A stretch of DNA of 64,000 bases from Podarcis muralis. Lineage: Eukaryota. The notes below the pieces were generated by a model. That model had not been told where the DNA came from, ran no database searches, and worked only from the letters and a program-made list of their open reading frames with translations. Shown here piece by piece: positions 1 through 64,000 of the stretch. The position numbers and the translations under genes were made by a program. The DNA lies in NCBI RefSeq assembly GCF_964188315.1, contig NC_135663.1:37448001-37512000 (forward strand). The letters are read 5' to 3'. Each line of letters begins with the position of its first letter. Position 1 is the stretch's first letter.

Positions 1-1908
1 AAAAAGACGTTGGCAATCCCACCTCCGATTGAACCCAATATGTGACTTTGGCTTTAGGCACAATCTTTGGAACATAGCCCCCACGTAAGTTGTGGGGCTT
101 ACTGTAATGTGTTTTACTATTTTTACATGCTGCTTTGGATATTGCACAAGAGAAAATTTTCAGTATGTGATATAGGAAAAAGCAGAGAACACTCATCCTT
201 TAGGGCTTTGATGTAACCATTTGTATGCTTGACTTGAGAAATAAGGACAAGCAAATGTATTTGCAATAGGACTATCAGAGTTAGCCATTATAGCCCCATC
301 AGCACTATGCATTTGAAGTAGTATTATGCCACTTTAAACAGTCGCAGCTCCCTCCCCCAAAGCATTCTGGGAGCTGTAGTTTGTTAAGGGTGCTGAGAGT
401 TGTTAGGAACCCCATTCCACTCACAAAGCTACAATTCTCAGATTTCATAATTAATCCCACTTCCCAGGGACCTCTTTCTTTACTTATATTCAGACATGAC
501 ATGAAATATTCTGGACCCCACCCAGAAATTGTACATAGTTCAATCCGGCATAATGCCACTTAACTGCTAAATATTAAGATTTATGACTATGTGATGTTTA
601 TTTCTAAATCATTATTATCAGGCTCCAAGAACATGGATTCATCTCTCCCTGCCCCCAGTCTAAAATAAAAAAGCAAGTCAGTTCTTCCTTGGAAGAGAAA
701 GAAACTAGCTGTTTCATAAGATTGTAGTCTAAAGGGGGGGGGGTTAAAATGAAGAGCACTTCCAATAGAACTGTCATTTTTCAATTGAAAATTGTTTGCT
801 TCTTTAACCACATTTTCTCATCACTGGCAGTTCTAACATATCTTCTCCCTCCCAAGAACTGACTGGCAGTGTTTAAAGGGCAGTGACCCTGGATTGCTCT
901 TGCTCACAATAGGCATTCAGAGAGACACAGATATGACCAAGGACTTTTTTGTGCACCAGGCTGGCCAATCAAAATGCAGTAAAGAACAATAGTAACATTA
1001 AAATTAAATGGATGCTATCTCTTCTTGCCAGATATCTTTAATAGCAGGATTGCTTTAAGAAGAGAACATCTCATACAATAAAAAGAGTCATGGAAATACT
1101 ATACTATCCTGAGTCACCAAGAATATTTGGGGGAAGGTAGAATCTAATGACATGAATACTGTGATGATACAGTAAATAAAAGTGGTTTAAAAAATCACTC
1201 TAGTAACATTAATGGTCGAATACCTGGATACAGAATTATTAACTGAGCCCAATTATACTTCCACCAAACATACAAAACATAAATCTGTATCAGACAATTA
1301 ACAGAATCAATTAATAATAAGCAGAACTCTGAAGAACAGCAAAATAACAAGACATGTCCCATTTAGACGTTTGCTGAATTGCAATTTAAATGCTATGAGA
1401 GATCCAGTTAGTTGTTGCTAGTGTGTGGCAGGGAAAATTTTTGTTTCAAGTAGTATAAAGTGTCCCAAGTTCTAGTCTGTGGGTTGTATCCAACTAAATT
1501 ATACTCACGAGTAGACCCACTGAAATTAGCAGACCTACATTAGTCATGTCTGTTAGTTTTATTGGGTCTGCTCTTCCTAGGATTAACATTTGATACAATA
1601 CTGGAGCTGGAAGCCCTCTAGAACCAATGGACAAGAAGGGTGGGTCCACAGGAAAGAAGCTGCCTGTTATGGATGGGGCAAAGAGGAGAGAGGAATCATC
1701 ATCCTGTAGTAGACTATGTGCTCTGCATGCAGAAGGTCCAAGGCTCAAACACTGGCATTGGCAATTAAAAGGATCAGGTAGCACATGATGTGAAAGACCT
1801 CTGCAGTTCTAGATTAGGCAGATACGTAGCCCAACCTGGTATGAGGCAGCTTCATAGGAGTTATGGACAACACCCTACTTCTTCTCATAACTGACAGTCC
1901 AAGATATA

Positions 1909-3436
1909 CAGTGGTACCCCGCAAGACGAACGCCTCGCGAGACGAAAAACTCGCAAAACGAAAGGTTTTTTCGTTTTCGAGTTGCCTCGCAAGACGAATT
2001 TCCCTATGGGCTTGCTTCGCAAAACGAAGCGGGTCTTCTCTTTTGAAGCAAGGGGCGGCGGGGAGATCGCTTCTCCCCACCGCCCCTTGCTTCAAAAGAG
2101 GTCTGCCCCCGGACCTCTTTTGAAGCAAGGGGCTGCGGGGAGATCGCTTCTCCCGGTGCTCCGAAGCGGGGTGGGGGGGCGGGAACACTTGCCCCAGCCA
2201 CCGGGCTTCGTAGCGCTGCTGCGAAGCCGGGCGGGGGGCGGGAACACCTGCCCCAGCCACCCCGCTTCGGAACGCTGCTCCGAAGCGGGGTGGGGGGGGG
2301 GCGGGAACACTTGCCCCAGCCACCGGGCTTCGTAGCGCTGCTGCGAAGCCGGGCGGGGGGCGGGAACACCTGCCCCAGCCACCCCGCTTCGGAACGCTGC
2401 TCCGAAGCGGGGTGGGGGGGCGGGAACACCTGCCCCAGCCGCCGGGCTTCGTAGCGCTGCTGCGAAGCCGGGCAGGGGGCGGGAACACCTGCCCCAGCCA
2501 CCCCGCTTCGGAACGCTGCTCCAAAGCGGGGTGGGGAGGCGGGAACACTTGCCCCAGCCACCGGGCTTCGTAGCGCTGCTCCGAAGCGGGGTGGGGGGGC
2601 GGGAACACTTGCCCCAGCCGCCGGGCTTCGTAGCGCTGCTGCGAAGCCGGGCGGGGGGCGGGAACACCTGCCCCAGCCACCCCGCTTCGGAACGCTGCTC
2701 CGAAGCGGGGTGGGGGGGGCGGGAACACCTGCCCCAGCCGCCGGGCTTCGTAGCGCTGCTGCGAAGCCGGGTGGGGGGCGGGAACACCTGCCCCAGCCAC
2801 CCCGCTTCGGAACGCTGCTCCGAAGCGGGGTGGGGGGGACTTGAACACTTGCCCCAGCCACCGGGCTTCGTAGCGCTGCTGCGAAGCCGGGCGGGGGGCG
2901 GGAACACCTGCCCCAGCCACCCCGCTTCGGAACGCTGCTCCGAAGCGGGGTGGGGGGGGCGGGAACACCTGCCCCAGCCGCCGGGCTTCGTAGCGCTGCT
3001 GCGAAGCCGGGCGGGGGGGGGGGCGGGAACACCTTCTGAAGGCGGGCGGGGGGCGAAAGTCTTTGTCCCCCCTGCCTGCCTTCCCAGGGGCTTTTAAATC
3101 GCCCCGGACAGCGGAGAAGTCCTCCGCTGTCCCGGGGCGATTTTAAAATGCCGCCCGCCAGCATTTTAAGATCGCCCGGACAGCGGAGAAGTCCTCTGCT
3201 GTCCCAGGGTTTTTTAAAATGCTGGGGGTGGGAAGAAAAGCCCTTGTCCCCCCCCAGCCTTCAGAAGAGGTCCGGGGACAGTCTGTCCCCGGACCTGGTC
3301 TGAAGGCGGTTTCCCTAGGAACGCATTAATTGATTTTCAATGCATTCCTATGGGAAACCGTGCATCGCAAGACGAAAAAACCGCAAGACGAAGAGACTTG
3401 CGGAACGAATTAATTTCGTCTTGCGAGGCACCACTG
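1909..3436 (+). mobile_element. Tigger/pogo-like MITE (family A) with internal hairpin modules and tandem array
   Basis: TA|CAGTGGTACCCCGCAAGACGAA ... TTCGTCTTGCGAGGCACCACTG|TA. About 22-bp imperfect TIRs, TA target duplication, repeated subterminal CGCAAGACGAA motifs, no transposase. Confidence 0.9.
2157..3033. repeat. GC-rich tandem array, about 60-bp monomer and 120-bp dimer, about 14 monomers
   Basis: Constant linker GGGGCGGGAACAC(C/T)TGCCCCAG alternates with hairpin A (CCACCGGGCTTCGTAGCGCTGCTGCGAAGCCGGGCGG) and hairpin B (CCACCCCGCTTCGGAACGCTGCTCCGAAGCGGGGTGG). Confidence 0.95.
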
Positions 3437-4822
3437 TAACCTGGAGGTATATGAGGCTCAAGGTATGATCTGCTGCCATGTGAGGCCAACACCTTACTGA
3501 AGGTCTGGGTTGGGTCACTGCATAGATGGGAACCATGTCTATGATGCTTTGGGTTCCATGATGAATGGAAGTGTAGTATAGTGTAATAAAATAAAATAAA
3601 ACCCATCCACATACCCCACCTTGAAGAAGCCCACAGGCTACTGTAAGGAGCAAATGTTTGTTTGGGAAACATTGTTTTTTGAAGGTTACAATTTTTAAAA
3701 GGCAAAACCACCGCCTTTAACAAGGACTGGTGAACACCGAGATGAAAGCTTCACTTTAACTTTGTACTCATTCCAATAAATAATAAAGAAAAACTAGCTG
3801 TTCCCTGGTTCAGTACATTCAACAGCCTGTAATCAGTTTTGAAGCTAGAACCTAACCTGACCTCATCCTCTAATCAGCTTCTTAAAACACCACCTCGTCT
3901 CCCCAGCCCAACGAAGAGTCTCCTCCTCCTCAGAACTGTATTGAAAACCTTTGTGGGCCCTCAGAATGGACACAAGAGTACTTCAACCTCATAATAATGT
4001 TGAGCCATGAAGAATACAATGCCCTTTTAAAAAAAAAAATTAAGGCCACTCAGATTAAAACATCAATGCACTTGGATGCAAGCAACATTATTTTTTAGTG
4101 CAGCTACTCATTTAAACCTGCCAAGGTCGCCAAGGCAACCAGATTGCAGTCTCTCTTCCAGGGGAGAAAGAAGGTGCAGAGAGCACTGACTTGTAAGAAG
4201 AGTGCGCAAGCGTGTTCCATCATGCACCAGCAATATTCAGCAAAGTTGAAGAGTTACTGTGCAATCTGCGTGAGAAGAAAACCCATACCTAGTTAAATAC
4301 AAAGATGAGGGAAGCCTATTTTGCTTGTTTAAAATGCACCTGGGGGATGAAAGTCAGAGGACTGGTTGGCTTGCAAACTGGACTCACCTGGAGCAGTTGG
4401 TTCTGTGGCCATTTTTGTATGTGCCTGTTCTCTGCATATGCACAATGGCCTAGACTGCACAGCACAGCATGTGACGCTGCCTTATACAGCACTAGATCAT
4501 TGGTCCATATTGCCCAGCATTGTCTACTGACTGTAGGTCACCAAGGCTTCAGGCAGAGGCCTTCCTCAGCCCTAGTCCTAAGATCATTTATCTCAAGGAG
4601 GGGGAGCCCTGTTCAGCCCAAGTGCCACATTCCTTTCTGGGCAATCGTCTGAGGGCCACATGCTGCTGGTGGGTGGGCCCAGAGGTAAAAGTCGGTGGAG
4701 CCTGCAGTTTTAATTTTATCTTTACAGTACGCTAGTTTCCGCACACATTCTTTATCCAAGTGAACAAAAAGCAGTAGCCAAGTCCAGCCACACAAAAACA
4801 CTCAAGGAGGGTGTGAAATAGG

Positions 4823-4958
4823 CAGTGCTATTTTTCTAGAAAAAGAGGTGCCAGAGCTCACCATGAACTCCTCCCTTGTTCTCTCAGAATGGCAATGGTG
4901 CCCACCTGAGAGGTGTCGGAGCTGAGTTCTTCTGAGCTCCAGATGGAAAAAAAGCATG
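4823..4958. mobile_element. Short MITE (related copy at about 28672-28780)
   Basis: CAGTGCTATTTTTCTAGAAAAAGAGG(T/C)GCCAGA(G/A)CTCACC is shared by both loci. Confidence 0.6.
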
Positions 4959-5351
4959 GACAGAGAGGCCTGAAGTCCACTTTTGGCCCCTAGAGCTGAC
5001 GGTCCTCCTCATTTTATTTGGACATGGCACAGATTCACTGAAGCTAGGACCTTGGGCATGCACAGGCTGTGCCACTGAACTCTGTGTGGCTCCCTAAACC
5101 AACGTGTGGGGAATTGCTGAATGGGTGGTTCTATCATGTGACAAGAGGAAGCAATGCCCAACCCTATGATTCTATTATAAGCAAATCAGTTCCAAGAATA
5201 CCTCGCAAAAATAAACAAGGAAGTCTCTAAAGAAACACAGGCCAACAACTTGGTTCATTTCTTCATCTGAAAGGATGCCTTTCTACTTGATATATACCAC
5301 TATCTCCTTTAGCAATCCAAGCTAACTTTCACAAAGCCAAAATATTATTGG

Positions 5352-5353
<2 letters not shown>

Positions 5354-5392
<39 letters not shown>
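5354..5392. repeat. (CA)n microsatellite (others at about 28305-28338 and 45903-45941)
   Basis: Direct reading. Confidence 0.95.
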
Positions 5393-5395
<3 letters not shown>

Positions 5396-7616
5396 CTAAG
5401 GCTGATAGATCAGCCAATTATCTGCTTCCCAGAATTTTATTTGTCTTCTGTTTTTTTATCTGTACATTATCAATACCTATTACAAGAAGATATCGTTTTA
5501 AATTATCAAGACAGTCTTAAATTACCAGGACAGGCTCAATGCAATTACAATTGGCTTATTAGGAAAAGCATTATAAAAATAAATCTGTACCTTTATATTA
5601 GAACGCTTACTCATAAGAAATTTATTTTCCATTACCAGAAGAATGCTGTTGTTTTGTAGGGAGTCTGTAAGTAGTTGATATTATTCTATAGTCCTGGTAC
5701 ACCAGGTTGCCATTGCCAATGTAATCATAAGAACTGCAGTTGCAGAAACTGTAGTTGCAGAAACTAAAACTAACACTCATTACACTTTGGCTGTGTCCTT
5801 GGACAATGCACTGCCATCCACCCATCACATCACTGCACACCTATACTATGCTCCCTTTCTACACAGTGAATACTTTCCTGACTTCCCTCAATGGGGAATA
5901 CTTCTACAACCTTTGAGTGTGGGCACCTGCATGTCTAATTTTTTGACAATGTGCATCGCCAAAGAAGAGGGCAAAAAAAGGTGCAGCAGATGTGCATAAA
6001 ATTTGCAGCTGCCGATTAATATGCAGAAATTCACATTTAAAAGGACTATGCTATAAAACGAAATAACAGTACATTTCACCATAGCAGGGAAGAATGTGTG
6101 GCAAAGTGCTGCCAACTGTTGATGAGCAATTTCAGGGTTCCTGATCTCCCCTTTTCTGTTTCATTATCTTTAAGCTGGACAGACCAGGCAGCCCTTCAAA
6201 CAGAGGATTCCTTCAAAGAGAGGGCTGTCCTCTGCGAAGTAGAACGTGTGGCAACTCTACAGCCTGTTGGATAACAGGATTGCTACACCAGCACCCAGTT
6301 ATTTGCTAAATCTCATCCCTTGTATAACCAACTGATCACTGCTCTCTGCAAGAAAGGGCATCATCCTCCAGATACCATCTTATCAGGAGGTCTCTTCTAC
6401 GCTGTGCCAGAATCTGTGGCAGCAGCACCTACTTTTTAGAAGTCCTTCCTGTTGCATATCAGTCAGGCACTACTTTTATTGTCTCTTTGGCACCTGTTGA
6501 ATACTTTCTTCTTGTGGTGTGTCTCTGTTTTCCCCAACTGCTGAGTAGTCATTGATTGCACAAAACGGTTCCTTTGTTCACAGCAGCCCACATGCCCACA
6601 CCACCAAAGCACCCACTTTCATGCTTCTAGTTCTTTAGATGTGGGGGGCAGAATGAGGAAAGCCCTCTGATAAGACCCATGCTGCCCCTTCATGGGGTTA
6701 CATACTTCTAGTGGTATGTCATGGCTGACTGCAGAGCAAAGCCCTAGTCACGTGTTGGTCACATGAAATGTTAATGTGTGAATAAAGGGAAGTGGAAAGC
6801 CCTGCATGTGACATTGTACATCCTACACTCTCACTCCCTAACTCAGTATGTTTGGTGAAGGTTGGAAGAGAGAGCTAGCTGTACTCATGTAGGGGATCCA
6901 TTAGCACAAGCTGGTGTAGGAGCAATGCTGCCATGCCCAGCCAACAAAACTTAAGCGATGGAATCATACTCCGAATTGTGTGTGGCCTTGCTTTCATCAG
7001 CATTAATTATGTACAAGCAACTTATAGGAATGGACATACCACTACAGTATGTCCTCAAGGAGACAGAAAACACCACAAAACAGCTTGAGTTCTCTTTGGC
7101 ATATCTAGAATCACATAAGTCTCAACTTCAAAGAAAAATAAACATTTTCCCCCTCTTGGTAAAATGGCTAGAATCCATATGTTCTAGCTTTATCTCCAAG
7201 AATGTATCCTTTAAAGTTTATATCTGTTTTATGGGTGGGCAGTGAAACTGGAGCAGTGTTGCAAGGTTTGATTATCTGACCACTTGAACTAAAAGAATAT
7301 TGATCTTCCACAAAAAAGAAGTATACCTCCCTCTTTTTAATAAAAAATTGATGCATTTTAGAATAATTTCATTTTGTCATGAAGCTGGCAAAACTTTTCA
7401 TTGGGGAAAATAAAATAAAAATCAACATAAAAAACCACTTGTATGAACTAAACAGTTGTTTATGGTCTCTAGTTAGGCACCATGATGTTGTGCCAACATC
7501 ATTCTTATTTTATCTTAAGACTGTTTGCCTCTAAAATCTATGCAACTTACTATGAAATGCATAGAACTACAACTGTCTTTGAAAAGAAGAGGCAAAGGTA
7601 CTGAGTAATGATTTGT

Positions 7617-7720
7617 GGCTCCCCATAGCTCAGGTGACAGAGCATGAGACTCTCAATCGCAGGGTTGTGGAATCAAGCCCCATGTTGAGCAAAACGATTC
7701 CTGCAATGCAAAGGGGCCAC
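7617..7720 (+). mobile_element. tRNA(Lys)-like headed SINE fragment
   Basis: ATAGCTCAGGTGACAGAGCATGAGACTCTCAATCGCAGGGTTGTGGAATCAAGCCCC resembles a tRNA with A and B boxes. Related to 12389-12508. Confidence 0.65.
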
Positions 7721-9539
7721 ACCTTGCAGCAGCTTGTATTCAGCCTGTAATGTCTGGCTATGGTCTGCAATCCAAGGATAACTGGGTTGCCTGTCTTTGG
7801 GTAAATACTGCTCTTCCTGGAGCCCACACTTTTTGTTGTTTTGCCAGCACAAATAAAAATGCTTTACCATGCTTCTTTGGATACTGAAGCTCTTGTTTTC
7901 ATGGGTCTATCGAATAGAAAGCTCTGTTAAAATGAGGATAAACTATAAAGCATGCCTCTAAGATAGAACCAGCACTCCAAAGAAGTCAATGCAATCAGGA
8001 AGGGGCTCTGAATTGATTTTAACATTCCTACATATGTAATAATAGTGAGCTCATTCTCTGAGTGTAGATGCTTATGTCAGCCAAATGGCCCTTTCCATGC
8101 ACAAGAGGCTCAGAGATATCCTAAGGTTTGCAAGGGCACACACACACCTTTTTTGCTGGGAGGTGGAAATCAAAGAGGAGAAAAAACAAAACTGCCAAAT
8201 GAGAAAGGGCTTCAGTGGCCAAATAATGCAAGACTGACTTTTAAGGCAAAGAAAGAGAACACTAGAGTAGGTGGTAAGGAAAGGAATGGGGGAATTCTGG
8301 AAAAAGACATGGCTTGAACAAAAGTCTTCCAAACTGCAACGTTCTGTTGCAGGTCCTGTGAATACTACGGTGTCCACATTTTGGAAGCTGGGGAACCAAT
8401 ATGGTTTCCTTTCCTTGCAGGCATCAATAAAAGCAATTTAAAGTACCCTAGCTATCACTTTCAAAAACACAAACATATGGAGTGTTGGCAGTTTCTATTA
8501 AAGGCTTAGACATCAGATAAAGGCAGAAGTAATAAAGGGAGTTTTAGGAGTCAGGATATCGCTTCTGCATTCTTTTCTGCCCTCACCCACCCCCCTGCCC
8601 TGGACTCTCGTTTTGCCCACCAATTGCTCCAAACTGTTCTGTGAGTTTCAATGTTACTTCCTCAATCCCAGAAACAAAGGGAAAGAATACTTTTCAAATT
8701 CTGCAACGCTGTTCACATACACTCTGCAGTACAATAATATAATTGATTAGGCTTATGCATATATTTTTTTGCAAAATGTCTTCCTATTGCAGAATTTGGA
8801 TTATTAGTAATATTTAGGTCACAGTTCTAGGCCCTCTGGCCATGTTCCAGTGAGGTAAGGTACACCCACACTAAAAGCTTTCTGGACATTTCCTTTTCTG
8901 CAGCTAACAGCAAACCACAAGGCAATTTTTAAACTCAAGGAAATTTAAAAGTGGATTTGGGGTTTTGGCAAAAGATTTGCCAAACAGGAAGCAGCTAGGA
9001 AAAAATGTCTGTTGCAGGCACACATCTGGTATGCATGAGCCTGCGGATCACTAACTCACCCATCCTGGACTACAAATCAGTGGCTCACAACTGTTAGGAT
9101 TTGGTTGTGGACCGTCAAGGTAATGGCAGATGTAGAAGACATTAGTTCTGTGAAGAGGTCATGTTGAGTAACTGGTCATAGGAATGAGCATATAGCAACC
9201 TATTCATTGCTGAATGTACTTGTGTTCAGAGAACCTGTGTTGGTACTGCATCTTCATTGGGTTCCAAGTTATTATTATTTATTAAATTTGTATACCGCCC
9301 TTCATCCGAAGATCCCAAGGCAGTTCACAACAGAAAAGTACAAAATGAGAAAACAATTTATCATCATCAATCTTTATTACGGTTCAGAGACCCAACAAAT
9401 TATTACAAAACAATACACAATTCATACAACCTACCTCCAGGTTAAACAAGCATTTCGTTTAGAATATAGGGCTCATTTGATCTTGCAACCACCGATAAAA
9501 ACTTTGCCACTGCTAATGTTCTAACATTTGTCCGGTCTT

Positions 9540-10045
9540 CCAGTAGGAACCTGACATAGTGAGCTACTGACAACATAGTTCTTGACGGTTACCACGCCTA
9601 CGAAATCAAGGCCTCTAAACCACTCGGAAGGGGACAACCGAGGGGGGGCCTAGTAACTCTGGTTTCCACTCAATTGGCGTCACAGGTTATTGGGTGCTCA
9701 GTTTTTGAGCAGCTGGCGCTGGGGATCACTTTGCATCTGGAATCCAAGAGTATCATTCTTGTTTCAGCTTATATCCCACCATATACAGTGCAAACACAGA
9801 TCGAGAGCACATGGCGTAAATTTCATAGTTTCCTTTATTCCCTACAAATTAAGTACCCCGGATCGCAATTTTACCTAATGGGAGATATGAATGCCAGAAT
9901 AGGCTCAAATGATGATATATTGGAAATAAAATTCCCAATATTAAGAGATCTTAAAGAAAATAGTGCCCTCTTTCTAAACCCTCCCCCTCGTAGACATTCG
10001 AAAGATTGTCAAATCAACTATGCAGGTTTTTGCCTTGCTTTTTTA
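9540..10045 (+). mobile_element. LINE APE-endonuclease fragment (RTE-X-like)
   Basis: Translation IVLDGYHAYEIKASKPLGRGQPRGGLVTLV..IILVSAYIPP..FYLMGDMNARIG..RHSKDCQINYAG contains the conserved APE blocks. Confidence 0.8.
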
Positions 10046-10104
10046 CAATTTATCATAAAGCAACAATGTAGAACAGTGAAATTGTGTTGACCATTGTTGA
10101 CCAT

Positions 10105-10470
10105 TAGCACTGCCTTCTTCCACAAAGTGGCCAACTTAGATGTCTCTGGGAAGCCCAAAAGCAGGATGTGAAGACAACAGCTTTCTTCTTATGTTATTTC
10201 TCAACCATTTGTATTCAGAGGCATTCTGCTGCTGAACTTGGAAATAGACTTTATACCATCATGACTAGCAGTCACTGATAGCCTGATCCACTATGAACTT
10301 GTCTCATCCTTTTTTAATCTAAGTTGGTGCTATTACTACATCTAGCAAATTCCATAACTATGCACTGTGTGAAGAAGTCTTTCCTTCTGCCTTCACTGGA
10401 TGCTTCCTGATTCTAGTTTTATGAGAGAGGGAGAAACTTCTCTATTCACTTTCCCCACGCCATGTCTACA
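10105..10470 (-). mobile_element. CR1 LINE 3' end (degraded)
   Basis: CACAAAGTGGCCAACTTAGATGTCTCTGGGAAGCCC..TGTGTGAAGAAGTC resembles the reverse complement of the lizard CR1 3' region. Confidence 0.65.
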
Positions 10471-12388
10471 TAATTATATAAACCTTGGTCCCCCCCCTTA
10501 CTCACCTCCCTCCCCCTAAATTGTCCTGTTTCCAGATCAGCAATATTCTTGTTGAGACTAGGCAGTGGTATAATAGCATTATGACCCTGGCAGTTTTATT
10601 TTCAATTGCTTTCCTAGCAATGGATAGTCCTGATCAATGACAAAATAGACAGGTCTTTTGATTGTAAAAAAAAGTAAGAAATTAAGTATGTTATATGAAA
10701 CTACTGAACATATCTAAAAACAAAAAAAGGTTTAAATTTTATGCTTAGTTGTTCGTTCATTCAATTTATATACCTCACTCCATTTCAAGAGCTGTGAATG
10801 ACAACTATGTTGTCATAAGGAGAAGAAAAACTTACGATGGGGCAAAACTTTTGTCTAAGCTGTTTCACAATTCTTAATGATGCTTACATCAGAGGTCAGG
10901 CAGAAAAAAAATACGATTTCACTTATGTGTCGGCAGTACTCAAACATTAACAGGTGACATAAGAGCACAGGCACAGCAGATCTAACAAAGCTGATTTATT
11001 GTTGCTTTCAATTGCTTTGTGCCTAGTTTTGTGAGTTGTAATGTTCACGGCTATATTTAGTATGCACTGCGCACCTGATTGACCACTTACAATGCATATG
11101 TGAGATCTCTCTCTCCTGCTCACTCGATGTACTTCAAATATGGCACTGTTCCCAGGGGTTCAGGGAAAAGGTTTCCAGTTGTCTTTCTGCCTTTAGTTTG
11201 CAAGCATACTCCTATTCCCATAAATGCCAGAGAAATCTACCTTTTAATAATTCTGATGGCCATATCACAACTTATATTTCACTGTATTAGCAATACTTCC
11301 CCAAAAGGTATGATGATACAAAGTCAAAAGGGAAGGTTTGAGATTTTTGTTTTGCTGGGCTGTGTTTTCTTCACCAAAGACAGCTGCTTTCTCAGCCCCT
11401 GAGAGGATTGCTTGGGGTTAACAAGCAGAGTCAAACAAGAGAGGATTAGGAAGCTACTAGTACTTCTAGGCTAATGCACTAAAACAGAACACTCCATGTG
11501 GAATAGGCATTGCTCACTCTTAGACATGTCCTTTCAAGGCACTGCCCCAGCTTATGACCCATGACAGAGTCAAAGGTCATATAATCAACGTATGGAGGTT
11601 GAATAAGAGGCCTTCCTCAACCTCCCCCCCCTTTTGAAACCATGAAAGGCATGAGCAAATTGAGATTTTGAGAGCATTGCCTAGCAGCGTATCTAAAAAC
11701 TAACATAGAGGAACTCCTATTTCACAATACAATTTCTCTGCAGTATATTGCAAAACAGAAAGAATCCATTAGTTTCTGTGGCCTTCTAGAGATAGAACAT
11801 ATTTAGCCATAATAAATGTTAGTCTTTGAAGAACCATGAGATTCCAACCAGGCTTCCTACCTAGAAAAAGTATACATTTTGTGTTGTATCAGATCTGCAT
11901 GATTTGTGCCCCATGTATCCAGCCCATCAACCAATATTATATGTAGGACCTGCTTTGATAATCCCTGCTTTTTCAATCCATGGCATGCAGCAAAACAAGT
12001 TTAGGTGGTACTATAATCAACTGATCCCTCTTAGATGAAGCAAACCTAACATACTACAGAAATGGAGCAGTTAAGCTAGATAACAGTAAAACATTATGGA
12101 TGTAACTTCTAAAGCAGGAATGGGAAACATGTGGTCCTCCAGATATTGTTGGACAACAAGTCCCATCATGCCTGACATGTGAAGCACCAATGGACTCAAA
12201 GACGGAGATTTATGCTGGCCGTTTGGAAAGAAAAGTAGCCCTTTGATAGTTGATAGACTGTGAAAAAGGCCCTTGAAATGAAGGAAGGCATCAAATTGTG
12301 CTGACGCTGCGCCAGGCCTATTGCTGAACTGATAAAACGTAAAAGTCTGGGCTGTTGCACTTGTAACTTAGTTCTTTTATCTGCCTAT

Positions 12389-12508
12389 GGGACAGCTCAG
12401 TTGGTTGAGCATGAGAATCTTAATCTCAGGGTCATGGGGTTGAGCAAAAAGATTCCTACGTTGCAAGGAGTTGGACGAGATGACACTTGTGGTCCCTTCT
12501 ATGATTCT
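12389..12508 (+). mobile_element. tRNA(Lys)-like headed SINE with CR1-like tail, inside the Gypsy 5' LTR
   Basis: GGGACAGCTCAGTTGGTTGAGCATGAGAATCTTAATCTCAGGGTC ... GGTCCCTTCTATGATTCT. Confidence 0.75.
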
Positions 12509-12646
12509 CGTGGTCCCTAGGTGGCTGCAAGTTTGTCTGTTCACACGACCCACTTAATCAACTGTGATCCCTGGCACCCACCAGGGTTAGTACAGAGATT
12601 ACTAACAATGAAATAGCTTCAGCAATCACCTTCAATGCTGGCCATA

Positions 12647-13261
12647 CAGTGGTACCCCGCAAGACGAACGCCTCAGAAGACGAAAAACTTGCTAGACGAA
12701 GGAGTTTTTCGTTTTCTTAGCCACTTCGCAAGACGCATTTCCCTATGGGCTTGCTTCGCAAAACGAAGCTTGCCCCGCAAGCTCCGGGGATAGCGGGGAA
12801 GCGCAGCGCGTCTTCCCCGCTGTCCCCGGACCTCTTTTGAAGCAAGGGGCGGCGGGGAGAAGATCACTTCTCCCCGTTGCCAGCCCCTCTCTCCCCGGAC
12901 CCCTTTTGAACCAAGGGGCGGCAACGGGGAGAAGCGATTCTCCCCGCTGCCCCTTCCCTTGCTTTAAAACAGGTCCGGGGACAGAGGGGAAGGCGCGCGC
13001 GCCTTCCCCTCTGTCCCCGGAGATTGCGGTGCAGGCAACGGGGAGAAGCAATCTTCTCCCCGCTGCCCCTTGCTTTAAACAGGTCCGGGGGCAGAGGGGA
13101 AGGCACGCACGCCTTCCCCTCTGTCCCCGGACGGTCTCCATAGGAACGCATTGATTGATTTTCAATGCATTCCTATGGGAAACCGTGCTTCGCAAGACGA
13201 AAAACTCGCAAGAAGAAAAAACTTGCGGAACGAATTAATTTCGTCTTGCGAGGCACCACTG
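12647..13261 (+). mobile_element. Family A Tigger-like MITE, second copy, different hairpin-rich interior
   Basis: Same TIRs and subterminal regions as 1909-3436, TA flanks. Interior has inverted repeats including a perfect 46-bp palindrome at 12975-13020. Confidence 0.9.
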
Positions 13262-16200
13262 TAGCTATTGCCAATGATTTGTAAATTTCTTACAGTTGTG
13301 ACAGTGATGCAATTTCAGACATATAGCTGGGCAAGGACTGTATTATATGTGGAAATGGACCACTAACTGAACATACTCCAAAGTTCTGCTGGTGAAACTG
13401 AACAGGGCAATGGAGACAAGCTGTTGCAACAACCTATTTTGATGCCAGAGGCATATACTGGAAATAGCCCAAGCTGGGCCAACTGGATCAATCACTTTGA
13501 ATGAGCTGCACACATAAATAACTGGAACGATGCCACCAAATTTGATTTCCTTGGCCTTTTACTAGAAGGCAAAGCCCAGGAGATATTTGAAGGACTAACA
13601 TAAGGGGTCTGGGAACCTACACTTCTGTCAGGAATGCTTTATATCAATCACTGGACAGAACAACAGAACCTGAGTGGAATTGAATAGTTTTTGGTAAGAG
13701 GAAAGTGGAGGAAAAGAAATCTGTCCAAGGTTTTGGATATACCCTGGCTAAGATGGCAGCATGAGGAACCTGCTGACCTGAGATCAAATTGTGGCTCATA
13801 GTTCTGAGAAGGAACTCAGAATAGTTCTACTTAAGAAGAAACTAAACGGGTTACAAGAAGATACAAAGTTAGAACAAGCCACAGAAGCAGCTGACAACAG
13901 CACAGCTCCAACAAGACAAGTGTGCGAGACCAAAACAGATGTTCAGGTACATGGAAGACATAGGGCTCAAATCTCAAAGAACTCTTTGAAGGCATGACAG
14001 CAATGCTGTGCGACATCAGTGAACTGAAAGCAGCAAGGGTCTCAACACAATCTCAAAAAGAACGAGCGAGACAAGGCCACTAGGATAAAGCATGTGCCAC
14101 TACAAGCAGGAAAGAATTACAGCGGCAGCCATGTTGGAACTGTGGCAGAACAAGTCATTTTAAACATGAGTGCCCACGGCAACATAATTGAAAGATGCCA
14201 GGAAACTTTCCAGGGTGGGAACTATGGGCCAAACTCCCACCTAGAAATCAGTACCCTTACAATGTATCTTACAGGCCAGTGAGAGCAGGCCAAAATACTA
14301 CGTTGTTACAAAAATGGATGGACTTCCATGTAATATTTTGATTGCTTCTGGAGCACAAGCTTTCCTTGTACTGTACATTCACAATTCTGGAAAAGGACAA
14401 CTAAAGGATGGTGGCAGAAACGGAAGCCTTTCCAGGGGCGATTCAAGTTCTAAACCAGACCAAGCTCAGCATCATAGAAATATCAGAGGTACCCTCATCA
14501 TGGGCACACGTCTACCTTGTGGAAGTTCAGTCACAGAAGACACATCTGGGAAGCCCTTCCCAGGGAAGCCCCTGGGAAGCCCTTTAAAATATGATGCCTT
14601 AGACAAGGCCTCTACATTATAAAGGATAGAATGTCTGTCACTACAACAATGAGGGTAAAGCAGAGATGATAAAGTTTCTGTGGAGAAGACAGTGACACTG
14701 TCCCCATGAAGTGAACTGGTTATACTTGGGATGAAAGAAAACCTCAGAGAAGGAAGGGAAGACATGCCAGACCCCATATTGCTAGGCCAACATGAGATTC
14801 TGATTGTGTGAACCACAGCCAAGAATCAGTTAGTCTGAGTCCCAGTGCAAGTGGCCAATGGGATAAGAGCCTCAAGTGTGTATCAAGACATGAATCTGTG
14901 ATCATTTCATATGGATGTGGTGGTTTATGAATATTAGGCCCTTGAGGTATTGGCAGTACAGCCAGACACTGCTATCACGCCAAGGCAGGAACACCAAGAT
15001 AACCCTCATAGGAAGACAAAGAACAGGTAGCACATAGTACACTTTGTGCAGGGACTGAGGCTGAAATAAGAGAGTGTGTCATAAAAACAATAGCAAGCAG
15101 TGAGAGGAGCTGTTGAAAGATTACAGTGATAGTTTTTCCAAAAGGGATGATGACCCGGGATGTACTGGGTTGACAAATGCCTGATCAAGGCAGGAGATAC
15201 AAGACCTGTGAGACTGGGGTAGTAGAGGATACGAGTATATTATCAGGCAGATTTCAGTCAGCAACTGCAGCAGATGATGGAACCAAGAAACATCCATTAA
15301 GTCCCCGAGCTGCAGCAGAAGTCTTGGTAAGGAACAAAGATGGGAGAATTCAAATATATGTATGGATTTTCAACAGCTAAGCAATATTACTGTGAAAGAG
15401 GCCTATCCTCTCCCAATGATTGCCCTGTGGAAGGTCTGGAATGGGATGTTTTTAATGCATTTCTTTCCTCCTGGTTTTAATGTATAGATGTGGCGTTTAT
15501 TTGGTTGTAAGTCGCTTTGGGTTGCCCTGGGCAAGATAAAGCAACTGAACAATTTAATAAATTAAAAACACACAAATAAACCATTATCAGCCTAATCAGT
15601 GAAGTGCTGAACCAGACAGAATTTTGATCTGACTCCAGCAAAGTTATTCTTATATTCCATGCATTTGTGGGTGGCACTCTGACCCACTGTGATGTGTTCT
15701 ATTGGATTGGATCACACTCTAGACCTGCTTGGAAGTGCCTGTTTCTTCTCTACCCTGGATTTGGCCAATGGTGACTGGCAAACAGAGGTACATCCTAATG
15801 ACCGACCCAAGACAGCATTCACCATGAAGCACAATTTAATGCTTTGCCCTTTGGACTCTGCAGTGCTCCAGTTATGTTTCAAAGATTGATGGAAGTTGTC
15901 TTGGCAGACCTACAGGGCACATATCGTCTGGTTTACCTTGATGACATAATTGTCATTGGAATATCTTTTGAAGAACATCTGCAGAAAATGAGAGCAATAC
16001 TAGAGAATCTTTGTCAAGCTAACTTAAAGGTGAAACCAGCAAAATATAATTTGTTCTGTGATGAAGCACCTAGACCAAGATGCAATAGGAACGGACTCTG
16101 ACAAAGCAACTAGAAGCAACCGAGTCTCAGCCAACATCACACTCAGTTGCTGAGAAACAGAGTTTTGCTGATCTACTTGCATACTATAGAAGATTTATTG

Positions 16201-17142
16201 CTAACTTTGGCACTGTTGCCCAGCCATTACACAAATTGTCAGACAAGGGGCAAAAGTTGCAGGGGACCACAGCCAGCCAAGAAGTGTTCCTAGAGTTAAA
16301 GCAAAGGCTCATGTCTGCACCAATTCTGGCTTACCCAGACCTCCAGCTAACATTTATCCTGGATACAGACGCCAGTGTCAGGTATTGCTGTGGTCCAACT
16401 AGCACAGTACGATGCTGATATGAAGGGAGTGGTTGCATATGCTAGGAAGGTGCCCATCAAAGTGGAAAGGAACTACCTCACTACAAAGAAAGACCCGCTA
16501 GTTGTAGTGATATTTACTAAGCATTTTCGTTTCCTCTTGGTAAAATAATGCCTGCTAAGGGCAGGTCGCAATTCACTTTGATGGCTTCATAACTTCTACG
16601 GGCCACAGGGACAGTTGCTGTGCTGGCTTGAGCACCTGGCTCTGTTCCAGTTCCAGTACCAGATTGCACATCACCCAGGAAAACAACACACAAATTCTGA
16701 TGCTCTGTCAGGCATTGATAATCCCAACAAGAACTCTGAGGCTGAGAGATAACATGTTGATAATTTAATCATAACTCTGACACTAGAAGGAACCACTGCT
16801 GAAAATGAAGGAGGAATCTTGCTAGAACCACCGCCTTCAAAGAAGTCCAAGTCTTGTATCTAGTGTCATGACTGACTCCTTAAGCACTGCTGGGCTCAGG
16901 TATGCAGTGGCAAGCTGAGACAGACAAAGGAGGAGAACAGAAGGATGACATGGTGGGAGTTGAGACAAGGGGAACAGAGGCTGGGAGCTGAGGTAGGTGT
17001 TCTCCTCTTCCAGGATATGGCTGCTCTGGATGGGAAGACAGGACTCCCACAAACTAGCCTATCTACTAGCCTGGATGGTCCACAACAGTTAAGGATGGGG
17101 TGAAATCATAAAATACATGCAATCCTTGTAATCACGAAACTA

Positions 17143-17341
17143 CAGTCTTACCTTGCGTTAAGAACTTAATTCGTTCTGGAGGTCTGTTCTTAACCTGAAA
17201 CTGTTCTTAACCTGAGGTACCACTTTAGCTAATGGGGCCTCCCACTGCCGCCACATGATTTGTGTTCTCATCCTGAAGCAAAGTTCTTAACCCAAGGTAC
17301 TATTTCTGGGTTAGCAGAGTCTGTAACCTGAGGTACCACTG
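17143..17341 (+). mobile_element. Tigger-like MITE family B
   Basis: TA-flanked, ends AACCTGAGGTACCACTG, homologous to 25644-25852 and 46435-46660. Confidence 0.85.
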
Positions 17342-17545
17342 TACTTCTGTTATAGCCATAGCTCCCACAGTGCTCAAACAAGCAAGTAGTCCTCAATAAA
17401 TATTCTGGGATAGCAGATCATTGTCTAAGTGGGCAGAGACACACTTTCTGCCTGACCAAGAAGCTCAAATAGTCTCTAAAGTATTTGTAGAACTGTTGGT
17501 TTGCCACTATGGTAATCCATATTACCATCTGCACATGCCCAGAGC

Positions 17546-17760
17546 AGGGGTCGGCAACCTGTAGCCCATGAGGGTCGTTTAAACGGCCCTCGAGCTGCCC
17601 CTGAACCGAGCCATCCACTCGGCGAGCCCCCACACACTGTGCTAAACAGGTGCAGCACGGAGTGGGGACTCGCTTCCGTGGCACCAGAAATCGCGTCTGC
17701 ACATGCCCAGACGCCGAAAACCATGTCTGCGCAGTCACAGACGCCAAAAATCTGATAAAA
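17546..17760 (+). mobile_element. Truncated hAT/Charlie-type non-autonomous element
   Basis: Starts CAGGGGTCGGCAACC (Charlie-type TIR), CpG-rich body, no matching right TIR found. Confidence 0.55.
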
Positions 17761-17794
17761 CCCCCACCCTCCCATCCCACTATATATAAGGGTC

Positions 17795-17950
17795 TAGTGA
17801 CTTCTGTTTCAGTGTATCTGAAGAAGTGTGCATGAACACGAAAGCTTATACCCAGAACAAACTTAGTTGGTCTCTAAGGTGCTACTGGACAATATATATT
17901 TTTTAATCTATTTTGACTGCGTTAGACCAACACGGCTACCTACCTGAATC
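17795..17950 (+). mobile_element. Penelope-like element terminal fragment
   Basis: CTGAAGAAGTGTGCATGAACACGAAAGCTTATAC ... TTAGTTGGTCTCTAAGGTGCTAC matches the characteristic reptile Penelope/Poseidon pLTR sequence as I recall it. Confidence 0.75.
17814..17851 (+). ncRNA. Minimal type I hammerhead ribozyme motif
   Basis: GTAT (stem I), CTGAAGA core 17818-17824, A, GTGT/ACAC stem II, GAAA 17840-17843, GCTT (palindromic AGCT stem III and cleavage triplet), ATAC (stem I). Confidence 0.7.
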
Positions 17951-19469
17951 TAGGTGAAAGCGGTTCATGTTCTCCTTACTCCTGTCTCACTTATCAAGGG
18001 TGAAATTTTGAATCATGTGTATTCTACAAGAACTGCAACGTACTTGAGATAAGGAAAACCTGCACCGTGCCCTACCATTCAGATGGGCTACCAGAACACT
18101 TGAATCTCTCACTGACAGCTATGTTGTTATCTTTTGTGCAGTACTGGGACAGAATGCTCCCCTATGTCATGATGGCCTACAGATCTATTGTGCAGTCATC
18201 CACGTGCCACATACCATATATAGTAATGTTTGGAAATGAGACTACTTTCCCCATAGAATTGTTGAATGGAGCAGATGTACCGGTAAAATATACAAACCCT
18301 ACGCATATTTACTGAATTAGTTGATATTTTTAGCACTGTAAGCCCAGCAGTGAAGCTCTATCAGCATAAAGTCACACAGAGGCAAAAGGAGCACTATAAT
18401 CATGCATAGCAAGTGAGGGAGTGTCTGAGGCAAGAACCAGAGAAAGTGGAAACATCTAACTGTTACGCTGCAGCAAAAATACAGAGGTTCATACACAAAA
18501 GTTTAGCAGAGTGTCAACCATTGCCAGTTCTAGGTGGGAATAGCTTTGTCCTATATTAAAATGGACTCAAACCATACCAGGGCCCTGATCCTGCAGAACA
18601 ACAGGTCAACAGCTTGCCACAAAATCAATGTACCGGCCAAATAAATTTTTCTCACTGACAAAACCAGTTCTCAGAGATGCAAAGAAGTTAAGACATCAAT
18701 GTCTTATACTCATGCACAAACTTTGTAGATGGCAGATTCAGAAGACGACACCATACCTTGCAAAGTCAATGAATCAAGGGAGTGAGTTCCATAGATGGGA
18801 GAATACAGCTACATCTGAAGTGGAACCATCAATGCAGGAGAATAAGCAACTGGTTCAGGATTCTTTAGGGCCCCCGAGACAAATAGAACTAAACAATTGC
18901 AGCAAGAGCACAGAGCACCCTGCTGAGTTGAGGACTATCATTTGGATTAGCTGGATGTAAGAATTAGACTCCCCACCTCCCAAAAGGGAGGGTAATGTAA
19001 TGTAATGTAATGGGACTGTGGAGCATTGGGAACACCTGTAGCTCTGACCTAAGAAGGGTTGACTTGCTGGAAAAGGGACGGCAAGAGGCAGACAGAAACA
19101 GAAAAGGAACAACAGCCTAGGAGTGTGTCTGAGAGGGCTGATGAAGCACCAATGGGGACTCACGAGGTGGAGAAGATTCTTAGAAGGAAATTGTTGCTAG
19201 ATAAAGTGACTCTGTATGAAAGGCCCTTGAAAAAAGGCAAGTCTGCTGTTAGATGGATACACAGCAGCCTGGGCTGCTGCACATTTAACCAAATTATTGT
19301 ATGCCACCCCCTGGAGGTGGCTGCAAATTTCCCTGTTACTCCATGAAATCAAGTTATTTCGTAACTACATGTCACTGTGAGTGCCAGCACCCACCAGGAC
19401 AGGTACAGAAACAAACTAACACTGAAGGGCCTTCAGCACCTGCTTCCAGCCCTGATTATACCTATACAC

Positions 19470-19827
19470 TAAAGGTAAAGGTAAAGGGACCCCTGACCAT
19501 TAGGTCCAGTCGTGACCGACTCTGGGGTTGCGGCGCTCATCTCGCTTTATTGGCCGAGGGAGCCGGCGTACAGCTTCCAGGTCATGTGGTCAGCATGACT
19601 AAGCCGCTTCTGGCGAACCAGAGCAGCACACGGAAACGCCGTTTACCTTCCCACCGGAGCGGTACCTATTTATCTACTTGCACTTTGACGTGCTTTCAAA
19701 CTGCTAGGTTGGCAGGAGCAGGGACCGAGCAACGGGAGCTCACCCTGTCGCGGGGATTCGAACCGCCGGCCTTCTGATCGGCAAGCCCTAGGCTCTGTGG
19801 TTTAACCCACAGCGCCACCTGCGTCCC
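19470..19827 (-). mobile_element. Sauria SINE (Squam1), inserted in the Gypsy 3' LTR
   Basis: Reverse-complement head GGGACGCAGGTGGCGCTGTGGGTTAAACC, (ACCTTT)n tail, TSD CCTATACAC/CCTACACAC. Homologous to 59264-59636. Confidence 0.95.
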
Positions 19828-20652
19828 TACACACAGTGATGTGTAAATTCATTAGACTACCAATGTACAGCAAGGAGCCTTGGTTGGAAGACACTGATCC
19901 CAAATTTGCATTGAATATGGCAGCTTGTGGCTCCACCCTGGCTCCAATATAAATCCATGTATATGACGTCAGAACAAAAAGTGCTCCTGGGAGTGTTCAC
20001 TATAATTATTTTTAAAATGTTCATTTTAAATGTTGAAACCTGGTTCATTCATAGTTGGACAGACTTAGAGTAAACCTACTGAAATTGAACAGCCATAAAA
20101 CATAACTTTTGGCCCATTGATTTCTTGGGTCTACTTGAAGCATTACTAGGTCTGGTTTCAACTGTCTACTTCTGCTTTTATGCTGTGATTGTTGTTTTAT
20201 GATATTCTAATTTAATACTGCATCTCCTATTTTATGTTTGCAAGCCATCAAGATTAATGTTATTGGGCAGCTTCTATAAAACCTATAAATAAATCTAAGC
20301 CCATATCTGGCTTCAGAGTGCTGGACAACAGGATCCTAGCAAAATTAGATGGTTGTCCTCTTTATCTCCATCTGTGACAAACAACATGAAGAATGGGCAA
20401 ACAGCATCATATACTACACAATTTTTCTTTAAAAGAACCAAGCCTAAAAGTTTTATATCAATATTTAAATGGTCATGAGGCAGCAAAACTTAATTCAAAT
20501 CTTTACAGGCTAGCAGTATCATCTGCACAGAACCATTCCATTTAGATTCTGAATGTGTGCAGAGGTCTTATATCAAGGTCTTATACCAAGGCCTTATACC
20601 AAGGTCTTATACCTTGGTATAAAAAGGCCTTGGTACCTTGGTCTTATACCAA

Positions 20653-20969
20653 GGCCATATTCACACAATAAATTCAAAGCACTATGATACCACTTTATAA
20701 ACAGTCATGGCTTCCTCCAAAGAATTCTGAGAGATGTAGTTCATTATGGGTGATGAGAATTGTTAGGAGACCCTAATTCCTTTTCCAGAGCTATAATTTC
20801 CAGAGTGGTTTAACAATCAATATCTCTTCACAAGGAACATGCAATTGTAGCTCAGGGAGGGGGTCTCCTTCAACACCCTTAAACTACAACTCCCAGAATT
20901 CTTTGGGTCAAGTCATGACCTTTTAAAATGGTATCATACTGCTTTAAATGTATGGCTGTGAATGTGGCC
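20653..20969. mobile_element. Foldback MITE, PIF/Harbinger-like
   Basis: Long arm-to-arm inverted symmetry, ends GGCCATATTCAC and GTGAATGTGGCC, 3-bp TSD CAA. Related copies or halves at about 300-475, 29045-29285 and 40375-40560. Confidence 0.7.
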
Positions 20970-23097
20970 CAAGTCAGAACTTTGGTCCAACCAGCAGAAG
21001 CTCGCCAGGATTTGAGACTGGAAACTTTCCCATCCCTACCTGGAGCTGCCATGTAGTTTGGACCTTTTACACGTGTATGCATGCATAGGAACCAACTCCT
21101 AGGAGCCGAGGTTCTTTTGCCCACCCCCAATAAAACATTAAAATGGTGTGTGTGCACTGCATCCTGTGATTGATTATGCGGGGCAGGGCTTACCTGCCTC
21201 CCCACAAAATTTTATTCAAGTTGGCACCCCGGTTGCATGTACTCTAGTATTGAGCTATGGATGTTTCCCCATTGGCATCATTAAAATCTAATTTACAATC
21301 TGAGGATGAAAATACAAATCTATATTTCAGAGAGAGAAAATGCCCAACTGTCATGCATCATGTAATGTTTGAAATCTGTGTGCGCGCACTATTTTCTTAT
21401 ATACTGTCTATACTGTACAATCTTTTTCCTTTAAAAAAACCAACAACAGTTACAGCTACAGCATTTGATTTACAGTATCTTGCTCAAGAAACCACGCAAC
21501 AGAAAGTGGTCACACTGGAAACCAGACCCAGCATCATTATTTACAAAGTAAGTGAAGAGTTTGACATCACATGGCTTTACAAAGCCTTATGCTACAAGCC
21601 CTTTTGCCTTCCAAAAAGTCCTCATTTGTAGGTCATGCTCTCATTATCTAGTTCTGGGATCTGTTTTGATTCAATTACAGAAAATTACTAATAGTTTATT
21701 CCGAACTGACCAGCTCTTCCTAACCCTTCTGTTTTATATCTGTTCTTAATCCCTTCTCCCACTCCTGCCTTTGACATGCAAGGGAGGGAACTACATTTAC
21801 AAATTGGTGATGATTTTGTCATTCATTCAAAGAATACATTCTGTTCTGTTTCCCTGGACACAGTTGTTCCTCTTATTGGGGTTGTTTATAGAGTCAGCAC
21901 TTGAACTTTACCTCAATTTGCATCTCTACCATATCCCAAACGCCATTCAAAGGAAAATAGGTGTGTATTTGAAATCAATGGGCATTTTACATTACCAAGC
22001 CCTTGTTAATCAGAAATGACTATATGGCTTTGGACAGACATATAATTTCTAACAAGAGAAGAGTGGAAGATATGGGTTTGAGCTACCTCAAAGTACTTTA
22101 TTTATGTAGCCACAATAATCAAAAGTAGGTTGAGGGTTGAGAAAATAAGGGTCAATAGTTTTAGGTAATTTAATGCACAACATCCACTGTTTGCACTAAA
22201 AAGGGGGAGGAGAGAAATTCACCAAACTCACTCAATGACTGTGATAGTAATGGAATTATTAACTCAATCACACTTAGACTAACAATTTTCTCTGCATGCA
22301 TCTTCTTATCAGAAATTAACTGTATCATGACTTACTACAACAGTTAAACAGTGAAAATAACATACAGATATTCCCCTTGTACACCTTCATACCTCTCAGC
22401 AAGGTTCTCAAAACTATTAAGAACTGGCACAAGCTAAACTTGGGGCAAATGAAAGTAACTTTGTGGTTGTGGATGAAGACTCAGCTGACATAAGGAGTCT
22501 TTAGGAAATTCCCAATACTGTAAGCAAATTTGTTTGAAAGAAAGATGGGGCTTCTCAAAAAGTAGGTAGTGGTTTCTACGTGCTTCGGGTGGGAGTCTCT
22601 AGGCAAACAGAAGTATAGAAGTTTGTAAATTACAAGGAAGAAACCCGTTTTTAAAAGAAATCAAAACTACCTAAGAAGGGGTTAGGGAGAGGAGGGGATT
22701 GGTTTGCTCAAGCCCATTAACAGCCTGTAGGGGTCATACTGGAGTGCAAGTAAAAAACTTGAACTGTTTTGATCTGTTTTATGGTTCTCTTTTGCAGGCT
22801 ATCTTGAAGATCTAGCTCAATAAAAAAAAAATTTAAATCGTCAAAAACTCCTCTTCCTGCACCAATATAAAGGTGTACCCTAAAGGGGGTGGGCTGCAGG
22901 CCCCACTTGTATTATATTTCAATAGTATGCAGTATGCATTAATCCAAAAATAAAAGTGTCAAAAATGCAAGCTCAATTCCCTCCTGGTTTCTGGGATGAT
23001 GTACAAGAATCCAGAGGTTCCCCAGAGGCTTTGTCATTGTAGGTTGTAATGTTTATGCCCAGCAGCCTCCTGCATCAACATGGTATAATGATATTAT

Positions 23098-23238
23098 NNN
23101 NNNNNNNNNNNNNNNNNNNNNNNNNNNNNNNNNNNNNNNNNNNNNNNNNNNNNNNNNNNNNNNNNNNNNNNNNNNNNNNNNNNNNNNNNNNNNNNNNNNN
23201 NNNNNNNNNNNNNNNNNNNNNNNNNNNNNNNNNNNNNN
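23098..23238. other. Assembly gap (141 N)
   Basis: Run of N. Confidence 1.
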
Positions 23239-24188
23239 AAGGAAGGTTTGGGACTTGTGTCAGGGATCCCAACAGATCTAGAAGGCCTCAGTTCCGCAGC
23301 AATTCCATCACGGGCAACACCATAAATCTATCACCTAATTATTTCTGAAATTTCATCTCTAATTGATGATATGGTGTTTGTACAGCATTGTTGCCTCACT
23401 GCTGGGGCTTTGTACGCACCATTAATCAAAACAGGAAAATCTTTCAAGTACATTAGAAGCCTTTTATTTTTCGGAACCCCAGTTTATTTCTTGTGCTCAA
23501 TCTTCTATATAACAATTTTATATATATTAGTGAGACACACATGGGTACTGACTCTTTATACTAATTATATGCTTTTAAAAATAATTACACACATTCCTTT
23601 GGATTGATATATTTGTTTCCCTCCTTTGACTATTGTCGATTACGGGGGGTAGCCTTGCTACAGGTTTGCTTTGTGAGCTCCCTAATTTCACTTACCGGTA
23701 CATGTTCTCGATATCCTACAGTAATTATAATGGTTACAAATAATTATACATGAGCGATAAACCCTTTGCAGTAGTAAAGGATACCATTCATACAGCAGTC
23801 ATATGCTTTCCCTACCTCTGAACCACTGAGAGAGACAGAGAGAGAGAGGTCATGAAAAATCTCTAAGCAGTTTACATAAAATATATACGCCACAAGTTTT
23901 ATCATCCCTACCACAAAAGTAAGGTATACAACGTTTTAACCAAAGTCTGAACACAGCCACTTCACCAAGTGCATATAAAGCCTGCACAGAATGACCAAAT
24001 ATCCCCAGCGGTATTGAAAGAGCACTTGTAGTATTCTTTTTTCAATGGTCCTACCAAGTATTTGTAAAGTACTTTTATTTATCACTCCAAAGACTTGTAT
24101 GTATTATCTTAACAAGGATCCTGTAAGGAAGCTCAGAAAGAATTGAAAGTACAGTACTGAATCCTGGTGCCATAAGCATATACACGTA

Positions 24189-24459
24189 CAGTGGTGCCTC
24201 GCAAGACAAAATTAATCCGTTCCGCGAGTCTCTTCGTCTTGCGGTTTTGTCGTCTTGCGAAGCACGGCTATTAGCGGCTTAGCGGCTATTAACGGCTTTA
24301 AGAAAAAGGAAACAAACTCGCAAGAACTCGCAAGACGTTTCGTCTTGCGAAGGAAGCCCATAGGGAAATTCGTCTTGCGGAACGACTCAAAAAACGGAAA
24401 ACCCTTTCGTCTAGTGAGTTTTTCGTCTTGCGAGGCATTCGTCTTGCAGGGCACCACTG
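24189..24459 (-). mobile_element. Family A Tigger-like MITE, short inverted copy without hairpin cargo
   Basis: TA|CAGTGGTGCCTCGCAAGAC ... GTCTTGCAGGGCACCACTG|TA. Same ends, short unrelated interior. Confidence 0.85.
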
Positions 24460-25643
24460 TAATGAAATCTGGGACCCAAACAATTTTAGGCCTGTTTATG
24501 ACTCGCAGCTACTCAATTTGCCTTTGTACTAGATCCAATTATTATAATTTTCTCTATATTCTTAACACACAGCTAGGCTGCAAAAATGATATGGCTGCTT
24601 TATGATGTGTGTTGAATTCTATGCTGGTCTCTTTCAGTTTTTGTGCTGGCTTTTACAGATTTTAAGTATTTTGAATTTTGGATGTTTTAAAAGTTTTTAA
24701 CATGTAAGCAGTATTTGGTGGTGGTGATTTTTATACCTGTACACTGCATTGTTAAGAGTTTTTTTTACCTGAAAAGCAGTTTATACATTTATTATGTAAA
24801 CAAACAGTTCCAAATTTATTGGGGGACTAACACAGAAATATCATGGCTTGTCAAAGGTTAGCCTGTGAGTTAATGGCTGAGAAACAAAGTAAGATCTTCA
24901 ATCTCAAAACTTGTTCTTTTAATTATTGAGCCATCAGAACACAAACTGACACCTTCAGTATGGATACTACCACAAAAATATGAATATCAAAAAGGAACAT
25001 AAGATTCCTATTCTGAGGCAGAAAAAATGGTCTATCAAACTAAGTACTGTCTACTCTGAGCTCTCCATGGTCTCAGATCAAGGTCTTTTTCAGCACTGCT
25101 ACCTGAGCTCCTTTCCCAACTGGAGATTAAGCCTTGGAATTTCCACACATAAAACACCAAAGAGTTGCCTTCTTAACTTAGGACTCAATTGCAAATGGTT
25201 TGTCCCTAAGGCAATAATTTCACATTATACTCTATTTCATCTTGTTACACCTGTGGTGACCTTGTCCACAGCTGAACAACTGAACAATTAAATGCACAGT
25301 ACATAACCCCCATGTGGCCAGGCTCCTCCTCCGGCTAAGATTGAGGCCACATGGTTAAGATCATCTTTTTATATTATGAAGTCCCTAAACTGATGGGAGG
25401 GTGGGGCAAGATTTTGGTTTCACGAACTAGCCTTCTGAATGTTCTGAGTCATGGTGAGAGAATAATGTAGCGTTTGCTGCTTTGGCCTAATTTTTCTAGT
25501 GTTCCTAAGGACATGGTAACTGTAATCTCAACATGGATCACAAGACCAATTCATCATCCCCAAATCCCCTGAAATGTCAGATAAATGGATTTTGTGAATT
25601 TGACCTGGTAGCACCCATGTCCTGCTGTGGCAAATTACAAATA

Positions 25644-25852
25644 CAGTGGTACCTCGGGTTAAATACTTAATTCGTTCCAGAGGTCCGTTCTTAACCTGAA
25701 GCACCACTTTAGCTAATGGGGCCTCCTGCTGCCGCCACGCCACCGGAGCATGATTTCTGTTCTCATCCTGAAGCAAAGTTCTTAATCCGAGGGAATATTT
25801 CAGAGTTAGCGGAGTCTGTAACCTGAAGCGTATGTAACCTGAGGTACCACTG
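25644..25852 (+). mobile_element. Tigger-like MITE family B
   Basis: TA|CAGTGGTACCTCGGGTTA ... TAACCTGAGGTACCACTG|TA. Confidence 0.9.
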
Positions 25853-26310
25853 TATATGATGCACTCTGTGTGGACACTGACTAGATTCATTATGACAATA
25901 TTTCAGAATTTCCATTCATCGTTTTTGCAGCATGATGTAGGTTTATTCAGCGTTAAGTCCCATAAACCAATGAGACTTACTCCTAATTAAATATTCATAG
26001 TATTGCATCCTTAAACTGAGTGTCCTATTGTTGAAGTCATTACCGTAATAAAAACCTCCTTACAATTTTCCTTCCTTCTTCTGAGTAGGTTTTTACTCTC
26101 CGCCTAGCTGCCATTCCATCAAAACTATGTACTTTGTAGTCTCCATCTCCATTCCCCCAAACATCTTCCACGTACTCTTGGGAACACACATTTAATATGC
26201 TGCCCAGTGTTCTTATATCACATGCTGGGGTTCAACATAAGGAAATGGTAATACAGCTACATAAAATAATAGGCAAGTGTATACATAAGAATTAGCATTA
26301 TATTCTAAAG

Positions 26311-26439
26311 CAGGGGTAAGGAACCTGTGGTCCTCCATAAGTTGTTGTGTTTCAACTTCCATCAGCCCCAACCAGCATTTCTTATGGTCTGGGATAACAG
26401 CAAGTATACATCTGGAGAGCCACAGGTTTCCCATGCCTG
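26311..26439. mobile_element. Small hAT/Charlie-type MITE
   Basis: CAGGGGTAAGGAACCTGTGG ... CCACAGGTTTCCCATGCCTG, flanked by TCTAGA-like target sequence. Similar copies near 9.0, 12.1, 39.7, 51.4 and 63.2 kb. Confidence 0.65.
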
Positions 26440-28302
26440 CTCTAGATACACAATCAATATAGAACATAAGAAGAGTCTGAGAGAAAGAGGGAGAGGACTG
26501 CTGAGCTCATGTCCTGCCAATAGGCTTCCCATACGCATCTGGTTACTCCCTGTGGGAAGAGAATGTTGGGCTCCGTGGCTCTTTGGTCAGATCCTGCAGG
26601 GTTCTTACGATAGTGGCATGGCCCAACTGTATACAAAAGTCTTTTCAAAATTGTATACGAAAGTCTCTCTGAGACTCCACTGACTACGGTAGGTGTTCTT
26701 CACTAACAGGTTGGTGTAAGATTGCTACCTTTGACTTAGAAAATAGGATTTGAGTGGTCTGAACTAGAGATACTTGAAAAGCGCCTCGGGTGGCACTCTA
26801 ACAATGCAGGCTGTGATCATCAAATCCCTTTTAAGATTTCCTGCTTTCATGAAATGAACCCTACTCGAGTGATTTGTGGGTTTCCCTATTTGCATTTCCA
26901 CTATCATTTGTGGCAGGTATGAGAGTACAAACATGGAACTTCTGGCTTCCAATCTAGAGCTTAGAGTGCTCATCCAAGAGCGTGCATACATTATATGTTT
27001 GGGGATGTGATTTTCAAACTTTCTGAAAATGCCATCTCCTAATTTTATTAGACCTTCCAAGGTATTCAGCCTAAAAATTTAATTGAGCATGCTTATTTAC
27101 TTCCTTTATCCTCTTCACTATTATCTTCCTGCCTAGCATCTATGTATATACTCCCCACATATTATTTCTATCACTCACACACCAAGTCATATGTCCCTAT
27201 ATGGATTCTATGTACACCTGTATCATTTCATCTCCAACTAGGGCAAATTGGGCTGTAGAAAGCAGGCACCTGTGACCCCTTTGTTCCCTTTCAACCATTC
27301 CATGGGAACAACCTGCTTAGGGGGGGGGCGTTGGCAGTTGATAGACCTATTACTGATAAAGTATGCAAAATTATTTATATTCTCTTCTACTACTGGCTCC
27401 CCATATTTTGGGAGCCCATTGGGGCCCATTCCTAGCTTGAGATCCTGGTATAATATCAAGCAGATTTTCCAACAAAGTAGGGCAAGAAAAGAATAAGAAA
27501 GGACTTTCTATTATTATTTCAATTCCCTATCTACCTCTTGTGGTGCATCTTCTAGAAACACAAAAAAGCATACAAACGTTCTCATAAGGATTTCTGACAA
27601 AATACTACAAAACTTCTCTAAGGAGGATCAGCTGATAAAGCAATGATCCCAGGCAACAACTCAGGAATTTTTCCAAAACAAGTGTAGCATAGCTGTAAAG
27701 CAGGAAGGCTGTTTCAAAAATTTTACCCGTTATTAACTATCTGATCTTTGGCTAATGTTTGTCCCTGAACCTCAGCACCTGCCTCATCTTCAATACAGGG
27801 ATAATGATACTGACCTACCTTACAAGGTTATTGGAATGGTTATTGTGCTATATACAAAGCACACTATAAATGTCAACTATTATTTTCTAAAAACATTTTC
27901 CCATTTTTGGACACTTTTAAGATGTAAATTTATATTTAGAAACCAACAGTGGTTAAAAAAAAACCATGCCAACAGAGTTCTTATTTTTTTAAATGACACA
28001 TAGGCGTAGTGTTCTAGTATGTTGGTGAAATTCTGCCCCCCCCCCCAAAAAAATTAGCATTATCAAATGTCTTATTTCTTTTAAAAAATGTAGAAGACAG
28101 AATTAAAATACTGTAGAGATTTTGTAGAACTGAACGGTGAACTCCCCTAATAAATGACAGGCATGGCAGCATGTACAATCTTAACTGTACCACTGCTGTG
28201 TGTTGATCAAAGTTGGAGGTGCAGGTGACTATTATGGGCTGAGGAACTTTTGAGGCTTCTGAAAGTGGCCCCCCACCCCCTCAGTTACTGCCAGTCAGCA
28301 CC

Positions 28303-28342
<40 letters not shown>

Positions 28343-31300
28343 AAATTTTATTTGTATGCTGCCATGGGTGTGGCGGGGGGGGCAGCTCCCCCCAATCAAT
28401 AAAAACAGTAATACTTCACTAACTGAGGTTCGGCCTCCCCTAACAAAAGCCTGCCTGCCTAACATAAATCCTGGCCATGCCCATGCCCTTCCAGGCAGCT
28501 TACAACATATAAAACATAATTACAAACATAACAATAGTAGTCACAAACAATGAACAAAACATACACAGCCAAATGAAACAATTTCCACATGAACTGGAAG
28601 ATCTAAAAATAAAGGAACATACAATGAACATCAACAACATCAACAAAAACCTCAAAACTATACCTCAACCCAGTGCTATTTTTCTAGAAAAAGAGGCGCC
28701 AGAACTCACCACAAACACCTTCCTTGTTCTCTTACCACAACAATGGTGCCCACCTGAGAGTTGCCAGAACTGAGCTGTGGTGAGTTCTGGCTGAAAACAA
28801 GCCAGAATCTGTTCCACAGCATCAGCTTTTATAGCTGGAGTCAGTCAGGGCCCCACCCTCCCAGGCCCCCTAGGAAAGGACAGCAAGGCAGGGAGCAGGT
28901 CTTCCAGGACTCACAGCCAAGATGCTCTCTGGCCTTGATATCTTTCCTTTCCCATAAGGAGCATTGTTCTCTACCACCAGCCCTATTTTTCTTTCACAAT
29001 AACTCTGTGAGGTAGGTAAAAGGGAGGAAGTGATGAGGCCACCAGGCCCCATTTGCACTCTGCATTTAAAGCACTATCACACCACTTTAAACAGTTGTGG
29101 CTTCCCACAAAGAATCCTGGGTACTGTAGTTTGTTATGAGCGCTGAGAGTTGTTATGAGGCCCCTATTCCCCTCACAGTAGAGGTATCGGCTGTCAGACC
29201 ACTCTGAGAACTGTAGCACTGTGAGAGGCACCTTTAACAAACTACAATTCCCAGGATTCTTTGGGGGAGGCCACAACTGTTTGCACCAGTATGACAGTGG
29301 ACCTCATGGCAGTGTGGGGATTTGAACCTAGGTCTCCATGATCCTAGTTCAACACTCCAACCACTGCACCTCACCTGTTCTCAGGATAGCCCTGATGTAC
29401 ATAGGAAAGTGCTTACACAAACCTAACTGAGTCTTTGGGTCCTGTGGCCTCTACCACATTCTTGAAGTTATTTCTACAGTAATTATATTCTTGTTATTAA
29501 GTCCCTTTTTACATACTACAGTCTTCTCTTTTCCTATAATTAGATTATTTTAACTATCATAATTGTCAAGTTTATCCTGTATATAACTTTTCTCTCAATG
29601 AATGTAGTTAAAAATCAGATTCTATATCCCTGTTTTTCCCCAAGTTCCCAACAAGCAAATGGGCCTGCTGAAATTAACTTTTGTCATTTGCAGGTGGCAA
29701 CCACAATCAGTAAGGTGGTAGACAATACTATTTTTATTGCTCTGAAGTATCACAACTTTTCTGAGGTAAAACACTCAAGAAGAATAAGGTGACTAAGAAG
29801 CTAACAAAAGCCCAAACAGTGGAACAGTGGAAAAGGAGGGACTGTTATAAAACTACTTGTGAGCAAAGTCATATACAGTAATTATCACAGCGAAGTGCTC
29901 AGGGTTGAACTTAAAAGTAATCACATAGAAGCACATGGGCAAAGTTGGGAGGTGCAGCCCAATCCCAGACATATTTACTCAGAAGCAAGTCCTGCCAAGT
30001 TTACTGAGGCTTACTTTTAGGTAAGCAAGTTTAGGATTGTGGCCTTCATAACAAGCTCAGGACATGTGTAGCTACTACATTAGCACCCCGTTTTCCTACA
30101 GCAAGGCTGTTACTTGTTATGAAAGAATGCCAAAATATACAAGGCTCTCTTCAGAAAAAAGATCTTGCTTACACAGTGAACCAATTCTAGTATGACAGTG
30201 CTACAAGATGTGGTGTGTGCTGCTGTATACTCCATTAACATGTTATTAAGAATTACAGTAATAAGAGAACATGTAAGGACTTTCCTGTATAGCTGCATGG
30301 AAGGGAGGAGGGACAGAATTAATGTTGACACCTTATCATCCTAACACTATAATACCCTGCACTTTTCATACTGAACTACAGAAGAATTACGTTCTCTTAG
30401 AGGTGATACAATGCCTTGTACCCTTGTAGTCTTCACTGGACACAAACAGCATCACAAATGCTTGGTGTCAAATACATGTATTTTTATTCAAACGTCTCAT
30501 AGGCTTTAATAGCAGGTTTGCTTTTCTTTGATCAAAAGTACACACAAGGCCTAAAGCACCGTCCATTTACAGTGGTGTAGTGGTACACACACACCCTTCC
30601 CCCCCCAAGTCATACACATCAGAAAATCCTAAAAATACTTTAAAACTAAGCACCAACGCTTAAGAAATAGGGCACCACATTTTAAAAGCTGGAATTTTCA
30701 CAGCCCTCTTCCCTGACAGGCCACAGCACCTTGTAATATAATAAACACTAACTTCCCCTACAAACAGCTACAGCGAATGGGTAATAAAACTTGCAATCAT
30801 TTGGAGGGGAGAGGGGAAGAGAGACACACCAAGCCAACCCAAGTATAGCCACACAAGCAGCAAGGGAGATTCTTCCCTAGCGAGCTAAAATGGAGACAGA
30901 ATTTCATCTCTGCCCTAGAGAAACAGACAGAAAGGGCAGCAGCACCAGGTCTAGGTCAAGGTCACTAGCGGGGCAGTCTGCAGCTGCTTGCATAGCTGTC
31001 TTCAACCGCATAGACAACACGCTTCCCAAAACTCTCAGTTCAGACTTTCAATGCACACATACACAACAGGCTCTTCCGTTGGTTTTTTGGTTTTTTTAAA
31101 GAAGCCTCCACAAAACTCTCTGCGTGCTTTGAAAATGCCCATTTGCTCTTATACTGCACTTCATTGTATTTTAGGGCTGGGCGAACTTTCAATCAGAAGC
31201 CCTCCGAGATTTCTACATATGAAAATACATAATTTAAAACTGAAAGGTTACTGACCTTGCCCCCACCCCACCGCTCCCCCCCTTTTTTTTGAAGCAAGTG

Positions 31301-31379
31301 ACCCAAAGAAAAGCAATAGCAGTGGACGCAATTGTAGCCCATTTAGACATTCAGGAAACTCAATTGTGCAACCTCTCTG

Positions 31380-34300
31380 AACTAGCTTTTTAGGATAGGG
31401 AAACCTCAATATTCCAAAACCGAATCCACTAACGCGAGGGCGATTAGAAGGTGATGCGGGGGGGGGTGAGCTTAGAACAGTGCCGGGAGGGGCCCAATAG
31501 GGCGCCCTTCTCCCTCGGCTTTGCGCGGCAAGAGAAAGGAGCAACGTTGGTGCGCGCGATCCCTCCGGTGCCATTGGTGTCCCCACCTCTGCTACGGTTC
31601 ATGCGTGGCAGGCTGCTAGTGTGTGCTTGGGAGGGGAGGGGAGGGAAGAAGGCAGAGAGAAAGGATGAGGGCGGGAAGAAAAGTGGGAGGGGGAGGTCAG
31701 TCCTCTCTCCAAGACCCTTCCCCTGATAAACTATCGGAAAATTATGTATCTGTGGAGAGAGGGAAGTAATCGATCGCGCTCTTTTGTCTGAGGCTAGAGG
31801 AAAGGCGGCGGGGAGCCACCCCCACCCCCGCACACAAAAACACGCGCAAGGCACACACGCCATCCACGACAACCTTAGCCCTCTCTCCCTCTCCCTCCCT
31901 CCCCAGTGAACTTCAGGTGACCGACCATGGCTTTGACACATAAGCAGTTCAGCCCCGCCGACACTGAACCCGGGGGCAGAGCCAGGGAGGGGCCGGGCAA
32001 GCAAGCGGCGAGCAGAAGTGCCGGAGGCAGAGCGCAGGAAAATGACCCCTAAATCCACCCACGCCGCCCCCTCCGCCGCCGCCTTCCTTCCTCCTTTCTT
32101 TAGAGACACCAAGCCAACGCGAAGGCTTTTTTTTTTTTAAGACAAGACATATTATTTCTATATGTGTGTCCCCGCACACAAAACACACTTTTATTTCCTC
32201 CTCCTTCCAAGAGCGCCCGATCGCTTCTTGCTACCACAGGGAACCAGAAGAAAAAGTTAACTGCTTTGCAAAGAATTGAGGAGGAGGAGGAAAAATCGGG
32301 GGGGGGGGGAGCGGCGGGTTGGAGGTGGAAGAGGAAGAAGCGGGGTGGGAAAGGAGGGAGAGCGCGGGGTGAGCGGCTGTGTCAATGTGTGGTGTGTGCA
32401 TTGCCTGCAGGCTGTGGGAGGAGGAGGAGGAGGGCACTTTTCCGAGTCCTTCCTGCGCTCTGCTGCTCTGGTCTGGGGCAGCGGCGGCGCTGAAGCCTCC
32501 GACTCGCCCAGGCTCCATCTGACCCTGCATTTTATTGCAGCCGCGAGGAGAAGCCCCGAGCTCGCTTGCCGCCGCCGCCGCTCTGCAGGGACCTCGCATG
32601 CCACGATCTGCCTCCCGTGCCGTCCCCCACCCCCCAATATCATGCTCGCTTCTCCTCGGCGGCAGCGAAGCAGCAGCCCCGGATTCTCTCGTGTGTGTCT
32701 CTCTCGCTGTGTGTCCCCCCCCCCCCAACAACGCCGCCGCCACCCGCGCCGCTCCCTCCCTCGCCCTCCCCCGCCGCTCTTCGCCTCCTCCTCCCCGGCT
32801 CCGGGGCCGGCGAGCCCAGCCGCAACCTTTAGCCGGAGACGGACCTCGCGATTGATTCCGCGCAAGGCGCCAGCGAACCGCTTTCGTTTCCAATTGTGCA
32901 ACTCCCCACCCCAATAAGAATAACAGTAATAATAATAATAAAAAGAAGCCTCTTCCTTCCCCCCCCCCAACACATACACACACACATACACACACCCCAG
33001 CCATAAAGAGAGAAATCCATTCACACACAAATGCACAATCACAAGAAAGGGGAGGGAAGAGAGGACGAATAGAGCGAAGAAAGAGAGGGGAGGGAGGGAG
33101 AGGGGAGACACACACACACTCGCTCTCTCCGGCTCGCTCTCTCCCTCGCACACACACATACACACGCGCGCACACATGGAGGGGGAAAGAGGAAAAAAAT
33201 TAAAAGGGCACAAGGCTGTTCATCACCAACATGGCTGCCTTAGCTCAGACCTAAAAGAGGAATAACCCAGGCTGTGTCTTTGTCAGTTTCACCTCTGTAA
33301 CCCTAAACTAATGCACAAAACAACGGAGGAGGCTGCGGAGGGGAAGGAGGCAGGCAGAGACCGGGGGGTGGGGTGGGGGGAGAGAGAAAGAGAGAGGGGG
33401 CGAAGGAGAGAAGGGGGAAATGGGGGGGAGGGAGAGAGGGAGAGAAAAAAAAGGAGCACTTACGTGAAGAGAGGCGCTTGGGTTGCTCCTGCTTCCTCCT
33501 GGGCATTTTCCCCCCTTTTCACATTCTCCTCCTTGGTTTAATGGGGGATCAAATATATATTTTTTAAAAAGCCCAAAAGTGGGGCAGAGGCAGGCACAAA
33601 GCAGGGGCAAAGGGTGGCTGCCCAGCAAGGGCTGGTTTTCTTCTCCTGGGCAATGGGGGTGGGGGGGTTGAGAAGCTGCTTTTCCTGGAGCCAAGGAGAA
33701 GAGCCCCCCCGCCTCGCCTCTCTCCCCTTTTTCTTGCCCTTCCTCCCCCACCTTTTCTCTCTCTCTCTTCTTCTCTCCCCCCCTCCCCTCCCCTCCCCCG
33801 GTCGTGCACCTGGCTTGTCCCCGGTCGCAATATTCTTCAATAGAAATGGATCTAATGGGCGAGGGAGAGTGTGTGCTCATATGCGGTGTCAATAATGAGG
33901 GCTGGTGCGGCGGTGTCTATGGCTGCTCCCTGTGTGTCTCCAAGCCCCTAACTAACACTAATGCAGGGATCAAAGGGCAGCGGCGGCGGCGGCAGCAGTG
34001 CTCACAGCTCACACACAGGCTGGAGAAGGAGAGAGAGGCAGAGAGGCAGAGAGAGGAGACGAGACACACACGCACACACACACACGCACACAAGGCAGAG
34101 CAAAGAGGAAGGTGCCCCCAGGCTCCTAGGCTGTACTTTACGCACACACCGAATCGCGAGCGCTCCTCGTAGCGAGGTTCAAGGGGGGACAAAGGGGGCA
34201 GCCCCAGCAGGATGCAGCCCCATTTTCCTCTCAAAGACGGAGGGGGTGGGCAGGGGAAGTTTGGAGTTCTCCACATTAGCCGCGTTGATTGTTAAAATAA
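31380..34300. promoter_or_regulatory. CpG island, ZNF827 promoter, 5'UTR and proximal intron
   Basis: High GC with abundant undepleted CpG, CGG/GCG runs and GA/CT/CA tracts, against CpG-depleted flanks. Contains the first coding exon. Boundaries approximate. Confidence 0.85.
33464..33506 (-). CDS. ZNF827: ZNF827 first coding exon (43 nt, phase-1 donor), encoding the N-terminal NuRD-binding-type motif MPRRKQEQPKRL
   Basis: Minus strand reads AAA ATG CCC AGG AGG AAG CAG GAG CAA CCC AAG CGC CTC TCT TCA C|GTAAGT. The peptide matches the ZNF827 N-terminus as I recall it (human MPRRKQEQPKRLPSH). There is a consensus donor (plus strand ACTTAC 33458-33463) and the exon lies in a CpG island. Confidence 0.9.
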
Positions 34301-37018
34301 AACAGGGTGTTCTTAAAATTAATACTAAAGGTCAAGTTGGCGCGATTGAGAGTGGTTTTTTATGGGTAGGTTGAGATGACCTTAGTAACGGCATTAAAAA
34401 ATAATAATGTGTATTATTTGGGAGTTTAAAGAGGAACTCTTCTCTCCCCCCCTGCGCCCCCCCCGTTGATTAAACTAGAGGGTGAAATGAATTTTTTTTT
34501 AAAAAAAATAATCAAGTGGTGAGTAGCTGACTTGAATTATGGACAGTGTGCTATCCAAATGTGGAACACTTTAGGACGGCTTAAAACCGGGTTTCAGGGG
34601 CGAGGGAGAGGATCAGCATGAAAATCATAACTCCTTGATCTGGAGAATGGGAAGGGGAAGGGGGGAAGCAAGACTAGGTCACCCCTAATAGTTGGTTTTA
34701 ACTGCTACATGATGCCCCTACAGGGCTCGCAGTCATCCTGACTTATGAATTTGTACTTTATTCCTACAAAAATGCAGGTATGGGAAGCTTTATCTATAAG
34801 CATTTCCAAGATACATTATGAAGCCAGGGTTGTGGTTGTCATTAACTGATACCTGCTTTCATTACTGCACAAAAGCACACATCTTTCTTCAAAGATAAAC
34901 ATGAAGGGGGGGGGGGGAGAAAAAGAGAGAAAAGAGACTGGGGCTCAAAAGCACAAAAGGTACTCCGTGAAAGAGAAGTGCTCTTTTTGTGTGAGACTTG
35001 CAGTCATTTGGATAAAGGTTCACTCAGAGGTGGCTCGCGATTTAAACTCTTAAAACCTGTTAGTACAATTGGAGTGAAATGATTTGAAGCACAGTTGTTT
35101 CACAGAGCTTTTGCTTTGTGCGAAAAGAACAAAATCTTTGAACTTAGTAGAAGATGTAACATGAATTATGACTCAGAAGAAAAATAACTATTTTCAATGT
35201 ATTATTACGCTATGTGTTCCTCTTTTTTGTTTGCTTGCTATTGGCAATATTACTCATTTTAGTACTTTATATTTATTATTGCTGGCCATGAAACACTTGT
35301 TTTAGTTTAAAGGGAGAACAATGAGAGTATGCATTAAAGAGATTGACAGATACACACCAGCAGTCCATATTAAGGACTGTTTCAGACAGGTCAAAAATTG
35401 ATTATTTCACATGTCTAGCACCAAATGTACATAGTGTATACATTCACTGGGAGGCCCAAACCAAAACTGGTTTCTACTATGTGAGTGCTATCATCAAACA
35501 TGACCCTCCATAAGCAGATTACCTGCTCTTTATTCCTACGCAGAAATGCCATCTGTGTGGGAAGTTCATTTTTTGTGAAGGAGACCCAAGTTCAGTTAAA
35601 TTAAGCATGAACAGGTACTTGGAAGTTTGTATGCTCTTCAAGTGTAACAGAAGCAAATATTTCTTAAACATAAACTTATAATGTACACAAAGACGTTTTA
35701 TACACCCACAAGGATGCAAAAGCTCAGTATTCCATGGAAACTCCAGTGTGACAAAGAAACAGGATAGGGGCATGAATATAGGAGATGGTCCAGTCCTCAA
35801 TTGCTGGTATCACCAGAGGCAGTCTTAACCATCCTAATGTTATCCCTAATCACACACCCCCCTTTGCACTCTCACATATAAGTGAATGGGTCCATATAAG
35901 TTAATACTGTACATGGTACACATTTGTTTAAGGACCCTAAATAACAACAACAGACCTTGTGGGGGCTTAGCTTTCACTGCCTGGAATCCTACAGGAAAAT
36001 ATAAGGTGGTCTCTGCACCTTCTGTAAGACCCTGTCTGTTGCCCCCAAGTTGTTTTAGTATTCACCTTCTTTATCCATATACTACCTATCATAACAAATA
36101 GACATTTAGCTAGTACTTCATGTAATTTATCATCATGTCACACTATATAGACAATCCTGCACACATTTCCACCCCCCCCCCCCCCACATTTACAGGCACC
36201 TGATTACAGTGTCAGATTTATGTATAGGCTAAGTAGGCTGAAACCTAGGGCCTCTAAATGTTGGGGGCCTAGCCAACCCTCCCGCTCCCCAGCGGGCAGT
36301 CTCCCCTCTCCCAAAATTTATTTAGTTTTTTACAACCATTGCATGGTGGGATTGCAATGGAGGAAGATTATCTGAAAGGATAAAGATAACAGAATTTATC
36401 CAGGTTTTCTGGATGCCTTTGAGGAAACAAGTTTCACCACCCCTTTCCCCATGTGGCATCTCTACTAAGGTTATCATAGAACTGGTAGGGGAGATAGTGG
36501 TGTGATTTGTGGTGTCATAGCTCTTCTGGTACCTAAGCACAAGCAAGCCCAACATGCTTAAGCCCTCTAAATAGCCATCAGAATTCTCTTAGGCTGCTTA
36601 CTATCACTTCTGCTTCAGCCACGTCTAGTTAAATAGCAGTGAATAAATATACTTTGAGTCCCATGGCCTATAGGGATTCCTCAGAAATAGGTTTCAACAG
36701 CATTTGAGTAATTTAAATGTTTATATACCACTTTTCTTCTAGAAAAAAAATGCATTGTACTAGTTATTTGTGTAGTGAAGCCCTCAGAGTACATCTCAGT
36801 TCAACAACCTCACACAGAGGCCAATCTGTACTAAAACCTAGCAGAAAGTATTGGATGTACAAATGAGGATAGAATGGAATGAGGCAGAGAGATAAACTAA
36901 AGTGTTGCACAGAAGTGCAGTTTTTATTTTATACTGACATTGCACTTCTATGCCTGCATCATGCTGAGAATAAACTTTTTTTGAAATCAGTGGGACTTGC
37001 TTCTGGGCAAATACTTTT

Positions 37019-37713
37019 TGTTGCGTGTTCAGACCACAACTTTATTGATTACAGAAAGTGAGTGGTTGCATAGGCTCTGGTTTGACTAGCTCCCTGCCAT
37101 GCAGGTAGCGCTGACCCAGAGTTCCAGCATAGGTCAGCAAAGGGTGAACACCTGGATAAGCAAAAAGTTGGGAACGGACTATGTCCACCACCCAGATGTC
37201 CCCTTGGACTCTGGCATGGGCATAACCCCCCTCTCAGGGGTTGACCAAACCATTCGAAACGCTGGATTCCTTTAACGGAATACCCTTCACATAGGGATGG
37301 CAAGAGCGTTCTTCCATCCCTATCACCTGAACCAGAGCCTATCCACAACCTTACAAGTTGTGACAATTTGCTACGCGGCAGGCGAAACCCAAATGGCAAG
37401 AGCCAATCAGCCAAGTGGGGGGAATTCCTGCTGTGCCCCTGTCCCAACAACAGACGACAGACAACGGCATAGCAAGGTCAAACGCAAAAGCCCTAAAAGT
37501 AGGGAGAGGTGGGCAGGTGTTCCAAATGCACGCACCGAAAGAGGAAGCTCTGGGTCATGTGCATGGGCATATATAGGTCCCTCGATCCGTTAGGACTGCG
37601 TCCCATTGGCCAGATTAAACCCAGCATCAAGGGACCTACCAATCGGGTGTTGTGGCTGACCAATCTTACCCACCCACAACACAGGGGATCGGTTTCCAGG
37701 TCTCACCGCAACA
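37019..37713 (-). mobile_element. Solo LTR (695 bp)
   Basis: Perfect 7-bp inverted termini TGTTGCG...CGCAACA. On the minus strand: three CCAAT boxes (37605-37664), TATATA (37570-37575), AATAAA (37041-37046). No TSD recognised. Confidence 0.8.
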
Positions 37714-40700
37714 CGTGCCCTCTTTAAGGGAAGACACGATTTGCTGATAGTTCAATGGGAATTGTTTCTGAAATAAAAGATTGTACTGGTGCATTCTTGG
37801 CAGCCATCTGCTCCTGCATATATGATAGATGATTCCTTTTGATTCCTTTTACAAAAGTGGACACGTTAAAAACTTTCTGTTTAGTAGAATTTCACTTTTG
37901 GCGGTCTTAAAAAACAACAACTATAAACATGCACATTTCTTAATATAGAAAAGTGTCCAATACACTCAAACATTCAGGACAGGGGAGGATAGAGAAGAGG
38001 AAACTTTTCATTCTTTTATTGTCTCATTCATCTTGCTTCCTTACCTCTATGCAAAGATCTGCATGCAGAAACAAGCTTTCCTGCTGCACATGTCACTTGC
38101 TAGAACCACAGGTATAAATCAGGAACCACAGGTGTAAATCAATGCAATTCCAAAATTGGATCAGGAACGACAGGTAGAAATCAGATGCATACCCGCATGC
38201 ACACGCTCAATCCCCCGTGAATTGTGTTTAGTTGCATTTGTATGTTAAAAGTCAGTACAATGTGGATAAAGCATCTGTACTCAGTTGCATCTCATGCATA
38301 TTTATGGTTTCTGATCCAGCAGCAAGTGATGTACATACAGAAGTCTGCTTATTCGGGAGGATATCCTTAGCTGGATTGGGGTGCTTAGTTTTCAAAAAAA
38401 AAATATGTGGATTGGAGAAGATGCCTGTGACTGGTCTCTTGGCAGCTGCTGCTGCTCCTCTGCTCAACCTGGGAGGATCTGGGAGTGGAGCAATTGTTGG
38501 AGGCTGTAGATCTTCCAGAGTAGAAGAACTGGTCTCAAAGGACATGCAGTTGAGGAGGTGCATTTTCCCCCCATAGTCACCCCCCATCCTTTAAACTGAG
38601 AACTTGGACTCAGAGGAACCTTTTACTTCCCCTTCCCTGTAAGCCTATGCAAGCTTCTTGTTTCAGCCTAACTATGAGCACTTTTATCTGCACAGTAGTC
38701 TCTATTGCCAGTATTCAGAGGTAGCACGAGAGCAGTGCACATGCCATACCCTCCAACATTTCTCTGATGAAAATAGGGACGTCCCATTGCATAATGATCA
38801 TTTCACTATTTGTACCCCACACATCTTACTAGGTTGCCCCAGCCACTCTGGGCGGCTTCCAACACATATTAAAACATAATAGAACATTAAAAAAAACCCT
38901 TCCCTATGCAGGATTGCTTCAGACAGCTTGTGGGTTGGATAACTCCATACTCTCCAACATTTCTCCAATGAAAATAGGGACATCCTAATGAAAAGCAGGA
39001 TATTCCGGGATCAAATAAAAAACCAGGACAGCTTTTCTAAAGCAGGGATTTCCCTGAAAAATAGGGACACTTGGAGGGTCAGACATGCCCTTGGCTGTCT
39101 CTAGTTTTAGATTTTTTTATGTGTGCACATTTTTAAAAACATTATTTTCCTGAATTCCACAGCATGTAGGAACTTACTACTGCCCTGTCCTTTCCATTTT
39201 CTGTCAAGCACATCCACACATAGGAAGGCCCAATGTAAGATTCAGCATTGTTGATCAAGGCCCCAGGTAGCTAATAAGGATATACCCCTACACTGGCCCT
39301 CATATTTTTTAGGCCCTCAGTTTCTCAGCTCAGCCAAAGTTATTTGGGTGGTCTTGGGCCGGTCGTTTGTTTACAGCCTTATTTTATGCACAGGGCAGTT
39401 GTTGTTCTTGTTGTGAAAATAAAAGACTGGGGAAGGAAATCCATGCATGAATGCCATCTTGATTCCCATAGAGGAATATAATAAAATCATTTTTAAATGA
39501 GCAGGAGACAGTCTCAATAATGTATTTTCAATTGTAGTATGTGAAACTGCCCTTTAGCTTTTAGGCCTTGGCTTGCAAGGCCTAAAACATGCAGCAGATT
39601 GAGTGTCATGTGGCATGGAGGGCACACCATCAAAGATGGCTCTGAGATAGGATACTTTAGGCCAGCCTTCCCGGTCTTTGTGCCCTTCAGATGTTTTGGA
39701 TGACAACTCCCATCCTCTCTGACTGCTAGTTTCTTCAGCTAGGGCTGAAGAGCATCGTAGTTCAAATTATCTGCCGGGCATCTGACATTGGAAGGCTGCT
39801 GTTTGCTGTGATAATTTATTTAGGATGCAATACAAAATGGCTGCCTCTTCACAGTCTCCCCTTAGAACTAAAAGAGTCCTCTCTAAGGCAGAGGAACTTG
39901 GAAGTCATTCTCTAGTCTGGCTCTGCATGACTGGTTTTAAAAAGATAGCATTATAATATACTACACAATGAATTTTTGTTAACAGTGGACTGTTATTCTA
40001 GACAACAGAGGAATCTTCATTTTTGAATGCTCCCTCATGTTGTTTGTAAAACATCAGGATCAAGAATGGCAAACCTCTCTCCCTGAAGAGCTAGTTCCCC
40101 ACCTCATTCATAGAGGATACCTGTGCCATGGGACAGTCCATGCTAACAGAAGGCCTTTGCTACCTTGTTCTGCTGGTTGTGTGTTTATAAACACTTAAGA
40201 GCTCTTGTTTTAATAGTATCTGTCCTAACAGACAGGGCATTGTCAATCAACATGTTGAAGAAAGGAGGATGGCAAAAACTGGAGGCGGTTGAAAGATGTC
40301 CATCTAGCCTTTGTAATGACAACAGTGAGAGAAAAGTGATAATGATCTGTAATTGCCCTACACCTTGTCCACCCTTTCAGCTGCACCATACATTTAAAGC
40401 ACAATTATACCACTTTAAGAGTCATGATTTCCCTCAAAAAATGCTGGGAATTGTAGTTTGCTAGGGGTGCTGTTAGAGTTCCCCTCACAGAGTGACAATT
40501 TTCAGAGTTCACTGGGAAGAGGGATTGATTGTTAAACCACTTGTGGAAATTGTGAGGAGGAAGCCATTTAAAGTGCTATCATTATGTTTTACATGTGTTG
40601 TTCTGATATGGCTTCTTGGGCACAGGGAAAGCAGGGCAAGCAAGTGGATATCGGCAACAGTGGTAAGGAGGGAATAATGGCTGCACTCAGGAAGCTGGCT

Positions 40701-41744
40701 GCTGAGGGGATCTTGCACAAAGGCCTCCAAAACATGAAACAGGCATTGCACATAAGATGCTCCTTTACAAAAGGGGTAGGAGTGACTGAGTCCATCTCTA
40801 GTAACTCACACACCATGCACTGTCAGAGCCCTGGAAATACCCAAATCTACATTATGATAATAATGCACATCACACTATACAAGGCAGGCAGGCTACCTTC
40901 CTGTAATAGCCATTTTTCAGATTATATTTGCAAAGTATCTTTGTGAAAAGAAGATCTTGTGCAGCACTACAGGTGAAGGACAGAACAATTTGTTTCACTT
41001 CAGTTTCACAGGTTCAGAGGCTCTTACCTGTATATTCATAGCAAAAAGAAACATTTGCATGACATTTCACAGAGTAACAGTATACTTCCCTGCACAAGAT
41101 TATCTTTGGATGTGAAAGTCATGTGCGAACTAGTTCTGCGTATAGAGCTATGCCATATTTTGGCCCTTCTGAATACAGAAGCTTCTATCTCCTTGATTGT
41201 CCGTTTAATTAGAGACAGCTATCACAAGGGGTGATGGATCAAGTTTAAGCCAGACAGGAAAGTATACTCTGAAGTGGGAAACACATTGGGAGATGCCACC
41301 TTGATACCCCACTACATAAATAATGGGATACCAAGGCTTCTGATCAGTAAGTGCAACACAGCAAGGGAACTGCAATTAGAACATCGGTGACCCAGTTGAT
41401 ATTCTTGTGTCATCCCATGCTGGTTAGAGATATGAAAAAAAAGTAGCCTGATGAATATTTGCCTTCATTATCATTATCTTGTCTAGTACTTTCAAGTGTT
41501 CAGAGTGCTTTGTGAACATTATTTAGATGTAGCCCTTGCGACAACCCTGCCAGGTAAGCCAGTATTATTTATATTGCAGAAGGGGATGGGGGATGGGACT
41601 GGAGTTGCTTACCTAAAGCAAAGGTGGATCTAGGGGAGTGCATGAAGCTTCTGGGGTGCTGCAGGGGGTGCCACAACTATGACATCCAATGGAAGGTAAG
41701 AGGCAGGGGGACGCACACTGGATTTTAGCAATTGCATAGGGCAC

Positions 41745-42037
41745 TGTTATGTACTGAAGTTCTCACCCTGGGCCAGCAGGGGGATATTGTAGATAGTTAT
41801 GCAAATGAAGGATTGAAAGTGACGTTCAGTGATTGGATAGTTTGTATGCAAATGAAGGATCGAAAGTGACGTTCAGTGATTGGCTAGTTACAGAAAATGG
41901 TTACTGTTGCATTCTAGTGGAGCTCTATATAAGCAGGCTGACTGAGCTCCTCAGTTCAGTTCTGTTCCAGCTTACAAATAAAGAGCTGCTTTGGAAGAAT
42001 CGCTGTGTCGTCTGATATGTTCGCCCACAACTTAACA
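41745..42037 (+). mobile_element. Solo LTR (293 bp)
   Basis: TGTTA...TAACA termini, 5-bp TSD GGCAC, TATATAA 41926-41932, AATAAA 41977-41982, 47-bp internal duplication. Confidence 0.9.
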
Positions 42038-43739
42038 GGCACCACTGAAATATTAGACGCCAAGGACTGCCACTGACCTAAAGCCATGAACTACCTTAAG
42101 TTCTGTACGTAACCCTGCTGAAGTCAATACAAAATAATGATTGCATATTCCTTCTCCTTCACATGTAGAAATTTAACACCTGCAGTGTACTAGTAAGCAG
42201 GTTGAGAATTAATATACCAATGTTATATATAGCTAGTTCAGCCAGCACTTGAAAACTACTCATGCGTAGGCAACCTAGTCAACTGAAGAGGGGAGACATC
42301 TTACCCAGCTGTTTCTGACTTTTAGTAATTAATAGGATCCTCTGGGCAAGAATATATTGTTTGTTTGTTTAAAAAACCAAACAAAATAATAATAAATAAA
42401 ACCATAAAAAGTTAAAAACAAAAATAAATTAAAAACAGGAAGAAATTTACATGTGTGTGTCTCCAATGTAGCCTCATTCTTGAGCATTGTGGAAATTTAA
42501 GTGATGCTCTCCCATGACTCTGAGACTCCCACAAAGTTCATATTCATCTTCCACAGTGATGCCACATTGGGGTCATTCTAGAAAACTAAAATGGTGGCAC
42601 AGCACTGCTGCCTAAAAAGTCTACTAGGGAGGCCCACAGATGTACAAGGAAGCCCACCAAGAGTGTTTTCTCCATCAAGCATGAAACCAGCCCTGCACAT
42701 TGTATTATTAGCAACCTCATACTGAATTTGTTTAACCGAACTACATGTTTTCAGAGTTCATTCTGCCACTAGGGGCATATATTGTCACCTTCCCTCCAAC
42801 AAGGGCAACCTAAGAGTATGGATTCACTCAGGGATATGAAGTTGTCACCAGTATATTACTTCTAGATCCTGAGGAAGACTCTGCGGGGGGGGGGGGGACC
42901 CAACTCTGTGTGGTTCAGGAAATTTTTTTACCAGGAGGACTTCTCCTTTCTGTAACGTTATTCTCCCTTCAACTCCCCACAGATTTCTGTAATAAATTAA
43001 TGCTGACACTGTTGGTACTTGTTTACAGCCCACTGGTTTCCTTTCCACCATTTGAAACCTCCTTTAGGACTTTTGGTGGTAGAAACTGTCAAAGACACCA
43101 TAGGACAATGTCATAGCTTCCTTGAAAAACTGTAGACCCATGGAAGAGTAAGATGGGAATTAGTGGTGTGCAGTACACAGCATATCCGAGTGAAGTGTTC
43201 TGCCACAGTAAATAGAGATTTGTTTTTTAAAAAATTAAAACAAGCCTAGAAAGTATAAAACCACCATTTTGTACAACCTTTCTGAACTTCCATGAAAGGT
43301 AATTATTAATCACTGACTGTATTTAAAACTAGGTTTCCATAACTCTTTTTGGGCTGTAAGAATTTGAAAGCTCTGTCCAAAACGTGACCTTAGCTCCTAG
43401 GGTAAGGAACTAGAAATTAACCGATTTCTACAGGGACCATTCTATTAACTGTTCTGTATGTGTAGTAGTAGTAGTAGTAGTAGTATTGCCATTATTTGTT
43501 ACTATCCCAATAACTCATGGACTCAGTTGGTCAATGGACTCAGAACTCATTTATTTTAGTGTACACACGTGTGTATCTGTCTCTCACACACAATTTTATA
43601 CCAAAGCAACTCTTGGCAAATTCTGCCCAAAGAAAAGCCAGATACAATATCTATTTATTAAAATGTTTGTATACTGCTATATCATAAATAATATCAAAGC
43701 AATTTACAGTGATATCTATAACTAATAAAAACACATACA

Positions 43740-44055
43740 AAGTTTAAACTGAAGACAATCATTTAACAATTATGGAAATATATTTTCTTAATTGTCTGCA
43801 TAAGCTGGGTGTTTAAAGCCTGCGGAACTGCTCTGAAAATCTCTGAATTAGCATTTCATTCCACAGGACTCACAGGTCACATTAAAGGCTCTGTTTCATG
43901 TTGATGTCAATGAGCCTCACCAATTCAGGGGGTGACCAGCAACATTCCTTCAAATGATCTCAGTGATTGCACTGGGATTTAGACAGTCCCTAAGGTATCC
44001 TGGACCTAAGTTGTTCAGGGCTTTGAGAATTAATTCAAGGCCCTTGAACCTGCAA
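43740..44055 (-). mobile_element. Old L2 3' fragment
   Basis: CCTAAGGTATCCTGGACCTAAGTTGTTCAGGGCTTTGAG is homologous to the 3' L2 region at about 63930-63960. Confidence 0.55.
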
Positions 44056-45902
44056 AACAGTTGTAATGCAAAATAAGCCAGTATTAAAAATTTGCTCATA
44101 CTGTACGTAGGATGCAAGACTGCGATGTTTAATAAATTAATTGGTTAGATTAATAAATTAAAGGCTTTCTTAATTTACTAAAGAGGCAACAAGACAGCAG
44201 ATTTTCACAAAGGGTCAGATCCAACACTGCTGTTCCGCTAGTGTGGCAGACTTCTGCTTGTGGAATGGAAAGTCCCCTCTTCTTTCCTGCAGCTCCCTAT
44301 GCATCCTCAAAATCTGCTGCAAGGGGTTGGACAACCCTACTGAGCAGATCTGAGGGCACACGCAGAGAAGAGAAGAAGGAGAAGACCTGCTGCACAATAG
44401 TAACTCCTTGCATGTAGTGTTGGATTCAGCCTATAATAATTATTAATAATAATAATAAAAGTATTATAAAATGTGCAGGTGACAAGAAAACCTTAAGTAT
44501 GGTGAGCAGGTGAAGAAGAAGAAGATAGGATTCCTGCATCTGTAGTAGTCATGAGGAAGAAGAAATTTCTGCACCTACAGCTGCTAAGATTCCCTTAATA
44601 CACAACTATCAAAGGTGCAGGAACACTGTTCTCTTTTTTTTTACCTGCCCACTCTAACCTTAAATGCCACATTCCCCATTTTGTCTCATGCTGTTTCAGA
44701 TGAAGCCTGCTACATGTATTTTCTTAAAAAGACAAATATAAGCAGATGAGTGGCCATTTTGCTAGGTTGACCAGGTTTTACCCAGATTTTAGCCATGCCT
44801 TCCTTTATTTATTTATTTATTTATTTATTTATTTGAAAACCATTTCTCTGCCCCTTATAGAAGCTGAGAGGTAAAATGAGGTAAATATGAGGTAAAATAT
44901 TATTGTAGCTGGGGTACCAAAGTCTGTTAGCAAATATTAGAAAAGAAATAAACTGTAGTATTTAGATAATATTTGGGATATGCAGGGGAACTACAAGCTG
45001 CCTTTACAGAGGGCTCTCCTCTCTTTGAAGAAATTGTGAAGACGTTTTATTCAAATGAATCTTCTTTCAGAAAAGGCTGTCTGGTCCACATCCAGTTTAA
45101 AGTTAAAGAACCAAAGGAAGGGGGAGAGAGCAGCATCCATGAAGTTGCTCAACAGTCCACACACATGGATCACCTGGTCACTGTCTTATCCATGATGGTG
45201 AGATGTATTTATATTAAAATTAGAGTAATTCTGTCTAAATTTGCACCTCTACACCATAAATTAACACATGTAAATTTTATGCAAATCTGCACCCTCTTTT
45301 GTTCTCTTTTTCAACGATGCACTTCATCTTTCCTTGGCAATGCATAAATGACCACCACAGGCTGTTACTAGCACAAGGTCATTCAGTGAACTGAACAGTT
45401 AAGTGGGCATTTGAACTTGGGTCTCCTCGGCCCTATGCTGACATTCAGACCACGACACCGCACAGGCTCCTCTGACTATACAGATACATTCACTGGTTCA
45501 GAGTCTAATATGGGTGGATGGTACTGTGTTACGAAGGCCAGAGCAGTTGTCACAGCCTGTGATTTTACTGACAACCCTATGACGGGTTCAACTACCCAAA
45601 GGCTAACTTACAGGAACTATGACACACATGGTCTCTTGCAGAAACCTGAGGATAAATGAACGGGAATTAGAAGCATTTTCCTCTAGAAACAGAGTGCTCA
45701 TCTACCTTAATAGTTATAATATAGTTATAGCATCTTGGGCTTATATTGCTTTTAGTCTAATCTATCACTAGGGATGGGGAAATCTGTCAATTTTGGTTTC
45801 TCTCAATTTCTCATCTTCAAGTTCAGTTCTCCATATTTTCACACCAGTTTGCAACTTTTTTGAAATAACAAAGCCCTCATGAAAATTCATCCATGAATTT
45901 CT

Positions 45903-45944
<42 letters not shown>

Positions 45945-46434
45945 ACTTTTTTAATGCAATTTGTCAGATATTCACATTTTTGCAAAGCAGTTTCCCTGAA
46001 TATATTTCCCCAAATACATCATTAACTTCTGATCACTAAAATATGCAGTGATACGCACACTTTACCCTAGTATAAGCATTTTTTGTAACACATTGCAGGG
46101 CTTACTTGATGAGAGAACTACATTACAAAATTCAGAGAAGAGTAAATTTAGAAGAATGGCTGTGTTTTGGTTGGTGTATTGTTTCAGAAAGTGCATGTTA
46201 ACCTGGTTTCCCATTAAATGTGAACTGCTATTTCTCCCCCCATCCTTATTTATCACACAAGACTGTACAATGACGAAAAATGTCCCAAAGTCCCATTGTA
46301 CAAGATTGTACAAAAAGGAAAAATCCCCAAATACTGAGTTACATGTTGGTGTGAGGTGAAGAAGCATGGCCACCTGCATTTCCTGGCCCTGCCCCTTCTG
46401 TCAATCCTTGCTCACTTCCCTGTCACCATCTATA

Positions 46435-46660
46435 CAGTGGTACCTCGGGTTAAGTACTTAATTCGTTCCGGAGGTCCGTTCTTAACCTGAAACTGTTCTT
46501 AACCTGAAGCACCACTTTAGCTAATGGGGCCTCCCGCTGCTGCCACACTGCCAGAGCCCAATTTCTGTTCTCATCCTGAAGCAAAGTTCTTAACCTGAAG
46601 CACTATTTCTGGGTTAGCGGAGCCTGTAACCTGAAGCGTATGTAACCTGAGGTACCACTG
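46435..46660 (+). mobile_element. Tigger-like MITE family B
   Basis: TA|CAGTGGTACCTCGGGTTA ... TAACCTGAGGTACCACTG|TA. Confidence 0.9.
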
Positions 46661-47139
46661 TACATTGGAAGGACTGAAGCAGCAAGCCTGCTGCATACCT
46701 ATAGGCTCATGCCTATAGTTTAGAATCCTGCTCATGCAGCACTATAAATTGCATGGGGATCTTCTGTATGAGGGCATCAGGATGCAACAGTGGGGGGGGG
46801 GGGTAAGGCTGCAAGTGTGAACCTGCTCTCTCCATGACTGTAATTGCTTGAGTGGAGAAAGCCTAACAAAGATTCGAGTCTACTTTAAATTTAACCAGTT
46901 GGTACCAGAGATGCTAAAAATCCAGCTTGCTTATCCTTGCCCCTCACTCCACCCTCAGCCACCCTGACCACTTTTCACATAAGCCCTAGAGCAGGAACTA
47001 GTTATTCCTAGTCAAAAACGACACCTTTGTGTATGGCATTTTATGTCACACAGTAGATAGTTGAGGGGAGGGTGGAAAATAAGGTTTGGGTATGTCTAGG
47101 AAGAGATGGCAGAAAACTGGGAAAGGTTCTGTAAAGGGA

Positions 47140-47260
47140 AATTCATTCTTCTGTTACAAATGGAAAATATGACCAAAGTGGTCAACAAAAGGGGAACTGA
47201 ACAACATAATTTATATGGCCTTTCAAAAAGTCTACGACAAGTTCCTCACAGGAGGCTAGT
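47140..47260 (+). mobile_element. CR1 RT fragment
   Basis: IIYMAFQKVYDK then (frameshift) VPHRRL, like the CR1 motif IYLDFQKAFDKVPHRRL. Confidence 0.6.
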
Positions 47261-50200
47261 TTAAAAAAACACTCTAATGGGCCAGAAACAGGTTGGAAGG
47301 CTGCAAAAAAATTTTTTTTAAAGGGAAAAGCAGCAAGGTTTTTTTAGCTGACAGAAACAAAACAGAAATCACCAGAACCCATCTAGACAATGCACTCCTG
47401 CGTGTCTGCAGTTGGGTACCAAGTGATTTTATTTGGGATTTACTTCCCCTGTTCAGATTTTTTCCAGATAGGGAAAATCCAAGTATATTGTTGAAATACT
47501 AAAGCGTACCAGTTGAATAGGGAAAACATCATGTGGGCAACATCCAAAAATCAAATGCAGTTTCAAATCTACATTAAACTTCTGTGCGGTTAAGGCCTTT
47601 GTCCATTTCATTTGTACTTTCAAAACATTAGAGGTAAAATCGACAAGGCTTTCTTATTTCATTTTTATGTAACATGATTTTTGAGTGATATTTGGATAAC
47701 ACAAAATATGGTATTGTCTTGCCATGTGTTTATTGTAATTCTCTTTTTAAAAAGACAAGCCCCTCCTTAACACTGTGCACTGAAGAACTGGAGAGAGGGG
47801 AACAGTTGATTAACAGCAATAGGAACTGAAGCAACTAATCAGTGATAATGTTTATCTCCAAAGTTTAAAAAGCATTGCTTGTTGGTTTATGCATATCATA
47901 GCTCTACTAAAAAGCTCCACGCCCCTTTTTCAACTTCTTATCAGCTGGCAATCCCAGCTTAAAAAACTCAAAGGCTAAACAACTTTAAGAACTATTTTTG
48001 CCAGTTTGCTGCTGGACTCAGCTCAAAGTTCTTGAATTAATTCACAAAGCCTCAAACAGCTTGGTCTCAAAGCACCTTGAAAATTGCCTGATCCTTTATG
48101 CTTCACCTTGGTCACTGAGATTCTCTGATGGGGCACTTTTGCGGTTCCCCACACCCCTGAGGTTTGGTCAGCCTTTATTAGGGACTGAGCCTTTAGTGTG
48201 GCAGGGCTTGCTGTTTGAGTTGCTACAAGCGGAATGCCTGAGCTGGACCTTATGCAGAGTAGAAATGAATGAGCTCCACCACAAGAATGCATTCCAAAAG
48301 GTTTTACTACTGCAAAACTGCCTTAAACTGCTTACAAAATAAAACATTGCAAAAATACAAAGTAACAGTTTGCTTGTCTATCTAGTCCTTAATACAGTTT
48401 AAGAAACTTTCCTCTCCCTGGCCCCAAAGAACAATCCTATGCAATCATCTTGCTTGTTCATCATCGCTAAGCTGAGCTTCTACTGCTGTTGACTCCAAGG
48501 ACTGACTAAGACACTGAGTTCTCTACATAACCTTTTTTTTTTAACCTCAGTGCATACAAACATTACAATTTATGTGCATTAAGCTTATATATTTAACACT
48601 TGCCCTGTAGAAGTCCTTGCCAGCAGAAGTTCAGCAGGAATCATCCCTGCCTTCTTTATATCACCTAAAAATAGGGTTATTTTGAAATACTTTGAAATAC
48701 TTTGAAAGACTTTGAAATACAAATTATTTTTTAACCAACAAATATTTATAGATGTCCATCCCTGCTCTAATATTTTATTGTTGTTGTAACTTTTGTATGT
48801 TGTGCATTGCCTTGCTGTAGTTTTACAAAAGTGCAGTTTGCAAATATTTAAATAAAGAAATAAGTTTTTATGATTGCCAACTGATCAGAAAAAGCAACAC
48901 AGTCTTTTCCCTACTCCTCCCGTATAATTGTAGCATTATTTCACCATGTGAACCTAAAGGTTGCCAACGGCTAAAGTATGCACAACAAGCTGCTACACTG
49001 GTCTGTCAAAAAGTTGACAACCCTGTCACTATGTGCCTACTGAGCTATAGCTCATTCTGTTCGTCGGCAAGAAAGTAATACTCGTGGCATTGCTGTTCCA
49101 ACCCTATTCTTCTCCTAGGAAAAACTGGGCATAGACATCCATTTCCTTTTACTACACAACCGCAGCCCGTTTTTATTTGTGGCACATTCTTGCCCAGCTG
49201 CTGCTGAAACCTCCTGGTTTGGTTTGGTTTGGTTTGGCTCATTGGACACCTGGAGCCAATTAAGCGGCCTGGCTGAAGCTTAACCCCCCCCCCCCCCGCC
49301 CAATGTACTGCCACTTTCTCCATATATCCTTTCTGACGGAGAGGGCAGGGCTATGGAAGAAAGACTGAAAGGATTACAAATGTCTCCGGCATATTACTTT
49401 TTACTATTTTCAGGGTGGTGCTTGTGTGTGAGGAGCAACTCACAGTTCTAAGTCTCCTGTGCATATTTACTCAGAGGTAAGTCCCACTTTATTCAGTGGG
49501 ACTGACTTCCAAGTAAGTAGGCATTCTGAGTAAGCATTGTAAGGCAATAAAAGAAAAGGCGCTACTGTTCTTATGGCACCAAAACTCAAATATTAATTTG
49601 GGAAATGTGCTACTATTAGTTGTAGGGCACCATCTTTTCTTACACTAAATTTAGAGGTATCTGTATTATAACAAAAACATATAGTTACTGCATTTTGCCT
49701 CGCCCTGCTATAATAGGACTTTCCAGAAACTGAATTTACTTGAATTCACAGAGTGGTTTGAAGGTTGTAAATTCAGTTCCGAAAGCTGTTTGCAGAGAAA
49801 AGAAAATCGTCTTCTCTTGTAAATACTGTACGCCTTTTAGCTTGTTGGTTAGGTAAGATTTCTTTAACTTTGCTCCGATCAGGAGGAGCCAAAGCCCATA
49901 AATGACTGTTAGCAGAGTGCTGGCAGGCATACGGAAGACGCATGTGTTTTCCCTTTAAGAGTGGTCAGCTGAGGGGGTGTTGGCAGCATTCCTCTGACAA
50001 TCCCAGCCGTGTGTCTGTGTCACCATTTCTCTCCTTGGCATGCTTCTTCAAGTCAATGTATTAAGTTTAGAATGGTCTGTGGTTGGTTCCGAGGGGGCAG
50101 AGGGTGCCTCCTTGCATCGGTTTATGTCTTTAGTCCAGAGAGGCATCTTGCTAAACTGCTGAGTCTGAGTCTCAACTGTGTGGAAAAATGCATGGCTCCC

Positions 50201-51039
50201 AAATCGGTCCTTGGCAACACAGCCAAGATGAAGCAGCTCATACATTTTCCTGCACTGTGTGCACAACGGAATTCTCAAGAGGAGAATTCTCTCCTAAAAC
50301 TTGAATTTCTCAGTCACCCTCCAGAAAGGATTTGACTCTTTTTCTAGTTCCCGTGTAGAGAGTGCTATTAATTAAAGGGCAGGCGGGGGATGGAAACACA
50401 GAGTCAGTGTTTTAATTTTTGAAGTGGACAGATGCCGGGAGATGAGACCGCCTGGAAATATCTAATTCTAGGTATGTAGGCTATTGTGGTTACTCTCCCG
50501 CAGTGATGAGGAAAAGCATTCTACACATCCGTGGTTTGTTTTTGCTTCAGATGTTCAAGGGCCAAGTGCTGGCATTAAAAAGAGGTTCCATTGCTGAGCC
50601 TTGGCTCAGATTAATCCCTGAATAGAATAAAAATAAGTTTTCTTTGGTTAGGAGAACGAAACAGTTTTGGCATATGGTGATATTAATTGCTGTTTCCTGG
50701 CTGGATTTTTTATTTGTTAACTGAGTCTAAATACATAACAAAGAGTACTCCATTTTATTCAATGCAAAAGGAAGCATTTTGCTTCAAAAACAGAGAACGT
50801 CTAAAGGGCTAAATCAAACAAATAGGGCCCCCTTGGTCTTCTGGAGTAAAAATATAGTACGTTGCCAAGGGAATTGAGCCAGTACTTTATTTGCTTAATC
50901 AGAGTTGACTGTCACAGGCATTGGCTTCATTTAAGTTAGGTAGGCCTCAGCTTATTTGATGACCTGGGCCAGAGGTTTCTGAAGGAACACTTTCTCCATC
51001 ATGACCCCCCCCCCATTAGAAATAGGAAAGCCATTGTGG

Positions 51040-51230
51040 GAAGCAGCCATTGATAGACAATGTGCTGCCTCCACTGTAGGCGCCAGTTGCTGGGATTCAC
51101 AAGTGGGGAGCATGCTATTGTGCTCAGACTTGTGCTTTCAGGCTTCCCATAGGCCACCTTGAGAACAGGATGCTGGCCTAGATGGACCACATCCAGCAGG
51201 GCACTTCTTCCATTCTTATTGTCCTCTATA
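51040..51230 (+). mobile_element. CR1 LINE 3' end
   Basis: CCAGTTGCTGGGATTCACAAGTGGGGAG..GGCTTCCCATAGG..GAGAACAGGATGCTGG..CCAGCAGGGC..TTCTTAT. Confidence 0.65.
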
Positions 51231-51499
51231 AGAACCATTGTCTTCTCTAGCCCTATTCAAGCATGTGTAGGAGGCACAGTTGTTGTGCATATTGGCTCTG
51301 CCCACTCAGACTCTGTCCTTCCCATGTTGAGCAGGGAAGGTCTGAAGAGGGGCTTTTGCTTGCAAGCGGTGGCCCTTCAGATGCTGCTGGATGATAACTC
51401 CCATAATACCTGTCAATTGCTAATGCTGGCTAGGGTTGTTGGGAGTTGGAGTCTCACAACTTCTGGAAGGCCACACTTTCTCCCTGGCTGAGCTACAAT

Positions 51500-51592
51500 G
51501 ACTGGTAGTGGTTTTCCAGGGCTTCAGGCAGTCTCTCTCAGCCCTACCTGGAGACATCAGGGATTGATCTTGGGACCTTCTGCATGCTCTAC
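51500..51592 (-). mobile_element. tRNA-headed SINE split by the hAT (remainder at 55607-55635)
   Basis: GGGATTGATCTTGGGACCTTCTGCATGCTCTAC joined to CACTGAGCTATGGC reconstitutes the reverse-complement tRNA head. Confidence 0.7.
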
Positions 51593-53173
51593 CAGGGCCT
51601 CCGAGAGGAATTTTATCAAGAAATGTCTCTTTTGGTCCCCTTACCTTCTCCATTGGTTATACTGTAAGGTCAAAAAGGGTATGGAAGACAAGAGATGGGC
51701 TGAGTGGAGCACTCTGTTATTATTCTGCATGTAAGGCCTTATGCTCTTATACTTCCTCCATGATAAATATAAATAAAATAAAAGAGGATCAGAGATAAGA
51801 AAGCACATTTGATTGGAACATCTTTGATTATGCTACAATACAGATAAGGCAAAATAACTCACATTGAAACATCCCTTTATATTGCAATGCAGATCAGATC
51901 ACCAGAAGACATTAGTGTTAGTAAAGAAAGGAAGAAAAACGTACCATGTGCTTTTTAAAAATAGCTTTTCTTGACTTTTGTGAAAAATTTCAAATCACAG
52001 CATGAAAATTAATTGTTATGGCAATGTTTGATTCAAAACTTAGCCTGGCCAAATTCACAAGATGTTTCTGAGACATTGTAGACCTTAAATAATTATTAAT
52101 TAGCTGAAGTTTGCTGAGTGACCTCTCTCCAGAAGCTACTGTTGCTGGAATTGTTAATAGTACTCTTAAGCTAGCACACACATTTGGAAACAGGTCACCA
52201 AGTCTGTACTTTCTTAACAAGTTCAACAGACCTAATGGCTTAAACTGTACATTTACAAAATCTGCTCCGTGTACTGAGGCTAAATGTTGCATTTCTTTTC
52301 CAAAATCATCACCAATTAAAATCAGCAGGATATTGCTATGATAAAGATAAAGGTTTTCTCTCCACTTCACTTTCAGACATGGTGAGATATTTCCACAAGA
52401 AAGCATTTTTTGTGCAAATTGCTTAACAGCATTGAAGTGGACAGTTAACCCTGCTATAACATTGTCTACCAAAACCTAAAACACACACTTTCTGAAGTGG
52501 GTCTCTTCTGGAGTATCATCTGTGTCATTCATTTCTTCCAAGTTAGCATCAGGTGTGCTGTTGTCATGTGACCTTGTCCTCTTGCACCTAATTTAATTAC
52601 ATACACGGGACAGAGTTTTATTTCTATATTTAGGTCTGATGCAACCAATCTGGCTTCATTCCACATGCATTTCCGCTTCTTTTGAAGTTTTGTCAGCTCT
52701 GCTACATCAACATCCAGTGTGGCATCTCTAGCTTGAAAGACCTTGTTTCAAATATCTATGCCAGCTAATGTTTTGTACCACATGGCTGACACTAACACAC
52801 AGGCAAAAGATGTCACATATAATAAAACTCCATGGACTTCATTTCTTGTTTTGGCCATCAAATTTAGTTCTAGGAGGTCTTCCAGTGCTAATGTAATACC
52901 AGGCAAGTGATCTGCAAAATTCAACATTCAGCAGGATTTGAGCATCTTGTTTCAGACATACTATGAAGAGAACAACCAATATAGTTTTTGTAGTATTTCC
53001 TACCACTTAGGACTGGAACTGAACAGGTGGGACACAGTTTTAATTGTTCCAAAAAAAGGGTTATTGCTTCAGTTATGCATTCAGCAGCAGCATTTCTACA
53101 TAAGTTGAGTGTGTGACAACCACAAGGTGAAAAAAATTGCTTTTGAGTATTTTTATTGTATTTCTGCTTGTGC

Positions 53174-53999
53174 CAGTGGCGTAGGAAGGGGGTGGCGGAG
53201 GGAGTGTACCACCCCCAGCACCATCTCTGGCAGGGTGACAAGAGGGCACCCCACAGGGGTGCCATTACGCTGCCACAGCAACATGCAAAGGATCCTCCGC
53301 TCACGGCTACACCCTCCGCTGCAGCCTCTTTACCCCCACAGCAAGGACGGAGGAGCGGCAGGAGGAGCAGTAACAGCAGCCAGCATGACAGCAGTGGCAG
53401 CAGCAGCGGCAAAGGCCACCGCCTACCTGAGGCACACCATCCCCGGTCGCATCTGCTCTTGCTCTAACCGCCACCGCCTCAGTGTCACCTCCGCTGTCTC
53501 TGGTGGAGTGGAGTGGGTGGGGGAGGCGCATGTGGGCGGAGAGAGGGAAAGAAAGAGTGACCTGCCTGGCTCTCCCTCTCTCGCACACCTGACGCCTGAC
53601 TCTGGAGAGCCAGTGTGGTGTAGTGGTTAAGAGCAGTAGACTCGTAATCTGGGTAACCGGGTTCGCATCTCCGCTCCTCCACATGCAGCTGCTGGGTGAC
53701 CTTGGGCCAGTCACACTTCTCTGAAGTCTCTCAGCCCCACTCACCTCACAGAGTGTTTGTTGTGGGGGAGGAAGGGAAAGGAGAATGTTAGCCGCTTTGA
53801 GACTCATTCGGGTAGTGATAAAGTGGGATATCAAATCCAAACTCCTCTTCTTCTGATGGAGTGGGGCAAAAGGCTGGGTGCATGAGGCAGAGGGAGCGAG
53901 CAGAGCATGCGCCATACGTAGCAGCACCGTGCATGCACCGTACGGTCGGTTTGCCCTGCCCCCCTGCCCCGGGTACCGTTCATGCTTTGTTCACCCCTG
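53174..53999. mobile_element. Non-autonomous hAT element inserted in the transposase gene
   Basis: Ends CAGTGGCGTA and (reverse complement) CAGGGGTGAA. 8-bp TSD GCTTGTGC/GTTTGTGC. Removing it restores the transposase reading KYNGAQAEIQ. Confidence 0.85.
53605..53854 (+). mobile_element. Squam3-type (MIR/CORE-derived) SINE
   Basis: GAGAGCCAGTGTGGTGTAGTGGTTAAGAGC tRNA head, CORE-like GCTGGGTGACCTTGGGCCAGTCAC, (CTT)n tail. Confidence 0.88.
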
Positions 54000-56989
54000 G
54001 TTTGTGCGCCATTGTATTTTCATGCCACATTTCTCCCATTATCGTTGGCTTGTGCTGTACATTCACTGAGAGGAATAGCATGTTCTCCCAATGCATTCGT
54101 TATCATCTGAGCCATTTCTTTCCCTCTTTTGTTGCTACAATCTGCAAACTTCAGAAATCTTTCTTGAATGTCATACTGCATTTCTTTTAAAAGTACATCT
54201 CCAAAGAAATGTTGTTTGTTCAACGTGGGAAGAATCTGGTGTAGAGTCTACTATTACCGCAAAGCCTTTGCAGATTGCCTCTCAAGCAAAAAGTGTCGCT
54301 TCACAAGATTCAAGCATTTTGTAATAAATTCATTTTGTGAGGCAGGGGACAAATAACTAACTTGAGGCTGCTCACGCCTTTTCTGTGACTCCTCTGCACT
54401 TAGCACATGTTCCTGAAGGATGGGGATCCTACCTGGAGAGCAGTTCAATGAGTCCTAAAAAGTTTCCATTGTTTGAATCACCAATTCGATGGGATGAATC
54501 ATTAACTGCTAAACCATTTTCTCCCAAGAAGAGTGCAACATTGGTGATGCACTTTAACAAGTACCATTTCACAGCTTCAGTTTTGATGGATGCTTGTAAG
54601 ATGATGTGAACTCCTGTCCCAGACTGCAGGAACATTTCTAGTTCGCCAAGCTAGGTAACGTTCTCTGTGACTATGACCTTTTTCATGTTATTAACTATCT
54701 CCTGATTCTTAGGACAGTTGTCTGGAAAAGATCATTTTTCCAGATGTAGTGAGTTCTTCATCTGTTCATGATGGTAATGGTGGCAATGAGCTGCTTTGCC
54801 TTCCTCTGCTTTGCCTTCCTCTTACCACACTTTTGAGTGATAGCTGATCCACAGCCATTTGATGTACCTTTGGGGACGATTAATTTGTTCATTATCCTGG
54901 AAGAACTGTTCTGTCTGCTGCACCCTATTGCGACGTTTGGAGCACCCAGCATCTCACGTTTGTAGTGTTGTGCCCATAGAACCACCGTGCTCCAACTTAC
55001 TTCCAACTATATTTTGGATAGGATATTGACTGTGGAAAGGCATTCTGCCTCTATTTCAGTGATCCTTGACAGTGACTTACCAATCCTACCATTCCTGCTT
55101 ATGGAACGTTTATCTGATTCTTATTCGTTTGTGACTCCATGCACATATTACATGTCTTCTGTTTATGAATTTTGATACAGTATAGTGTTATAAAAATATT
55201 GTCAGTATATTATTCGCCAACGTGTTGCTTGTTGTTGTTCAGATTCCTCTGCTTGAAGGCAGGCCACTGTCAGTACCGACTCCCTTCACCAGCAGACAGG
55301 AGTCCCCTCAGAAGGTGAAGTACATCACCTGCAGGAGAGGCAAAGCGAGCTTGCTTTCTCGCCTTGCCCACTTACATTAAATTTTGCTGCCCTTCTGGAT
55401 TGCATGGGAGAAGTAGGTGGGGGCACATTGGCAGAAGAGGAAGTGGGCAGAGGAAGAAGTGTCATGGCATTTTGTGTAAATGCAAGTATTCACACAATAT
55501 ATGCATATGTTTTCTGAGGTCCCAGGAAATTTCTGTCCCCTGTGCCCCCCTTTTGACCCCAGGCAGGGGTACAATGTACCCACTGCACCCTCTCTCCTGG
55601 GTCCTGTGCTCTGCCACTGAGCTATGGCTTTTCCCGCTTGTCTTGCAGTAGCTTATAAAAATTGACCCAATTTCCCTTGAAACTTCTCCCGTTGAAGCAA
55701 GACCCTAAAAATGTGTTTTTATGTGAAATTTGGTTCCAAATTTACTAGGGACAGGAGAGACATCAGCTTGAACCCTGATAAAGAAAGCCTATTTAATCTG
55801 CAGTGTTTGGATGAAATGGATGGGAAAAAAGCTCATGGCATCTTCCTATGCCATGAAGATGCTTTGAAGGTGTTAGAAATATTTAATTTGCATCATTCAC
55901 AGGGGGGAAATGTAAACTAGACCGACTCTGTTCTGAGCTGTAAGAAATAAATGCTTCGAAATGGGGAATAAGGAGGTTAGGGTAAAGTGACCCGCAGATA
56001 ACGACAGGCTAAAGTTTTGCTGTCATGCAGCACAAAATGTTTTAGAATGGAAAATAATTAATGTTGAGTAAAGAATGGAGCTGAGATTATTATAATGAGA
56101 TACAGTGTGCTCTTCCGACCATCTAGGGGTCAATGTTACTTGGTTCCAAATGGTTACGAGTAAGTAAGAATTGTCCTGCTATAAAGTAGAAATAATGCAA
56201 TGGTATGCAGTCAGTTTTACAGTGACCTTAAGGTTAATGGTAGTTGCTCTTAGTATGTTTATAAAGGTTTAAAAGAGACATATGAACTGAAGATTTTAAA
56301 GTCTAGAGCTACAGTACTAAGCAGACTATAATATTGAGATTTCGGAATAAAGTGGCTTCAAGTATGCTATGCTTGGCTGTTGCTCAATAGCTGAATACTT
56401 TCATGGTGACTTTCCTTTCAGAATAGTACCACCTCTCGAGTAATATATCACTTGTATGTCTCAATCTGATAATAGATTGCACCAGTATATTATTGCAACA
56501 ACAGATGTATTGCCAGTGTAGTCCTCTGCATTACTGGAACAGAGCACTTGGAAGATGATGTATTTCTCAAAATATGGCACCAACCAAAAGAAGGCAGGAC
56601 CAGGAGCAGATTTAGTTCAATATCCTAAAAAGAATTCTGATGCCACATAAGCTCCCTGGTACAAAGATATAATGGCTTGGCACAGCTCTAAATTGAATTC
56701 CCGTTTGGTTTTGGACTCTGGAGTTCACACAATCGGGTCATGGCTTAAATTTATTTATTTTTAATTTAGAAGGAACAACAGCTGAGAGCTGTAGCCTAAT
56801 ATAACTGCATGACTGAAGTATTTCCACAGCTAATTGCTCACATGTGTATGAGTAGCTGTATGTGTAGGACTATGTTCAATTATGAATGAGCATAATCCAT
56901 AAGCTAAAACTCCAGACACTTACGATCCAGTTATTCTTTGGTCCTGGAAATTAAGATGTTTCCAGACGTTGCCTCAGGCTTCCATCTCC

Positions 56990-57445
56990 CTTTCAGCTTT
57001 TTGCACACTGCACAAACCTATTGGAAAATGTGTTGGTACATCCATACGGGGAGCTGGCTTCAGGCACTAGGCCCACTGGCAAACCAACTCTGTATTACAA
57101 GGATGTCTGCAAACAAGACATGAAGGCTGGCAACACCAAACCAACCATGTGGGAATCCCTTGCAGATGACGGCAGTGCCTGGAGACAATCAGTTAGCTTG
57201 CGTATTCACAGCAGTGACCAGAGGAGGAAGGACCGCTGGGAGGTGCATAGAGAAAATAAAATGCCATAGTGCATCGTAGCAAAACTGGCCTCCTTCATCT
57301 GCCCCACCTACAAAAAAACAACCCTCCCATATCGGTCTCTACAGCCACAGCAGGTGCTGTAATTCTCCAATGGTTTGATTTTACCCCCAATGGTGCACTC
57401 TTCCATTGTCTCCTGAGAGAGACGGATGCCATCAACAACATCCAT
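56990..57445 (+). mobile_element. RTE-clade LINE 3' end
   Basis: YGELASGTRPTGKPTLYYKDVCKQDMKAG..WESLADDGSAWRQ is the RTE ORF C-terminus, followed by a 3'UTR and a short (CAA)n tail. Confidence 0.85.
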
Positions 57446-59263
57446 ACATATGCTTAATTGGGGATATTTATTAATTATTTTTTTAAAAAAGACCAAGATC
57501 ATACAATTCTGGGTGGGGAAAATGTCCGTTTGGCCACCACACAAAGAGTATTTCAGGACAAGGAGTATCTATGCGGTGGGAACTAAACACTATGTGGCAA
57601 AAAAATTAAAATAAAATAAATAGGGCAGTCATATGAGACTATCTTGGAGCCTTCAAGCATTGTCCCTCCACCCGGTTCAACCTGGAATTTATATGTTCTA
57701 AATGAGGTAGTTGGTTTTTATGTCTGGAGAGAGGGATAAACTTGAAACAGTCCTGTTGGTTGCTGAATAAAGCCGACTCAGCCTAGCCCAGGAAAGTCTC
57801 TTGGTTGCCACCTCTCTATTAACAGCTTTATATGGGTCTATATGCCTGGGAACATGTATTCCTTTCAGTCTTTGGTCTACCTTCTGCTAAGGTTTCTCAC
57901 TGAAATAGGTTTTCTCTTGACCAAAGTTTCTGGAAGAGGGCAAAGCACCTGCAACGGTGTACTTGAAGTATTTTAAAATGCATGATATGTGAAGCAAGTG
58001 TCCAGTGCCCTCTGTCACAGTGGCTTGATTAACTTAGAGGTCAACAACAACTCTACAACTTCTAAAACTTAAACAGAGCAGGACCTCAGAAGGGTATGTG
58101 TATGTTGTCTCCACTGCCCCGAAATGTATAGATTAATTATCAAATATCTGAGAGCCATCACTGAAGTTGAGATATTGGAGCTTAATCCCAAGATTCTGAT
58201 TCAGTACCTCCTTTGTTAGATTGTTGTCCTATAGGAGGGGGCTGCAGGCCCTGGCGGGCAGGTGGGGGGTGGACACTGAGTTTTTCCAAGGGGTCCATCA
58301 AACTTCACAACCAATGCCCAGACACTCAGCTTTCATTTCAAAAACAATAATGCAAGTTTCTACCTGCTATGAAAGGGAAGCAAAACGCGATTCCTGTGAG
58401 ATGAGCCAGCCTGGCTGTCTGCTCCCACCTTTTTAACCAATGAGGTTTTAACCAGTGAATGAAGTGAGGGCTGCAATTGATGAGTGAGTTGTTTGGACAC
58501 CAGCCAATAGATATGAATCCTAAAGTGTTGCCATTTCTCCCTCCAATTTAATGGACTTTTATTTCCTGCATGTGTTTAGTCCTTGGAATATCCAAAGTGT
58601 ACTTTACTCCATTCTAGCAACCAGAACCAATACTTCCCAATCCGTTACCAGTTATTTTCTGCAATTACTTCTACATAGTAAATGTTCAAGGATTCCTTTT
58701 CCTCATATGGGAAATGCAAACTGTGAAACTTTGTGGAGAGACTCTTCAAATCACGTCCAAATTTTCGTGCACCTTGAGAACATAGCATGCTTAGTGTAAT
58801 GTTCTTTTTCTATTTCTGTGCACCACAGTCCTATACTTCATGACACAGCCTTTTCTGATTGGCCAATATACAAAGTAATAGGGTGGACAGAATACAAAAA
58901 CGCACTATTTAGGAGGAAGGTCTTGCAAAAGTGTGTAGCCAAAACTGCATGCCAAAATTCGGAGAAATTCTCACTAACATACTGATGAAGTTTCATGAAG
59001 ATTTTTTTTAAAGCAACAACAACCACAACCTCCAAATTGCTGCAGAAATGTGGAGAACTGAATTTAAGATTGGAGAAAATGAGGAACTGAGAGAGCCGAT
59101 CCCTAGTAGTCACACAGCTGCTCACCTGGGATGTAGGTGCTTTAGACTGAGGGTCTCTTAATGTGAGAGAATTCAACCCCCAGTGTGTCAGTCTCTTTAC
59201 TAGGAATACATATGTATACCAGAGATTCTACATGTTATTTTGGTGTTAACTAGGGTTCAAAAC

Positions 59264-59636
59264 GGGGACGCGGGTGGTGCTGGGGACGCGGGTGGCGCTG
59301 TGCATTAAACCACAGAGCCTAGGACTTGCCGATCAGAAGGTTGGCGGTTTGAATCCCTGCGACAGGGTGAGCTCCCATTGCTCGGTCCCTGCTCCTGCCA
59401 ACCTAGCAGTTCGAAAGCACGTCAAAGTGTAAGTAGATAAATAGGTACCGCTCCGGCGGGAAGTTAAACGGTGTTTCCGTGTGCTGCTCTGGTTCACCAG
59501 AAGCAGCTTAGTCATGCTGGCCACATGACCCAGAAGCTGTACACTGGCTCCCTCGGCCAGTAAAGCGAGATGAGCGCCACAACCCCAGAGTCGGCCACGA
59601 CTGGACCTAATGGTCAGGGGTCCCTTTACCTTTACA
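59264..59636 (+). mobile_element. Sauria SINE (Squam1)
   Basis: Head GGGGACGCGGGTGGCGCTGTG, tail GTCCCTTTACCTTTAC, 12-bp TSD AGGGTTCAAAAC (59252-59263 and 59637-59648). Confidence 0.95.
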
Positions 59637-60652
59637 AGGGTTCAAAACAGATAAGCTATAGGATATATGTTATCAGATCTCCTACTGTTGGGTTTAATTA
59701 TTATTTTTTTACTTGAAAGTTTTTCTGGGGAAGCAGCAGTTCTGGAACATGGAAAATGTAACCCTTTCCCTCTGTGCCATTTCCCCAGTCTCAATCACCC
59801 CCAAACTGCTATTAGCCGCTCTCTGAAGGAAATACAGATACCTTTTGTATTTGCACATTTCTTTCTCAAGTGGGGCTAATAGCAGCTTTGAGTGGGTGGG
59901 TTTGCTCTGAACTGGAATAATGGTTAGTGGGGGGAAATATTAAACACTCCCTCCCCGGTACTGCCGCTCCAATCCAAATCAATCCTCCCACACGGTTGCT
60001 TTGACAATACAATAAGTAAGTAAAAATAAGGCTGCCATGGGATTAAAAGGCGGTGCCTTATTATCTGACTAATTGTGATGCACCACATACTAAGTTGAAA
60101 CAACTTATTTGTCACACTTGGGGAAGATCAAGACCTTTTCAGCAAGATGTTTGCATCCCACAGGCCTGGAGGGTTGCCCTCTGCCCTCTGTACATAATGC
60201 GTCCTGCTATAGGCATCAGCGGACAGGCCAAATGAGACATGTAGCCTTGGACCACCTTCTATTGCTTTTTCATGGTGTGTAGTAAGTAAAGGTTAATTGT
60301 TATACTTTTCGTTAAAAAAACAAACGAAACCCTTTTTACTTGACATTAAGCCATCAGATAGAGTTCCGAACACTGGAGCGTTTATACAGTGGTTGGTCCC
60401 ACCCCCCATTATTGCCCTCCTTGTACTGTCCTTTTGACAACAGCCCCTAAAGTATTCAAAATTACTTCGCAGGCTCATGATGTAGTGTCGCCAAAGGCTA
60501 ATTGACTCGTCCTTCTGTAATGATCCGTGGCTGTGTATACAGATGCCATTGTTCCCAGTCAGTGTATACATGGACCTTCAGCTGAATGCTGGGGTTTCAT
60601 TTCATAACTATTGGCTCTCTCTTTGTCCACCTGGATCACCAAAGGAGACTAA

Positions 60653-61102
60653 GGCCACATTCGGACCATACATTTAAAGCACTTTAAACAGATGTGGCTT
60701 CTCTCAAAGAATTCTGCAAGCTGTAGTTTGATAAAGGTGCTGAGAGCAGTAGGAAGACCCCTATTCCCCTCCCCAAGCTACAATTCCCAGCATTTGATTT
60801 GATTTAATATTAATATTTTGTTTTTCCAACAAGAAATGTTATGCTGGATGATATCCTCTCTCTGGGAAGGGACTTCTTCTGTGCTCAGTGCAGCAGGCAA
60901 CACACTCTCAGGCAAAATTATAGTTCATTGTTCTCAGTGAAGAGGAATTGACTGTTAAACCACTCTGGGACTTGTAGTTCTGTGAGGGAAATAGGGGCCT
61001 CCTAACCACTCTCAACACTGTTAACAAACTTCAGCTCCCAAAATTATATGGGTGAAGCCATGACTATTTAATGTGGTATCATAGTGTCTTGAATGCATGG
61101 TC
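60653..61102. mobile_element. Foldback MITE, PIF/Harbinger-like, with an internal insertion
   Basis: TAA|GGCCACATTC ... GAATGCATGGTC|TAA. Same family as 20653-20969. Confidence 0.65.
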
Positions 61103-63410
61103 TAAAACAACATAATTGTAATATTGTAATATTTTTAATAATATATTGTAATATTATGTTATTGTAATATTTCTTAAAATTCTTAAAATTCCAATATGTG
61201 GACATTAGATATGTTTAATTAAGAAGCAAATATACTTTTCTGTGCCCAATGCATGCAGCTGTGTTGATACCTGTGTCTGTAGCTCATAGGAAGGTGTCCC
61301 ACGGCTTGTAGAAATCACACTCATTTCTCCCTGTATCGCCGCCTAGCAGGCAGAGAGCCCTTATAGCTTTGTTGATAACGCCCTATCCTAACTTTTATAA
61401 GGCTTGCTCACACGCTGCACTGAACACAGGTACAAGCTGCTTCTACCCATGTACAAGCATTTGTGTGAGTGGATTTGTACTGCTCAACTATTGTGTACAC
61501 AGATTGTACATATTGAACGGGACGTGCAAAGGTGTGAACACCCGTATAGAAAATAATCTAGGGACTGTAGTGCCCTCTTCTATCCTCTGTTATGTGGCTG
61601 ATCTAATTCCAGAATGTCAACAGATGCAGAAACATGCAGCGTTAAAAGCATTCTTCCCACTTCTGGAAAAAATCCAAAGGTCCCTAGATGGGCTTCTCTG
61701 AGAAGACAACCTTCTTTCACCTCTGAAGTCCAAAAGTCATTTCAGGCCTGCCTGAATAAGATTCTTTCCCAGCCCCATTAATCAATGACTAGCAGGTGTC
61801 CACAGCAATCATGATTACATGTGCCAGGCTGCAGAAAGATAACTCAGAAACAATTTAAGGTCAAGGGTGGGGCAGACATCTGAAAAATAACAGACACCAG
61901 ACCCGGCAAAAGTACTTTACACCTGTTTTTTTGATTGGCTGAGTTCTCTGAAAAGGGGGGTAACTCACACCTCCTCAGTATCAACTTGCAATTCTCCTTT
62001 GCTGATCATAATACCAAGCATGCATAGAGCACATTTCTAATTCTTAATGCATTTTACACACATTATGTTTGGTTCTCACTAGTATTGTAACAATGTGAGG
62101 ATTAATTGGTCAGATTATCCCATTTTAAAACTTCTAATTGATCAAAAACACTAATTAATCAAGCAGCAGATTATCTGTTTTTGTAACACGTTAGAAGGTT
62201 AAGGATGACAGGTATTGGGTTTTACCGAACTCTGCAGCTTAATTCTCCCCTCTTCTCCTCTGCGGCCCCCCACCTCAATATCTGCTCCAGAGGTACACAA
62301 GGAGAGGAAGGAAAAGCCCAGCTTTGTGAATGGAACTGTATGCATGTAGCATTGGAAACAACCCCTGATCTCAGAAGAAGTGTTCCTCTTATCGCACACA
62401 AGAAATTATGCTGCTTCTAAGATGGTGTGTGCTGTGACTCATAAGGGAGACATCTGAGGACATGCATTTCCTCTTCACAATGATTGTTTTATTAATATAC
62501 AAATTTCAGTCATTAACTTATTCATTAAAGCTCATATAATTAATTGAGTAATACTTCTTGAATGGGTAGACTACACTGATTCCTGGTCATTGTTTGTAAG
62601 CTTGCCCAAATTAAAGTCACATGGTGAGATGTGAACGGAGGTCTCCAGACTCATACTCTCAGCACAATTTTAAAGCACAATTTTAATCCTGCTTTTCCCA
62701 ATACTGATTAGGGTGTACCTCTTTCAGAGACCCCTTACCTCTTTCCTCAACATCCCAGGGGCATCACTTGGAAAGCTAATTTAAAAGCCATGTCTAGATG
62801 CCCCAGCTTCACCACTGGAACTGGTCTTACACCAGGATGGGGGTGGGGGCAGGAAAAGTCTTTATGTTTACTGCTTCAGCTCCAGGGCTGTCTCAGAAAA
62901 CAAGCCTCAGCATAACTTGCCCATAGCTGGACTGGCTTAGGATCCAGCAGATCCTAGGCTGGCTTGGCCTTGCTTGCTTGCTCCCTCCCTCCCCCTCAAA
63001 ACCCCATTTCATAGGTTTATGCTGACAACCCACAGTAAGGATACATCTAGTGATAGCTTCCATTCTGAAGGGTTGGGTGGAGATCCAACCCTCCTCCAGC
63101 ATGACAATTTGAGTTATAGATTGGTCTGCCCAAAGCCTTATTGTCTGCATCATGTTCCCCTGCTCACCCACCCCAAAATGGTAGACCAGGGATAGAAAAC
63201 CTACAGATGTTGGTAGATTTCAACTCCTATCCACACTAGCCAGCATAGTCAATGAGAATTGTGCAACACCTAGAGGGCCACTGGTTCCCCACCCTTGTTG
63301 TAGACTTTCCTCAACTGGAAGCTGAGCTGGTCCTCTGATGATTTGGGTTGCTCTTTTCTACACCTTGTCTAGCTCTTTCATGTGGTTGTCACTCCGCTGT
63401 GGGATAGATA

Positions 63411-63560
63411 CAGTTGTACCTTGGTTTTTTGAACAGAATGCGTTCCAGAAGTCCATTCGACTTCCGAAACGTTCAGAAACAAGGCATAGCTTCCAATTGG
63501 CTTCCGATTGCGCAGGCACGCCGGAAACAATAGCGGAAGCTGCATCAGACGTTCAGCTTC
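63411..63560 (+). mobile_element. Left part of a third Tigger-like MITE, interrupted by the L2 insertion
   Basis: TA|CAGTTGTACCTTGG start resembles families A and B. Sequence stops abruptly at the (TAA)n tail of the L2. Confidence 0.55.
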
Positions 63561-63561
63561 C

Positions 63562-63603
<42 letters not shown>

Positions 63604-64000
63604 TTATTATTTATACCCCGCCCATCTGGCTGAGTTTCCCCAGCCACTCTGGGCGGCTCCCAATCAGTGTTAAAACAGTACAGCGTTACATATTAAAAAC
63701 TTCCCTGAACAGGGCTGCCTTAAGATGTCTTCTGAATATCAGGTAATTATTTATCTCTTTGACATCTAATGGGAGGGCGTTCCACAGGGCGGGCGCCACT
63801 ACCGAGAAGGCCCTCTGTCTGGTTCCCTGTAGCCTCACTTCTCGCAATGAGGGAACCGCCAGAAGGCCCTCGGCGCTGGATCTCAGTGTCCGGGCTGAAT
63901 GATGGGGGTGGAGACGCTCCTTCAGGTATACAGGACCGAGGCCGTTTAGGGCTTTAAAGGTCAGCACCAACACTTTGAATCGTGCTCGGAAACGTACTGG
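63562..64000 (-). mobile_element. Young L2 LINE 3' end (continues past the window)
   Basis: Minus ORF LVLTFKALNGLGPVYLKERL..RAFSVVAPALWNALP is the L2 ORF2 C-terminus. (TAA)n tail at 63562-63604. CpGs retained. Confidence 0.92.

What the first reader, a model, noticed from the sequence alone, without database searches (positions are those of the whole stretch)
2157..3033. Alternating two-hairpin satellite with compensatory base changes, carried inside a DNA-transposon MITE
Seen: about 14 monomers of about 60 bp, each a constant linker plus a 37-nt hairpin, alternating A and B. B is a perfect 15-bp stem with a 7-nt loop. A is an 11-bp stem with one G.T pair and a 3-nt loop. A and B align without gaps, and several of their 7 differences fall on paired positions: 7/31 is G-C in A and C-G in B; 14/24 is T.G versus G-C; in the GCCGCC variants 3/35 is G-C versus A-T. 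The array sits inside a TA-flanked Tigger-like MITE. Inference: covariation suggests the stem-loop is maintained at ssDNA or RNA level, either by selection or by arm-to-arm template switching. This would be a mobile carrier that seeds structured satellites. I do not know of a description of this array.
Basis: partly seen in the sequence, partly recalled or inferred. Interest (0 to 1): 0.72.

Follow-up and report, generated by a model that had tools for sequence, protein, structure and literature searches.

The report
Hairpin repeat array inside lizard transposon
A small non-coding cut-and-paste transposon in a wall-lizard genome carries 14 tandem copies of a 60-base GC-rich hairpin unit. The array is real, but it is a known kind of repeat-carrying transposon, and its few "compensating" base changes need no selection on an RNA fold.

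Summary
Window 2157-3023 is a 14-unit array of 59-64 bp units. It lies inside a 1,528-bp TA-flanked element (1909-3436) with 22-bp Tigger-type terminal inverted repeats.

Hairpins A and B are as described, with three corrections:
- Unit 7 is an A-left/B-right chimera with three mismatches.
- Pair 6/32 is a G.G mismatch in every A unit.
- Pair 3/35 occurs in all four states (G-C, G.T, A.C, A-T), as expected from CpG decay.

Only three pairs co-vary. Each is one old event copied six or seven times by 120/240-bp block duplication. The count of such pairs is reached by 126 of 500 shuffles, and RNAalifold's covariation term is -0.52 of -40.25 kcal/mol. Every young private substitution weakens or breaks a pair and none is compensated. 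A second hairpin register folds nearly as well, and the whole array folds as one nested palindrome.

Best reading: tandem expansion of a palindromic module inside a Tigger-like MITE, with arm-to-arm templated copying plus CpG decay producing the apparent compensation.

Two more copies of the family lie in this window, each with a different interior. Earlier notes of this scan report the family many times on other DNA of this genome.

Repeat-carrying MITEs are already described (DTC84, Tetris). No reads could be examined, so assembly and expression remain untested.

The parts
1907..1908 (.). Left TA target-site duplication
   Evidence: Sequence read. The same TA flanks copies 2 and 3.
1909..1930 (+). 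Left terminal inverted repeat, CAGTGGTACCCCGCAAGACGAA
   Evidence: 6 matches in the window against 0 expected. They pair up into three elements.
1919..2028 (+). Five subterminal copies of the TCGCAAGACGAA motif at the left end. They are likely transposase-binding sites (inference).
   Evidence: 20 matches in the window against 0.04 expected, all inside the three MITE copies.
2038..2154 (.). Left interior GC-rich palindromic modules: a 29-bp-arm hairpin at 2038-2100 and a 43-nt inverted pair at 2061-2154. They are shared with copy 2.
   Evidence: I1, I2. Blast matches to 12829-12985.
2157..3023 (+). Tandem array of 14 units of 59-64 bp. Unit order: A B A B Ag B X Ag B Ag B A B Ag, where X is the chimera.
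2176..2195 (+). Linker mini-hairpin GGGGCGGG-AACA-CYTGCCCC (8 bp, with one or two G.T pairs). This is the first of 14.
   Evidence: helix 1, 94.4% of cells paired.
2198..2234 (+). Hairpin A, first of 7. The others start at 2320, 2439, 2618, 2738, 2858 and 2978. The CCGCC ('Ag') variants are at 2439, 2618, 2738 and 2978.
   Evidence: -13.2 to -18.4 kcal/mol with DNA parameters.
2257..2293 (+). Hairpin B, first of 6. The others start at 2379, 2498, 2677, 2797 and 2917. Perfect 15-bp stem and 7-nt loop.
   Evidence: -19.5 kcal/mol. Unit u06 is -13.9 because of a C.A mismatch.
2558..2594 (+). Chimeric hairpin u07: A left arm and B right arm, with mismatches at 6/32, 7/31 and 14/24. It marks a register slip or unequal exchange.
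   Evidence: (-11.3 kcal/mol).
2838..2842 (+). Clustered change GCGGG to GACTT in one linker. It creates an ACTTG direct repeat and destroys that mini-hairpin.
   Evidence: u12, columns 4-7.
3036..3085 (+). Flanking hairpin module. Its left arm plus G-run matches the A right arm plus linker at 17 of 18 bases. It is the only relative of the array unit in the window.
   Evidence: dimer 4-21 against the right flank, 94.4%, E = 1.4e-4.
3092..3356 (.). Right interior palindromic modules: 3092-3147, 3164-3218, 3257-3307 and 3310-3356.
3365..3426 (.). Three subterminal TCGCAAGACGAA motif copies at the right end.
3415..3436 (-). Right terminal inverted repeat, CAGTGGTGCCTCGCAAGACGAA
3437..3438 (.). 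Right TA target-site duplication
12647..13261 (+). Second family copy (615 bp). Same ends and TA flanks. The hairpin cargo is different and includes a 110-bp unit in 1.9 tandem copies. No A/B units.
24189..24459 (-). Third family copy (271 bp), in inverted orientation, TA-flanked, with no GC-rich cargo.

Best explanation
This is one copy of a non-autonomous Tigger-type (pogo superfamily) cut-and-paste transposon. It has 22-bp inverted ends, TA target duplications and repeated subterminal TCGCAAGACGAA motifs.

**How the array arose (inferred).**
- In this copy, one roughly 60-bp quasi-palindromic module was amplified in tandem. The module is an 8-bp linker mini-hairpin plus a 37-nt hairpin.
- Amplification went by duplication of 120- and 240-bp blocks, through replication slippage or unequal exchange.
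- Hairpin formation and the slippery poly-G runs would favour both processes.

**How A and B came to differ (inferred).**
- A and B differ by 7 substitutions that predate the amplification.
- Co-change at 7/31 and 14/24 is best explained by DNA-level arm-to-arm templated copying, that is template switching or quasi-palindrome correction.
- Co-change at 3/35 is symmetric CpG decay. In a stem holding paired CpGs, half of double decays give A-T pairs without any selection.

**What is shown and what is inferred.**
- Shown: the anatomy, the unit order, the pair counts, the alternative fold registers and the TIR similarity.
- Inferred: the slippage and template-switch steps, and the order of events.
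For: - **Element boundaries.**: three TA-flanked copies with the same ends and different interiors.
- **Subterminal motif.**: the motif occurs only in these copies.
- **Family assignment.**: the first 15 bases of the right TIR, CAGTGGTGCCTCGCA, are identical to a listed Tigger TIR. Other listed Tigger TIRs begin CAGTGGTACCTCG.
- **Block structure.**: period 120 fits better than 59 (92% against 83% matches). The block A(T) B Ag(C) B recurs, there is one chimera, and poly-G length varies.
- **Covariation.**: 3 co-varying pairs, reached by 126 of 500 shuffles; covariation term -0.52 kcal/mol.
- **CpG decay.**: 3/35 is present in all four states, and 6/32 is broken in all A units.
- **Recent changes.** Private changes in u05, u06, u07 and u12 break pairs. 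The one in u10 turns a G-C pair into a G.T wobble. None is compensated.
- **Alternative folds.**: the arm-linker-arm register folds at -10 to -21 kcal/mol; the minimum-energy fold is a nested long-range palindrome.
- **Same tendency in copy 2.**: copy 2 has begun its own tandem duplication.
- **Mechanism and kind in the literature.** PMC8794818 shows that template switching creates and repairs stems, including multibase compensatory changes. PMC3879986 describes MITEs with core-repeat arrays that have a palindrome at each junction.
Against: - Two co-changed, still-pairing positions among 7 substitutions are unlikely under independent point mutation (p about 0.011). Some pairing-aware process did act, and selection is not excluded.
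- As RNA the + strand folds better than the - strand (-711.6 against -633.3 kcal/mol).
- CpG observed/expected is 0.77 in the array against 0.11-0.18 in the flanks. This fits youth but also protection from methylation.
- No other genomic copy of the A/B unit and no reads could be examined. The order of events and in-situ expansion are therefore inferred.
Confidence: 0.7

Rival explanations
1. The hairpins are kept by selection. The selection would act either on the transposon (a folded single-stranded or cruciform interior that helps bring the ends together for transposition) or on a transcript (hairpin precursors of small RNAs).
For: - Co-changed pairs 7/31 and 14/24 (p about 0.011).
- The + strand folds better as RNA.
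- All three family copies are CpG-rich, and the two long ones are packed with palindromes.
- First-reader notes on other windows report similar 'compensatory' patterns in this family. These are unchecked.
Against: - Only three events support it, and one is CpG decay with its intermediates still present.
- Pair 6/32 is broken in every A unit.
- The chimera and all private mutations are tolerated.
- The third copy has no GC-rich cargo yet keeps intact ends, so the cargo is not required for insertion.
- No Rfam family reaches its gathering score. Both strands give only generic sub-threshold miRNA-like matches.
- Counted by events, G.T and A.C oppositions are equal, about 4 each.
Confidence: 0.12
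2. Pure chance. A and B diverged by independent point mutations and CpG decay, with no pairing-aware mechanism. The apparent compensation is a coincidence multiplied by tandem duplication.
For: -: the number of co-varying pairs is reached in 126 of 500 shuffles.
- Once both sides of a pair have changed, 4 of the 9 possible outcomes still pair when wobble is counted.
- Keeping 13 or more of 15 pairs after 7 random hits has p of about 0.087.
Against: - Two double-hit pairs among 7 substitutions have p of about 0.011.
- Both involve transversions, which are rarer.
Confidence: 0.12
3. Assembly artefact. The array length or unit order is a product of misassembly of a repetitive, GC-rich stretch.
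For: - GC content of 75% and near-identical units are hard to assemble.
Against: - The units carry a heterogeneous, ordered set of private variants, different poly-G lengths and one chimera. A collapsed or artificially duplicated array would not look like this.
- The ends join cleanly to unique MITE flanks and an intact TSD.
Confidence: 0.04

Closest known systems
Tandem-repeat-containing MITEs (DTC84 of the clam Donax trunculus and pearl-like elements; PMC3879986)
   Same: - Conserved flanking 'cassette' with inverted repeats around a central array of core repeats.
- Ordered repeat variants.
- A palindrome at each repeat junction, proposed as the hotspot for copy-number change.
- Every copy is different.
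   Different: - Unrelated sequence and host (mollusc).
- The putative TSD is AA, not TA.
- The repeats are about 160 bp and not built almost wholly of hairpins.
- There are up to five repeats, against 14 here.
Tigger family of pogo transposons (TIR table in the PMC9219625 supplement)
   Same: - TA target duplication.
- TIR of 22-23 bp that begins CAGTGGTRCCTCG.
- The first 15 bases of the right TIR are identical to a listed bee Tigger TIR, and 19 of 22 bases agree overall.
   Different: - No transposase gene is present here.
- The autonomous partner was not identified.
- The lizard and snake entries in that table have other TIR continuations.
Foldback transposons that seed satellites (Tetris of Drosophila virilis; PMC4079207)
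   Same: DNA transposon whose internal tandem repeats can fold back and can give rise to satellite arrays.
   Different: - In foldback elements the long inverted ends are themselves made of tandem repeats in opposite orientation.
- Here all 14 units, and their asymmetric linker, lie in one orientation between short 22-bp TIRs.
Template-switch (quasi-palindrome) mutations that create and repair stems (PMC8794818, PMC5453318)
   Same: A DNA-replication mechanism that yields multibase, apparently compensatory changes in hairpin arms without selection.
   Different: - It was shown for rRNA genes and human mutation clusters.
- Here it is inferred, not reconstructed. No outgroup copy was available to polarise the changes.

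Membership tests
Tigger-type (pogo superfamily) non-autonomous element / MITE | TA target-site duplication | tested here: met
   TA lies on both sides of all three copies.
Tigger-type (pogo superfamily) non-autonomous element / MITE | Short TIRs resembling those of Tigger transposons | tested here: met
   The two TIRs agree at 20 of 22 bases. CAGTGGTGCCTCGCA is identical to the listed Colletes gigas Tigger TIR. The Mesobuthus Tigger TIR in the same table begins CAGTGGTACCTCG (PMC9219625 supplement file 6).
Tigger-type (pogo superfamily) non-autonomous element / MITE | No coding capacity | tested here: met
   The open frames across the array are repeat translations. No Pfam family is above its cut-off, and there are no protein relatives.
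Tigger-type (pogo superfamily) non-autonomous element / MITE | Autonomous partner with the same ends that encodes a DDE/CENP-B-type transposase | not testable with these tools
   None is present in the window. No lizard genome database was at hand.
Passer family (the label used by earlier agents of this scan) | TIRs like those of Passer elements of lacertids | tested here: not met
   Passer entries for Podarcis muralis, Zootoca vivipara and Lacerta in the PMC9976928 supplement begin CCGTA.... This element begins CAGTGG.
Tandem-repeat-containing MITE (DTC84/pearl kind) | Central tandem array between conserved TIR-bearing flanks, with a palindrome at unit junctions | tested here: met
   This is an analogy of architecture, not homology.
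Foldback element | Long inverted termini composed of tandem sub-repeats in opposite orientation | tested here: not met
   All units and the asymmetric linker are in direct orientation. The array aligned to its own reverse complement gives at most 49% identity without gaps.
Structured RNA family (Rfam) | Match at or above a family's gathering score | tested here: not met
   The best match is 36 bits against a gathering score of 86. The matches are generic miRNA-precursor models, found on both strands.
Structured RNA or ssDNA element under selection | Significant covariation from independent events | tested here: inconclusive
   There are 3 co-varying pairs, reached by 126 of 500 shuffles. The covariation term is -0.52 kcal/mol. 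Only one array with about three independent hairpin types was available.
Satellite DNA | Long arrays that exist independently of the carrier element | tested here: not met
   The monomer is found nowhere else in the 64-kb window. Genome-wide status is not testable here.

The most novel reading that the evidence does not exclude
The Tigger-like MITE family of this wall lizard is under transposon-level selection for a foldable interior. Hairpin cargo would then be actively generated and repaired because a folded single strand or cruciform helps synapsis of the ends, or helps escape from silencing. The A/B co-changes would be true compensatory evolution in a DNA (not RNA) structure.
Probability: 0.08. 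Interest if true: 0.6.

Novelty: new member of a known kind. Interest (0 to 1): 0.25.

Why it matters
**As it stands.** This is a tidy vertebrate example of a repeat-breeding MITE. It shows a GC-rich, CpG-rich palindromic minisatellite being grown inside a transposon cassette.

**Methodological lesson.** In CpG-rich palindromes carried in tandem arrays, apparent compensatory changes arise without selection in three ways:
- template switching between arms;
- symmetric CpG decay, where half of double decays restore a Watson-Crick pair;
- multiplication of one event by block duplication.

Covariation counted over array units must therefore not be read as evidence of a functional fold.

**If selection were shown.** If genome-wide data did show selection for pairing, the family would become a model for DNA-structure constraints on transposition.

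Tried and rejected
- **Sequencing reads.** Assembly, polymorphism and expression are untested.
- **Metagenome scan** for the hairpin core GCTTCGNANCGCTGCTSCGAAGC: two hits, both chance matches inside bacterial coding sequence and unrelated to the array.
- **Viral-contig scans** for the TIR and for the linker plus left arm: no hits.
- **Protein-word search** with the array's 271-aa open frame, as a trick to find other copies: 3,976 candidates, none significant.
- **Earlier findings by sequence:** blank.
- **Full-text search for the TIR strings:** only unrelated primer-like matches.
- **Rfam:** nothing near a gathering score.
- **Pfam on ORFs over the array and elsewhere:** only a hAT remnant, far from the array.
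- **Foldback-element reading:** rejected, because all units are in direct orientation.
- **'Passer' label:** rejected on TIR evidence.
- **Strand bias of G.T over A.C as an RNA signal:** rejected. There are 25 against 13 cells, but about 4 against 4 independent events.

Full report
**What is there.**
- Tandem Repeats Finder reports an array at 2157-3023 with period 59 (14.4 copies, 83% matches). A better period is 120 (7.2 copies, 92% matches).
- Anchoring on the invariant GAACAC gives 14 units of 59-64 bp. The length differences lie in a poly-G run.
- A gap-free 59-column alignment of the units has 93% mean column identity.
- Each unit has two parts. The first is a linker that is itself an 8-bp mini-hairpin (GGGGCGGG-AACA-CYTGCCCC, with one or two G.T pairs). 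The second is a 37-nt hairpin.
- Hairpin B has a perfect 15-bp stem and a 7-nt loop in five of six units (-19.5 kcal/mol, DNA parameters).
- Hairpin A has an 11-bp inner stem with one T.G pair and a 3-nt loop. A G.G mismatch and two to five outer pairs follow (-13.2 to -18.4 kcal/mol).
- A and B differ at positions 6, 7, 14, 16, 24, 31 and 35.
- The array as single-stranded DNA folds far better than shuffles (z = -25.7).

**Corrections to the description.**
- The unit order is A B A B Ag B X Ag B Ag B A B Ag. X (u07, 2558-2594) has the left arm of A and the right arm of B, so it has mismatches at 6/32, 7/31 and 14/24 (-11.3 kcal/mol).
- Seen in the other phase, X is simply two consecutive units of one type, the footprint of a register slip or unequal exchange.
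- Pair 6/32 is G.G in every A unit, so it is uncompensated.
- Pair 3/35 occurs as G-C (u05, u08, u14), G.T (u10), A.C (u01, u03, u12) and A-T (all B units and u07).
- Linker and arm variants recur as a four-unit block, A(T) B Ag(C) B (u03-u06, u12-u14, and a variant at u08-u11). The array therefore grew by duplication of 120- and 240-bp blocks.

**The carrier.**
- The array lies in a 1,528-bp element at 1909-3436. Its TIRs are CAGTGGTACCCCGCAAGACGAA and CAGTGGTGCCTCGCAAGACGAA, and TA lies on both sides.
- The motif TCGCAAGACGAA occurs 20 times in the window against 0.04 expected. All 20 are inside this element and two further TA-flanked copies.
- Copy 2 (12647-13261) has different palindromic cargo, including its own 110-bp unit in 1.9 tandem copies.
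- Copy 3 (24189-24459) is 271 bp, inverted, and has no GC-rich cargo.
- The A/B unit has no other copy in the window. Its only relative there is an 18-nt match, 17 of 18 bases, between the A right arm plus linker and the hairpin just 3' of the array.
- The element has no coding capacity.
- The TIR is of the Tigger type. The supplementary table of PMC9219625 lists Tigger TIRs CAGTGGTGCCTCGCATAAAGAAC and CAGTGGTACCTCGGTTCACGAAC, with TA duplications.
- Earlier agents of this scan called the family 'Passer'. The Passer entries for Podarcis, Zootoca and Lacerta in PMC9976928 begin CCGTA, so I do not adopt that label.

**Is the covariation evidence of a maintained structure?**
- That number of pairs is reached by 126 of 500 shuffles. 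The cell-based measures exceed all shuffles, but the tool warns that relatedness alone does this.
- RNAalifold recovers the same register, with a covariation term of -0.52 out of -40.25 kcal/mol.
- Each co-change is one old event, present in six or seven units because the AB dimer was the unit of amplification.
- A simulation of 7 random substitutions on B gives p of about 0.011 for two double-hit, still-pairing positions. It gives p of about 0.087 for keeping at least 13 of 15 pairs. Something pairing-aware probably acted, but the evidence is a single comparison.
- Pair 3/35 is a special case. Both sites are CpG transitions (CCGCC to CCACC, GGCGG to GGTGG). In a stem where a CpG pairs with a CpG, two of the four double-decay outcomes restore Watson-Crick pairs and one gives wobbles. 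All intermediates are still present in the array.
- Young private changes are u05 G-to-A, u06 G-to-A, u07 G-to-A, u10 C-to-T and the GCGGG-to-GACTT cluster in u12. Four break pairs and u10 turns a G-C pair into a G.T wobble. None is compensated.
- The u12 cluster creates an ACTTG direct repeat. It looks like a templated multi-base change, which suggests that templated mutation operates in this array.

**The hairpin register is not unique.**
- All arms are variants of one motif, CGAAGCSSGGYGG, and its complement. The units can therefore also fold as arm-linker-arm hairpins of 52-56 nt, at -10 to -21 kcal/mol.
- The minimum-energy fold of the whole array is a nested long-range palindrome, not a row of local hairpins.
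- As RNA, the + strand folds better than the - strand (-711.6 against -633.3 kcal/mol). G.T oppositions (25 cells) outnumber A.C (13 cells), but by independent events the count is about four each.
- No Rfam family comes near its gathering score. Both strands give generic miRNA-like sub-threshold matches, as any palindrome does.

**Most likely mechanism.**
- A palindromic module in the interior of a Tigger-like MITE was amplified by slippage or unequal exchange. Hairpins and poly-G runs favour both.
- The A/B differences arose earlier. They were partly copied from arm to arm by template switching or quasi-palindrome correction. That mechanism is shown to create and repair stems, including multibase compensatory changes (PMC8794818, PMC5453318).
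- CpG decay added the 3/35 pattern.
- The anatomy and the counts are shown. The mutational steps are inferred.
- CpG observed/expected is 0.77 in the array and 0.8-1.5 in the three copies, against 0.11-0.18 in the flanks and 0.32 in the window. This fits young insertions, but hypomethylation would fit as well.

**Comparison with what is known.**
- MITEs that carry and breed tandem repeats are described. DTC84 has a flanking cassette, ordered core-repeat variants and a palindrome at each junction, which is proposed as the hotspot for length change (PMC3879986).
- Tetris is a foldback transposon that provided the building blocks of a satellite (PMC4079207). Reviews cover the theme (PMC12628747, PMC9659126).
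- This array is a new member of that kind in a lizard. It is unusual in being almost all hairpin, and in being carried by a Tigger-type element.
- It is not a foldback element, because all units lie in one orientation.
- Notes of this scan report the same family, with various hairpin cargos, many times on other DNA of this genome. They include a first-reader note on a '120-bp array' with two alternating hairpins on another piece. I could not check these notes.

**Limits.**
Assembly correctness, polymorphism and expression are therefore untested.
- No lizard genome database was available. Scans of metagenome and viral collections, and a protein-word search with the array's open frame, found nothing related.
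- The N run at 23098-23238 was left alone.

Noticed in passing
window 2838-2851: In one unit the linker's left half reads GACTT instead of GCGGG. This makes a direct repeat ACTTG-AAC-ACTTG. It looks like a clustered templated mutation, and it destroys that unit's 8-bp mini-hairpin.
   Followed up: partly
window 2157-3033: A canonical G-quadruplex motif (four G3+ runs with loops of 1-7 nt) occurs 7 times on the + strand and never on the - strand. It lies at the B right arm plus poly-G (GGGGTGGGGGGGCGGG). The poly-G run is a constant 6 G after A hairpins, except 11 G after the last unit (u14), but 7-10 G after B hairpins.
   Followed up: partly
window 12920-13131: The second MITE copy carries its own 110-bp double-hairpin unit in 1.9 tandem copies (88% matches). 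This is an incipient array of a different module.
   Followed up: partly
window 1909-3436, 12647-13261, 24189-24459: All three MITE copies are CpG-rich islands (CpG observed/expected 0.84-1.53) in a CpG-depleted background (0.11-0.18 in the flanks, 0.32 in the window). Either the insertions are young or they escape methylation.
   Followed up: partly
window 31500-33000: A GC-rich, CpG-island-like stretch (GC up to 0.64, CpG observed/expected up to 1.05) with long open frames on both strands and no Pfam match. It may be a promoter or first exon of a host gene.
   Followed up: no
window 51990-52472 (-): An open frame with a hAT-family C-terminal dimerisation domain (Pfam PF05699, E = 8.7e-11). 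It is a hAT transposase remnant.
   Followed up: no
window 41798-41889: A 47-bp unit in two tandem copies (95% matches). Not examined.
   Followed up: no
literature (PMC9976928 and PMC9219625 supplements): Earlier agents' label 'Passer' for this MITE family conflicts with the published lacertid Passer TIRs, which begin CCGTA. The ends match published Tigger TIRs instead.
   Followed up: yes
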